A stretch of 47,366 nucleotides of DNA, taken from contig CAZYOB010000006.1 of NCBI GenBank assembly GCA_964648275.1, positions 1 through 47,366 on the forward strand, read 5' to 3'. How positions within the stretch are numbered: position 1 is the stretch's first letter; each line of letters starts with the position of its first letter. A program made the translations under genes and the position numbers. The notes beneath the pieces are model-generated. The model ran no database searches, was not told where the DNA came from, and was given only the letters and a program-made list of their open reading frames with translations. The stretch comes from an uncultured Pseudomonadales bacterium (GTDB taxonomy: Bacteria; Patescibacteriota; Microgenomatia; UBA1400; MFAQ01). Shown piece by piece: positions 1-47,366 of this stretch.

Positions 1-147
1 CTTTACAGGTTGATCCTGATGTTTAAGGCTGAACAAAAGAAAAGGCACATTATTGATTTGGTTAAGCACCCAATAAATATTTTGAGAATTGTCTACCATT
101 ACTTCAAGGACAGGATTGTCGTTCCAGCTCCCCTATCTGCTCGCTAG
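1..147 (+). CDS. Partial CDS (3' end only), unknown product
   Basis: Frame 1 is open from base 1 to TAG at 145-147 (LYRLILMFKAEQKKRHIIDLVKHPINILRIVYHYFKDRIVVPAPLSAR*). It overlaps the next gene's end convergently by 15 bp. Confidence 0.45.
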   Translation, partial: LYRLILMFKAEQKKRHIIDLVKHPINILRIVYHYFKDRIVVPAPLSAR

Positions 148-1221
148 GCTCCAGTAAATCTCTCCAAGACGCTTCGCGACCTTCATTCGATCGTAATCTT
201 TTTCCGCCAATAGGCGAGCCGCCTTACCCATACTTTTCCGGATACTTTTATTACCAATCAGGTAATCCAGGTTCTTTTTCAGAGTGATGACATTCCCCGG
301 CTTGATATATAGAGCACAGGAACCGCAAACCTCAGGAATTCCTCCAGCATCGGATGTGACGACGGGAAGTCCAGTTGCCATCGCTTCAATCAGAGACATG
401 CCGTATTGTTCTTCCCAGGTTTTTGTTTTACGACTAGGAAGACAAAAAATATCTGCCTGCTGATATTCGTTGTGAATTTTACTGTAAGGAACTTTTCTGA
501 CCGTGACGTTTCTGTAGCCTTTCAGATCTTGTTTCAGAGGGCCATCCCCAATAAAGGTTAGCCATACCTTTTTATTTGTCTTGTATATCTCCAAGAAAGC
601 TTCTAGGAGATCCATTACACCTTTTTCCGGTACGAGTCTAGCTACGCAGAGTATGTGAATACCACCTTTATCTCTTTTTATTTTCGGCTTGAATTTCTGG
701 ATATCGATGCCAAGCTTAAGAACTTCAATCTTGTGGTCACTAACCCCCTCCTTGATCAGAGCCTCCCTTGCTTTATTGGTTACAGCTAAAAACTTATCGA
801 TGTTCTCGTAGGCATACTGTTTATATTGCTTTCTTCCCCGGATTCCTTCGTTGTTATGAGGAATAGTCTCCCAGACAGTGCTAACTATTTTTTTAATTAA
901 TCCCCTTCTCTTGGCCACGATTGACTGGTGCGTATATCCATAGTATGTTTCAGCGACATGTACCACATCGCTACCGGCAATGACTTTTTCTAAACCAAAT
1001 AATTTATGTGCATCTGTGAAAAGCCTATTTAGAATTGGGAATTTTAATGGAAAATTTGGCAAGTCAGTTAGGGACCAAAGCTTTTTTAGTGGAAAGTCAA
1101 TCTTGTCTGAAATTGTATGTTTTGAGGAAATAGCCTGAAGGCTAAACTCCTCTTTTAGCGGAGAATAATTTTGGAGTTCATACGGGTTAAGAAAGGCGCC
1201 TCTGACGATTAAAATTTTCAT
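133..1221 (-). CDS. Glycosyltransferase family 4 (GT-B)
   Basis: ARLVPEKG and EQYGMSLIEAMATG (EX7E) motifs. Confidence 0.92.
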   Translation of the reverse strand: MKILIVRGAFLNPYELQNYSPLKEEFSLQAISSKHTISDKIDFPLKKLWSLTDLPNFPLKFPILNRLFTDAHKLFGLEKVIAGSDVVHVAETYYGYTHQSIVAKRRGLIKKIVSTVWETIPHNNEGIRGRKQYKQYAYENIDKFLAVTNKAREALIKEGVSDHKIEVLKLGIDIQKFKPKIKRDKGGIHILCVARLVPEKGVMDLLEAFLEIYKTNKKVWLTFIGDGPLKQDLKGYRNVTVRKVPYSKIHNEYQQADIFCLPSRKTKTWEEQYGMSLIEAMATGLPVVTSDAGGIPEVCGSCALYIKPGNVITLKKNLDYLIGNKSIRKSMGKAARLLAEKDYDRMKVAKRLGEIYWSLASR

Positions 1222-2087
1222 GATTTTGAGAAACTTCTTAATTTAATGAATATTGAATCTATATAAAAAAGCGGTTGCATAAGAAAATTTTCGATAATGT
1301 TGAAATATTTCAAAAAATAATAACTCCTTGAACGTGTCCACGCATCAGAATTGCTTCTACTTCTATTATTACTGCTCCCGCCACCAAAGTGTCTAGCAGT
1401 AGCTGACGGTACATATATTACTTGCATTCCTGCTTTCTTTGCCCTGAGACAATAATCCATGTCTTCAAGATACATGAAATATTTTTCATCTAGATAGCCA
1501 ATCTTATTAACTGTCTTACCTGTGATAAGCATAAAACCGCCAGTCACTCCATCTACGTCCACGGTGTTTTTTGAGGCAGGCACATCCTCATAATAAAAAT
1601 ATTTATGCCAGTAATCATTGGGGTACAATTTACGTAAATTTGTAAAATCGAATATTCCTACCGATAAATTTATTTTCCGAAAATGGTCTCCTTGCTTCTG
1701 ACCATTAAATCCTACCGTCTTCCCCCCTGCTATTCCTGCCCTGCGCTTTTTGGTCTCTTGAACCATATTAAGGAGAGCGTTCCTCCTGATTACAGTGTCT
1801 GGGTTGATCAGTAAGAAGTAATGGCTTTGGAGAGAGGCGTGTATTCCGACGTTAACAGCCTTTGAGAAGCCAAGGTTTGAATGTTGCACTAACAGATCTA
1901 TATTTTTGTTTCGATATTTGCCCACAACCTTTTTTGTACTATCTCCTGACTTATTGTCTACAACGATGATTTTCCGATAATAACCCGATGGCCAAAATTC
2001 TACGAGACTCTTAATGCATTTCTCTATGAATTTTGATGAATTGTAAGTGACAATTATCGCTGTGATTAGCTCTTTTTCTGTTGACAT
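1218..2087 (-). CDS. Glycosyltransferase family 2 (WbbL-like)
   Basis: IIVTYNS, VVDNKSGD, NLGFSKAVN, LINPD and YLEDMD motifs. Confidence 0.92.
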   Translation of the reverse strand: MSTEKELITAIIVTYNSSKFIEKCIKSLVEFWPSGYYRKIIVVDNKSGDSTKKVVGKYRNKNIDLLVQHSNLGFSKAVNVGIHASLQSHYFLLINPDTVIRRNALLNMVQETKKRRAGIAGGKTVGFNGQKQGDHFRKINLSVGIFDFTNLRKLYPNDYWHKYFYYEDVPASKNTVDVDGVTGGFMLITGKTVNKIGYLDEKYFMYLEDMDYCLRAKKAGMQVIYVPSATARHFGGGSSNNRSRSNSDAWTRSRSYYFLKYFNIIENFLMQPLFYIDSIFIKLRSFSKS

Positions 2088-2120
2088 TTAGATAATTATC
2101 TCCGATATTATATATACGAT

Positions 2121-4586
2121 ATGGTTTTTCTAAGGGGTGCTGTCACAGTACTTTGTTTCGTAATATTTATATTCTATTCAAGTTTGCCAACTTATGCGAG
2201 CTCCTCAGTATTTTTTCGAGACGATTTTAACTCAATAAACGACTTTGATTGGATAATCTCGGATATGCAAAATGAGGTTGAAATAATCCACAATAGCTCT
2301 AACGAAGGTCTATTGAGGCTATCTTCTCCTATTGACCACGAGATTCCTTTCCTCCAATTAAAAAAAGATCTTGGCTTGCTAGATAATTTTTATGTAGAGT
2401 TTAGATATCGTATGACAGGACCTGGATTTGGCTCGGGTTTAATTTTATCTGACAAACAACTTGAGCCTTACTCAAGGGAAATGTCCTGGGATGACTTTAT
2501 TTTTGTCATTTGGCCAAATGGGACTGGGGGGTATAGCATCGTATCTCGCCCTTGTCCTTCAGCCGAAGTGACATGCGTCCATGATGAATACAGACAACAA
2601 GTAAGTCCAACTCAGGACTCTCAATGGCATGTTATTAAATTTAACTACTTAGAAGGTGTCTATACCGTATATATCGACAATGTATTATTTTTTGAGTCTA
2701 GTCATTCTGACCTAAAAGTCAAATATATTTATTTTGGAAGTCCTCACAGAACCATCACGAACACAGCTTGGCCTATCCACGAACTTGACTACATCCACGT
2801 CTCTAGTGAAGAAGACAGCATAGTACAGAAATTTAAAATGGTTCTAATTCCAGGCCTCGGGTCATCGTGGAATTTAGATGCAATTATGGATGGTAGCACT
2901 GATAGTGATTGGGAAGTGCCGGAGTTTGTTGATCTTTACGATAGCCTAATTAAGTCAATCGAAAATAACGGATATGTGCGCGATAAGGACTTATATATTT
3001 TCGGATATGATTGGAGAAAATCAATTGATAATCTGGCTGACGATCTGCAAGATTATATTGATGCGATGAATTTAAATACAGGAGAAAAAATATATTTAGT
3101 AGGTCATAGTATGGGGGGATTAGTGGCTCGTTCTTATGTTCAGAAATATGGATTGGATAACGTTGAAAAGATCGTTACTCTCGGATCTCCTCATCAAGGA
3201 GTCCTAGATGCATATCCAGTTTGGGAAGGGGCGGCTCTTTGGGGGGATGTTTGGTGGGAAAAAGCCGCTCTTGAGCTGGCAGTTCACCTGAATCGAAAAC
3301 CAGGAGAGTCAAGAGTAAAAGCTCTAAGATCTCAGGCACCTGGAATAAAGGATTTGTTGCCAGTATATGAGTTCCTCGTCTCCAATGGCCTGAAAAAACC
3401 TTTGAGTCAACTGTCACAGAAGAACGAATATCTCGCCGAGTTAAATAACATCCTTAATGGAGCAGATTCGGTAATGAAGACTTTTATGGGAATTGGGATT
3501 CAAACAAGAAGCGCCCTAAATGTGACCCAACGGACGGGGTTGGACAAACTGCTTGATCGCTGGGAAGATGGCAAACCTCTGGCAAATAATCCCTTTATTT
3601 TCGCTGATGGAGATGGAACTGTTTTAAAGACGAGTGCTGCAGGACCTTTTAGTTCCACTTTGGAGATAAATAAAAGTCATATTGGTTTAGCATATGAGAA
3701 AAATAGCATTGAAAGTATTCTTGAGGAGTTTGGATTAGATAGGTCTAAGGCAGAGGTTGTGGAGCCAGACAAGAGGGATAATTTTCTGGCCGTAATATTG
3801 AGATCTCCGGGAAGACTGCTAGTATGCGATGAGTCAGGTGAAACTTGTAACGAAAATTTTGGATTGTATTTTCCAACCCAAAAATTGTTTTTGCTCCCAG
3901 GGTATGGGGGACAGAAGATATCTGCCAAGGTAATCGAGGATGGTTTTGGAAAATATGATCTGCACGTTGGCCTTGTGTACGAAGAGGAGGATTGGAGTGT
4001 TCTGAAGGGAAACTTAGAAGCATCGAATCAAATCGATGGATACATCATTGAAGGTAGAAACGATTCGACAGATATTATTCCAGATGAAGATACAGAGAAT
4101 CATTACCTTAATGCGGCTGCCAGCGAGTTAGGATTGTTTTCTCCGAGCTGGGATAGAGGAGGTTATTTTACTAAAGCAAGGGACAAAAATATTGCGAAAA
4201 ATTTAAGACTCAAATATATAAGACTTTTGAGGACGGTTCTCAGACAGGAGTATAAGAAAGCGGTCAAGAAAAATAACCCAGACTATTTACTGGCGGTAAA
4301 TGCTGTCTGGAATACAAATGATTACTTGGCACGTGTTTTGCTTAAGGGGCAAGGGAAAAACAAGGAATCGTCCGTGGCTGCTTACATAAAAAGGACAAAA
4401 AATCTTTCCCAATTGGTAAACACGAGACTAGCAAAAGGAAACAATTTACTAACGGGGATGATATATGAGTTTGCTTCCAAGAAAATGGCTAATATTAGTT
4501 CCCTAGATACAAAAGAATTTGATTTGCGAGCAGATCTTCTCATGAGTGTGGAATATCTTCTATATACGACACTCGACAATATATAA
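2121..4586 (+). CDS. Secreted multidomain alpha/beta hydrolase (LCAT/PGAP1-like lipase domain with N-terminal beta-sandwich)
   Basis: Signal-peptide-like N-terminus; LIPGLGSS, YDWR, GHSMGG nucleophile elbow, LGSPHQG, GDGTV and a downstream His (KSHIG). Confidence 0.8.
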   Translation: MVFLRGAVTVLCFVIFIFYSSLPTYASSSVFFRDDFNSINDFDWIISDMQNEVEIIHNSSNEGLLRLSSPIDHEIPFLQLKKDLGLLDNFYVEFRYRMTGPGFGSGLILSDKQLEPYSREMSWDDFIFVIWPNGTGGYSIVSRPCPSAEVTCVHDEYRQQVSPTQDSQWHVIKFNYLEGVYTVYIDNVLFFESSHSDLKVKYIYFGSPHRTITNTAWPIHELDYIHVSSEEDSIVQKFKMVLIPGLGSSWNLDAIMDGSTDSDWEVPEFVDLYDSLIKSIENNGYVRDKDLYIFGYDWRKSIDNLADDLQDYIDAMNLNTGEKIYLVGHSMGGLVARSYVQKYGLDNVEKIVTLGSPHQGVLDAYPVWEGAALWGDVWWEKAALELAVHLNRKPGESRVKALRSQAPGIKDLLPVYEFLVSNGLKKPLSQLSQKNEYLAELNNILNGADSVMKTFMGIGIQTRSALNVTQRTGLDKLLDRWEDGKPLANNPFIFADGDGTVLKTSAAGPFSSTLEINKSHIGLAYEKNSIESILEEFGLDRSKAEVVEPDKRDNFLAVILRSPGRLLVCDESGETCNENFGLYFPTQKLFLLPGYGGQKISAKVIEDGFGKYDLHVGLVYEEEDWSVLKGNLEASNQIDGYIIEGRNDSTDIIPDEDTENHYLNAAASELGLFSPSWDRGGYFTKARDKNIAKNLRLKYIRLLRTVLRQEYKKAVKKNNPDYLLAVNAVWNTNDYLARVLLKGQGKNKESSVAAYIKRTKNLSQLVNTRLAKGNNLLTGMIYEFASKKMANISSLDTKEFDLRADLLMSVEYLLYTTLDNI

Positions 4587-4612
4587 AAAACCAGTGGGGT
4601 TACCACTGGTTT
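4585..4612 (-). terminator. Intrinsic terminator between convergent genes
   Basis: AAACCAGTGG-ggtta-CCACTGGTTT hairpin; T6 tract on the minus strand. Confidence 0.75.
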
Positions 4613-4626
4613 GGAGCTTAGCAAAG

Positions 4627-4968
4627 CTAAAATATCAAGGTGATTAGTACTGGCCAATAGAAAAAGAGGGCAGATAAAAGAATCATCCAAATGATTCCCG
4701 CTGCAGCGTTGCATATCATAGAGTAAGGGAACTCCCAACTATTTTCCGATTTACCTGTGCGATAAAAAAGCGGGGCGCAGATAAGATATGCAAGAAGTGC
4801 GATTAATAGGAAATACGATGAAAAGACAACTGACTGGGAGATTGCCCCACCCACTATAATGAAGGTAAGGAACAGACCAACCCCAAATGGTATAAAGTCA
4901 CCTACATCTTCGAGACTGCGATAACCAACAATCACCGGCCAGGTGAGTAAGCGAAGAATGTTTCTCAT
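4627..4968 (-). CDS. Small hypothetical membrane protein (about 3 TM)
   Basis: Hydrophobic 113-aa ORF with AGGAG SD, TTGATT-18-TATAAT promoter upstream and a terminator downstream. Confidence 0.7.
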   Translation of the reverse strand: MRNILRLLTWPVIVGYRSLEDVGDFIPFGVGLFLTFIIVGGAISQSVVFSSYFLLIALLAYLICAPLFYRTGKSENSWEFPYSMICNAAAGIIWMILLSALFFYWPVLITLIF

Positions 4969-5065
4969 ATTTTTTACTCCTGTAAATGTACGAGGTAGAG
5001 GTCCTCAGGTTAATTTAGGAGATTATACTTCAGGAAAAAGCGAAAAATCAAATTATGGGGTATTG

Positions 5066-5139
5066 TGGACCCGGAAGGACTTGAACCTTCGACCTCTGCA
5101 ATGTGAATGCAGCGCTCTAGCCAGCTGAGCTACGAGTCC
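5066..5139 (-). tRNA. tRNA-Val (anticodon CAC), CCA not encoded
   Basis: GGACTCG/CGGGTCC acceptor stem, TAGCTCAG D-arm, CTGCA-TT-CAC-AT-TGCAG anticodon arm, GGTTCAAGTCC T-arm, discriminator A. Confidence 0.96.
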
Positions 5140-5177
5140 AGGCTTGAATTATTATACTAGACAATCTAAACTAAATT

Positions 5178-5741
5178 GTGTATTTCCTAAAAAAGATCAT
5201 CCGAATCATCTATGAGTTTATAGAGGCTTTTGTAATCTCAGCCTCGGTTTTTGTGGTTGTTTATTTGTTCCTCATGCAGCCACATCAGGTAAAAGGCAGC
5301 TCGATGTTCCCCACCTTCAAAGATCAGGAGTATTTATTGACCGATAAGGTGACATACAAGACTAGGCTACCAAAATATGGGGATGTGATCGTATTCAAAG
5401 CTCCCATAAACGAAAATTTTGACTTCATTAAGCGAGTAATTGCTACTCCCGGTCAGACAATAATGGTTAAGGATGGCCATCTTTATGTCGATGGTCAAAA
5501 GCTTGATGAGTTTTACCTCCCGCAGGAGTATACAACGAGCCCCGGGCAGTTTCTGCACGAAAATGAATCATTTATAGTCCCGGCTGGCACAATAATGGCC
5601 ATGGGAGATAACAGGGATCACTCATCTGATAGTAGAGACTGGGGGCCAGTACCCTATCAGAATATAGTTGGGAGGGTATTTTTTAGATATTGGCCGGCAG
5701 AAGTAGTGGGAGTTGTCAGCAATCCCACAAGATCTGAGTAG
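5178..5741 (+). CDS. lepB: Signal peptidase I
   Basis: GSSMFPT (catalytic Ser), FIKR (catalytic Lys), MGDNRDHSSDSR. Confidence 0.96.
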   Translation: MYFLKKIIRIIYEFIEAFVISASVFVVVYLFLMQPHQVKGSSMFPTFKDQEYLLTDKVTYKTRLPKYGDVIVFKAPINENFDFIKRVIATPGQTIMVKDGHLYVDGQKLDEFYLPQEYTTSPGQFLHENESFIVPAGTIMAMGDNRDHSSDSRDWGPVPYQNIVGRVFFRYWPAEVVGVVSNPTRSE

Positions 5742-5742
5742 T

Positions 5743-6744
5743 TTAGTAGTCTTGAAAATTATCCGGATCCGTTGGTACTGATTCTTGGCCGATGTTTTGA
5801 GCCTGATCAACAATGGGCTCGAAAGGGTTGGTGTATGTAGTTTCTGTTTCAGCTGACTCGATAGGCGGAGATTTCTCCGGTTCCAATGGCTCAATGTTTT
5901 CAGGAGTCTTTTCAGGAGCAGGTTCATGACCAACCAAGGAGTCGTAGATTTTTTGGATCTGACTTTCTGTCTCCTCAGGATTACCTTTCAGAACGATATG
6001 AATGGCTGTTTCTATCCTGGAACGGCGCATTTTGACATGGGCATTTTCTCCGATAGATTTCTGGAGCTCATCTGCCATATTATCGATGGATTCATTGACT
6101 GTTTTTGTGTCAAAGCCGTCTATGGCTTTGGACTTGTGCATGCTCTTTTTGAATCGGCGAGCAAGTTCCTCAGCGCGTCTAACAGAGGCGCCCTCTCTAA
6201 GAATGATCTTGTAAGCCTCGATCATGGCCTGCTTGTCAGGGATGGCTGCCAGGGCTCTTGCGTGTCCTTCTGTGATGACGCCTGAAATCAAACCGTCTTT
6301 CAGAGCATCAGGAAGTTCCAGGAGACGGAGGGTGTTACTGACGTAGGCAGGGCTTTTGCCTATCCTGCTACAAATGTCCGAATTAGACAATCGAAATTCC
6401 TGAATTAAGCGTTCGAATGAATTAGCCCGATCTACCGGGTTAAGGTCAGTTCTCTGGACATTCTCCACGATAGCCATCTCGAGCATTCCCTGGGGGGTGG
6501 TCTCGATGAGACGTACGGGGACTTCTTTAAGGCCGACTAAGCGAGAGGCTCTCCAACGACGCTCTCCGGCAATGATCTGGAAACCTGCAGGGGTATGGGC
6601 AACAACAAGCGGTTGGATGATACCGTGGGTTTTGATGGAATCAATTAACTCTGAGAGAGATTCGGGTGTAATTACCCCTCTTGGCTGAAGAGGATTGGGC
6701 TGAAGTTGATCAATCGGTAAGAGAGAGATCTGCCCGTTGTCCAT
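5743..6744 (-). CDS. parB: ParB/Spo0J partition protein
   Basis: PNPLQPR, GIIQP, IAGERRWRA, ENVQR, HTH region and EGHARAL; acidic C-terminal tail. Confidence 0.93.
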   Translation of the reverse strand: MDNGQISLLPIDQLQPNPLQPRGVITPESLSELIDSIKTHGIIQPLVVAHTPAGFQIIAGERRWRASRLVGLKEVPVRLIETTPQGMLEMAIVENVQRTDLNPVDRANSFERLIQEFRLSNSDICSRIGKSPAYVSNTLRLLELPDALKDGLISGVITEGHARALAAIPDKQAMIEAYKIILREGASVRRAEELARRFKKSMHKSKAIDGFDTKTVNESIDNMADELQKSIGENAHVKMRRSRIETAIHIVLKGNPEETESQIQKIYDSLVGHEPAPEKTPENIEPLEPEKSPPIESAETETTYTNPFEPIVDQAQNIGQESVPTDPDNFQDY

Positions 6745-6996
6745 TTATTGTGCGTTTACTTCGACGTAACTAACGCCCTTATTTTTCTTAAATTTGACAG
6801 CACCGGGTGCAGTGGCGTAAAGGGAAAAATCTCTACCCAACTGAGTGTTGCTACCGGCATGAAATTGAGCTCCGCGCTGACGAACTATTATTTGTCCGGT
6901 TTTGACTTCCTGACCACCAAAAATTTTAACCCCAAGTCTTTTTCCTGGGCGTTGAGCATGTTGTCTAGCAGCTCCTCCTGATTTAACGTGTGCCAT
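6745..6996 (-). CDS. rpmA: 50S ribosomal protein L27
   Basis: MAHVKSGG, KRLGVK, GQIIVRQRG, GRDFSL. Confidence 0.97.
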   Translation of the reverse strand: MAHVKSGGAARQHAQRPGKRLGVKIFGGQEVKTGQIIVRQRGAQFHAGSNTQLGRDFSLYATAPGAVKFKKNKGVSYVEVNAQ

Positions 6997-7006
6997 ATAT
7001 TGATTA

Positions 7007-8053
7007 TTATTTCTGTAAGGTAACTATTTCACGCTTTATGCCCGCTTCCGGGCGAGAATATATCACGCGTGCTAGCAGATTGTAACCCAATATTTTCACG
7101 GAGTCAATGATACGGCTTGTGTGGTATTCCTTCCGGGCACCGGTCAGGATCGGAAAAACCATGACGATGAAGCCTCCTTTTTTGAGGGTCTTATGCCAGT
7201 CTTTGAGGCAGCCAACATAGAGTTTTTCCAAACCCTTTACGGCATAATCGACCTGGTCTGGGCGGAGATTGGGCTTGCCCAAGAAAGGCTCTGTGACAAT
7301 ACAGTCAATTTCCGTAAATTTCTTGGAAAGATGAGTAGCATCGTAGATAATGACATCAGCGTCGATTCCAAGATGTTTGAGGTTCTCGAGAGTACCGGAG
7401 ACTTGTGAAGCAGAAGTATCCAGACCGGCAACCTTGTAACCCAGCTCCGAAGCTTCAACAAGAATCCTGCCTGATCCGCAAAATGGATCCACTAAGAGCT
7501 TCCCTTGAGATTCTCCGGGAACCAAATTGACCATACTTCTGGCTATTTTGGGGGGGAGCATGCCTGCACGGGCGTTTACAAAAGGCATTTCGCGGTCTTT
7601 TTTGATCCAATGCTCAAAGTCGTGAACCCAGACAGTTTTGTAAATCTTTTTCTCATCGCGGTCAATGAACAGCTCATCAACCTTGTTTTTGAGGTTAATT
7701 ACGGGGGAAAGTCCAAATTCGTTTTTGGGAACAATAAAGCGAACCTTACCGAGTACTCCCTTAATCTCCTCACAGAGATCGTAAGAGGCTGATAGATTCT
7801 GAATATCTGTAACCGAGAAATCTTTTTGTGAAATCAGAGAAGCGAGGTTTTTTGGACTGAGATCAGAAGTCTTCAGTTCTTCAGCCAGTTTTAGGCTCGA
7901 TCCAAGGGGAGAAACAAGATTGATAGCCTCCTCTTTATTTGCTGATTCAAATGAATATACAAAATCGGAGACCTGGGTACTCCCGGGAATACGAACGGAA
8001 ACCTCCGGACCGGCGAGTGTGTTGCCGGAGCCAACGAACAAGATGAAGCGCAT
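7007..8053 (-). CDS. SAM-dependent amino-methyltransferase, Trm11/Trm14/UPF0020-like RNA methylase
   Basis: GMLPPKIARSMVNL, DPFCGSG (motif I), IVTEPFLG (variant of D/NPPY). Confidence 0.8.
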   Translation of the reverse strand: MRFILFVGSGNTLAGPEVSVRIPGSTQVSDFVYSFESANKEEAINLVSPLGSSLKLAEELKTSDLSPKNLASLISQKDFSVTDIQNLSASYDLCEEIKGVLGKVRFIVPKNEFGLSPVINLKNKVDELFIDRDEKKIYKTVWVHDFEHWIKKDREMPFVNARAGMLPPKIARSMVNLVPGESQGKLLVDPFCGSGRILVEASELGYKVAGLDTSASQVSGTLENLKHLGIDADVIIYDATHLSKKFTEIDCIVTEPFLGKPNLRPDQVDYAVKGLEKLYVGCLKDWHKTLKKGGFIVMVFPILTGARKEYHTSRIIDSVKILGYNLLARVIYSRPEAGIKREIVTLQK

Positions 8054-8058
8054 TGTTT

Positions 8059-8385
8059 TTATATATTGATGGCCTTGACGGTGAAGTGGCTTTCGAATTG
8101 TCTGTGTCCCATAACTCTACGATAACGGGATTTAGCCTTGAATTTAGCGACTCTGATTTTTACTCCCTTATCAGTACCCTCGAAATCGAGGTCTACAGAG
8201 GCTCCTTCAACAAAAGGGGCGCCTACCTGTGTCTTCTCTCCATCATGGGTAAGAAGAACGTCTTTAACATTGAGTTTTTCACCTTCTTTGAGCTCAATTT
8301 TTTCACTTACTATCTTGTCACCAACCTTGACTAAGTACTGTTTTGAGCCAAGTTGAATGACCGCATGTAACTGTTTGTTTGTCAT
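8059..8385 (-). CDS. rplU: 50S ribosomal protein L21
   Basis: AVIQLGSKQYLV, GAPFVEGA, KFKAKSRYRRVMGHRQ. Confidence 0.97.
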   Translation of the reverse strand: MTNKQLHAVIQLGSKQYLVKVGDKIVSEKIELKEGEKLNVKDVLLTHDGEKTQVGAPFVEGASVDLDFEGTDKGVKIRVAKFKAKSRYRRVMGHRQFESHFTVKAINI

Positions 8386-8393
8386 GGGCGCAA

Positions 8394-9449
8394 TTATATC
8401 TCAAAAGGGGTCATTAAATCAAGGAGCCTAAGTTCCAAACCGATCAAAATTGCGAAGCTCAGAAGGGAGCTGCCCCCGTAAGAGAAAATCGGCAAGGTAA
8501 TGCCAGTCACAGGCATGACCCCCAAATTCATGCCAATATTGACGACGGTTTGGAATAGAAAGACAAAAAACACCGAAAGAGAAAGCAAGACATGGCTTTT
8601 TTGCCTTAAAAGGCTGCTGATCCTTAAGTAGCGCGAAAAAAGGAAATAATAGGCAGAAAACAAAACGGCAATCCCTAGAAAGCCAAATTCCTCAGCAAAT
8701 GAAGCAAAGATAAAATCCGTGTGGCGTTCAGGTAGGTAATTTAGCTGGGATTGGGTACCTAAGCGGACTCCCTTTCCCCAAAGTTCACCTGAACCGATGG
8801 CGATAGTTGCTTGGATGACGTTATAGCCAGCACCCTTGGGGTCTTTATAAGGATTAATGAAACTCTCAATCCTCTGTCTCTGGTAGGGTTTAAGAAATTT
8901 AGATTCAAGGGGGATGAGTATCACCGCCGCTACCACACCAATAACCAGCAATCGTTTTAGGTGCCCGGTAATAGAAAGCAGAGCAATCGGAAGGAATAAT
9001 AGGGTAAGGGCAGATCCCAAATCCGGTTGTCTGGCCACCAATATCACGGGAATAATAGCCAAGACCATGAATAAAGCAAAACTTTTCATTGACTTCAGGT
9101 TGTTCTTAGATAGAAACTGGGAATAAAAAATTGCCAAAAGAGGTTTTACTATTTCAGAAGTTTGCAGATTAAAAAAGCCTAGATCGATCCAGCGAACAGA
9201 CCCACGGATATTTTTTCCGATGACTGCTGTCAGTAGTAGAAGAATGATCGATGTGACATAAAGCGCTCCGGAAAGGCTAAAAAGCAGATCGATGTCTACC
9301 TGGCTAATAAGGAAAATGATGATAACACTGGAAACAAAGAATGAAAATTGAGTAGCGAATAGATCCGGAGCAGTGCTCCAAATAGTAACCAGGCCAAGTA
9401 TTTGGATAAGAAGAAGGACAAAGATTATTGAGCCCTTTCTAGGCTTCAT
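8394..9449 (-). CDS. rodA: SEDS protein RodA
   Basis: GSVRWIDLG, QTSEIVK, QPDLG, IGSG, PERHTDFIF, PVTGITLP, SYGGSS. Confidence 0.88.
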   Translation of the reverse strand: MKPRKGSIIFVLLLIQILGLVTIWSTAPDLFATQFSFFVSSVIIIFLISQVDIDLLFSLSGALYVTSIILLLLTAVIGKNIRGSVRWIDLGFFNLQTSEIVKPLLAIFYSQFLSKNNLKSMKSFALFMVLAIIPVILVARQPDLGSALTLLFLPIALLSITGHLKRLLVIGVVAAVILIPLESKFLKPYQRQRIESFINPYKDPKGAGYNVIQATIAIGSGELWGKGVRLGTQSQLNYLPERHTDFIFASFAEEFGFLGIAVLFSAYYFLFSRYLRISSLLRQKSHVLLSLSVFFVFLFQTVVNIGMNLGVMPVTGITLPIFSYGGSSLLSFAILIGLELRLLDLMTPFEI

Positions 9450-12268
9450 GGGTGTCTCTTTATTTTGACGGTATCACCTTTAACCAAATTATCCACAAGG
9501 GTTTTTCGTTTTATTTCCTCTTCAGATTCTTTTGGCCAATCGGGAAGTTCGACATCTATCCTTTCATCAAGTCGACACCCCGCTAGCTTGCGCGCTTCTT
9601 GAATTTCCCTGACAAGTTCTCTGGCTTTACCTTTCGCCCTTAGCTGATCTGTGATCTGAGTATCGAACTCGATGCCTTGCTCTTTTGAATCTATCAGAAC
9701 AACTTCATCAACGTTAAGTTCATCTTTGATTAACTGAAGAAGTTCGATTTCATCTTTGAGGGAAGAAAAATTGCCGCTAACATTAATCTGAGATAGTGGT
9801 TGCTTGGTGGCAATACCGAGAGCTTTACGGGAAGCATTACCCATCTCGGCGATCTTCCTGACTTGAGACATCTTGGATAGTAGTTCTGTGTCAATAACAC
9901 TTCTATCATTGACTTCCGGCCAATCTTCCAGATGAACCGATTCTTCACCCGTCAAATGCCGGTAGAGGTATTCGGAGATAAAGGGAATTATGGGAGCACT
10001 TGTCCTGAGGAAGACCTTAAATACAGTAGCCATGGTGGTGTAGGCGATCTCTTTATCTTCAATATTCAAGGATCCCGGACCGACTCTATCTCTTGATCTT
10101 CTGATGTACCAAGTTGAAAGGTCATCGACAAATGATTTAAGAGCGGCGACTGATTTTGGAATCTGATATGAAGATAGGCTCTCATCCATATCCAATATTG
10201 TCTGATCAAGACGAGTTAGAATCCAAGCGTCCAGTGCTGTGGGTCTGGTCGTGAATTCAACCTTTAGTTCCCAATCCTCCAAACTAGCATAGGTAACAAA
10301 ATATTTATACGAATTCCATAGGAGCATAAGAGTTGTCTTCAGCTCATTAGCCCAGTCTGATTCAGAAATGGCTATATCCTGACCGAGAACTATCGGGCTT
10401 CCCATAAGGTAAAGTCTGAGAGAATCGGCACCGTATTTTTCGATCGCCTCTTTGGGATCAGGGAAGTTACCGTAGTTCTTGCTCATCTTTCTACCATCAT
10501 TCCCCTGGATCACTCCGGTAACGATTACGTTCTTAAAAGCAATTGAGTCGAAGAGAAGATTAGAAATTACATGAGTGACGTAGAACCAAGCTCTTAGTTG
10601 ACCAGTGTACTCAGTGATAAAGTCTGCTGGAAAATTGTTTTTGAATTTTTGTTCATTCTCAAATGGATAATGTACTTGCGCATATGGCATCGAGGCAGCC
10701 TCTACCCAGCTGTCGAGAACCTCAGGAACTCTCTTGGCCTGCTGACCACACTTTGGACATTTAAGGGTTACTCTATCAATATCAGGGCGGTGCAGATCAG
10801 TTATTTTTTGACCTGAAAGTTTTTCTATATCAGAAATCGACCCGGCAACAATTTTTTCACCACAAACACATTCCCATACAGGTATCGGGGCTCCCCAATA
10901 TCTAGTCCTTGAAATACACCAGTCCGGTGCAGAATCAATACCCAGCTCAAATCGTCCGTGCTTAAAAAATTCCGGTACCCAATTTATATCGGAATTTGTG
11001 TCCTTAAGTTGCTTCTTTACTTTCTGAATATCGATGTACCATGCTGTTTGTGCTTTATAGAGTAATGGAGTTTCACATCTGTGACAGTGTGGATAACTAT
11101 GAGTAATTTTTGTACTCTTATACATTAATCCCCTATTCTCAAGATCCGTGATGATAAATTTGTCAGCTCCCTTAAAATATTTTCCTTGAGCAACTTCGAC
11201 AATTGGATCCATCATGCCGGTGTCATCAACCGACTCAGCCATTGATAAGCCGTGTTCTTTCCCCAGCTGGGTATCATCTTCTCCGAATCCCGGTGCAATG
11301 TGAACAATACCCGTACCGTCTTCCATGGAAACAAAATTCGCGGAATATAGGTGGTAATCGTTATTGTTTGAGGGGTAATAGTGGTATAGCGGTTCGTATT
11401 CTTTCCCTTCAAGCTCATGTCCTTTAAACTCTCTCTGAATTTTGTATTCATCACCGAGAACCTCTTTGAGTCTGTCTTTGGCCATTATCAAGTTTTCCCC
11501 ATGATGTTCTACTTGAACATAGTCGCTGTCGGAAGAAAATCCAAGAGCAAAGTTGCTAGGAAGGGTCCAGGGGGTGGTCGTCCAGGCCAAGATGGAAGCA
11601 TCTTGATCTTTAAGTTTGAATTTAATGAATACCGATGGGTCGGTGACGTCTTTGTAGGAATTATCCATAGCAACCTCAAAGTTGCTTATGGGAGTCGAAC
11701 AGCGAGGGCAAAATAGTGAAACACGTTTACCTTTGTAGATAAAACCTTTGTCGAAAAGTTCTTTGAATACCCAAAGGACAGATTCCATGTAGGGCATATC
11801 CATGGTTCTGTAAGCATTTTTAAAATCAACCCAGCGACCAATATGGTCTATGTACCATTCCCACTCTGCAGAAACATTTCCAACATATGATTTGCAGGCG
11901 GAAACAAATTTATCTATACCAAGCTCTTCAATTTCTTTTTTTGAATTAATACCAAGCTCCTTTTCAACTTTATTCTCTGCCGGTAGACCGTGACAATCCC
12001 ATCCCCAGACTCTTTCCACCCGCTTGCCCTTCATAGTCTGGAAGCGAGGAATGACGTCTTTTACTATGGATCCCAACAGGTGGCCGTAATGTGGTTTCCC
12101 GGTGACAAATGGAGGACCATCATAAAACCTGTAGGAGTTACTGGCGCTTCTGGCCTCCACAGATTTTTCAAAAGTCTCGTTTTCTTTCCACCCTTTAAGT
12201 ACCTCTTCTTCTACAGCTGAGGGAATGTAATTTAGGTCTAATGATTTAATCGTTTTCTTTTTATCCAT
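9446..12268 (-). CDS. ileS: Isoleucine--tRNA ligase, type 2 (IleRS2)
   Basis: DGPPF, HYGH, GWDCHGLP, WTTTPWTLP, WCISRTRYWG, KMSKN; Ile T-box upstream. Confidence 0.96.
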   Translation of the reverse strand: MDKKKTIKSLDLNYIPSAVEEEVLKGWKENETFEKSVEARSASNSYRFYDGPPFVTGKPHYGHLLGSIVKDVIPRFQTMKGKRVERVWGWDCHGLPAENKVEKELGINSKKEIEELGIDKFVSACKSYVGNVSAEWEWYIDHIGRWVDFKNAYRTMDMPYMESVLWVFKELFDKGFIYKGKRVSLFCPRCSTPISNFEVAMDNSYKDVTDPSVFIKFKLKDQDASILAWTTTPWTLPSNFALGFSSDSDYVQVEHHGENLIMAKDRLKEVLGDEYKIQREFKGHELEGKEYEPLYHYYPSNNNDYHLYSANFVSMEDGTGIVHIAPGFGEDDTQLGKEHGLSMAESVDDTGMMDPIVEVAQGKYFKGADKFIITDLENRGLMYKSTKITHSYPHCHRCETPLLYKAQTAWYIDIQKVKKQLKDTNSDINWVPEFFKHGRFELGIDSAPDWCISRTRYWGAPIPVWECVCGEKIVAGSISDIEKLSGQKITDLHRPDIDRVTLKCPKCGQQAKRVPEVLDSWVEAASMPYAQVHYPFENEQKFKNNFPADFITEYTGQLRAWFYVTHVISNLLFDSIAFKNVIVTGVIQGNDGRKMSKNYGNFPDPKEAIEKYGADSLRLYLMGSPIVLGQDIAISESDWANELKTTLMLLWNSYKYFVTYASLEDWELKVEFTTRPTALDAWILTRLDQTILDMDESLSSYQIPKSVAALKSFVDDLSTWYIRRSRDRVGPGSLNIEDKEIAYTTMATVFKVFLRTSAPIIPFISEYLYRHLTGEESVHLEDWPEVNDRSVIDTELLSKMSQVRKIAEMGNASRKALGIATKQPLSQINVSGNFSSLKDEIELLQLIKDELNVDEVVLIDSKEQGIEFDTQITDQLRAKGKARELVREIQEARKLAGCRLDERIDVELPDWPKESEEEIKRKTLVDNLVKGDTVKIKRHP

Positions 12269-12276
12269 ATAAATAT

Positions 12277-12319
12277 AAAAAATCCAGCTTTAGAGCCAGT
12301 ATAGCTCCTTTGCCGGATT
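12277..12319 (-). terminator. T-box attenuator terminator
   Basis: AATCCGGC...GCTGGATT stem with inner GAGC/GCTC, followed by a T tract; its 5' strand overlaps the antiterminator 3' strand. Confidence 0.8.
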
Positions 12320-12476
12320 AGAGTCTCAAACTTTTATAAGTAGAGACGGTACCATCTAATTGTTTAACTTTATTGCTGGCTATTACGGGCCTTCCCGAGG
12401 AGGTCTACTCTCAGAAAACTGAGTTCTTCTCCCGGCTTGCCCGGTGATAGCCGAGCTCAAATGCCTTGTTGAATCG
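12277..12476 (-). ncRNA. T-box riboswitch leader of ileS (AUC specifier, ultrashort Stem I)
   Basis: Stem I GCTCGG-CTATCA-CCGGGC; Stem II with GAA/AGTA S-turn; CGGG..GCCCG..GCC pseudoknot; antiterminator ATTAGA-TGGTACC-GTCTC..GAGAC-TCTAAT. Confidence 0.9.
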
Positions 12477-12482
12477 AGTATT

Positions 12483-12491
12483 ATTATACCA
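12483..12491 (-). promoter_or_regulatory. Extended -10 promoter of the ileS leader
   Basis: TGGTATAAT immediately upstream of the T-box. Confidence 0.7.
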
Positions 12492-12520
12492 ATCTTTGTC
12501 TAGTACAATTAATTTAACTT

Positions 12521-14044
12521 ATGGGAGCTTTATTATTCCTGATTTCCAGGCTGTGGTTTTTGAATTGGGATGAGGTTTTTTTTGATTCCGGGGAATATAT
12601 TAGCCGTTGGGCAAATCCAAATTATTTTTCAGCCATTATTTCTGGACATCCACCACTACATCTGGGATACATCCTCTACAACTGGCCAGTTTTTCGACTG
12701 TTTGAGAGGCAAGGGCTGAATCCACTACCAGCAATTTTGCTCGTTCAGGTCACTCTCGCTTTACTTTGCGTTTTCTTTTTTGGTAAGGTAGTCAGCAGAC
12801 TGGTGGAGGATAAGACAGCTAATAGAGCAATGATATTGGTTAGCTTGTTACCTATTTTCTGGATTGTTAATGTGACAGTGATGATGGAAACAGGTTATCT
12901 ATTCTTTTTCTTCGGTAGTCTATTTTTCTTAAGCAAATATACTTCCGGAGATGAAAAATACCGATATTTGATTCTTTCGACCGTTTTCTGGATGATGGCT
13001 TTCTTAACTCACACAGTAGTCTTAATCTGGATCCCCTTTTGGCTCTACCTGGCGTGGATGTGGAGCAAAAAGAGATTTATAAAGATCTTGATTGCGGGAA
13101 TATTATCTCTATTGGTAGCCAGTGCCATCAATGCATCATTCCTGGCGAATTCTCTTAAGACAACTCTGGATCAGGGATTTTACTGGCTTTATGCTGCAAA
13201 ATTTGGAGAGCATGCATGGTTTTCTTTTGATGTTGAAACTATTGGTAGGTATTTGAGGAACTGGTGGATCCCTTTGGTCTACAACAACACTTCACCGATT
13301 GTCATAATCGGCCTTCTATCTTTTAGTAGTATGTGGAAGACAAACAAAAAACTATTTTGGTTGGGTGTTTTTTGGATAGCGCCGTCTTTAATTGCCAACC
13401 AGTGGTGGGACAGCTTGCTTTACGGACGACATGCTCTGATAGCCGGATTTGGTTTGGCTTTCTACGTGTCGGTATTATTAAAAGGAATAAGTTATCGAAT
13501 TATCTCCCTGATAGTTCTGGTGATCTCGTTACCGACTCTTTCACTTTTAAGCCATCCAATTCCCTACAACTTGATGTCGGATAAAATCAGTCAATTACCT
13601 GGAGGCGGGCTTCTAATCGACAGCCATTTTGCACGACCGTATACAGATGGAAATTATTTTGGAAAAACTATCTACGTAGATGAGCCCGGATGGAACACTG
13701 CAGAGGCTGCCAGGATACTTGAGGAATACATTGATAACCGAAGAGATGTCTATGTTACCGGACATGCTTTAAGCGAGCCCTATGGCCTTTTTAGTGGTCC
13801 ATACCTACATCCGTTATCACTGTCATACAAAAATCCCTATATTTTGCAGCAAATCACAGATAAATGGGGGTTTGCGGAGTTCGAGGAAGTTAATCGGGGG
13901 TTAAACCTGATGGTTTACAAAGTCATCCCTCAGTCAGGAAAGTACGCAACTATAAAAAGGCTGGACGAGAATAGTAGGAGGATCGACTATTACGACCCCT
14001 TGCGACTATTCATGTCGGCAATTAAGGGTGGTCTAAATTTATAG
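12521..14044 (+). CDS. Polytopic membrane GT-C glycosyltransferase (PMT/ArnT-like)
   Basis: N-terminal loop WDEVFFDSGEY..HPPL, many TM segments, GRH loop and a soluble C-terminus. Confidence 0.65.
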   Translation: MGALLFLISRLWFLNWDEVFFDSGEYISRWANPNYFSAIISGHPPLHLGYILYNWPVFRLFERQGLNPLPAILLVQVTLALLCVFFFGKVVSRLVEDKTANRAMILVSLLPIFWIVNVTVMMETGYLFFFFGSLFFLSKYTSGDEKYRYLILSTVFWMMAFLTHTVVLIWIPFWLYLAWMWSKKRFIKILIAGILSLLVASAINASFLANSLKTTLDQGFYWLYAAKFGEHAWFSFDVETIGRYLRNWWIPLVYNNTSPIVIIGLLSFSSMWKTNKKLFWLGVFWIAPSLIANQWWDSLLYGRHALIAGFGLAFYVSVLLKGISYRIISLIVLVISLPTLSLLSHPIPYNLMSDKISQLPGGGLLIDSHFARPYTDGNYFGKTIYVDEPGWNTAEAARILEEYIDNRRDVYVTGHALSEPYGLFSGPYLHPLSLSYKNPYILQQITDKWGFAEFEEVNRGLNLMVYKVIPQSGKYATIKRLDENSRRIDYYDPLRLFMSAIKGGLNL

Positions 14045-14313
14045 CCATAAATTATCAATCCGGTGTCCCCCTCCTCTTTGAGTTTTCTGGTGACCATTTC
14101 AACAGGCATACCGATGTAAATTTCCTTAAGGTCAATATCGGTTAACTGGGCGGTGATGAGCGGACCTTCTTCAAGTTTGATCAAGGCGACGGCGTAGGGC
14201 ACAAATTGCTCAAAACCGGCGGGCGCATCATAGATGATTGTGAAGGAATAAACCTCGCCTTTCCCGGAGTATTGAAATTTTTCTTTTAATCCACACAGAC
14301 GGTCTCTTTCCAT
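13990..14313 (-). CDS. DUF35-type OB-fold protein lacking the zinc ribbon
   Basis: SGKGEVYSFT, PYAVALIKLEEG, AQLTD, IGMPVEMV, YGYKFRP. Confidence 0.85.
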   Translation of the reverse strand: MERDRLCGLKEKFQYSGKGEVYSFTIIYDAPAGFEQFVPYAVALIKLEEGPLITAQLTDIDLKEIYIGMPVEMVTRKLKEEGDTGLIIYGYKFRPPLIADMNSRKGS

Positions 14314-14349
14314 GGGCGTATTATCTCAATACAAAACTCTCATACCCTA

Positions 14350-14787
14350 TCAGGAAGCATAGACACCCACCATCTCGGTTTTGTCCAAAACATGTCCTTG
14401 CATCTGCTTTTCCAGCTGATTTTTTTCTGCAATACCGGAAAGATTCAGGGCGGTGTCTAAAGCGTACAGCTTAAAAAGATATCGATGTTGACCTTCCGGT
14501 GGACACGGCCCTGTGTATTTTTGGTCTCCAAAGCTGTTTGTCCCCTGAACCGCATTAGGTGGAACACTGCCTTCATGTATCTCCGTCTGGTCTTTGGGAA
14601 TATTCCAAATCAACCAGTGGGTGAATATCGCATCCGGAGCATCGGGATCATCGATAATTAAGGACAAGGTCTTGGTGTTTGGCGGAATGTCCGTAATTGA
14701 AAGTGGCGGATTGATATTTTGACCAGCACAAGTGTAAATTTGAGGGATACTACCTCCGGGTTTAAATGCGGAACTGACAATATTCAT
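14350..14787 (-). CDS. YbhB/YbcL (PEBP/Raf kinase inhibitor-like) protein
   Basis: DDPDAP, FTHW, YTGPCPP, HRYLFKLYALD. Confidence 0.95.
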   Translation of the reverse strand: MNIVSSAFKPGGSIPQIYTCAGQNINPPLSITDIPPNTKTLSLIIDDPDAPDAIFTHWLIWNIPKDQTEIHEGSVPPNAVQGTNSFGDQKYTGPCPPEGQHRYLFKLYALDTALNLSGIAEKNQLEKQMQGHVLDKTEMVGVYAS

Positions 14788-14827
14788 AGTTTTGTGAAAC
14801 TTGTTACCATTTTAGTTTAGCAACAAC

Positions 14828-14856
14828 TTGACAGACCGGTCAATATTGTGTAATTT
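14828..14856 (+). promoter_or_regulatory. Sigma70-type promoter with palindrome over the -35
   Basis: TTGACA-17-TAATTT; TTGAC-agaccg-GTCAA inverted repeat at 14828-14843. Confidence 0.55.
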
Positions 14857-14860
14857 GTAA

Positions 14861-15099
14861 TTAATCCCACAAGAGGAGTGTTAAGATGCCTCCTTTAGCA
14901 ATTTCGCACTTTTTGATATGTGGCAGTGTAGCTTAGGGATGTTGTCCGATTCCAGACTAATATACTGCTCACCACGAAAACCAGGATACAAGTGACTGAC
15001 CGTACATGAGGCGCCGAGGATATCTGTCATGTAATGGTATATGGTGACGAGACTTAAGGAATAAGAGGTCCGATTGTCTTGAAAATATCGGGCCTCTTT
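14861..15099 (+). ncRNA. Candidate structured non-coding RNA, family unknown
   Basis: No long ORF; several abutting helices with G-U pairs on the plus strand; flanked by a promoter and a terminator. Confidence 0.5.
15063..15099 (+). terminator. Intrinsic terminator, possibly bidirectional
   Basis: AAGAGGTCCGAT-12 nt-ATCGGGCCTCTT hairpin. Confidence 0.75.
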
Positions 15100-15111
15100 A
15101 ATGCAAAAAAA

Positions 15112-15771
15112 TTAGTAGTTAATCTTTATGTATTTAGTTTCTCCTTGAGGGGTGATGTATTTGAGAGCCAGCTCCGGTTTGATGTCTTTATCTTGAATCC
15201 AAGTGGCTATATCGGTAACCCAGGTTTTTTGAGTCACCTCGGTCCCGAAGGCAATATCTATTTTTTTAGTCTTGCTCACTTCGGAGCGATAAGCATTTTG
15301 ATAGAAGCTTTTTCCATTAATCACGAGAACAAGTTGGGGAGCAGGATCCCAGCCTGTCTGTTGAATAGTGGAGGGGTGGATACTGGATCCTGATGGGTTA
15401 TTTTGATCTCCTATAAATTCAAAGACCGCATAGAAGAACGTCATTCCGGGAACTGCTTTAGATCCATCTGCCTCATCGGTATTGCCAAATTCCTTGACTT
15501 TAAAACTGGCTTTTCCGGAAAGGTTGATAAGAGAACTTTCAAGTTCTTCGAGAGACTGGTAATTTTCAGGTGAATTTTTATAGTCTCTCAACCGAAAATC
15601 GACAACGATTTCCTCGTCCAGATTCGCAGTTCGATCATAAGTCACAGTTTGAGACGCGGTTGATTTTCCCGTAGCTCCCGATCTGATATCAGCCTGTCCT
15701 GCAGGTAGACACCCCGATAGACCTAAACCAAACGCTACTAACAAGAAGGTAATGAACCACTTGTTATTCAT
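15112..15771 (-). CDS. Putative lipoprotein with Ig-like (DUF4352-like) domain
   Basis: Signal peptide with LSGC lipobox; TTGCAT-18-TAGAAT promoter 6 nt before the ATG. Confidence 0.65.
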   Translation of the reverse strand: MNNKWFITFLLVAFGLGLSGCLPAGQADIRSGATGKSTASQTVTYDRTANLDEEIVVDFRLRDYKNSPENYQSLEELESSLINLSGKASFKVKEFGNTDEADGSKAVPGMTFFYAVFEFIGDQNNPSGSSIHPSTIQQTGWDPAPQLVLVINGKSFYQNAYRSEVSKTKKIDIAFGTEVTQKTWVTDIATWIQDKDIKPELALKYITPQGETKYIKINY

Positions 15772-15816
15772 ACCCCCATTCTATACACGTGTTTGTAACA
15801 AATGCAACTTTATCCT

Positions 15817-17424
15817 TCACACTTCGACAGTGTGTTTTTCTGTAGATCGAAGCGCTACCAATAGAAGAGGAGCAAGTGTGGCAAGGCCGGCGATAAATAA
15901 CATACCAAGCGAATCGGAAAGACTGATGTCTCCCTTGGCAGAAAGATTAATCAAGTAACTAAGAGCTGTGCCAGCGAGTACTACTATCCCTAAGGCAGTC
16001 AAGCCAGCAAACCCAGTACTGACTTTTTCCGGATCGTCCCCAAGAGTGTAATCAGGATTGATCATCCCAATGAGGGTTAAGGACAGCGCAAGCCAAATAA
16101 TGACCAGCGAGCCTGAAGCGAGCAAGTATAAATTAGGCGTACCGATAGGACTGAGCGACCACTCAATGAAACCGACCAACAGGAGAGGAAGAGAAATAAG
16201 CAGGCCCGCGAGCGTTTTGGACTCTACCAGTCGAGCTGTTTTTATGGGAAGAGAAAATAACCACCAGCGGGTACGACCCTCCCTGGCCATGAGAGGAAAA
16301 ACAAGCCGGATAATATATGTACCAGAGTAGAAGATCAGCCAAAACCAGGAAAATACGACAGCAGAACTAGTAAATCTTGTAGGAATCCTGTTCACCTCGA
16401 TACCTCGGGCAAAAAGACTGAGGAAAATTATCAGCATGAGGAAGAGAAAAATTCCATACCCCAGTTCTTTGGGGCTTCTGAGTATCGAGAGGATATCCTT
16501 TTTAATTAAATTAAGGGTAAGGACTTTGGTAGGGATAATTTTAAGCTTTGGTAAATTAAGGTCTAACCGTACCTGTTGCCAACTAGTGATAAAAAGCATT
16601 CTCTGAATCAATATAGACATAATCAACAAAAGGGAGGTGACCGAGGCAATAGACAAATAATGAGTACCGAATCCATTCTCAAGAATACCCGTAAGAGAGT
16701 TGGCGATGAAACAGGATCGCATTAGCGGTAAGTTATTGAAAACTCCGGCAAAGTTTTCAATCTCGATCTCAGATAGAATATCCAACCTGCCAGGGAAAAT
16801 GATGAAGTAGACAAGTATTGTCCCGAGGAGGAATACCAGAGCAGCACCAAACAAGTAAAGAGGGCCCTCTTTTTTCTTAATGCTGTTGGCGATGATGTAT
16901 GCAAATGCCGACCCCAGAGATTCAACTAATAAAGAAAGAATCAACAACACAGACACTGATCTAAAGATTGAGTCTGCAAGGGAGATATTTCTACCGGAGA
17001 AATATGACAGTGCCAGAGGGAAAATAGTGATCAAGAATAAGGACAGATTTAGAACAAAAGTCTTAACTATCTGCCAAGAAATGATGTTTAGCGGATCGAT
17101 GGGAAGTGTGACCAAATTATCCGTCACTTTATTGGGAGAAAGAAGAAAGGTAAGAGTGCCGATAAAAGAACTAAGGATCCCAATCCAAGCAATGATCAGA
17201 ATGGTGGCTCTGAGCACGTAGCCTATGGTCAGATCTCCGTAAACTTCAAATTCGGAGAGGTACTTGAAATAAAAAAGTGAGAAATAATAGATAAGCAAAC
17301 CAACTCCGATCATGACGGATAAAAAGGCCAAAGCTATGAGAAATTTCCAAATAGCTTCTTTTTCGAACCACCTGCGAGTTGCCTGCAGATCAAGTTTTAT
17401 TAATACGGAGAGAGTATTAAACAT
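15817..17424 (-). CDS. ABC-2-type exporter permease
   Basis: Two repeats of multi-TM with TLPI/SLPI and REG motifs. Start placed at MFNTLS, which overlaps the ATPase stop by 8 nt. Confidence 0.8.
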   Translation of the reverse strand: MFNTLSVLIKLDLQATRRWFEKEAIWKFLIALAFLSVMIGVGLLIYYFSLFYFKYLSEFEVYGDLTIGYVLRATILIIAWIGILSSFIGTLTFLLSPNKVTDNLVTLPIDPLNIISWQIVKTFVLNLSLFLITIFPLALSYFSGRNISLADSIFRSVSVLLILSLLVESLGSAFAYIIANSIKKKEGPLYLFGAALVFLLGTILVYFIIFPGRLDILSEIEIENFAGVFNNLPLMRSCFIANSLTGILENGFGTHYLSIASVTSLLLIMSILIQRMLFITSWQQVRLDLNLPKLKIIPTKVLTLNLIKKDILSILRSPKELGYGIFLFLMLIIFLSLFARGIEVNRIPTRFTSSAVVFSWFWLIFYSGTYIIRLVFPLMAREGRTRWWLFSLPIKTARLVESKTLAGLLISLPLLLVGFIEWSLSPIGTPNLYLLASGSLVIIWLALSLTLIGMINPDYTLGDDPEKVSTGFAGLTALGIVVLAGTALSYLINLSAKGDISLSDSLGMLFIAGLATLAPLLLVALRSTEKHTVEV

Positions 17425-18139
17425 AAGCAGTGTGTACTTCTTTTTCGTACATTTTTTCCAAGTCAACTTTTTTGGGGTCACTAACTTCATGAATTAGTTT
17501 CCCTTCATGAATGATGCCTACTCTGTCCGCATATTTATGGGCAAATGTAAGAGTGTGGGTGGACAAGAAGACCGACCCTCCCGATTTGGAAAATTGCTGT
17601 AACTTCTCACCAAAGATTTTTATGCTTAGAGGGTCAAGACCTACTACCGGTTCGTCAATGACGAGCAGTTTGGGATCACCAAGTAGGGAAGCCAGAAAGG
17701 CTGTTTTCTGGAGGCTTCCTCTAGAGTATCCAGCCATGGGAGTATTCAAGACATCTTCAATAGGAAATATATCTTTTAACCTTCCAACCTCTTTATCAAT
17801 CTCAGCTTGAGAAAGGTGCTTTAACCTTGCTGTCAGATAAAGGAATTCCATTCCGGTAAGGAATGGGTAATTGGCTGGATTGTCAGGGACGTAACCAAGC
17901 AAGGCTTTGGCAGTGATAGGTTTTTGGTTAATGTCTATACCGGCGATGGTGATTTCCCCATTGTCTGGCTTGAGGAGGCCAACAATGTTGTTTATAAGAG
18001 TGGTTTTCCCTGAACCGTTTGGACCGATCAGAGCATAGATCTCTTTGGGCCTGACATCAAACGAAACAGACCTTAGGGCGTGAAGCTTGCCAAATGACTT
18101 GGAGACGTTCTCTACATGCAAAATAGCTAGCTGGTTCAT
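17417..18139 (-). CDS. ABC transporter ATP-binding protein
   Basis: Walker A GPNGSGKTT, signature YSRGS, Walker B LLVIDEP, STH switch. Confidence 0.95.
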   Translation of the reverse strand: MNQLAILHVENVSKSFGKLHALRSVSFDVRPKEIYALIGPNGSGKTTLINNIVGLLKPDNGEITIAGIDINQKPITAKALLGYVPDNPANYPFLTGMEFLYLTARLKHLSQAEIDKEVGRLKDIFPIEDVLNTPMAGYSRGSLQKTAFLASLLGDPKLLVIDEPVVGLDPLSIKIFGEKLQQFSKSGGSVFLSTHTLTFAHKYADRVGIIHEGKLIHEVSDPKKVDLEKMYEKEVHTAYV

Positions 18140-18188
18140 ATATTCAATGTACCTCGTTTTTTAGTTCGATGCAATTTTTTTTACAATC

Positions 18189-18211
18189 AAAAACCCAGGC
18201 GGGAGCCTGGG
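18189..18211 (-). terminator. Intrinsic terminator downstream of the VanW-family gene
   Basis: CCCAGGC-tccc-GCCTGGG followed by TTTTT. Confidence 0.75.
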
Positions 18212-18259
18212 CTTGGATGAGATTAAACTTTAGGGTTTTTAGGCCTAATTTTAGGGATG

Positions 18260-18961
18260 TTACCCTGTAACGGCTTTAACAACCAGTTGTCCGTTTTTGT
18301 ACTCAAAGATAAAACTAACGTCTTTGTCGGTGTTGTTGGTGATGTACAGATTAGACCTAACACTGTGAGCCTTGTCAAAAGGATCATAGTAGATAGAGAC
18401 ACCCTGAGCTTTAGGCACCTCAGGAATAGCGGCAAAGTCATGGTTCGTGGGGGACTTAACCTCAAGGTTGGCATCCTTGGCAACCCAAGAGATCAAGGAG
18501 GCAAGTTGGCAGACGCCATCTCCATAGAGATAGCCATCAGTCTTGTATCCATCTTGTTTGTTGAATCTGGAGTTAGTGGTTACAACAACTTTTTCCTCGT
18601 ATTCAGGGTATACCTGATCGTGGTAGGCAAAAGCTTCACCTGGTTTAAGAGTAAATTTAGAAGTGAATGGCTGGTCGATTTCTTCCCATTTAATATCCGA
18701 GGCAGATTTTACCCTACCATCAAGATAGGCAATGTTCAAAAGAATGTTGTCTTTGAAGACCTGGCTCACCGATTCGACAGGATAACGATACTCCATAGAG
18801 AATTCTCTTTGAGCCAAGACTACTTCCTCGGACTTGGTTTCGAAAACATGAGGAATGAAGACAGCCGGAGAGAGCAGAGAAGCTGGAATCTCAGGCACGT
18901 TTACCGTTAGTCCAAGAGCGAAACAACCTAAAAATGAAGCTAAGATGATTCTTTGTTTCAT
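18260..18961 (-). CDS. VanW family protein with N-terminal anchor
   Basis: LKPGEAF, GDGVCQLAS, NH, NLYITN motifs. Start placed at MKQR, just downstream of TTGACA-17-TAATAT. Confidence 0.8.
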   Translation of the reverse strand: MKQRIILASFLGCFALGLTVNVPEIPASLLSPAVFIPHVFETKSEEVVLAQREFSMEYRYPVESVSQVFKDNILLNIAYLDGRVKSASDIKWEEIDQPFTSKFTLKPGEAFAYHDQVYPEYEEKVVVTTNSRFNKQDGYKTDGYLYGDGVCQLASLISWVAKDANLEVKSPTNHDFAAIPEVPKAQGVSIYYDPFDKAHSVRSNLYITNNTDKDVSFIFEYKNGQLVVKAVTG

Positions 18962-19026
18962 AAGGGGGTATATTATCACATTATAGGCTCGTTGTCAAAT
19001 CAGGGAGGGGGGTATAATACGACTAT

Positions 19027-19803
19027 ATGAATAAAAATGAAGGCTCGGGGACGATGTCGAGAAGGGACTTTCTGAGACTGTCTCTCGCCGGCGGAGCGGG
19101 GCTGTTCGCGCCTGAGTTCCTGCTTAATACGGTCTCCTATATCAGCCATGGGGACAGAGACTCAAATAAGATAGCTATGACTATTGATGACGGTTGGTAT
19201 CCCGAGAAGGTTGAGCGAGCGCTTGAACTATTGGACGGTACCCCGGCCTCATTCTTTATAGTGGGAGCCTGTTTGCATGACGACCCCAAGCTATATGCCA
19301 AGGCTATTGATAAGGGGTACGAAATATATAACCACACTTTGGATCACACCCACCTGAATAATCCTACCGTTGATATTTCGTACCAAATAAAGGGATGGGA
19401 GCAAGCCTATTCTGAGCTTAACAGGGGTGAGTTTGTAAACAAGCTCATGCGTGCTCCAGCGAATCAGGGTGTCGATGATACGAGTGTGTATAACACCCTT
19501 GGCGGATTAGGCTATAAAGCCATAATGGGCTGGACCTATGGTAGTCCCGGTGTGTACAGCAGATATTCGACCCAAGACGTCATTGACTTTGTCGTGCCTA
19601 AAATGGCTGGGGGGGACATTATCTTAATGCATTTTACTGACAGCGATGTAGGTGCGATACCTGCCATCAAGCAAGCTGCCAAGGATAAAGGATTGGAGCT
19701 TGTAGGGCTAACTGGTCTACCGGGAATGCCAATTTACACACCTAAACCTAAGGAGCTCGTGCCTCAACAAAAGCAACCAAGCATGAAACACACCTCCAAA
19801 TAA
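19027..19803 (+). CDS. Polysaccharide deacetylase (CE4) with twin-arginine-like N-terminus
   Basis: SRRDFL, TIDDG, NHTLDH, MRAP, IILMH. Confidence 0.88.
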   Translation: MNKNEGSGTMSRRDFLRLSLAGGAGLFAPEFLLNTVSYISHGDRDSNKIAMTIDDGWYPEKVERALELLDGTPASFFIVGACLHDDPKLYAKAIDKGYEIYNHTLDHTHLNNPTVDISYQIKGWEQAYSELNRGEFVNKLMRAPANQGVDDTSVYNTLGGLGYKAIMGWTYGSPGVYSRYSTQDVIDFVVPKMAGGDIILMHFTDSDVGAIPAIKQAAKDKGLELVGLTGLPGMPIYTPKPKELVPQQKQPSMKHTSK

Positions 19804-19840
19804 GTATTACAATGGACTTATTACCAGTAATAAGCTCCAT

Positions 19841-20263
19841 ATGTCAGGATTTCATACAAATATCGAGAAGGATACTCTAGAGAATAATTATTTTAGGAAA
19901 GTGCTCTTCACCGGGGTTCACACCCAGTTGGTCTTAATGAGCCTGAAACCCAAGGAGGAAATAGGCATGGAGACGCACGAGGATGTGGATCAGTTTTTTA
20001 GATTTGAAAGCGGGGTAGGGAAGTCAATTTTAAATGGAGAGGAAGCTGATCTAAAAGCCGATGATGTCTTGATCGTGCCTGCAGGAACCGAGCACAATAT
20101 TATCAATACTTCCGAAACCGAGCCACTCAAGATTTATACCCTCTATTCCCCACCAAACCATCCGGTAGGCACAATTCACGTCACTAAGGAGGACGCCGAT
20201 GCTGCAGAGGCTGCAGGGCATGCGACGGCACCCAAAGAAGTTGATTTAGCGCAAAATGAATGA
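19841..20263 (+). CDS. Cupin domain protein
   Basis: EIGMETHEDVDQFF and VPAGTEHNIIN cupin motifs; YSPPNH. Confidence 0.92.
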   Translation: MSGFHTNIEKDTLENNYFRKVLFTGVHTQLVLMSLKPKEEIGMETHEDVDQFFRFESGVGKSILNGEEADLKADDVLIVPAGTEHNIINTSETEPLKIYTLYSPPNHPVGTIHVTKEDADAAEAAGHATAPKEVDLAQNE

Positions 20264-20739
20264 AGGGCAAGATCGATTGGTCAAAGCTCCTCATATCCGT
20301 TGTTTCTGCGATAGCGATAGGTTCAAGCGGAGCATTTTTTACGGCCGGAGCTGTGAGCACATGGTATAGAGATATCAATAAGCCCTTTTTCACTCCCCCA
20401 TCGTGGCTATTCGGGCCAGCATGGACGATCTTGTTCATTTTAATGGGGGTGGCTTTTTATCTGGTTTGGGTCAAGGGATTGAATACCAAGAATGGATCTG
20501 AGGCTTTTCGAGCCTATGTGCTGCAATTCATCTTCAATGTTGCCTGGTCAGGAATTTTTTTCGGAATGGGAGCCTTCTGGCTGGCTTATGCAGAGATACT
20601 GATCCTCTGGTGGCTGATTTACAGGACGATCAAGAGTTTCTCGGTGGTTGACATGTTGGCCGGGAGACTGCTTTTACCCTACCTTGCCTGGGTAACTTTT
20701 GCCTCTTTCTTAAACCTAGGGGTCGCCTGGCTTAATTAA
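20260..20739 (+). CDS. tspO: TspO/MBR tryptophan-rich sensory protein
   Basis: WY..INKPFFTPPSWLFGPAWT, NVAWS, PYLAWVTFA. Confidence 0.95.
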   Translation: MKGKIDWSKLLISVVSAIAIGSSGAFFTAGAVSTWYRDINKPFFTPPSWLFGPAWTILFILMGVAFYLVWVKGLNTKNGSEAFRAYVLQFIFNVAWSGIFFGMGAFWLAYAEILILWWLIYRTIKSFSVVDMLAGRLLLPYLAWVTFASFLNLGVAWLN

Positions 20740-21976
20740 TTAGACCACGTACTTGTCCGAAGCTGATACGATCATGGACGTGATCTTGGGTGTTGGCCAT
20801 TAGAGCCGGAGTGATTACAAAGTTGCCCCAGCGATCGTTGATGTCATCCAAGGTATTGGTGAGCCTATCTTTCCTAAGCGTGTCACTGAAAAGCTCAAGT
20901 TGGATCGTGGATCGGGATGAAAGATTGAAGCAAGAAACAGCCAGATTACGCACCCCCAGGTGATACGATGATCGCTTAAGAAGCTTGTAAGCCACCCGGT
21001 AGATATCCTGACTGGAGAACACAGGCTGAGGAAGGGATACTCCCTGATGAAAGTATTCGTAATTTTCATAAAGCACGGCTAGGTGGATACCCTTGGTCTG
21101 GAAATCCGAGCGGCGCATCCTGAATCCGGTTTTTTCAACAAGCTTGGACAGAATGGGGGCGAGCTCTTCCGGATTTTTTATAAATTTAGGCAGGGAATAT
21201 GAATGACCAAAACTCTTTGTGCCCCAGTCCACATCATCTATCTCCCAGCCGCGCAGGCGCAAAAACCAGTAATAACCAAGGATGGACTTAAAGGCTGAAC
21301 GGAGAAGTGGAATATCAGCCTGGAAAAAGTCATGAACGGAGTAAATCCCCGCACTGTTGAGCCTAATGGCATTTTGTCTATCGATGCCATTAAGATCGGT
21401 GAGGGTGAGACCCTCGTAGACTTGCCAAAAGTTGGCTTTGTTGATTTCATCAAGACCGTCCGGCTTGTGCAGATTAGAAGCTGTTTTAGCCAAGAAACGG
21501 TTCGGGCCCAGGCCAATGGAAACCGTCAGATTGTCCCCCACCTCCTCCTTGATACGATCTTTTATTTCACGAGAGACACCAATCAAGCCTCGAGAGAATG
21601 CCGGGGTGCCTGAAAAGTCCAAAACGAATTCATCGATCGATTTAGGAGTGATCTCCGGCGTGTAATTTGAAAGCAAGTTCCTAAGTTTAATATGGACATT
21701 TCTGTATTTGTCCGCATCAGGTTTGAGAACTATCAGGTTTGGGTATATGAGCCTACCCTCCTTGACCCTCATGCCCACTTTAATCCCGAGGCGCTTGGCT
21801 TCGATGGAAGGGGCTAGGATACAGCCATTGGGTGTGTCGTAGGCAGCGACAGCGATGGGCTTACCTCGAAGAAGAGGGTTGGCCTGCTGTTCCACACTGG
21901 CGAAACAAGAGTTGAGATCGAGGTGCATCACCGCGCTTGGCCTGGAATTGAAATCGAGATTAATTTGGTAGTCCAT
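20732..21976 (-). CDS. dinB: Y-family translesion DNA polymerase (DinB/UmuC-like)
   Basis: HLDLNSCFAS, SIEAK, SIDE, LAKTAS..KPDG, QLELF clamp-binding motif, DINDRWG. Confidence 0.9.
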   Translation of the reverse strand: MDYQINLDFNSRPSAVMHLDLNSCFASVEQQANPLLRGKPIAVAAYDTPNGCILAPSIEAKRLGIKVGMRVKEGRLIYPNLIVLKPDADKYRNVHIKLRNLLSNYTPEITPKSIDEFVLDFSGTPAFSRGLIGVSREIKDRIKEEVGDNLTVSIGLGPNRFLAKTASNLHKPDGLDEINKANFWQVYEGLTLTDLNGIDRQNAIRLNSAGIYSVHDFFQADIPLLRSAFKSILGYYWFLRLRGWEIDDVDWGTKSFGHSYSLPKFIKNPEELAPILSKLVEKTGFRMRRSDFQTKGIHLAVLYENYEYFHQGVSLPQPVFSSQDIYRVAYKLLKRSSYHLGVRNLAVSCFNLSSRSTIQLELFSDTLRKDRLTNTLDDINDRWGNFVITPALMANTQDHVHDRISFGQVRGLIN

Positions 21977-22220
21977 CTGAGATCTCTTCTAATGTCCAAA
22001 AAAGAGTGCTGGTGTCCAGTCTGAGACGGAAGGAGAGCTCTTGCGCAGCAACAGAGAATACATGATGAAGATCCCTGCCTTCCCGGAAGGTGTGATGAAG
22101 TCCTAGTTTGAGAATGGGAAAGACGCGACCATCCCAAAGGATTTTCCTAGGTAAAGAGGTGTGCTTCCTGTGATCGTAAACTAATTCGACGGAAACAGGG
22201 GCGGATATTTTTTGGATCAT
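21960..22220 (-). CDS. Small beta-rich protein coupled to dinB (DUF6504-like)
   Basis: 86 aa with P..I.WDGR..I..L and F.L.LD....WTL pattern; overlaps the dinB start by 17 nt. Confidence 0.75.
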   Translation of the reverse strand: MIQKISAPVSVELVYDHRKHTSLPRKILWDGRVFPILKLGLHHTFREGRDLHHVFSVAAQELSFRLRLDTSTLFWTLEEISDGLPN

Positions 22221-22234
22221 AGCTCTATTTAATA

Positions 22235-22250
22235 CCGAATATTACCCGAA
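22235..22250 (-). promoter_or_regulatory. TTCGG-N6-TTCGG direct repeat, putative LexA (SOS) box
   Basis: TTCGGgtaataTTCGG in the promoter spacer just after TTGATT (-35), upstream of a translesion polymerase operon. Confidence 0.6.
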
Positions 22251-22260
22251 ATCAAGGCGC

Positions 22261-22286
22261 AAAAATACCCCGCGCTTGGCGGGGTA
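22261..22286 (-). terminator. Intrinsic terminator
   Basis: TACCCCGC-caagc-GCGGGGTA followed by TTTTT. Confidence 0.8.
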
Positions 22287-22291
22287 ACATC

Positions 22292-22552
22292 TTATACAAA
22301 AAGGACTAGGAATATCAGGAAGCCGATTAGCCCAGATGCCCCTCCGGCTATGAGATAGATGTAGTTATACTTGTGTGGCTCGAGGACCTTGAGAGAATAG
22401 AACATGCCGATGGAGAGTCCTGAGGCGATTGAGCCTCCGGGAAGGTTAAAGGCAGTCTCGCCAATGAAGGCGAATGTGCTTAAGCCGACTAAAAATCCCA
22501 TCAGAATCGCCAAAAGTATTACATGGACATAATTATTGAAACGCTCATCCAT
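22292..22552 (-). CDS. Small hypothetical membrane protein (3 TM)
   Basis: 86-aa hydrophobic Gly-rich ORF with GAGGAGG SD and a downstream terminator. Confidence 0.7.
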   Translation of the reverse strand: MDERFNNYVHVILLAILMGFLVGLSTFAFIGETAFNLPGGSIASGLSIGMFYSLKVLEPHKYNYIYLIAGGASGLIGFLIFLVLFV

Positions 22553-22564
22553 ATGCCTCCTCTG

Positions 22565-22834
22565 CTACTTAAAAGTGAACCAGGAACCATCACGTTGGTC
22601 AGAATTAAAAGCAACGGACCAACCGGCGTCCGTATACCTGCGAACAATCTCTTTCTGGATCTGACTGTATCCAGGCAGATCGCTGGTTAGGCCTATTTCA
22701 GAATAATAAATGACAGTAATGCCCTCATCTATAAAATATTTGAGCTTTTTGTCGATGACTTCCTCTGCTTCATCGCAGAATGCTTTGACTTCCTGGGCAA
22801 CGGAACTTAGGACATCTTCTTTCCGGATAGCCAT
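22565..22834 (-). CDS. Small hypothetical protein
   Basis: 89-aa ORF with AAGGAGGTGA SD and an upstream TGGTATAAT. Confidence 0.75.
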   Translation of the reverse strand: MAIRKEDVLSSVAQEVKAFCDEAEEVIDKKLKYFIDEGITVIYYSEIGLTSDLPGYSQIQKEIVRRYTDAGWSVAFNSDQRDGSWFTFK

Positions 22835-22899
22835 TAGTCACCTCCTTGGTGATGTAAAAGATCTTAATCAGAATTATACCAAATAAGGGAGATTATGGG

Positions 22900-23160
22900 T
22901 TATTTTTCCCGCTCGACTGAAATGTTGCACTCCCCTATCAAGGCAGCGATGGCGCCGATGGCGGCAAGGACAGGGATGAGAGCCGCTGCAACTACCCCTA
23001 TGGTCAGAGGGAATTGAGCAATCGTTTTCCCATTCTTGTCTTTGATGGTGATGTGGCGGACATTCCCTTGAGCGATTAGCTTCTTGACGGTTTTTACCAA
23101 TGCTTCACCGGAAGTCTTTATTGTCTCTTCAGTCGTGGCCGATTTTTTTGCCTTGGGCAT
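22900..23160 (-). CDS. DUF4342 domain protein
   Basis: VKKLIAQGNVRHITIK, PLTIGV, PVLAAIGAIAAL, C.ISVER. Confidence 0.88.
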   Translation of the reverse strand: MPKAKKSATTEETIKTSGEALVKTVKKLIAQGNVRHITIKDKNGKTIAQFPLTIGVVAAALIPVLAAIGAIAALIGECNISVEREK

Positions 23161-23165
23161 GTTGT

Positions 23166-24347
23166 TTATTTATTTCTTAAAAATGCCGGGATATCTAGAT
23201 CGTCTTCAACTGCCACCTCTTCGTGCTGAATCTTATATTTTCCTCTGAGAGATGAGTTATCTGGTTGTTCTTCTTCCACCGTGGCAAGCGCGGGTGTCGG
23301 CTCATTGATCGGTTGAGGAGTATGGGTTGGAGGGTTGCTGCTGTAATAGTTGCTGGTAGGACTGATAGCCGGAGAATAATGACGACGGAGATCGTCAAAA
23401 CCGGCGGCAATGACGGAAATTTGAATTTCATCGCCCATATCTTCCCTAATGGTAGCCCCGAAGATGATATTGGCGTCGGGATCGGCTTGCTGAGTGATGA
23501 TTGTGGCGGCGTCATTGACTTCACTCATGGTCAAATTTGTACCACCGGTGATATTGAAGAGAATCCCACGTGCACCATCAATACTGATCTCCAGAAGTGG
23601 TGAGCTAACTGCTGCCTGGGCAGCGTTGAGGGCACGTTTTTCTCCGGAAGAGCGGCCTATACCCATGAGGGCTGAGCCGGCGTTAAGCATGACAGACTTT
23701 ACATCAGCAAAATCTACATTTACAAGGCCGGGAATGGTAATCAGATCGGATATACCTTGGACTCCTTGTCCTAGAATTGAGTCAGCCATCTTGAAAGCAT
23801 CTATAAGGGACTGATCTTTTTTGACCACATCCATGAGTCTTTGGTTGGGGATGACAATAAGAGTGTCTACGTTCTCTTTTAGTCTATCTATACCTTCTTC
23901 AGCTTGGACACGTCGACGGGATCCTTCAAAAAGGAATGGTTTGGTGACGACGGCTACTGTGAGTGCTCCTACTTCTTTTCTGGCGATTTCGGCAATTACC
24001 GGAGCTGCACCACTACCCGTACCTCCACCTTCTCCGGCAGTAATGAATACCATGTCTGCACCAGCGAGAACTTCTTTGATCCTTTCACGAGATTCCTCGG
24101 CCGCGGCCTGACCCATGTCAGGGTTGGCACCGGAACCAAGTCCTTTGGTGCTTTTTTCTCCAATCTGAAGTTTAATGTCGGCGTTTGAATTCAAGAGGGC
24201 CTGCATGTCGGTGTTAACGGCAATAAATTCCACTCCTTTTATCTTTCCGGATGAAATCATGGAGTTAACAGCATTGTTCCCTCCTCCTCCTACTCCCAAG
24301 ACTTTAATCTTGGCGAATGTATTTGTGTCTGGTTTTATTAGCCCCAC
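23166..24347 (-). CDS. ftsZ: Cell division protein FtsZ
   Basis: [25 protein letters not shown]-terminal DIPAFLR. Confidence 0.98.
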
Positions 24348-24349
24348 TT

Positions 24350-25621
24350 TTAAGGTAAAAATGATTTGATAAATTCAAGTGCCTTGCCGGCCATGTCCTT
24401 TCCAGGGACCTTCTTGAATATACCAGAGAGTTTAACACCTCCCGCGGAATTTTGGGGCTTTTGTTTGTAACCGTAAAGAATTAGACCGACTGACGCGGCA
24501 TAAATTGGAGTGCTTACTTCGTCAACTATTCCTGAAAGACCGGAAGGAACACCAATTCGGGGAGGTAGTTGCATTACTCTGCGGCAGGACTCGAGAGCTC
24601 CGGCTGTCATGGCCCCGCCTCCGGTAAGGACTACACCTGCCGGTGTTTGACCCTCAAAACCTGATTTCTTTAAAACGTCTCTCAATAGCGAAAATATCTC
24701 ATTAAGGCGTGGTCTGATGATGCCCTCCGTGATCGCTTTGCGGGAACCTGTCTTGAGGTGATCCTCTCTGATACCCAATTTTTCAAAATCAATTTCGTCG
24801 GCCGGTTTATCTCCGTCTCTTTCGCCTTTTCCTTTGGAGAGATAATGCTTGATTCGTTCGGCAGTGTCGATAGATGAGGTGAGACCGATGGCAATATCGT
24901 CGGTTATTTTTCTGGCACCGACAGGAATGACTGCGGAGTAACTGCAGGCACCTTCGATAAAGACACTAATACTGGTGGTGCCGGCGCCGATGTCGGCCAG
25001 AATAACACCAAGTTCTTTCTCGGTCTCGGTGAGCACCGAATGTGAGGATGCCAGACCCGTAAATACTTGTCCGGCAACATTAATTCCCAAATCACTAACA
25101 CAACGAGAGACATTCTTGATAGCAGGTGAGAGACCTGTGACTAAGTGAGCCTCTGTTTCCAGACGAACTCCAGACATGCCAGTAGGATCTTTGATACCTC
25201 TTTGACTATCAACGATAAATTCTCTGGGTAAAACGTGGATTATTTCTCTGGCTGTGGGAAGAGATATGGCTCTGGCAGCTTCGATAACTCTATAAATATC
25301 GTCTTCGGCAATTTCTCCCTCGGATTCGGTGATGGCAACCAACCCTTGGCTATTCTGAGACTGGATATGATCTCCATTTATGGAAACGTAAGCCTGATCA
25401 ATATTGAAACCGGCCATTCTTTCGGCGGCTTCGACGCAGTCCGAAATCGAGCCGACTGCTTCTTCGATGTTGACGATCTGGCCTTTTTTTACTCCCCTAC
25501 TGGGTACGGTGGCGGCTCCGACAAGATTTATTTTTTCTTCTTCTTGAGAAGGAACAGTGATTAAACAAGTAATTTTTCCTGATCCAATGTCGATTGAATT
25601 TACTCCTGTAGGTTTGGCCAT
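24350..25621 (-). CDS. ftsA: Cell division protein FtsA
   Basis: [28 protein letters not shown]; adjacent to ftsZ. Confidence 0.97.
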
Positions 25622-25624
25622 AAG

Positions 25625-26464
25625 TTATTTTAAGATTGGGTGCTTAAAGCTAAGGTTTAATACCCTTATATCTTTCTTGATTGTAACTAGATAATCAAGC
25701 GATTGCAAAGACGATTCGACATTTGTAAGAGGCGAATCTACATAAATAATAATATCAGGTAGGTTTTCTTGGCTCAAGAAAATGCGATCGTCAAGTATAT
25801 AGATCTTGGGATTTTCCAAATATCTGTAGGAGAGTGCAATGATCTTATACATACTGGAGATGTGGTTCTCTGAAGGAATGCTGGTGAAGATGTGTTTTAT
25901 AAGGCCTGATTCCGAGGAAACATCCGTAGTGAGACTGCCGTTTTCCCAGAGTTTCTGACTGATCCATTCCAAATCGATGGCAAAACTTTCTATCTCAGGT
26001 ACCGGTCGGCTCCATTGGGCAGATTCAGAGGATGAGCCATACATATCAAGAGAAAGATTCGGTAGTTGAGGAACCTGATAACTGGCAATTGGATAGGCTT
26101 CTTGAACTCCGGTGATACTCACCTCCAATGTATTGGGATAGGAAAAATTATATTTGAGCTCATCGAGAGGAAATATCTGTTTGATGGCCCAATGGAGCTC
26201 TCTCCTATTGATTTTGAAATAGCTATCACCCGACAAGTGCCAAAGTATGCCTTCCACTTCCCTGGGGCAGACCCGACCGTTGACCCGACAATTAATTTTT
26301 TGAATGGTGAGAGCTTTGGCGCCAAAAAATAGAAAGATGATTAGAACTGCAAGAAACGGAATTAATTTTACAAATGATCTGGCTTGATGAAGAGCTGCCT
26401 TCACACGTCGGAATGACCGCTTAGATATATTGGTGGATGATACTGATGATCTTTTTTGTAGCAT
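25625..26464 (-). CDS. Divergent FtsQ/DivIB-like bitopic protein
   Basis: Basic N-terminus, one TM, POTRA-like YPNTLEVSI segment, C-terminal LNLSFKHP; lies between murG and ftsA. Confidence 0.6.
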   Translation of the reverse strand: MLQKRSSVSSTNISKRSFRRVKAALHQARSFVKLIPFLAVLIIFLFFGAKALTIQKINCRVNGRVCPREVEGILWHLSGDSYFKINRRELHWAIKQIFPLDELKYNFSYPNTLEVSITGVQEAYPIASYQVPQLPNLSLDMYGSSSESAQWSRPVPEIESFAIDLEWISQKLWENGSLTTDVSSESGLIKHIFTSIPSENHISSMYKIIALSYRYLENPKIYILDDRIFLSQENLPDIIIYVDSPLTNVESSLQSLDYLVTIKKDIRVLNLSFKHPILK

Positions 26465-27488
26465 CTATGGGTAGTTTTACACTGGGTTTCACCTTGGGTG
26501 ACTTACCCAATTCAATGATAGCTTTTAAGAGGGATTCCGGGGTGAGATCTTTCTCTTCGAGAATAAGACTGCCGGTGTTTTTAGCAACCAGCTGCGCGTT
26601 CAGCAGTTGTTCGTTGTGAGATACCCAGGGAATGGGAATAAGAATGGCTCTTTTTCCAAGGACTAAAAGTTCGTAACTATTATGAGCGCCAGCCCGGCTG
26701 ACGATGATCTTGGCAGATCTAAGGTAGGTGGCCGCTTGTTGAGCAAAGAAATACGGGGCGTACTGATAACGATCTCTCAGATCTCCAAGCTTATCTTTTA
26801 ACCGACGAGCTTTTTCCATATCTTTTGTTTCAGTGTTCGCTCCGGTCTGGTGGACGACCGTATACTTTTTGACGAGTTCGGGGATGATGGGGAATATTTC
26901 CTGATTGATTACGTGCGATCCTTGTTTTCCACAAGTAATGTAAATAAGTGGCGGGGAAAATGCCTTAGTGTATTTTCTGGAGAGGATCTCTTTGCGAACC
27001 GGCAGGCCTACAACTACCGATTTTCCCTTGGGAAAATTCTTTAACGATGACTCATGAGTAAGTAAAATTTTTCTGACAAAAGGGGAAATGGCTCTGTTCG
27101 CCCAACCGGCAACAACAGTTTGTTCATGAGTAAGAGATGGGATACTAAGCAACCAACCGGTGATAACAATGGGGACGGAAAGATAGCCGCCGGACGAAAA
27201 AATCAGTGACGGACGATATCTGATTAAGTAGAGCAAGGACTGAATGAAGCCGAAGGCGATCATCAGCCAATCACCACCGGACTTTCGATAAAATTTGCCG
27301 GTTTTTAACTCAAGAAACTTAATATTGGAAGCGGTGACTTCCTGGTACTCGGCAGAAAGACTTTTGTCCCCCCGGGAGGTGAACTTATGGCCAAACCAAA
27401 TTATTTGATACCCCTCTTTCCTTAATTCTTTGGCAACAACGAGAGCGCTATTGTGATGTCCACCGGTAAAGGCGATTGTTGGTTTCAT
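26421..27488 (-). CDS. murG: MurG (GT28 lipid II GlcNAc transferase)
   Basis: TGGH, GGYLS.P, HEQ..GWAN, GLPVR, SRAGA, EQ..NA; dcw context. Confidence 0.9.
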   Translation of the reverse strand: MKPTIAFTGGHHNSALVVAKELRKEGYQIIWFGHKFTSRGDKSLSAEYQEVTASNIKFLELKTGKFYRKSGGDWLMIAFGFIQSLLYLIRYRPSLIFSSGGYLSVPIVITGWLLSIPSLTHEQTVVAGWANRAISPFVRKILLTHESSLKNFPKGKSVVVGLPVRKEILSRKYTKAFSPPLIYITCGKQGSHVINQEIFPIIPELVKKYTVVHQTGANTETKDMEKARRLKDKLGDLRDRYQYAPYFFAQQAATYLRSAKIIVSRAGAHNSYELLVLGKRAILIPIPWVSHNEQLLNAQLVAKNTGSLILEEKDLTPESLLKAIIELGKSPKVKPSVKLPIDATKKIISIIHQYI

Positions 27489-28564
27489 AGTTTTTTAGCC
27501 ACATTGGCCAGTAACCCAAGACTCAAGAAATTAGTGACCAGAGAAGAGCCTCCGTAAGAGATGAAGGGTAGAGGGACTCCCGTGAGTGGCATTAAAGCGG
27601 TCATGGCACTAAGGTTAACGAATATTTGGGTTAAAAAGAGGAGTGAAACTCCGCTAGAGAGTAGTTTATCAAATCTGTCGGTCGTTTTTGCGGCGATGTT
27701 CAGACTTGCCAGGCACAATCCAACTAAACCAAGGATGACTGCGGCTCCTCCGATAAAGCCAAACTCCTCCGCGATGATGACAAAAATGGAGTCTGTTGTG
27801 GCTTCCGGAAGATAGGCAAACTTTTGTCGTGACTGGCCAACACCCACACCGGTTAAGCCACCCGAGCCGAGACCATAAAGGACCTGATTGATGTGATATG
27901 AGGCTCCGAGCGGATCCGAGGTGGGATCCATAAATGTCTTAAGGCGGTTCATTCTGTAGGGGGAGGCGAAGACTAAGACTGACATAGTAATTACCAATAG
28001 CCCCATAAAGATGGAGATATCTTTGAGATTGGCTCCCGACAAGTAGTAAAGGATAAAACAGGTGCCGACAATGACAACCCCGGTACCCAGGTCCGGTTGG
28101 AGCATGACCAATCCGAGACAGAGACCGAGTAAAGCAAGGAATTGTTTTAAACTACGGGAGACTTCGAGCCAACGGGCAAGGTAGAGAATCAGGGCAATTT
28201 TGATCAGCTCAGACGGCTGAATCACGATCGGACCAAAGATAATCCAGCGACGGGCCCCTAAAAATTTAGATCCAATCCCGGGAATCAGAACCAATACCAT
28301 CAAAAACAAACATCCGAGTAGAAATACGTGGGAATATTTTTTCAGTGTAGCGAGAGGGAAACCTGCAGCAAAAAGTGAGACTACGATACCGATGACCAAC
28401 CAAACTGCTTGCTGTTTAACAAAATGAAATTTGTCGGAAAAATCTTTATATCCTTCGACGACTGAGGCATCGTAAATGGCAAGTAAACCAAAAATTGCGA
28501 GTATCACTCCCCCAGCGAGGATAGTAAGTGCCAGTCCTGATCGTTTATTATTCTTGGGCTTCAC
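27485..28564 (-). CDS. ftsW: SEDS protein FtsW
   Basis: GARRW, QPSELIK, QPDLG, PEATTDSIF, PLTGVPLPFISYGGSS. Start placed at the GTG just after the mraY stop. Confidence 0.92.
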   Translation of the reverse strand: MKPKNNKRSGLALTILAGGVILAIFGLLAIYDASVVEGYKDFSDKFHFVKQQAVWLVIGIVVSLFAAGFPLATLKKYSHVFLLGCLFLMVLVLIPGIGSKFLGARRWIIFGPIVIQPSELIKIALILYLARWLEVSRSLKQFLALLGLCLGLVMLQPDLGTGVVIVGTCFILYYLSGANLKDISIFMGLLVITMSVLVFASPYRMNRLKTFMDPTSDPLGASYHINQVLYGLGSGGLTGVGVGQSRQKFAYLPEATTDSIFVIIAEEFGFIGGAAVILGLVGLCLASLNIAAKTTDRFDKLLSSGVSLLFLTQIFVNLSAMTALMPLTGVPLPFISYGGSSLVTNFLSLGLLANVAKKL

Positions 28565-28568
28565 CCTC

Positions 28569-29594
28569 TTAAATGATAGCCAGCCAGACACCGAAGACAA
28601 CACACATGACCCCAATGAGCCAAGCACGTTGGACTATTTTAGGTTCGGTCCAGCCGATTTTTAATAGCCAATAGTGGAGAGGGGCGATGGGAAGAATTCT
28701 CCTCTTAAGAATCTTTACCGAGGCGATTTGAATCAGCGAGCTAAAACCGTCTACCAAGAAGGGTAGTCCAACTATGATGAGGGCGACAACCTTGCCGGTA
28801 AGTAAACCTACTGTGGCAAAAGCAGCACCGAAGGCCAGAGCGCCGACGTCCCCCATGAAGATACGAGCAGGGAAAACGTTAAAGTAGAGGAAGGCGATCA
28901 GGCCTCCAAGCCAAAGAGCAATGAAAACAGAAAGCGGTACGTCAAGTATCGAAGCGCTAAGAATAAGGAAACCGAACAGAGAAATCATCAGCAGTCCACC
29001 GGCCAGACCATCCATGCCATCGGTGATGTTGACGGAGTTGACGAAGGTAACAATGATGAGGGCGGCGATGAGGATGAACGATGGACCAAAATTAAGGACA
29101 CCAAGAAAGGGAATGTGAATAATATCAATGCCAAGATTGACGTACATCATGGCACCAATGGTGAGCCCGAGGATGAATTGGATAATTAATTTATGAACGG
29201 TCCTAAGTCCGGCATAGCCTTCCTCCCGGGAAAGCTCAAAAAACTTAACCACGTCATCATAAAGACCCAGCAAACCGAATGAAAGGAATGCAAAAAAGAT
29301 AATGTTGATCTCGTCATTTATCGGATATACATGAGTGATCTCAAACCCGAGCCAGTTAAGAGAGGGAAGGACAAAAGCAAAGATCAAGCTGGTAATAACC
29401 AAGACCAAAAGACCGCCACCCTCAGGAGTTCTGGCTTTTGATTTAATATGCATTGAAGCCTCATCGGTTTTGTTCTCGGAGATAGCAGTCTTGTTCTTGA
29501 AAAAACGAAGCTTGTAGAGGAAATTAACAAAAGGGATGATGGCGATCGAGTGAACTAAGAAGGAGAAAAGTAGAAGTCCGAGTAGTAAACCCAT
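28569..29594 (-). CDS. mraY: Phospho-MurNAc-pentapeptide transferase MraY (atypical C-terminal motif)
   Basis: TPEGGG, YDDVVK, NSVNITDGMDGL, FMGDVG, APLH..., GWTEPKIV. Confidence 0.88.
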   Translation of the reverse strand: MGLLLGLLLFSFLVHSIAIIPFVNFLYKLRFFKNKTAISENKTDEASMHIKSKARTPEGGGLLVLVITSLIFAFVLPSLNWLGFEITHVYPINDEINIIFFAFLSFGLLGLYDDVVKFFELSREEGYAGLRTVHKLIIQFILGLTIGAMMYVNLGIDIIHIPFLGVLNFGPSFILIAALIIVTFVNSVNITDGMDGLAGGLLMISLFGFLILSASILDVPLSVFIALWLGGLIAFLYFNVFPARIFMGDVGALAFGAAFATVGLLTGKVVALIIVGLPFLVDGFSSLIQIASVKILKRRILPIAPLHYWLLKIGWTEPKIVQRAWLIGVMCVVFGVWLAII

Positions 29595-29597
29595 ATT

Positions 29598-29963
29598 TTA
29601 GAGTAAAAAGAATTTTGGTAAAAATATATAGACGCCGATGGCGATTGCCGATAAGGCGCTGACCAGGACCATACCTGCTGAGACGTCTTTGGCCACTTTG
29701 GCGTCTTGTCTTCTTTCGAGAGATATCAGGTCGACCATTGCCTCGATAGAGGTGTTGACCATCTCGGCAACGAAAACCATGTTGAAAGTAAAGAGAACCA
29801 CGAGCCATTCGAAATAACTGATCTCAAAATATATACCAGCCAGGATCACAGAAATTGCCGCGATGGTGTGAAAACGGAAGTTAGGCTGGGTCCTTAGTGT
29901 GTGCCAAATACCATCGACAGCGTGCTTGAAAGAGACAGTGTGTCTTCTGATACGTGTAAGCAT
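29598..29963 (-). CDS. dgkA: DgkA-family diacylglycerol/undecaprenol kinase
   Basis: SFKHA.DG, QPNFRFH, EMVNTSIE..VD, AKDVSAG. Confidence 0.93.
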   Translation of the reverse strand: MLTRIRRHTVSFKHAVDGIWHTLRTQPNFRFHTIAAISVILAGIYFEISYFEWLVVLFTFNMVFVAEMVNTSIEAMVDLISLERRQDAKVAKDVSAGMVLVSALSAIAIGVYIFLPKFFLL

Positions 29964-29990
29964 TATGTTTATTTTAATCTTAGCTGCCTG

Positions 29991-31673
29991 TTAAAGCAAA
30001 AGGCTTTTAGCAATACTAAACCATAAAGGGGCAGCCGTCTCGGATCCCCAGGGGGAAGTCTGAGGCTCACTGAGCGTGACAAGCATAGTGTATTTAGGGT
30101 TGTCTGCAGGGAAAAAACCAACAAAACTGGCGATGGTTTTGTCCGGATCGTAATGGCCTTCTATGGGGATTTGGGCGGTACCGGTTTTCCCGGCGACCAC
30201 TAATCCTTTAGGCTTGGCCCACTTGGCCTCACCTTTTTCAACCGCCTGAATCATAACCCGGGTCATTTGAGAGACTGCTTCTGGAGAAAAGATGTTGGTT
30301 CTGGTGGGTTCTTTGGTGTCGTCTTCAACGACGGTCGGCTTGAGATAGTCACCTTTGTTGGCAAGGGTATTGGCCGCGGCGATCATTTGTATCGGAGTGA
30401 TGGCAATTCCCTGACCGAAAGACTCGGTGGCCAGATCGATATCACCAAACTGGGAAGCAGTTCTTATCTGACCCGAGACTTCTTCCTGAAGTTCAATACC
30501 GGTCTTTTTACCGAAACCAAGACGGGACATGTAATCGGCAAATTTATCTTTTCCCAGCTTAAAGGCTACAAAGGCCATGCCCGTATTATCCGAGTTAACA
30601 ATAACTTCGGTCATGGTGGAGTTGGGGTGATACACCTCATCCCAGGTTTTGATGGCGAATTTGCCGATAACCAGGGGCTTGTGACAGATATCGCAAACAG
30701 TGTCCGGTGTCACCACTTTTTCATTGAATCCGGCGGCCATGACCAAAATTTTGAAGATGGAGCCCGGCTCAAAGAGAGCAGCTACATTGGGATTTTTAAA
30801 ATAGCTGGAATCAAACTTGGAAAAATCCGAGGGATCATAGTTAGGGAAGGAAGCCATGGCTCTGATCTTGCCCGTTTTTGATTCCATAATGATTACATTA
30901 CCTGCAGAAGCTTGATATTTAGCCAGTCCTTCTATCAAAGAACTCTCGGCGATGTATTGAGTCTTTTTATCAATGGTTGTTTGAATTGGCTTTCCTTCCA
31001 CGGAGTGAAGGAATTGATAATCACCAACTAAAATCGGATTGCCTTTGGCATCTTTTTCTGTACGGATCTTTCCTGAGCGACCCCTAAGTTTTCGATCGAA
31101 ATATCCTTCAAGACCAAAATATCCCTGTTCTTCACCGGCAATATCCTGTCCAACAAAACCAAGAATATGGGCTGACATACTGGCTTCGGGGTAATAACGA
31201 ACATATTCATCTTCGAAACCAATACCGGCGATATCAAGAAGTTCGATGGCGTCTTTTTCTTCGGGGGAGAGATAATGTTTGAGAGAAATCCAGTTGCTGT
31301 CCAGGGTGAGTCTTTTCAGAAGGAATGATCTGATATCACCTCCGGCGGTGCTTTCAGGATCTTGTTTAATATTGACCGCCAGTTTTTCTATCAGCTCAGT
31401 CTCAGGAATTTCCAGTTGGGGTTTATAGACGAAGAGATGAAAAAGATTCTTCGTACCCGCCAGGACGTTGCCTTCAATATCAGTGATGTCTCCCCTCTTT
31501 GCCTTAAGCAGTGAAGTCGTCTGATGTTGTCTGGCTGCTTTTGTCTGAAGTTCCGGTCCGCGGATAATTTGCCAGTAAAACAGTCTGACCAGTAATCCTA
31601 AAGTCAGGAGAGGGATAAGAACGATAATCGTTTTGAGACGTTTTTGAGTAAGATTTAAAGCAACAGAGGCCAT
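29991..31673 (-). CDS. ftsI: Class B penicillin-binding protein (FtsI/PBP2 type)
   Basis: KRGDITD, RYYP, GLE, EPGSIFK (SxxK), SDN (SxN), GKTGTAQ. Confidence 0.9.
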   Translation of the reverse strand: MASVALNLTQKRLKTIIVLIPLLTLGLLVRLFYWQIIRGPELQTKAARQHQTTSLLKAKRGDITDIEGNVLAGTKNLFHLFVYKPQLEIPETELIEKLAVNIKQDPESTAGGDIRSFLLKRLTLDSNWISLKHYLSPEEKDAIELLDIAGIGFEDEYVRYYPEASMSAHILGFVGQDIAGEEQGYFGLEGYFDRKLRGRSGKIRTEKDAKGNPILVGDYQFLHSVEGKPIQTTIDKKTQYIAESSLIEGLAKYQASAGNVIIMESKTGKIRAMASFPNYDPSDFSKFDSSYFKNPNVAALFEPGSIFKILVMAAGFNEKVVTPDTVCDICHKPLVIGKFAIKTWDEVYHPNSTMTEVIVNSDNTGMAFVAFKLGKDKFADYMSRLGFGKKTGIELQEEVSGQIRTASQFGDIDLATESFGQGIAITPIQMIAAANTLANKGDYLKPTVVEDDTKEPTRTNIFSPEAVSQMTRVMIQAVEKGEAKWAKPKGLVVAGKTGTAQIPIEGHYDPDKTIASFVGFFPADNPKYTMLVTLSEPQTSPWGSETAAPLWFSIAKSLLL

Positions 31674-31685
31674 TTATAAGTCTTT

Positions 31686-31994
31686 TTAGCGCAACGCCGT
31701 GGTGGGCGGAGTGGGCATAAAGACTATATCACGAGCTTTGAAGAAACCCTTTTCCTGAGCGAGCTGAGACATATCTTTGAGGTTGGCGACTTCTTCGATC
31801 TTGACTTTTAGTTGTTTGTTTTCATCCTCGAGTTCAAGAGTTTTCATTTCCAGATCATTGACAGCAAATCCTTGGGTTGCCAACGCATTTGTACCGATGA
31901 GATTGAGAGCAACGAAAACTCCCAGAACGGCGAGAGAAATACCGTAGGTGAGACGGTGGTTAAATAATTTTTCTAGCGAGTCTAAGTTTGGCAC
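31686..31994 (-). CDS. FtsL-like bitopic coiled-coil protein
   Basis: One TM, a heptad-rich segment and an A..KGF end; lies between rsmH and ftsI. Confidence 0.7.
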   Translation of the reverse strand: MPNLDSLEKLFNHRLTYGISLAVLGVFVALNLIGTNALATQGFAVNDLEMKTLELEDENKQLKVKIEEVANLKDMSQLAQEKGFFKARDIVFMPTPPTTALR

Positions 31995-32883
31995 TTCGAG
32001 TACGGGTACTAATTTTTAATTCTTCTTGCGAAGGTGTTAATGGTTTTTTGTTAATAGCGCTTAATAGGTTGTTTTTGACAGAGTCTTTCATGAAATCCTT
32101 GACCAGTTTGTCTTCTCCGGAGTGGAAACTGATAACTCCTGCAATGCCTTCCGGATTCAGGAGAGATGGAAGTTGAGGAAGAAGTTCCTGAATGACCTCT
32201 CTTTCCAAATTGACTGCCATTCTAAGGGCCATAAAGGTTTTAGTGGCCGGGTGAACTTTCCCTTGTCGTGAACCCTTAACTCTAAGAATGAGATCGGATA
32301 ACTGCTTGGTAGTAGTAATCCTGCTCTGTTGTCTGACTTTGACAATGGCTCTGGCAATCGGTCTGGCGAAAGGTTCATCTCCAAGCTGGAGAAGCGAGGC
32401 CAGTTCACCTTCATTGAGAGCATTGATCAGGTCAGCAGCCGTCACCCCGAGGTCTTTGGTGAGTCTCATATCAAGGGGCTCTTCAGAAAGAAAACTAAAG
32501 CCTCTTTCCGGAGAGAGAACTTGAAACTGACTGGGTCCGAGGTCGACCATGATGCCGTCGGCTAAGGGAAGTTTGAGTTTGTTGACGTATTCGGTGATTT
32601 TGACAAAGTTATCGTTGATGATCAGCCATTTGAAATCCGGGTCAATCTCGTTTGTTTGTGAGGTGACTATTTCCGGGGTGAGGTTGGTGATGAACGAAGT
32701 GGCTCTGACAACTGCCTCCGGGTCAACATCGAAACTAATAACCCGACAACCTGCTTCGAGAGCTTCCTGAGTGTGTCCCCCATCACCTAAAGTCAGGTCA
32801 TAGAAAACTTTTCCGGGGGTAAGTTCAAAAAGCTTGGCTATCTCTCCTCTAAAGGCTGAGAAATGTCTTTGTGTGTTTGTCAT
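31960..32883 (-). CDS. rsmH: 16S rRNA m4C1402 methyltransferase RsmH (MraW)
   Basis: DLTLGDGGH, DLGPS, RGFSF, PLDMR, HPATKTFMALR, ISFHSGED, RSAKLR. Confidence 0.96.
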   Translation of the reverse strand: MTNTQRHFSAFRGEIAKLFELTPGKVFYDLTLGDGGHTQEALEAGCRVISFDVDPEAVVRATSFITNLTPEIVTSQTNEIDPDFKWLIINDNFVKITEYVNKLKLPLADGIMVDLGPSQFQVLSPERGFSFLSEEPLDMRLTKDLGVTAADLINALNEGELASLLQLGDEPFARPIARAIVKVRQQSRITTTKQLSDLILRVKGSRQGKVHPATKTFMALRMAVNLEREVIQELLPQLPSLLNPEGIAGVISFHSGEDKLVKDFMKDSVKNNLLSAINKKPLTPSQEELKISTRTRSAKLRLARKII

Positions 32884-33311
32884 ATTCCAAGATCAGCAAT
32901 TACTGAATCTGTGTTATTTGCCTGTTGCGCTATTAAGTCAAGGTGCTGGTGGTATGCTTCGCGATCCCAGATTTCAATTCTGGTTAGGGCTCCAGCTATC
33001 ACCACCTGTTTTTTTAACTGAGCTTGTTGTCTTAAGTGATCCGGAAGAAGAGTTCTTCCTTGATTGTCTAGATTTAGCTCTTGGGCCGATTGAACCAAGA
33101 GACGGGTGAAATTCCTGGCTTGGGGATTGGTCATCGGTAATGAGGCCAGCTTCTCGGAGAGCTTCTGCCAATATGATTCCGGGAAAAGAAATAGACAACC
33201 ATCTAGCCCCCAGGTGATGACGCCACCTGATACCAGTCCCTCCCTGTAGGATGCGGGAATGGCTAATCTTCCCTTGGCTTCGATTGTGTGGTAGTAGCGT
33301 CCAATAAACAT
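32880..33311 (-). CDS. mraZ: Transcriptional regulator MraZ
   Basis: MFIG.Y, KGRLAIP, DNQGR, IEIWD. Confidence 0.96.
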   Translation of the reverse strand: MFIGRYYHTIEAKGRLAIPASYREGLVSGGVITWGLDGCLFLFPESYWQKLSEKLASLPMTNPQARNFTRLLVQSAQELNLDNQGRTLLPDHLRQQAQLKKQVVIAGALTRIEIWDREAYHQHLDLIAQQANNTDSVIADLGI

Positions 33312-33367
33312 AGTTCATAGGGCAGGTTTATTAAGTGATGTGTATATTTTTTAATATACAGGATAAT

Positions 33368-33418
33368 TCACCACTTGTCACCACTTTCCAGTATGATATA
33401 GAAAATAACATGTGTCAA
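33368..33418 (-). promoter_or_regulatory. dcw promoter with MraZ-type GTGG direct repeats
   Basis: TTGACA-17-CATACT, then CTGGAA/GTGGTG/GTGGTG at 10-bp period. Confidence 0.75.
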
Positions 33419-33440
33419 GAGGGATGTTTGTGAAAAGAAT

Positions 33441-33468
33441 AAATAAAAAGACCCCACTATGGGGTCTT
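33441..33468 (-). terminator. Intrinsic terminator
   Basis: AAGACCCCA-tag-TGGGGTCTT followed by TTTATTT. Confidence 0.75.
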
Positions 33469-33564
33469 AAAAGTTTCGGGTTTTATTCTATTATTTTCTA
33501 AAGTTTCGGCTTCAGATGATAATGCGTCACAAAATTTATCACGGATTAAGCAAGAGGAAAATGT

Positions 33565-34395
33565 TTATTTATACAGTACGATCGGGCCGATCAGGTAGAG
33601 TGACAAAGTCTCTTGTGCCCCCTTTTGGTCGTCTCTTGTGATTGTCACTTGTTTGGTCCAAGGTTTTTCGTTGAGAGTAAAAGTGAGTGTATTTTCCTTG
33701 GCAGTGAACTTGAGGGGCTTAAAGCTTGTCCCATCATAAATGGCCGCTTCGGTAACTCCAGACTGGTTTATGGTAAGAGTACCGAGGACAGTCTTGTTTC
33801 CAACTGCGGAGATCACGATTGGATAAAGAACAACTTCTTTTTCGACTTGTGTCGGAACTCCAAGGGAGTTAACCAAAATGAGATTGTCTTTTAGGTTCGT
33901 CCTTGACGGTTCAAAAATTACTTTCCCGTCCGGAAGGTTCTGCTGACCAAGGATAAAGGTGAAGTCTCCCTTAAGGACATGAACTTCGGTTTTGCCTTCG
34001 AAATCAAGTCTGAACTTCATGGTCCCCGATTTAAGATCGGAGTCAAAGGTACATTTGCCTCCAGTTGAACAACTACCCAACACGATGGCTTTTACAAAAG
34101 GATTAGGGATGGGGGTGTCAAGTGAGGCTCTGGCACCTTTGAGAAGATCACCCGACTGGTACTCAAGATCCAAAGAGGCAGTCTTGGCTTTATCCGCGTT
34201 TTGAGTATAGAAAGTGAAGACGCGATTGCTTGTATGGGGAACCAAAACAGTGAAAGGGCGCTCCCCGAAAGGAAGTTCATTGACCAAGATCTTTGTGGCA
34301 GCGGGAGGTGTCGTTTTGGTGGTGGTGGCTTTTTTAGAGCAACCACTTAAGATCAGGGCAAAAATTAATAGAGGAATGAGGGATTTTATCTTCAT
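33565..34395 (-). CDS. Putative lipoprotein, unknown function
   Basis: Start placed at MKIKSLIPLLIFALILSGC (lipobox), 10 nt after the glyS stop; Thr/Pro linker; LGSCSTGGKC motif. Confidence 0.75.
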   Translation of the reverse strand: MKIKSLIPLLIFALILSGCSKKATTTKTTPPAATKILVNELPFGERPFTVLVPHTSNRVFTFYTQNADKAKTASLDLEYQSGDLLKGARASLDTPIPNPFVKAIVLGSCSTGGKCTFDSDLKSGTMKFRLDFEGKTEVHVLKGDFTFILGQQNLPDGKVIFEPSRTNLKDNLILVNSLGVPTQVEKEVVLYPIVISAVGNKTVLGTLTINQSGVTEAAIYDGTSFKPLKFTAKENTLTFTLNEKPWTKQVTITRDDQKGAQETLSLYLIGPIVLYK

Positions 34396-34405
34396 ATGGA
34401 CAAAA

Positions 34406-35773
34406 TTAATATTGAAGGTATTCAAAAAGCTTGTCAAGTGAAACCCTTTTCTGTACGGCTGTATCGCGATCGCGGACGGTGACGGTGTTATCTTCAAGGG
34501 TCTGGAAATCGACGGTGATGCAGTAGGGAGTACCGATCTCATCCTGAGCAAAATATCGTTTACCGATATTCCCTCGATCATCCCATTCGACTTCGATCTT
34601 ACCGGCGAGAAGGGCGAGAACTTCTTTCGCCTTCCCAGTCAATTCTTCTTTGTTCCCCAACAGTGGGAAAACCGCGGCTTTAACCGGAGCCAGCGCCTTG
34701 GGGAATTTCATGACTACCCTACCCTTTTCCTTGTCCTCGGAGTAGGAGTTCATCAAGATGATGGTCAGTAAACGGGATAGCCCGAAGGTGGGTTCGATGA
34801 CATGAGGTATGAACTTCTCCTGAGTGTAGGGGTCGGTGTAGCGCAGGTCGACACCACTTTTCTCCATGTGGTTTTTAAGATCAAAGTCTGTTCTGTAAGC
34901 AAGTCCCCACATTTCTTTGTGTCCCCAGGGGAATTCATATTCAAGATCTTCGGTTCTAGATGAGTAGTGAGAAAGTTCCTCTTTTTTGTGAGATCTCCAT
35001 CTGAGTTTGTCTTCAGACAAACCGACGAGGAGAGCAAACTTGTGCATCTCTTCTTTCCAGTAGTCAAACCATTTCTCCCATTCCTCGGGTTTGACAAAAT
35101 ATTCAAACTCGGCCAGATCAAACTCCAGGGTGCGGAAAGTAAATTTACCCATGGTGATCTCATTTCTGAAAGCTTTGCCGCTTTGGGCAATTCCAAAAGG
35201 AAGGCGAGGATGAATGCTGTCGAGGACCTGTTTGAAATCTACGAACATTCCCTGAGCAAGTTCTCCTCTGAGATAAACGGTGTTCTTTTCCGAGGTGATG
35301 ATACCGACCTGAGTTTCAAATAGCTGATTAAAGGCTCTGGTTTTTGTCCACGATGATTTGCCGCATTTGGGACACTTTATCTTGTGATCTGCAATCAGCT
35401 TATCCAGTTCCTCGGTTGGCTTACCCTCGACGTTACCAATACCTTCGATGTTGTCTTCAATGAGATGGTCGGTGCGGGTACGATAATGACAGGCCGTGCA
35501 ATCAATCATCAAATTGGTGAAGTTAGCCGTGTGACCGGAGGCTTCCCAAACACTGGGGCTCATGAGGATGCTGGTATCAAGTCCGTAGTTTTCCGGATGT
35601 TTGGTGACAAACTCAGTCCACCAAAGATTGGCGAGATTACGTTTAAGGGCTGTGCCTCGAGGACCGTAGTCATAGGTGTTGGCAAGACCGCCATATATTT
35701 CCGACCCGGGGAATACAAAACCGCGGCGTTTACAGAGAGAAATAACTTTATCGAGTAACTGTGGATCTGCCAT
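34406..35773 (-). CDS. glyS: Glycine--tRNA ligase, homodimeric alpha2 type
   Basis: KRRGF..SEIYGG, YDYGP.G, LRGELAQG, FRNEI, IEPTFGLSR, IGKRY..QDEIGTP. Confidence 0.96.
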   Translation of the reverse strand: MADPQLLDKVISLCKRRGFVFPGSEIYGGLANTYDYGPRGTALKRNLANLWWTEFVTKHPENYGLDTSILMSPSVWEASGHTANFTNLMIDCTACHYRTRTDHLIEDNIEGIGNVEGKPTEELDKLIADHKIKCPKCGKSSWTKTRAFNQLFETQVGIITSEKNTVYLRGELAQGMFVDFKQVLDSIHPRLPFGIAQSGKAFRNEITMGKFTFRTLEFDLAEFEYFVKPEEWEKWFDYWKEEMHKFALLVGLSEDKLRWRSHKKEELSHYSSRTEDLEYEFPWGHKEMWGLAYRTDFDLKNHMEKSGVDLRYTDPYTQEKFIPHVIEPTFGLSRLLTIILMNSYSEDKEKGRVVMKFPKALAPVKAAVFPLLGNKEELTGKAKEVLALLAGKIEVEWDDRGNIGKRYFAQDEIGTPYCITVDFQTLEDNTVTVRDRDTAVQKRVSLDKLFEYLQY

Positions 35774-35787
35774 GGTGTTATTTTAGC

Positions 35788-36327
35788 TTATTTTAAGCTT
35801 CGGCTAACTATTTTCTTGTTGATCAGGTTTTCGAAGTAAACGGAGATAGTAGAGGGATTCAATACTTTAGGTTGTGGATATCCTAAGTGACGGAGAAGGT
35901 AAAGAGAGTAATCGTTGGTCAGTCTGGCGATCTCATTGTGCTCCAAGGACTTATTGAGCGAGGTGTAGAAATTTGCCAGTGAGAGATAAGATTCTCTATC
36001 TTCTTCTTCGTGGGGGAGTATCGAGGTAAGGATCTCGGCGATGGACAGAGCAATCCTGACTTTTTCCAAGTTAGACTTTAATTGTGGAAAATATTCTTCG
36101 GTGTCGGCCTGAATTAATTGTTGAGGTGAGTTTCCCCTACCGGCTTGAAATTTAACTTTGTTAAAAAGATCCAGATGAGGAGCTTTTTTTGAATTTAACC
36201 GACGCGCACCCCGGGCGACAAATTCCTGATAACCGTGGTTATGTGACAGGATACCGACCAACTTATCCGCTTCAGCGAAGTCCACAGACTTAAGAACAAT
36301 ACCAGTGTCCGAAAAGGCTTGCCTCAT
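35788..36327 (-). CDS. recO: DNA repair protein RecO (short form)
   Basis: GIVLK..DFAEADK, ARGARR..SK OB-fold; LLRHLGY helical end. Confidence 0.9.
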   Translation of the reverse strand: MRQAFSDTGIVLKSVDFAEADKLVGILSHNHGYQEFVARGARRLNSKKAPHLDLFNKVKFQAGRGNSPQQLIQADTEEYFPQLKSNLEKVRIALSIAEILTSILPHEEEDRESYLSLANFYTSLNKSLEHNEIARLTNDYSLYLLRHLGYPQPKVLNPSTISVYFENLINKKIVSRSLK

Positions 36328-36328
36328 G

Positions 36329-38242
36329 TTACTGATTGAGAGTTACCTCTTTGTCCGAGTTCAGATCTACCAATGTCTGGACACCATTAAGAAGAATGGT
36401 GTGTTTGATCGTGGGTAGACCGGGTTGCTTTTGGATGAGCATCCTGTAGGTAGACAGATCCAGTTGAGGTAGCTCGTATTTGAAAACAATTTTACTTGTG
36501 GACTCCGGTCTCATAGTAAAGAAGCCTTCAAAGACTGTCTTGTCCAGCTCTTCGCTAACCTGTTCTTTTACCTCGGAACCGACAACGGAAATGAGGGTGC
36601 TTCCTTTGGGGACGAAGAGACGAACCCAGTCACGGTAGACTCCATTGAGACAGAGTTGACCGGCCTCGAGATTACAGTTGCTGCCTTTGTGAGGATTGTT
36701 GTAGTTGAGGGTAACTGTCTTGGTCACTTTACCTTCGGAGGTCATCTCTATTTCCTGCTCGACGTCGCGGGTGATGAACATATCGGTCTTGGCACCACCG
36801 AAGTTACTGTCGTTGATGTGGAGGTAGTCGTAAGCGTAACCCTGAATCCTGCCGGCGGCGTTGAAGTCTTCGGCGGTTTTTTGGGTGACCTCGTCATAGA
36901 AGTAGAAGAGAAGATGTTTTTCTTTGATCGAGTTGAGGACCACATTAACGAGTGACGGCCAGGTGTGCTTGGGGCTACCCATAGCGTTGGCCATCATCGA
37001 GTGCATCAGAGGACCAAGGACGGCTTTGCGACCGACTCTAACCGTGTTGGTGGGACGGTCGGCAATTTCCTCGAGAGCGTAAACGACCTGAGGACAGTCA
37101 CAGCGGGGATCGATCTGAGGTCCAAAGTTACCCCAACCGCCGACACCGATAGGGCCAATGATCTTGAGAATCTCTACGGGGAAGTTTGTATCAATGGCAA
37201 CGATGGCATCCGGCTTGGGTACATTAGGAATGCTCTGGTAAAGCTTGACGAACTCATCCATGGAAACTTTGAAGTCGGGTGAGACATTAACGTTCCTGAT
37301 GTTGAGATTTTTCTCATTGAGATAGCGTTGGATAGCGGGTGGTGCGGGAAGTCTTTTGTTCAAGCGGGCATCGAGATCATAGATATCGTAGGAGCCGAGA
37401 GGCTCTATCTTTCCCTTGGTTACTTTCAGGAATGCGTAGGCGGTGATGAATCCTCCTGTAGGACGGAGTTCGGCATCGTTCTGAAAAAGAACCATGTAAA
37501 GTTTGGGGGTGGGATTGCCCAAGAGATCAGGAAGAAGTTTGATCAAGGGTTTGGCTTGAGTAAGAAGTTGAGCAGATTCGGTGACGGTGGTCTTCAGAGA
37601 AATGATTCTTCCTCTGACTTGTTTGCCCATGAAGGTTTCGGGGTATCGAGAAGCATCTATCTTATCCAACTCCTTTTGAGCATTCTCAACGTCAACGGCG
37701 ACTTTATCCAGATCGGGTGAAATTTTATCGAGGGTGGCGGCCATGAAGACAATACGATCCTCGATGGACTGAGGAGCTTTAGGAGCACCTTCAGGGGTAG
37801 CTTCTTCCACACTGGTCTTAAACCCTAATAGGTCGGCATAGGGTTCAACGGAGGTGATGAGGGTGTCGAGAGACTTGGCGAGGGACTTGGAGGCGGTAAT
37901 GGCAGCCTTACCGTCTTTAGTGTAAGCGCCCAGGAAAGGAATTGCACCGGTCCACATAACTTTTCCATATTCACCGTCCAGAGTCTCCAGCTGGGACCCT
38001 AAGGTCCTTGATTTCTCTTTGGCACCGGCAAGATCCTGATTTTGGAAGTCAGCTGCAAGACCCGAGCCTGTAACTTGAAGTGCATTAATGGTAGGCATGA
38101 ATGAGCGGGCGGTGAAATATCCATAGGCTCCGACAACAAGAAAGAGGACAAGGATGATGCCGAGGGGTATTAAAACACGTTTAAGTGTACGTTTGTTTAC
38201 AGAAATCTTCATTTTTGAAAAGAAATTTTTAAGCTTTACCAC
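36329..38242 (-). CDS. DUF4012 domain membrane-anchored protein
   Basis: N-terminal TM and coiled coil; YMVLFQNDAELRPTGGFI, NVSPDF, NFGGAK, QKQPG. Confidence 0.88.
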   Translation of the reverse strand: MVKLKNFFSKMKISVNKRTLKRVLIPLGIILVLFLVVGAYGYFTARSFMPTINALQVTGSGLAADFQNQDLAGAKEKSRTLGSQLETLDGEYGKVMWTGAIPFLGAYTKDGKAAITASKSLAKSLDTLITSVEPYADLLGFKTSVEEATPEGAPKAPQSIEDRIVFMAATLDKISPDLDKVAVDVENAQKELDKIDASRYPETFMGKQVRGRIISLKTTVTESAQLLTQAKPLIKLLPDLLGNPTPKLYMVLFQNDAELRPTGGFITAYAFLKVTKGKIEPLGSYDIYDLDARLNKRLPAPPAIQRYLNEKNLNIRNVNVSPDFKVSMDEFVKLYQSIPNVPKPDAIVAIDTNFPVEILKIIGPIGVGGWGNFGPQIDPRCDCPQVVYALEEIADRPTNTVRVGRKAVLGPLMHSMMANAMGSPKHTWPSLVNVVLNSIKEKHLLFYFYDEVTQKTAEDFNAAGRIQGYAYDYLHINDSNFGGAKTDMFITRDVEQEIEMTSEGKVTKTVTLNYNNPHKGSNCNLEAGQLCLNGVYRDWVRLFVPKGSTLISVVGSEVKEQVSEELDKTVFEGFFTMRPESTSKIVFKYELPQLDLSTYRMLIQKQPGLPTIKHTILLNGVQTLVDLNSDKEVTLNQ

Positions 38243-38886
38243 TTACTTATCATAGCAAATGGAGTTTTAAGTATGACGTAAACGTCATACAAAAGGGAGT
38301 GGCGTTTAGCGTAGTCCGCATCTATGGCCACTCTTTGATCCCAGGGGATGGTATTCCTGCCAGACACTTGCCAGGGACCGGTCAGCCCCGGTTTTACCGA
38401 AAGACTGTCTTTAATTAATGGTTCGATCTTCTTACCGTATCGTTTAACAGCGTCTTCAAGCTCAGGCTTAACGTAAGCTCTGGGTCCCACAAGGCTCATA
38501 TCACCCAGCAAAATATTAATTACCTGAGGCATTTCGTCGATGCTGGTTTGGCGGAGGATTTTGCCCAGCTTGGTGATACGGGGATCTTCATCTAGTTCCA
38601 GCTTCCAGCCGGATTTCTTGTACTTCTCATAAAGTGCAGGGTTAGCTTTCCAGAATTCGACTGCGTGAACCGCTTTCCCATTAATCTCAAACATCTTCAT
38701 CGACCTGAATTTGAACATACGGAAGTTGGTGCCATTCTTACCCACTCTATCCGGCCTGTAGAAGATCGGTCCCTTGGAGTCCAGCTTAATCAATAGGGGG
38801 ACAACTATCCAGACTGGCAAAAAAACGACACCCATGACTAGAGCGGCAAGGATATCGATTGTCCTCTTGGCAAGATCGTAAAGCAT
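38236..38886 (-). CDS. Priming phosphoglycosyl transferase (Bac_transf, WbaP/PglC-like)
   Basis: KRTIDI, KFRSM, DPRIT, SIDEMPQ, GDMSLVGPR, KPGLTG.WQVSGR. Confidence 0.95.
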   Translation of the reverse strand: MLYDLAKRTIDILAALVMGVVFLPVWIVVPLLIKLDSKGPIFYRPDRVGKNGTNFRMFKFRSMKMFEINGKAVHAVEFWKANPALYEKYKKSGWKLELDEDPRITKLGKILRQTSIDEMPQVINILLGDMSLVGPRAYVKPELEDAVKRYGKKIEPLIKDSLSVKPGLTGPWQVSGRNTIPWDQRVAIDADYAKRHSLLYDVYVILKTPFAMISKW

Positions 38887-39029
38887 ATTGCTGAGTTAAT
38901 AATATTCCATCTGGCTTGGATATTCTATCCCACGAAAGGTTTGTCTGCTGTTGAGATACCTTTGACTTCTGGGGAAAAGGGCTGGTTATAATAGACTCCA
39001 CCTGATAACTATTAGCAATATCAGTAGAT

Positions 39030-40058
39030 ATGGTACCTGTAATAATTTGCGGAGGGGTGGGGACAAAAATGTGGCCGCTTAGTCGACCTGAGATGCCTAA
39101 ACATTTTTTACCTCTGGTAGACGGTAAGTCACTTTTTGAAATCAACTGGGAGTTGTTGAGAAAGAAATTCAAACCGGAGGAAATCTATCTCCAAACAAAT
39201 TCCGAACAAGCCAGGATTGCGCAAAAACAGGTACCTGAAATTAAGTTGGAAAATATTTTTATTGAACCGGAGGTGAGGAATCAGGGTCCGGCTACCGGAT
39301 TGGCAGCGGCATTGCTTAAAAAAGCGGGTAAAGGCAGCGAACCATTCTTTCTGGTGCAGGTTGATGATCTGAGAGTACCGGGAGAAAAGCTATTTCAGAT
39401 GATGGAAGTGGCCGAAAAAATGTGTTTACAAACGGATAAATATATTACGGGTGGTTTTGTCCCGGACAGAACGGTTCTGGGAGTGGATTATTTGCTTAAA
39501 GGAGATCTGGTGGCGGAAGAAAACGGGGTCAAGGTTTATGCAGTTGATGATTACATCGACAGGAATGAGGAAACGAGAATCAGAGAGTTGATGGATTCCG
39601 GACGGTTGTTGGTCCATGCCAACCACACCACAATGACTCCCGACAATTTACTGAGTATGTATGAAAAATACAGACCGGACTGGTACGGACCTTTGGACGA
39701 GATCGTTAAGGGTGCCGAGGTAAACGGAAATTTCTCCCGAATGCCGAAGGGGGCGATTGAGGAGATCACCAAACAAGTTCACCTAGTTGGAGGATCATTG
39801 GTAATCGAGCTACCTTTTAAGTGGATCGACTTTGGAACTTGGGAAAGTCTGGATAAATATTATGCCGATGAAGGACTGACGCCACCCAACGGAGGATTGA
39901 TAGAGATAGAGGGTGAGAATAACTTTGGTTGGAGCGAGAGTAAGAAAAAAATCGCAGTGGTCGGATTGGATCACGTCGTGGTGGTCGAAGGAGAAGGAGG
40001 AATCCTGGTCTGCAGGAAAGACTTATGCGGAAGAGTTGGCGAAGTTGCCAAGAGTTGA
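39030..40058 (+). CDS. manC: Mannose-1-phosphate guanylyltransferase-like nucleotidyltransferase (no isomerase domain)
   Basis: GGVGTKMWPLSR..PKHF, EPEVRNQGPA, WIDFGTW, C-terminal beta-helix. Confidence 0.8.
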   Translation: MVPVIICGGVGTKMWPLSRPEMPKHFLPLVDGKSLFEINWELLRKKFKPEEIYLQTNSEQARIAQKQVPEIKLENIFIEPEVRNQGPATGLAAALLKKAGKGSEPFFLVQVDDLRVPGEKLFQMMEVAEKMCLQTDKYITGGFVPDRTVLGVDYLLKGDLVAEENGVKVYAVDDYIDRNEETRIRELMDSGRLLVHANHTTMTPDNLLSMYEKYRPDWYGPLDEIVKGAEVNGNFSRMPKGAIEEITKQVHLVGGSLVIELPFKWIDFGTWESLDKYYADEGLTPPNGGLIEIEGENNFGWSESKKKIAVVGLDHVVVVEGEGGILVCRKDLCGRVGEVAKS

Positions 40059-41122
40059 TCGATCAGGGACATAAATTGTTTTTTGAATTTATCCATTGAG
40101 AATTTCTTGGCTTGAGTGACGCAATCTGAGTAGTCGATACTCAGTTTTTCAAATTTTTCGATACAGTCAACGAGACTGTCAGGTGTTTGTTGGGCGAAGA
40201 ACAGACCGGTCTTGTTTGACAAAACAGTTTCAAGGACACCACCCTTTTCATATGCCAGAACCGGAGTGCCGCAAGCTTGTGATTCTAGGGGAACCAAGCC
40301 GTAGTCCTCTTCCTGGGGAAAAATGACCGCCTTGGCTTTGCGATAGTAATCGATAAGCTGGTCATCGCTTACTTGACCCAAAAACTTTGTGTTTCTGCCC
40401 GAAATTTGCTTTAGATGTTTCAGCTCACTACCGGAACCGATGACAAGTAGGGGTCGGTTGATCTTTTTAAACGCCTTAACTACCAGTTCCACATGTTTGT
40501 AGGGTACGAGTCGGGAGACGACTAGGTAATATTGTCTGGATCTGCTGCCTTCCGGCTTTTGCGTAAAGAATTTATCTTCTATGGGTGGATAGACCACACT
40601 GGAATCCCTTTGGTAATACATCCTTATCCTATCCTTTACCGCTTCGGATATAGCGATGTAATGGTCCGGTCTTGTAGAGGTGAGTAAATCTACTGTTCGA
40701 AGATATTTTTTGATCATTTGAGGTAATAGCCTCATTTTTAGATCTTGTTGGTATTCCTGTTCCCCACTCCAGAAATATCTCGTTGGTGTCAGACAATAAC
40801 AAAGATGAACCGTATGAGGTTTGGTGATGATCGATTTTGCATCCGAACTGGTGACTGAAATCACCAAGTCAAATTCATCGAAGTTGAGGGTTTCAAAGGC
40901 CATTGGTGCAATTGGCGCCAATAACTCATGCTTTGAACGCAAGAAGGGAAGAGCGTTGACGAATGTAGGAATGACTTTAAACTTGGAGGCCCACTTTGCT
41001 CTCGGGGGATCATAGACCAGGGTGTATAAGGGAGCGTTGGGGAAAAGCTCATGTAGGACACTCAGAACCCTCTCAGCACCACCGAATTTGTTGACTCGGT
41101 CATAGACAAGAGCAACTCTCAT
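39971..41122 (-). CDS. Glycosyltransferase family 4 (WbaZ-like)
   Basis: GGAERV, CYCLTPTRY, SRLVPYK, EDYGLVPLE. Confidence 0.92.
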   Translation of the reverse strand: MRVALVYDRVNKFGGAERVLSVLHELFPNAPLYTLVYDPPRAKWASKFKVIPTFVNALPFLRSKHELLAPIAPMAFETLNFDEFDLVISVTSSDAKSIITKPHTVHLCYCLTPTRYFWSGEQEYQQDLKMRLLPQMIKKYLRTVDLLTSTRPDHYIAISEAVKDRIRMYYQRDSSVVYPPIEDKFFTQKPEGSRSRQYYLVVSRLVPYKHVELVVKAFKKINRPLLVIGSGSELKHLKQISGRNTKFLGQVSDDQLIDYYRKAKAVIFPQEEDYGLVPLESQACGTPVLAYEKGGVLETVLSNKTGLFFAQQTPDSLVDCIEKFEKLSIDYSDCVTQAKKFSMDKFKKQFMSLIDQLLATSPTLPHKSFLQTRIPPSPSTTTT

Positions 41123-42258
41123 TTACTTGTGTGCTTTTTGTAAACAGCTAGTGTTTCTTTAGCCATCTTTTTCCAGGAATATTTCTTTACCTGAAGGAGA
41201 CCTTTGTTTATCAACTTTTCTCTTAAATTCCGATCCCCGATCACTAACTCCAATTTATTTACCAGATCATCAACACTTTCTGGGTCGAAGAAAAGAGCGG
41301 CATCACCGTAGACTTCTGGCAGGCATGAAGCGGATGAGGAGATGACAGGGAGGCCGGTTTTCATGGCCTCAAGACCAGTCAGCCCAAAACCTTCCATCTT
41401 ACTGGGGTGGACAAGACAAAGCGCGAGACTGTAAAGCTGGCTGACTTCTTCGTCCGAGCGGAAACCGAGCAGATTGATATAACTACCTGCCCCTTTCTCG
41501 ATTATTCTGCGGCTGATCCTTTCATAGAATACATTTCTGGCGCAAACAATGGCGAGCATCAGATCGACTTCTTTCGTCTGATTGTGTTTGATAACCGCGT
41601 CGATCAGGAGATCAACATTTTTATGGGGGTAAACGCTGCCGGTGTAAATGACGAATGGCTGAACTAAACCGAATTTGGACAAGACCTGCTTTTTCTCCGC
41701 CTCGGAGAGCTTCACTTGTTTAATATTCGAATCGACCGCTTCATAAGTAACGGTAATTTTATTTTCAGGAAGTCTGAAGTTTTTGATCAGGTCTTTTTTA
41801 ACATATTCAGAAGGGACTATGATCGATCTCGCCTTGCGAACAACAGTGGAAACCAAGAATAAATATCCGGCTCTTTTTATTGAATAAAAGAGCGGGTGGT
41901 GGGTAGTGGTCCCCTTTCCTTTTGAATGGTGTTTTATCAAGTCATGAATGGTAATGATCAGCTTCCCAGGATAAAGAAATGGGGCATTGAAGTGAGGCAC
42001 ATGGAGTAAGTCAAGGTTTTCTCTGGCAAAGATGAAGGGTAAGACCAACTGTTCAAGAAAGCCGTAGATTGGGATGTTCACCTCTCTGACCGTAACATTG
42101 GGATAGTCTTTGAATTGAGTCAGATGGTTTTTTTTCAGAAAGAGGACGTAGTGATTTTTCTTGTCCGACGATAAGACGTCCCCTATCAGTCTGGTCACAT
42201 ACCGGCCAAGACCTGCGTGTTCTAAACCATATAGTCTGGCATCAATTCCGATTCTCAT
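41119..42258 (-). CDS. Glycosyltransferase family 4 (MtfB/WbdB-like)
   Basis: IGIDAR, GLGRY, TIHDL, PHKN, EGFGLTGLEAM. Confidence 0.92.
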   Translation of the reverse strand: MRIGIDARLYGLEHAGLGRYVTRLIGDVLSSDKKNHYVLFLKKNHLTQFKDYPNVTVREVNIPIYGFLEQLVLPFIFARENLDLLHVPHFNAPFLYPGKLIITIHDLIKHHSKGKGTTTHHPLFYSIKRAGYLFLVSTVVRKARSIIVPSEYVKKDLIKNFRLPENKITVTYEAVDSNIKQVKLSEAEKKQVLSKFGLVQPFVIYTGSVYPHKNVDLLIDAVIKHNQTKEVDLMLAIVCARNVFYERISRRIIEKGAGSYINLLGFRSDEEVSQLYSLALCLVHPSKMEGFGLTGLEAMKTGLPVISSSASCLPEVYGDAALFFDPESVDDLVNKLELVIGDRNLREKLINKGLLQVKKYSWKKMAKETLAVYKKHTSK

Positions 42259-42261
42259 ATT

Positions 42262-43176
42262 TTAGGTTAGCTTATACTTCAGAATTCTGAAGTAACCTTT
42301 CAGGGCGATGCCCGTGAGGACAAGCCAGGTGAGGATTTTGGGGTATTTATCCGAGTAGAACTTCTTGTAAAAAATTTTCCAGGCATCGGTGGAAGCCTTG
42401 GCCACTTTAAGTCGATTGGCTTTGTCGGATGAGGCTATCTTGGCCGATTCTTTTCTTAATCCGGAACTGGCCCCACGAAGATGCAGAGTGCTGACCTTTG
42501 GGTAATAGATTATTTTGTAGCCTGCCTGACCAATCCGGTAAGAAAGATCAATGTCTTCTCCATAGAAGAAATATGATTCATCCCAGCCACCCAATTTCAA
42601 GAAAAGTTTTGTCGGCATCATCATGAATGATCCTGCAGTAACGGGAATTGCATGAGTGCGGTTGATCTTCTTATATCCCAGATGGTAATTATTGAAGAAC
42701 GTTGAGTTGGGAAAGATAGATGACAGCCCAAACAGTTTACAAAAGCTGGTCCAGGGATCCGGGAATCCGCGGTGGTTATCGTAATCGATGGAGCCGTCCT
42801 TTAAATAAAGCTTGACTGTAATTGCGCCCACATCCTGATGATTTTTTAGAAACTTCAATGGCTTGACAAGACTATACTGGCGGACGACGGGATCGGAGTT
42901 GAGGAAGAGGACAAACCTGGCGTCAGTGGCTTTCATTCCTAGATTATTGGCTTTGGCGAAGCCGAGATTTTTTCTTTTTTTGATCAGTAAAACTTGGGGG
43001 TATTGTTTTTCGATCATTTTGACCGAACCATCCTTAGAGGCATTATCAACCACTACGACCTGAAGCCCTCCGGTGGGTTTGGCGGCTTTAAAAACAGATG
43101 CCAAACAATTATCCAGAAGTTGTCTGGTGTTATAGCTGACAATAATGATGGCTAGTTCGTTTGTGGGGCGTTTCAT
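42262..43176 (-). CDS. Glycosyltransferase family 2 (WbbL-like)
   Basis: [33 protein letters not shown]. Confidence 0.92.
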
Positions 43177-44378
43177 TTTGAAACCTGTTCTTCGTAGACA
43201 GCTTCTAGCTTTTTGGTAATACTGGCATAGTCAAAGTGTTCTTCGACTAGTTTTCTGGCCGCCTTAGCAAGAGTTTCTGCGAGACTGGGGGATTTTATCA
43301 GTTTAACCACATGATCGGCAATCTCTTTGGGTGTATCCCCTATTAGAACATGCTCTCCAGGCTTGGTATTCAAGCCTTCCATACCCACCCTGGTCGAGAC
43401 AATCGGCAGGCAGCTGGCCATGGCAGCCAGGTTCTTTAGCCTGGTACCTCCAGGTCCTTTAATGGTAGAGGCGAAGACGGTCGAATCGTGGTAGGCGTTC
43501 ACCAGGGTGTCAATATCGTTTTCCGCTATGGAATTGATGATGACGCCATCCTTACCTTTGGCAGCTTCCATGATGCCCGGAGTGATGTGTTGGCCGACGA
43601 TAAGTAACTGGGCATCTTTAATGGATTTTCTGACTAGCGGGAAGACATCCTTGATGAGAACGAGGGCGGCTTCGATGTTCTGTAGCCATTTGAAATTACT
43701 AACAAAAAGAATGGTCTTCACTTTATCATTCCAGTTGTTTTTCTTTTGGAAAAGATCGAGGTTAACACCGTTGGGAACGATGTTTACATCCATTCCCGGC
43801 TCGAGTTTGAGCATTTCTTTTTTGTCTGCTTCGGAAACGGCTACCACTTGGGTAGCATGACGCCAGTAGTATCTTTCTGATCGCTTCAGCTTCTCTACAT
43901 CTATTTGAAGAAGCGGTTTCAGGATCTTGGGAGCGGTCTGGTTAACATAATGTTGATAGACGAGGTACTCGATAGTCTGGTCGACCAGAACGACCGGAAG
44001 GTTGGTCTTGGGAATATGAGGCATGACATAAAAAGTTTCGGCATGGATCAAGTCATAACCGTTATCCTCCAGCTCATGAGTAACGGCTTCTTTTACTCCG
44101 GAGGCGTGGTTCCTGACAATGAGAAAGGGGTCAAGGGAGAAACCGGTCCTCAAAATATTTTTTAGAGTCCAGGGTGTTTTACTGCGCTGGAAAGTACGGA
44201 CTTTTTTGCAGTACTTAAGCAGATGCTTAATATTCTCGTTCTCTTTTTTGTCTTTTATAAGAGAGAAAAGAGTGATCTCGTTATCCTTGCACAGATGCTT
44301 GAGAAGGTTGAGGGTGCGGATCTGTCCCCCGGATGAATCGGGATATGGCAGGTAAGGAGTAAGCATTAACACTTTCAT
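43173..44378 (-). CDS. Glycosyltransferase family 4
   Basis: PYP.SSGGQIR, VPNGV, GGTRLK.LAAMA, EG. Confidence 0.88.
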
Positions 44379-44391
44379 ATTTTTTCAGAAT

Positions 44392-45819
44392 TTACTTGGA
44401 TAGTTGGATGATGATGAATTTCTCCGTTTTTTCCAAGACGGTGAACTTTTTTTCCAACTCTCTGGCCTCATCATCGTAAACTACCGAAACATAGTGAGTT
44501 GCTCCCTTGATGATCTTATCGTCGATGTAGTATCCCAGAGGCCAACCACTGCGACCGGTCTGATAAAGGAAGGCCGTGTCACCGTTGTATGGGGCAATCA
44601 CTTTGGCGTCCTTGGGAGTAAGTTCATCGACTGCTTTTCCGGCTTCAATGATGGCAGGGTTGTTGATATGGTAATAGGGTTCGATGTCATACCAGGAAAG
44701 TGCGATCATGATGGCGAAAACTCCGGCTCCGGTGAAGATGGTCAACCAGCGGGAATAGGTAGTCCGGGAAAGTCCGAACATCAGGCTGGCTCCTTTGGCT
44801 AGAATGACACAGATGAAAGGAATAATGATTGCCTGGTAATAATCATGGCGAACGTTGCCTCCGGCGACGATCGAGAAATATGCCAGTATCCCCAGCATCC
44901 ACAACCAATAAGTAACGCCTTCATTTTTTGGCTTAGCAATTAATCCCAACAGGAAGAAAGAGGTACCGTAAATCCCGAGTATTAATTTGCCCAGTCTTTC
45001 CGCGAACAACCAGCGGAACCAGGCGGGTCTGAAACGAATACCTGAGGAATTAAGCAGCCAGTCTGATGCTGGAATACCCTCAGGGAACTGGGCAATGTGT
45101 CGACGCCATAAGTAGAAGGGAATGAAAGAGACGCCTGCGTAAGCCAGGGCATCAACTAGGGTGAGCCTTTGCAGTACCAGCTGGCGGAGAATAATGGCGG
45201 CGTGAGGCAGGGTGAAGAAGATAGCATAGGGTTTAACCAGAACTGCACCGGCAAGAGACAGAGCACTGAGAAGGAAGTAAAACCTCTTAGAAAGATTCTT
45301 TTTATCGGTTGAAACCAAGAGCCACCAGAATGATGCCAATAGAAGAGTGATCATCAGCGGTTCGGGAAGAATAACGCGCGAGTAAAAAATATTAAAAGGT
45401 AAAACGGCCATGAAAAGCGCCGAAAGCCAACCAACGAAAAATCCGGATAATTTTTGAGCGATATGGAATAGGAAGAATATAGAAACCAAAGAGAGAATGA
45501 CCGACGTGAGTCTACCTGCTGTATCCAGACCTAACTGTGGAAGGGCGGTGTAAGTGAAGTAATGCAAAAGGTTGTAAAGAGGAAACTCAACCATACGGTA
45601 GCCCTTGGGATTATCTTTGCCTGACTGAATATTGGAGAAGTCGTGATATGTGGGTACCAGAAGGTTGACACCTTTCTCGACAAAGTTGCGGGTAACAGAG
45701 GCAGTATCCGCCTGACGGAAAGAATGCCAATCAGCGACAGGATTGTCGATTTTGTAGAGGCGAACCGCAGCAGCCAGTATTAATACCAGCGAAACGAGGA
45801 AGATTTTTGTTTTGTTCAT
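44392..45819 (-). CDS. Membrane GT-C glycosyltransferase (GT39/ArnT-like)
   Basis: DWHSFRQADT, EFPLY, SR..LPE, LVKP, HDYY; many TM segments. Confidence 0.8.
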   Translation of the reverse strand: MNKTKIFLVSLVLILAAAVRLYKIDNPVADWHSFRQADTASVTRNFVEKGVNLLVPTYHDFSNIQSGKDNPKGYRMVEFPLYNLLHYFTYTALPQLGLDTAGRLTSVILSLVSIFFLFHIAQKLSGFFVGWLSALFMAVLPFNIFYSRVILPEPLMITLLLASFWWLLVSTDKKNLSKRFYFLLSALSLAGAVLVKPYAIFFTLPHAAIILRQLVLQRLTLVDALAYAGVSFIPFYLWRRHIAQFPEGIPASDWLLNSSGIRFRPAWFRWLFAERLGKLILGIYGTSFFLLGLIAKPKNEGVTYWLWMLGILAYFSIVAGGNVRHDYYQAIIIPFICVILAKGASLMFGLSRTTYSRWLTIFTGAGVFAIMIALSWYDIEPYYHINNPAIIEAGKAVDELTPKDAKVIAPYNGDTAFLYQTGRSGWPLGYYIDDKIIKGATHYVSVVYDDEARELEKKFTVLEKTEKFIIIQLSK

Positions 45820-47162
45820 GATTTTTGAGGGCTAATTGCTAACCCCATAAATGCCCAGAATAGAATGGCGACCTTACTCGCCTCAAAGACGTCAAGGAAA
45901 AGAGCGGTGACCATGAAGAAGACAAAAACACCGAGAGAGGAAACGGCAATTATTTTATCTATACCATTGTGTGACAGTCTGTGTTTAAGGGCTTTAAAGA
46001 GGCCGATAAGGACAGAGATGAAAGCAAGGAAGCCAAGTAAACCCGTCTCGCCCAGTGCGCGGAGGTAGTCATTGTCTGTAGCTATGGTAAGTGAGGAATA
46101 GCCGGTGCCCAAGAAAGGATTTTTGTAGAAAGCGCGCAGGGCGCGGGGCCATTCAACATCAAAGCGGATACTGGTGGATCTGTCCTCTTGAATAGGTCTG
46201 AGAGCTTCCGGGGTTGGAGTGGGTGCGGGAGTGATGGTTGCCTGTACGACGTCGGGCTGAGCATAGACAGGATGGACAATACTGACTGAGGAGGTCTCAG
46301 TAATAAAGACGTTGAAGATGTTAATAAATCTGTTCATGATCGCCGGAGAGGTGGCGACTCCGATACCGATGATCAACATAAAGACAAATCCCAAAAGATA
46401 TCGGCGATATAAAAGAGTGACCAGGGCGACCGAAACGACTAGACCTGCCAAACTGATCCTGGATCCGGTCTGCATAAAGAGCCATAAAACAATGGAAAAG
46501 GAGGCGATGAACGGAAGTCGGCGTAACCAAGAAGTGAAGTGGGCGGAGATGGAGGCAAGAAAGATCATGATCATGGAAAGGTAGACAGCCAGATCGTAGT
46601 GACCGGCAAAGGTACTGGAGAGGGTAACTCCCGGACGAAGGGTGAGAGCCAAGCCCTTACTGGCTTCGCTATCCATAGTAGAGATCACCGGTGCATTGAA
46701 ATACAGCTGGGCGATACCGTAAACGAACACGCCGATGACCGGAAGAAGAATAAGCTGGAGATAGAAGAAGCGATCTTTTTCTTTCCTGCCGGCGTAATAA
46801 ACAAGGAAAAAGACGAGAATATATTCAATACGACGGAGGTAATGAAGGACGACCAGAAGTGGCTGGACATTTTTAGTTATCAAAATAGCGGAGAGAGTGG
46901 AGACTAGCCCAACAAAGAAGAAGATGGCGATCTGGGGAGTGATCGAGGGCAGGCGTACTTTTTTCTCGGCGATAATCTTCAAAACCAAGAGTCCAAAAAC
47001 CACTCCAATGAAAAAATCTTCCGCACGAATGGCAACATATGTGCCAGGGACATTAAACAAAGGGAACTTTGGATAAAGAGGGATGAAAATAAATAACGCG
47101 GCAACGGCGTATTTATATAAGGAATTTAAGAGCTTCAGAATAGGTCCTTCGGCTTTTTTCAT
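45816..47162 (-). CDS. O-antigen ligase/polymerase (Wzy_C)-like membrane protein
   Basis: Multi-TM; STFAGH, TGSR, R....W..A...F..NPFLGTG, DNDYLR.LGETGLLG. Exact start uncertain. Confidence 0.82.
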   Translation of the reverse strand: MKKAEGPILKLLNSLYKYAVAALFIFIPLYPKFPLFNVPGTYVAIRAEDFFIGVVFGLLVLKIIAEKKVRLPSITPQIAIFFFVGLVSTLSAILITKNVQPLLVVLHYLRRIEYILVFFLVYYAGRKEKDRFFYLQLILLPVIGVFVYGIAQLYFNAPVISTMDSEASKGLALTLRPGVTLSSTFAGHYDLAVYLSMIMIFLASISAHFTSWLRRLPFIASFSIVLWLFMQTGSRISLAGLVVSVALVTLLYRRYLLGFVFMLIIGIGVATSPAIMNRFINIFNVFITETSSVSIVHPVYAQPDVVQATITPAPTPTPEALRPIQEDRSTSIRFDVEWPRALRAFYKNPFLGTGYSSLTIATDNDYLRALGETGLLGFLAFISVLIGLFKALKHRLSHNGIDKIIAVSSLGVFVFFMVTALFLDVFEASKVAILFWAFMGLAISPQKS

Positions 47163-47366
47163 CTCCTTTGATTATCCCAAATAATAACCAGCGAAGCAAT
47201 GAGCCGCAGAAGAAGGCAAATCTGACAAGTGGGAGTTGCCAGTGTGGCTTATGTTTCTTCCAAAAATAAAGCATATATTTGATCTCGCTGGTAAGAGCAA
47301 GGTAGGATCCGCCGGATGCTCCACCGAGGTGGACGATGGTGGGCGACTTTTTAAAATATGTTTTGA
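47113..47366 (-). CDS. Partial CDS, C-terminus of a probable GT2 glycosyltransferase
   Basis: Open frame KTYFKKSPTIVHLGGASGG...YFWKKH...EALKFLI*; HLGGAS and YF.KH match the C-termini of the other GT2s in this window. Confidence 0.75.
   Translation of the reverse strand, partial: KTYFKKSPTIVHLGGASGGSYLALTSEIKYMLYFWKKHKPHWQLPLVRFAFFCGSLLRWLLFGIIKGDEKSRRTYSEALKFLI

Follow-up and report, generated by a model that had tools for sequence, protein, structure and literature searches.

The leader of the ileS gene in the window, the whole stretch of 47,366 nucleotides analysed here, is on comparative sequence grounds a genuine T-box and more than a chance resemblance. T-boxes are the standard example of an RNA that reads another RNA, and we consider it likely that this one is specific for tRNA-Ile(GAU) and that, with attenuation of transcription as the most probable mode, it controls an ileS-rodA(-rplU) transcript. 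The host is a Collierbacteria-like member of the candidate phyla radiation (CPR) with a tiny genome.

Layout of the ileS leader

All parts of the leader lie on the minus strand (Table 1), and a re-reading of the sequence confirmed the coordinates given in a preliminary description of this DNA. Transcription is expected to start around 12476, a few nucleotides past an extended -10 element, and relatives carry TGnTATAAT-like elements equally distant from the conserved leader start AAAGCG. A scan with promoter and terminator consensus patterns returned sites no more numerous than in shuffles and is uninformative alone; it missed the -10 element because a good -35 element is absent.

The basal stem of the leader carries a motif that we call K-turn-like only, since its GA dinucleotide is AA in some relatives and thus not invariant. 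The following parts were found as the preliminary description had them: the ATC codon (12448-12446) is displayed in the loop capping a 6-bp Stem I, an S-turn Stem II follows, and the TGGTACC bulge (12348-12354) lies between helices A1 and A2 of the antiterminator. Both Stem I and the lower helix of Stem II covary, the latter with compensatory changes in four of five pairs. Of the IIA/B pseudoknot that had also been proposed, Stem IIA stood, with 98.9% of its cells paired. The candidate IIB pairs, which would join the IIA loop to GCC, fared less well: one of them is a near-invariant G-C (23 G-C, 1 A-U) and the second forms in 10 of 24 leaders, so that the pseudoknot itself is weakly supported.

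Two relatives depart from this layout by additional hairpins. In L019, which belongs to the same family, an extra hairpin of 20 nt is inserted between the GCGUUU and the GAG of the K-turn-like motif, and L072 has an additional 5' hairpin ahead of Stem I.

Table 1. Positions of the leader elements and of the genes behind them in the window; RNA elements are read in descending order of coordinates
Feature	Position	Strand	Remarks
Extended -10 element, TGG TATAAT (TGGTATAAT)	12483..12491	(-)	from sequence; same spacing in relatives
Leader RNA	12476-12277	(-)	promoter-proximal, before ileS; ~200 nt up to AUG
Basal stem, 5' strand, and K-turn-like GA motif (AAGGC AUUU GA)	12457..12467	(-)	pairs with 12438-12434
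Stem I, 6 bp, GCUCGG/CCGGGC (12456-12451 / 12444-12439)	12439..12456	(-)	18 nt in all
Stem I end loop, CUAUCA	12450-12445	(-)	6 nt; specifier AUC at 12448-12446, then A
GA motif and basal stem, 3' strand (AAGCC)	12434..12438	(-)	its A and G invariant in 24 leaders
Stem II: lower helix GGGAG/CUCCU, S-turn-like AAGAA / AGUAGAC, upper hairpin CUCAG-UUUU-CUGAG	12398..12433	(-)	
Stem IIA (CGGG-AAGG-CCCG), then F-box-like CCGUAAUAGCC	12378..12397	(-)	
Purine-rich single-stranded linker AGCAAUAAAGUUAAACA	12361..12377	(-)	17 nt, at the usual place of Stem III
Antiterminator	12317..12360	(-)	A1, bulge and A2
A1, AUUAGA/UCUAAU	12360-12355 / 12322-12317	(-)	
T-box bulge, UGGUACC	12354-12348	(-)	7 nt, between A1 and A2
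A2 hairpin, GUCUC/GAGAC	12347-12323	(-)	
Intrinsic-terminator-like hairpin	12319-12281	(-)	-18.6 kcal/mol; into U6 (12282-12277)
ileS	9446..12268	(-)	940 aa; Pfam tRNA-synt_1 1.4e-123, Anticodon_1
rodA/ftsW-family gene	8394..9449	(-)	Pfam FTSW_RODA_SPOVE 7.2e-85
rplU (ribosomal protein L21)	8059..8385	(-)	Pfam Ribosomal_L21p 7.1e-24

Comparative support for the fold

Searching with blastn (E<=1e-3), we recovered the leader in 21 of 60 relatives, always across both the aptamer and the antiterminator. In a MAFFT alignment of 24 leaders, which was not fitted to the structure, the proposed structure left 91.7% of 460 cells paired, compared with 25.8-51.1% when the 3' partners were slid by 1-3 columns. 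Compensatory changes, i.e. changes on both sides of a pair, occurred in 14 of 20 pairs of the 24 leaders, and none of 500 shuffles matched any observed measure; these comparative counts overstate independence, because the relatives are kin.

The support is distributed over the individual helices as follows. The basal stem was paired in 97.2% of its cells and showed compensatory changes in two of three pairs, Stem I showed them in five of six pairs, and the lower helix of Stem II was paired in 98.3%. The loop-E-like letters of Stem II (AAGAA/AGUAGAC) are invariant or nearly so, and its upper hairpin is missing from many relatives. Stem IIA, for all its pairing, is nearly invariant. In the antiterminator, A2 keeps its pairing across relatives despite changed letters (GUCA/UGAC, GCCAA/UUGGC, ACUUC/GAAGU, CCC/GGG), and A1 covaries throughout the phylum (UUGGGG/CCCCAA, UUAAGG/CCUUAA, GCAGGA/UCCUGC). 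RNAalifold recovered the basal stem, Stem I and Stem II unaided. The minimum free energy fold of the single sequence instead pairs GGCUAU, from Stem I and the specifier loop, with AUAGCC in the F-box region; we rejected this pairing because relatives do not conserve the complementarity.

Specifier codon and tRNA match

Does the specifier follow the gene? For this comparison we used a covariance model that covers the aptamer up to the bulge (121 positions) and was seeded with leaders lacking Stem III. Relatives and sampled genomes of the phylum together supplied 83 distinct leaders. The specifier was assigned by a rule blind to the gene, as the triplet that ends one base before the end of the loop in the model alignment. 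Once 10 leaders before other or unknown genes and 4 with irregular loops are excluded, 69 regular loops remain, all upstream of a gene assigned as aaRS or serB-like, and in 64 of them the triplet fits this gene. Shuffled gene labels gave 28.9 fits on average, and 0 of 10000 shuffles reached 64. The codon was AUC in every one of the 41 ileS leaders with a regular loop, GUC in 12 and GUA in 1 of 15 valS leaders, GAC and AAC in four each of nine aspS-like leaders, and UCC in two of three serS leaders. Two of the five misses (L027 and L067) have a UCC shifted by one base. A rule based on loops drawn by RNAfold had given 42 matches and 27 mismatches for the same 69 leaders; it performed more poorly because RNAfold adds or drops a closing pair, and it was replaced by the model-alignment rule.

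The tRNAs of the genome agree with the leader at both predicted contact sites. Its tRNA-Ile has the anticodon GAU and the discriminator base A (A73), which fits the combination of AUC and UGGU, the latter being complementary to the ACCA end. Together with the covariation and the agreement of codon and gene, this match supports the anatomy that had been proposed from the window alone. The same genome contains a second T-box, located before serS (contig C30:2059-2164 (+), locus L033). It is likewise short-stemmed and lacks Stem III, with the loop CUUCCAA (UCC), the bulge UGGCACC and then a hairpin with U6. The genome's tRNA-Ser(GGA) has the discriminator G and fits the UCC and UGGC of this serS leader.

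Besides the GAU species, the genome carries a tRNA-Ile gene with the anticodon UAU (contig C3:29579-29653 (+)). A tRNA-Ile(UAU) is uncommon in bacteria, where AUA is mostly read by a modified CAU tRNA. Four leaders with the Asn codon AAC stand before aspS-like genes (L039, L073, L080, L088), which fits the supply of Asn-tRNA by a non-discriminating AspRS. Leaders with UCC also precede serB-like HAD or histidine-phosphatase-family genes (L046, L067, L084, L087), and from their position the class would therefore appear to control serine synthesis as well.

Distribution in relatives and in the phylum

Is the ileS leader of the window an isolated case? The preliminary description had presented it as one hybrid. 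We found instead that it belongs to a class that is spread over the phylum and covers several amino acids: the covariance model matches 45 of 151 genomes sampled evenly across the phylum, and the leaders of the phylum display Ile, Val, Ser, Asp and Asn codons. Among close relatives, this genome included, 42 of 61 genomes match (25 of 36 in the family and all 3 in the genus), and a single genome holds as many as four leader copies. Exact copies of leaders from family members are present in public records titled Candidatus Collierbacteria and in others titled Microgenomates group. A motif scan, from which we draw no frequencies, yielded at least 116 stretches; the matches listed include Gottesman-, Woese-, Magasanik-, Pace-, Shapiro- and Amesbacteria, WWE3 and Saccharibacteria, as well as long-stem T-boxes without Stem III in records of Fusobacteria and Tissierellia.

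Standard elements that are absent

Two features of standard T-boxes are absent from the leader, both of them points that the preliminary description did not note: there is no Stem III, and a G-C pair takes the place of a G.U wobble.

According to a review, Stem III with its purine-rich flanks is part of the discriminator and is called indispensable (PMC7583486). In the window, the 31 nt from the 3' end of Stem IIA to the bulge hold no predicted hairpin (0.0 kcal/mol). Within the window's family, 21 of 21 leaders likewise lack Stem III, whereas more distant leaders hold a hairpin there. What is left of the flanks is the conserved AAG and a run of A. Across 82 leaders, the distance from IIA to the bulge is at most 32 nt in 49, three of which are alignment artefacts that do hold a hairpin, 35-37 nt with a hairpin of 2-3 bp at most in 8, and 38-99 nt with a clear hairpin in 25; these shares are biased because the model was seeded with leaders lacking Stem III. 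In the Fusobacteria record (L113) and the Tissierellia record (L104), a long canonical Stem I is combined with a sequence of only ~15-18 nt from F-box to T-box. Stem III has therefore been lost outside the CPR as well.

The second feature is found at the A1/A2 junction. In the same review (PMC7583486), a G.U wobble at the end of A2 beside A1 is described as the steric sensor of the aminoacyl group. The window has a G-C pair at this place (GUCUC/GAGAC). Among 19 ileS leaders of the family, with the pair of L018 read by eye, we counted 16 G-C, 1 A-U, 1 C-G, 1 U-A and no G.U, and a G.U junction pair is present in some distant leaders (L037, L048, L052).

The Rfam T-box model RF00230 (gathering score 93 bits) found nothing in the window at its gathering score. 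The covariance-model check suggested in the preliminary description therefore came out negative for this model, with no match at E<=10 on 12150-12620, and on the whole 837-kb genome the best match reached 9.2 bits and lay elsewhere. We do not count this silence against the element, since RF00230 requires both a long Stem I and Stem III. A look-alike without tRNA sensing, decayed or arisen by chance, would be in keeping with the silent Rfam model and with the missing Stem III and G.U pair, but it would hardly account for conservation with compensatory changes across families, for a codon that fits the gene in 64 of 69 leaders, or for the discriminator match of two leaders in one genome. We regard this explanation as close to refuted by the comparative data.

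Putative terminator, antiterminator and energetics

The preliminary description had the 3' strand of the antiterminator overlapping a hairpin with a T tract. The overlap is indeed present, but its extent, which had not been noted, is only 3 nt (AAU, 12319-12317), shared between the 3' strand of A1 and the hairpin, and A2 is folded in both states. In described T-boxes, as outlined in PMC7583486, the 5' arm of the terminator comprises the 3' strands of both A1 and A2. For the segment from A1 to the U tract we calculated -27.5 kcal/mol for the terminator state and -26.1 kcal/mol when A1 and A2 were forced together with a shortened hairpin. The hairpin alone has -18.6 kcal/mol, and -14.7 kcal/mol without the three shared pairs. 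The antiterminator has -9.5 kcal/mol, with -7.0 kcal/mol for A2 alone and an addition of about -2.5 kcal/mol by A1. With an overlap of only 3 nt, simple strand competition is therefore a thin explanation.

The relatives place these values in a wider frame. Behind the antiterminator, 62 of 79 leaders carry a hairpin with a T run, and the inner sequences of these hairpins are unrelated. Sorted by layout, the overlap is confined to 2-4 nt of A1 in 22 of the 79 and absent in 3; in 25 the 3' strands of A2 and A1 enter the terminator, the A2 loop being included in some; in 12 the terminator begins within the bulge or the 5' strand of A2; 14 are without a hairpin and T run by the criteria used, and 3 are uncertain; these counts are approximate, because some of the antiterminator calls are wrong (L018, L033, L067, L075, L084, L089). 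In the 22 leaders with the layout of the window, the hairpin has a median of -12.65 kcal/mol when full and of -7.7 kcal/mol without the shared pairs, so that the shared pairs matter more in most relatives than in the window. Indeed, the shortened hairpin of the window (-14.7 kcal/mol) is as stable as the complete terminators of its relatives, and the most stable shortened hairpins are those of the window and of its genus-mate L003.

These energies bear on an explanation that differs from attenuation in what the hairpin does. The T-box would be real, but the hairpin and U tract would serve as a terminator that is constitutive or leaky, or as a 5' structure that confers stability. Instead of termination, the tRNA signal would affect, for instance, mRNA decay, processing or the access of the 30S subunit to the A/U-rich stretch before the AUG. 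The overlap of 3 nt and the small difference between the two states (-26.1 versus -27.5 kcal/mol), which lets both folds coexist, speak for it, as do the end of the hairpin at 12 nt from the AUG, at the edge of the ribosome footprint, the relative L009, for which a script found no overlap at all, and some distant leaders that have no U tract (14 of 79). On the other hand, the shared pairs make up a third to half of the hairpin stability in most relatives, the hairpin always adjoins 5-7 U as a terminator would, leaders of the same class carry terminators that are fully exclusive (using the 3' strands of A2 and A1, or the bulge), and conserved pairing to the start region was not seen. On balance we judge this explanation improbable, though it is the strongest of the competitors to attenuation.

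Shine-Dalgarno use

Between the hairpin and the ileS AUG we found no Shine-Dalgarno (SD)-like motif; the stretch from U6 to the AUG (12268) measures only 8 nt (AUAUUUAU). The lack of an SD at ileS was thus correctly described before, though about 90% of the genes in this genome are equally without one. An SD core, defined as GGAG, GAGG or AGGA at -18 to -5, was present at 25 of 267 unambiguous starts (9%) compared with 24 of 267 in a control window, and with looser start calls at 50 of 509 compared with 55 of 509. Positions -11 to -4 before the starts are A-rich (40-47% A). This assembly contains no 16S rRNA gene. A genome of the same family keeps CCUCC at the 3' end of its 16S rRNA (L209:2975-2990), and low SD use is therefore not explained by loss of the anti-SD. 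With SDs this rare, a device that hides them would find few targets, while most leaders of the class carry a hairpin with a T run.

This weighs on the possibility that the leader controls translation by masking the ribosome-binding site, as in the actinobacterial short-stem ileS T-boxes. The decoding half does belong to a class that acts mostly on translation, according to PMC10482949, and a few high-G+C leaders (L044, L052, L061, L071) have no U tract and a hairpin before the start. In the window, by contrast, an SD-like motif is missing before the AUG, as it is in about 90% of the genes, the hairpin's 3' strand has the end of A1 as its partner and not the start region, and U6 follows the stem. 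Control of translation is therefore a quite unlikely mode of action for the leader of the window.

The high-G+C leaders deserve a separate remark. All four come from CPR genomes, precede ileS and belong to the same class; they have no U tract, and their hairpin ends ~10 nt ahead of the start codon; from this arrangement, they may act on translation.

Putatively regulated genes and neighbourhood

The assignment of ileS is supported by the NCBIfam ileS model (TIGR00392), which is the top match for the first 400 aa of the 940-aa ORF. The start of rodA overlaps the ileS stop (ATGA, 9449-9446), which places rodA on the ileS transcript, in line with the earlier suggestion that the switch could gate rodA. 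The start of rplU lies 8 nt past rodA, and rplU is probably part of the same transcript, judging by this spacing. The switch would then gate rodA and rplU too, unless internal promoters exist.

On the other side of the leader, a divergent ORF of 507 aa (12521-14044 (+)) has a sub-threshold match to PMT_2, a glycosyltransferase family (24.3 bits, cut-off 26.1). As its start lies ~30 nt from the -10 box of ileS, two promoters must stand back to back. In same-family relatives, a near-identical leader precedes two distinct types of IleRS N-terminus (L004-L008 and L020 versus L007, L010, L011 and L016). One type reads ...YRFYDGPPF and scores ~420-440 with the NCBIfam ileS model; the other reads ...KYLHKND...DGPIT and scores ~290-300. 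The two are found side by side in a single genus, as though the leader had been kept and the synthetase gene behind it exchanged.

Proposed mechanism and significance

For attenuation, the mode of action that we prefer, the following sequence of events can be proposed. By analogy with the T-box literature, the anticodon of uncharged tRNA-Ile would pair with AUC and its 3' ACCA with UGGU, whereby A1 would be locked or stabilised. The locked A1 would keep the base of the terminator from closing beside the U tract, and the polymerase would read on into ileS. With charged tRNA, or with none, the weak A1 would open, A2 would remain folded and the terminator would close fully, so that transcripts would be expected to end near 12282-12275. 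Because the overlap is limited to 3 nt and the hairpin remains stable when shortened, we speculate that the bulk of the tRNA-leader complex against the 5' arm of the hairpin, by blocking completion of the hairpin at the polymerase, may matter as much as strand competition. A more far-reaching version is that the leader is a T-box that acts co-transcriptionally with a Stem I of 18 nt, no Stem III, no G.U pair and a terminator abutting A1, that antitermination is steric, and that the discriminator is unlike all solved ones; this we put forward only tentatively, and consider it rather doubtful.

Reviews link a short stem to slow, reversible translational control and a long stem to fast transcriptional control, and treat Stem III as indispensable. 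The large, so far unannotated set of CPR leaders breaks all three of these links, here in a host that barely uses SDs. At ~200 nt, these leaders are natural minimal constructs for the speed of tRNA capture by a short stem, for the contributions of Stem III and of the G.U pair, and for the minimal overlap of an antiterminator. Moreover, their sequences indicate that amino-acid-responsive regulation of aaRS genes is present in reduced CPR genomes, where annotation based on Rfam has missed it.

Comparison with described T-boxes

Among the papers that it covered, our literature search found no T-box paper on the candidate phyla radiation, Patescibacteria or Microgenomates; on the combination of a short Stem I with a terminator it returned reviews only. 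This agrees with the suggestion of the preliminary description that such a combination in a CPR genome may be undescribed. The TBDB short-stem model was applied to Actinobacteria only, according to the preprint.

In a four-class scheme, class III T-boxes have a short Stem I, a specifier in an end loop of 5-6 nt and a required Stem II, and most of them control translation by SD sequestration (PMC10482949). For the actinobacterial ileS T-boxes with an ultrashort Stem I, from Nocardia farcinica and Mycobacterium tuberculosis, structures are cited in PMC7583486, a review that also argues for a long Stem I as a prerequisite of fast tRNA capture in transcriptional T-boxes. By the four-class scheme, the CPR leader has a class III decoding half, and the actinobacterial-type aptamer layout that had been recognised at the outset was thus an apt description. 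With the actinobacterial class III elements it shares the short Stem I without the elbow-binding distal motif (T-loop), the AUC followed by a purine in an end loop of 5-6 nt, the ileS target, the S-turn Stem II, a IIA/B element with an F-box-like sequence, the K-turn-like base and the UGGNACC bulge between A1 and A2. It differs from them in that a hairpin with U6 stands in place of the SD sequestrator, Stem III is lacking, G-C replaces G.U at the A1/A2 junction, and the host belongs to a CPR lineage that hardly uses SDs. In addition, the described class III is, as far as we are aware, restricted to ileS, whereas sister CPR leaders carry Val, Ser, Asp and Asn codons.

Compared with class I, i.e. 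the type of Bacillus subtilis tyrS covered by RF00230, the CPR leader lacks the long Stem I, the internal specifier loop, the distal T-loop motif and Stem III. Its terminator takes 3 nt of A1 and leaves A2 folded, unlike the class I layout described in PMC7583486, and RF00230 is silent at E<=10. Shared with class I are the S-turn Stem II, the IIA/B element and the T-box bulge, along with a putative intrinsic terminator as the off state and, as the presumed logic of the switch, tRNA-dependent antitermination.

What the first reader, a model, noticed from the sequence alone, without database searches (positions are those of the whole stretch)
14828..15099. Orphan, highly structured plus-strand transcription unit: candidate novel ncRNA
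A 324-bp gap in a very dense genome holds a promoter, ~200 nt with no long ORF, and a 12-bp terminator. Helices paired by eye abut one another. CCACA(14867-71)/TGTGG(14919-23) encloses AGGAG/CTCCT. GCAGTGTA(14923-30)/TATACTGC(14961-68) encloses TTAG/CTAA and GGA/TCC. TCACCA(14969-74)/TGGTGA(15042-47) encloses ACCG/TGGT and TACATGA(15003-09)/TCATGTA(15027-33). TTAATCC/GGAATAA may close the whole. Three wobble positions are G-U on the plus strand but A-C on the minus, so the RNA runs opposite to both neighbours. I see no RNase P, SRP, tmRNA or hammerhead core.
Basis: partly seen in the sequence, partly recalled or inferred. Interest (0 to 1): 0.75.

Follow-up and report, generated by a model that had tools for sequence, protein, structure and literature searches.

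The report
New structured RNA gene in Collierbacteria
The gap holds a free-standing gene for a roughly 240-base folded RNA that makes no protein, belongs to a previously undescribed RNA family found only in a few genera of tiny groundwater bacteria (Collierbacteria), and whose job is still unknown.

Summary
Window 14788-15111 is a 324-bp gap between two minus-strand genes. It carries a plus-strand unit: TTGACA-N17-TAATTT promoter, about 237 nt of RNA (about 14863-15099), and a 12-bp intrinsic terminator.

The single-sequence fold is only weakly better than shuffles (z -1.69). Comparative evidence is decisive. Full-length homologues occur once per genome in 21 of 44 genomes of the family (3 of 9 genera). 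None were found in 126 genomes of 18 sister families. All 17 true hits among 185,579 species genomes are Collierbacteria-type MAGs.

On 27 distinct sequences, 95.9% of cells pair, against 36-45% for slid controls. 35 of 51 pairs show compensatory changes. G-U outnumbers A-C 118 to 14, so the RNA is on the plus strand.

Architecture: seven helices, plus two candidate tertiary pairings (5' end with the P4 apex, and the P6 loop with the terminator loop).

There is no Rfam 15 match, no conserved ORF and no conserved neighbour. It is absent from the syntenic slot in some congeners, so it is accessory. It is not SRP, 6S, RNase P or tmRNA.

Verdict: a real, new, lineage-restricted ncRNA family. It most likely acts in trans as a folded RNA. 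Its function is unproven.

The parts
14828..14833 (+). -35 hexamer TTGACA of the RNA gene's promoter
   Evidence: Read. Conserved at the same distance in 14 of 15 aligned homologues; one has CTGACA.
14851..14856 (+). -10 hexamer TAATTT, 17-bp spacer. The start of transcription is inferred at about 14863.
   Evidence: Only 3 of 6 positions match TATAAT, and the site was not listed by the scanner. The start site is inferred, not measured.
14858..15099 (+). Full covariance-model match. The RNA gene runs from about 14863 to 15099, about 237 nt.
   Evidence: R1 137.3 bits, E 1.2e-37. R2 146.7 bits.
14864..14868 (+). 5'-terminal AUCCC, candidate pseudoknot PK1 with GGGAU at 14936-14940
   Evidence: 5 pairs, 100% of cells paired, one G-C compensatory change and one G-U. 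Weak, because both sides are mostly invariant.
14872..14896 (+). P1 hairpin (14872-14878 with 14890-14896). It lacks the roughly 24-nt distal insert seen in most homologues.
   Evidence: (6 of 7 pairs with double changes).
14902..14906 (+). P2 5' strand UUUCG. It pairs with 15048-15052 and closes the multi-helix junction.
   Evidence: Read. The helix is supported. G001 has CUUCG/CGAGG, a compensatory change.
14907..14922 (+). P3 short hairpin (CAC 14907-14909 with GUG 14920-14922)
14923..14968 (+). P4 long hairpin (14923-14930 with 14961-14968, and 14931-14934 with 14955-14958). The apex carries the conserved AGCUUAGGGAU.
   Evidence: 7 of 8 basal pairs with double changes..
14969..14974 (+). 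P5 5' strand UCACCA, pairs with 15042-15047
   Evidence: 4 of 6 pairs with double changes..
14982..14998 (+). P6 hairpin (CAG 14982-14984 with CUG 14996-14998). Loop bases CAAG 14989-14992 are the candidate PK2 partner of CUUG 15078-15081.
15000..15037 (+). P7 hairpin (15000-15009 with 15027-15037, A15034 bulged). The loop carries the conserved GAUAUC.
   Evidence: (6 of 6 counted pairs with double changes).
15042..15052 (+). 3' strands of P5 (15042-15047) and P2 (15048-15052)
15063..15099 (+). Intrinsic terminator: 12-bp stem 15063-15074 with 15087-15098, 12-nt loop, then TTT. The loop is part of the fold through PK2. It probably also ends the convergent gene 15112-15771(-).
   Evidence: Weak reverse-strand model hits lie on the terminators of homologues.

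Best explanation
Window positions about 14863-15099 (plus strand) are a stand-alone gene for a structured non-coding RNA of about 237 nt, belonging to a previously undescribed family.

Shown:
- It has its own sigma-70-type promoter and an intrinsic terminator.
- It folds into seven covariation-supported helices: P1; then P2 closing a junction that holds P3, P4 and P5; with P5 enclosing P6 and P7.
- It occurs once per genome.
- It is confined to three genera of one Collierbacteria family.
- It is missing from the same chromosomal slot in some congeners, so it is accessory, not housekeeping.
- It has no conserved ORF and no conserved gene neighbour.

Supported but weak: two tertiary pairings. 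The 5' end pairs with the P4 apex, and the P6 loop pairs with the terminator loop. Together they would make a compact fold that includes the terminator hairpin.

Inferred:
- It acts in trans as a folded RNA.
- My preferred mechanism (about 0.35-0.4 given that the gene is real) is a protein-binding or RNP-scaffold regulatory RNA whose conserved junction and loop nucleotides are the binding surface.
- The partner and the process are unknown.
For: Homologues. One sits at 83% identity in a same-genus genome where the neighbouring PEBP gene is absent. Longer forms occur in other genera and share the promoter, sequence blocks and terminator.

Covariation.
- RNAalifold on 15 sequences gives 51 pairs, 29 with compensatory changes.
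- On 37 model-aligned copies (27 distinct), 95.9% of 1344 cells pair, against 36-45% for partners slid by 1-3 columns.
- 35 of 51 pairs have double changes.
- 0 of 500 shuffles reach any of the five measures.

Strand. 118 G-U cells against 14 A-C cells.

Distribution.
- 21 of 44 family genomes carry it, one full-length copy each: g1 3 of 4, g2 8 of 10, g6 10 of 13.
- 0 of 17 in six other genera.
- 0 of 126 genomes in 18 other families of the order.
- 17 true copies among 20 pattern matches in 185,579 species genomes, all Collierbacteria-type MAGs.

Accessory status. The aaRS-cupin slot that holds the RNA in g2 and g6 is empty in G047 (g6, 99% complete) and G011 (g9).

Not cis-acting. The next gene downstream is convergent in 18 of 21 genomes. 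Neighbours differ between g1 and g2/g6 and are not homologous.

Not a known family. No Rfam 15 match at E<=10.

Tertiary pairs. PK1 is 100% paired with one compensatory G-C. PK2 is 99.2% paired, and two of its pairs carry double changes.

The sequence is identical in independent assemblies.
Against: - No transcript evidence: no RNA run holding the stretch was listed. The start, the end and expression itself are inferred from sequence signals.
- The -10 hexamer in this window is poor (3 of 6). The single-sequence fold is only marginally better than shuffles (z -1.69).
- The alignment used for the counts was fitted to the model's structure, which leans towards it. The sequences are related, forming three to four clades, so cell counts overstate independent events.
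- PK1 and PK2 each rest on changes in one or two lineages.
- Nothing identifies a protein partner. CsrA, the one candidate tested, is not found in the family (0 of 44 over cut-off).
- The narrow, patchy distribution would also fit a mobile or defence-related RNA.
Confidence: 0.8

Rival explanations
1. A base-pairing small RNA. The nearly invariant 5' end (AAUCCCACA) would be a seed that pairs with target mRNAs, and the structured body would give stability.
For: The 5' segment is the most conserved stretch: TAATTAATCCCAC is identical in most copies. It is drawn single-stranded in the consensus. Promoter-plus-terminator sRNA genes with 5' seeds are common in bacteria (general knowledge).
Against: Part of the conserved block lies upstream of the inferred start and may be promoter DNA. 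The same bases can pair inside the RNA through PK1. A scan of the own genome for complementary sites gave only ordinary 10-11-bp matches, several of them inside coding motifs, and no standout target. A body of about 200 nt and seven helices with conserved loops is far more than a seed carrier needs.
Confidence: 0.2
2. A ribozyme or other catalytic or ligand-binding RNA with a new fold.
For: It has a complex multi-helix junction, two candidate pseudoknots, and many conserved unpaired nucleotides in junctions and loops. These traits are shared with large orphan RNAs suspected of such roles (general knowledge).
Against: No known ribozyme or aptamer model matches. No processing site, substrate or regulated gene is evident. 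Within so narrow a clade, conservation of loops may simply reflect little divergence time.
Confidence: 0.08
3. A cis-acting element: a riboswitch-like leader of a downstream gene, or an antisense or 3'-end regulator of the convergent exported-protein gene that shares its terminator.
For: In 3 of 21 genomes the next gene is a same-strand cupin gene (G004, G058 and, about 600 nt away, G048). In 15 of 21 genomes a convergent 217-221-aa exported protein gene ends within about 10-25 nt of the RNA's terminator. The terminator looks bidirectional (reverse-strand hits).
Against: In 18 of 21 genomes there is no same-strand gene immediately downstream. The convergent proteins of g1 and of g2/g6 are unrelated (VanW-like versus no Pfam). 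G003, G004 and G058 lack such a gene altogether. The RNA and the convergent ORFs do not overlap.
Confidence: 0.07
4. A highly diverged copy of a known housekeeping RNA (SRP RNA, 6S RNA, RNase P RNA, tmRNA), or a decayed or small protein-coding gene.
For: Neither SRP RNA (RF00169, RF01854) nor 6S RNA (RF00013) is detected anywhere in the own genome. A 16-codon ORF with an AGAGGAG box starts at 14887, and a 49-aa minus-strand ORF exists.
Against: - RNase P RNA and tmRNA are found elsewhere in the genome.
- The lineage has no Ffh or FtsY. PF02978 and PF00448 give nothing in the own genome, and 0 of 41 relatives are over cut-off. My motif scan of the six frames also finds nothing. An SRP RNA therefore has no partner.
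- The 5' and 3' ends do not pair into the closing stem that defines 6S RNA.
- The RNA is missing from many complete relatives.
- Both ORFs are broken or changed by non-triplet indels in G001 and have no counterpart in other genera.
Confidence: 0.03

Closest known systems
Orphan large structured bacterial ncRNAs such as the raiA motif RNA (PMC10861870, seen as search listing and abstract only), OLE and ROOL
   Same: It is a stand-alone, intricately folded RNA recognised by covariation. It has conserved unpaired nucleotides and candidate pseudoknots, is not tied to one neighbouring gene, and has no established biochemical function.
   Different: There is no sequence or structure match to any of them in Rfam 15. 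It is much narrower in distribution (three genera of one CPR family) and is dispensable within those genera.
Classical trans-acting sRNA genes (sigma-70 promoter, intrinsic terminator, 5' seed)
   Same: It has the same gene anatomy: own promoter, rho-independent terminator, one copy, an intergenic position, and a strongly conserved 5' end.
   Different: It is two to three times longer, with seven covarying helices and conserved loops. No target was identified.
6S RNA (RF00013) and bacterial SRP RNA (RF00169, RF01854)
   Same: It is of similar size to 6S RNA or large SRP RNA. Those two RNAs are the housekeeping RNAs not detected in this genome.
   Different: It has no closing stem between the 5' and 3' ends and no central bubble. 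It does not match either model. The lineage lacks Ffh and FtsY. The RNA is not universal even within its genus.

Membership tests
Any Rfam 15 family (4227 covariance models) | A score at or near the family's gathering threshold over the element | tested here: not met
   The gathering scan of the window finds only one tRNA. E<=10 scans of 14700-15200, of five homologous loci, and of L060:1480-1790 give only chance miRNA- or terminator-like hits far below threshold.
Independent sRNA/ncRNA gene | Own promoter and own terminator on the same strand, conserved in position across homologues | tested here: met
   TTGACA-N17-TAnnTT lies before the RNA and an intrinsic terminator lies after it in all 15 aligned copies. 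There is a 12-bp terminator stem in the window. Transcription itself was not observed.
Structured RNA (conserved secondary structure) | Base pairs maintained through compensatory changes beyond controls | tested here: met
   35 of 51 pairs have double changes. 95.9% of cells pair, against 36-45% for slid controls. 0 of 500 shuffles reach the observed values. 29 of 51 pairs show compensatory changes on a structure-blind MAFFT alignment.
6S RNA | 5' and 3' ends pair into a long closing stem flanking a central bubble; match to RF00013 | tested here: not met
   The consensus has a free 5' end and a 3' terminator, with no end-to-end stem. RF00013 finds nothing in the genome. That model rings in only 5 of 14 control genomes, so the model result alone is weak.
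Bacterial SRP RNA | Match to RF00169 or RF01854, and presence of its protein partner Ffh | tested here: not met
   No match in the own genome or in 5 relatives. No SRP_SPB or SRP54 domain was found. Absence of SRP in another CPR group is published (PMC4508563, passages read).
Riboswitch or cis-regulatory leader | A regulated gene immediately downstream on the same strand in most representatives | tested here: not met
   The next gene downstream is convergent in 18 of 21 genomes.
CsrB/RsmZ-type protein sponge | Many GGA loops and presence of CsrA | tested here: not met
   Only one or two AGGGAU motifs per RNA. The CsrA domain is over cut-off in 0 of 44 family genomes.
Guide or scaffold RNAs of mobile-element or defence proteins (omega RNA, bridge RNA, retron or DRT ncRNA) | Encoded next to, or overlapping, the partner protein gene | tested here: not met
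   The neighbours are an aaRS, a VanW-like protein, a cupin, PEBP, an OB-fold protein and a lipoprotein. None is a nuclease, recombinase or RT. A partner encoded elsewhere in the genome was not searched for.

The most novel reading that the evidence does not exclude
The RNA could be the core of a lineage-specific ribonucleoprotein or a ribozyme with a new pseudoknotted fold. Some Collierbacteria, whose genomes are stripped of many standard systems (SRP among them), would have acquired it to carry out or regulate a process for which no protein is encoded. It would then be a new functional class of bacterial RNA rather than one more regulatory sRNA.
Probability: 0.12. Interest if true: 0.85.

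Novelty: new member of a known kind. Interest (0 to 1): 0.58.

Why it matters
CPR bacteria make up a large share of bacterial diversity, yet almost nothing is known of their non-coding RNAs beyond the universal ones.

This is a well-supported, complex-folded RNA family specific to one CPR lineage. It is kept under purifying selection in genomes of under 1 Mb, where little is dispensable, yet it is lost in some close relatives. That combination points to a specialised function, possibly related to ecology or to the host.

It supplies a covariance model, a defined architecture and presence/absence contrasts. These make a function search by phylogenetic profiling, metatranscriptomics or biochemistry directly possible.

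It is not, on present evidence, a new principle. Many orphan structured RNAs are known, and its range is narrow.

Tried and rejected
- Expression: no RNA holder was listed for window:14300-15800, so nothing can be said about expression.
- Earlier scan notes: no look-alike stretch.
- Phage origin: the specific pattern gave 0 matches in viral contigs. A looser pattern gave 117 or more chance matches. 80 were fetched, and none matched the model beyond a 12.8-bit fragment.
- Further pseudoknots: a scan of all column pairs gave only phylogenetic noise and no stacked new pairs. PK1 and PK2 were found by eye afterwards.
- Target search for the 5' end in the own genome: no standout site. rRNA genes are not in the assembly, so complementarity to rRNA could not be tested there.
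- More distant homologues: a second model built from 27 distinct sequences found no further full-length copies in the family. Its weak 11-19-bit hits are short and look like terminators.
- A conserved protein partner next door: the 219-aa lipoprotein of g1 is not related to the VanW-like protein of g2/g6 (BLASTP E 4.5, hhalign probability 0.6%). Its Atlas neighbours are DUF4352/DUF5027-like at scores of 0.86-0.89, which are leads only.
- CsrA sponge idea: rejected.
- The AGAGGAG...ATG 16-codon ORF: after codon 9 it is frameshifted in G001 and absent in other genera.
- Literature: searches pairing CPR, Microgenomates or Collierbacteria with structured or non-coding RNA found no description of this RNA. 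Only listings and abstracts were seen.

Full report
**What is in the window**

Positions 14788-15111 form a 324-bp gap. It lies between the start of a minus-strand PEBP-family gene (14350-14787; Pfam PBP, E 6e-41) and the stop of a minus-strand 219-aa lipoprotein-like gene (15112-15771; no Pfam hit).

On the plus strand the gap reads as follows:
- TTGACA at 14828-14833, a 17-bp spacer, then TAATTT at 14851-14856.
- About 200 nt without any ORF of 30 codons or more.
- A 12-bp hairpin (15063-15074 with 15087-15098) followed by TTT.

The -10 hexamer matches the consensus at only 3 of 6 positions, and the promoter scanner did not list it. The scanner did list a minus-strand promoter-like site at 14843-14814 for the PEBP gene.

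A 49-aa minus-strand ORF (14881-15030) and a 16-codon plus-strand ORF (ATG at 14887, behind AGAGGAG) exist. Neither survives comparison, as shown below.

The same stretch is present, letter for letter, in contigs assembled from other samples.

**Is it more than chance?**

Folding 14862-15102 alone gives -66.6 kcal/mol, z = -1.69, with 6 of 200 shuffles folding as well. The minus strand gives z = -0.83. On its own that is not convincing. The case rests on relatives.

**Homologues**

A DNA search of 40 related genomes found one clear homologue in the same genus (G001, 83% identity over window 14848-15100). There the PEBP gene is absent, so the element is not that gene's leader.

The search also found four short matches to the first 40 nt in other genera. 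Reading those loci showed full-length, somewhat longer versions (about 262-267 nt). They have the same promoter spacing, the same blocks and a terminator.

The G001 copy differs from the window by indels of 1, 2, 1 and 1 nt. These break both small ORFs.

**Structure**

RNAalifold on a MAFFT alignment of 15 copies predicts 51 pairs, 29 of them with compensatory changes.

A covariance model (R1) then recovered 37 copies, 27 of them distinct. These came from family genomes and from 16 metagenome contigs found with a two-block pattern.

On that alignment:
- 95.9% of 1344 cells form standard pairs, against 36-45% when partners are slid by 1-3 columns.
- 35 of 51 pairs show changes on both sides.
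- None of 500 shuffles reaches the observed values.

Two caveats apply. The alignment is fitted to the model, and the sequences fall into three or four clades. Even so, the structure-blind result agrees.

G-U cells outnumber A-C cells 118 to 14. So the plus strand is the RNA strand, as the promoter and terminator also say.

The window's helices:

| Element | Window coordinates |
|---|---|
| P1 | 14872-78 / 14890-96 |
| P2 | 14902-06 / 15048-52 |
| P3 | 14907-09 / 14920-22 |
| P4 | 14923-30 / 14961-68, plus 14931-34 / 14955-58 |
| P5 | 14969-74 / 15042-47 |
| P6 | 14982-84 / 14996-98 |
| P7 | 15000-09 / 15027-37 |
| Terminator | 15063-74 / 15087-98 |

CCACA/TGTGG and TTAATCC/GGAATAA are not conserved.

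The window, G001 and two g6 genomes lack a roughly 24-nt distal extension of P1. That extension itself covaries in the others.

**Candidate tertiary pairs**

Two sets of conserved loop bases are complementary and change together.

- PK2. The P6 loop GUAAG matches the terminator loop CUUAC in g2, g6 and G003. In G001 these become ACAAGU and ACUUGU, with two pairs changed on both sides. In the window they become CAAG and CUUG. Overall 99.2% of cells pair.
- PK1. The 5'-terminal AUCCC matches GGGAU at the P4 apex. In G053 these are GUCCU and GGGAC, and in G003 GUCCC and GGGAU. Overall 100% of cells pair.

Each rests on one or two lineages. For PK1 a local hairpin is an alternative. I rate both as plausible, not shown.

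**Distribution**

- Full-length copies, one per genome, occur in 21 of 44 genomes of the family: g1 3 of 4 (not G002), g2 8 of 10, g6 10 of 13.
- No copies were found in 17 genomes of six other genera. A second model gave the same picture.
- In a sample of the order, 0 of 126 genomes from 18 other families had a match. That search used strict filters and scored few candidates.
- A two-block pattern scan of 185,579 species genomes gave 20 matches. 17 are true by the model, and all are MAGs labelled Collierbacteria, Woesebacteria or Microgenomates, or evidently mislabelled. The other 3 are chance.
- Earlier notes of this scan call the genome Candidatus Collierbacteria.
- No copy was found in viral contigs.

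**Context**

In g2 and g6 the RNA gene lies in a slot between a divergent class-I aminoacyl-tRNA synthetase gene and a cupin gene. There is usually a convergent VanW-like gene in between.

That slot is empty in G047 (g6, 99% complete) and G011 (g9).

In g1 the neighbours are different and unrelated.

The next gene downstream is convergent in 18 of 21 genomes. So the RNA is a free-standing, accessory gene, not a leader.

**What it is not**

- It matches no Rfam 15 family.
- RNase P RNA and tmRNA are elsewhere in the genome.
- SRP RNA and 6S RNA are not detected.
- The lineage also lacks Ffh and FtsY. This agrees with a published report for Parcubacteria (PMC4508563; abstract and one passage read).
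- The RNA lacks the end-to-end stem of 6S RNA.
- CsrA is not found in the family.
- Literature searches found no description of this RNA (listings only).

**How it most likely works**

Shown: it is an independent gene with a conserved complex fold, under purifying selection, in single copy, and dispensable.

Inferred: it acts in trans. The many conserved unpaired nucleotides in junctions and loops, and a compact fold that draws in the terminator hairpin, fit a protein-binding or RNP role best. I put that at about 0.35-0.4.

The alternatives are:
- a seed-type base-pairing sRNA, about 0.2;
- a ribozyme or ligand-binding RNA, about 0.08;
- a cis or antisense role, about 0.07;
- a diverged known RNA or a coding gene, about 0.03.

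No partner, target or transcript has been seen, and no RNA run was listed.

**Verdict**

This is a real and new RNA family of narrow range. It is a new member of the known kind "orphan structured bacterial ncRNA". Interest is moderate to good: the structural evidence is solid and the RNA comes from a poorly known lineage, but its function is unknown and its distribution is limited.

Noticed in passing
Whole genome G000 and relatives (not in the window): No SRP system was found. There is no SRP RNA (RF00169, RF01854), no SRP_SPB domain, and no SRP54-type GTPase over cut-off in the own genome, in 0 of 41 relatives, or in a 151-genome sample of the phylum, where only partial P-loop matches of 26 bits or less appear. 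SRP_SPB is found in 0 of 5 complete genomes of other families. My motif scan of the own genome's six frames is also blank. Absence of ffh and ffs is published for Parcubacteria (PMC4508563). Here it also appears to hold for this Microgenomates lineage.
   Followed up: partly
window 14814-14856: The RNA promoter's -35 (TTGACA, 14828-33) and a minus-strand promoter-like site for the PEBP gene (TTGACC 14843-38, TG-TAAACT) sit back to back inside a palindrome, TTGAC-AGACCG-GTCAA. G001 lacks the PEBP gene, and it also lacks the second half of the palindrome.
   Followed up: no
window 14350-14787 (-): The PEBP-family gene is present here but absent at the same site in the same-genus genome G001. There the OB-fold (OB_ChsH2_C) gene abuts the RNA gene, so this is a single-gene indel.
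   Followed up: partly
window 15112-15771 (-): A 219-aa protein with a lipoprotein-type signal (LSGC). It has no Pfam hit and is 74% identical to its G001 counterpart. Its ESM Atlas neighbours are DUF4352/DUF5027-like clusters at scores of 0.86-0.89, which are leads only.
   Followed up: partly
L047/L060 (G004), L037/L052 (G008), L076 (G011), L078 (G047): The slot between a class-I aaRS gene and a small cupin gene is variable in Collierbacteria. It may be empty, hold the RNA alone, or hold the RNA plus a convergent VanW-like exported-protein gene.
   Followed up: partly
window 14872-14937: In this genus the 3' strand of P1 reads CCUCCUUU, identical to a canonical anti-Shine-Dalgarno end. The 5' strand, AGAGGAG, precedes an AUG. 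This look-alike of a ribosome-binding site is not conserved in other genera.
   Followed up: partly
L222, L223, L224, L232, L233 (genome contigs): Five MAG records titled 'uncultured Pseudomonadales bacterium' carry full-length copies of this Collierbacteria RNA (267-299 bits). Their taxonomic label is probably wrong.
   Followed up: no
G000, all contigs: No 16S or 23S rRNA signature words were found in the 32-contig assembly, so the rRNA operon is probably unassembled. The RNase P RNA (C1:947-1249, 303 nt) scores only 106.8 bits against a cut-off of 100.
   Followed up: no
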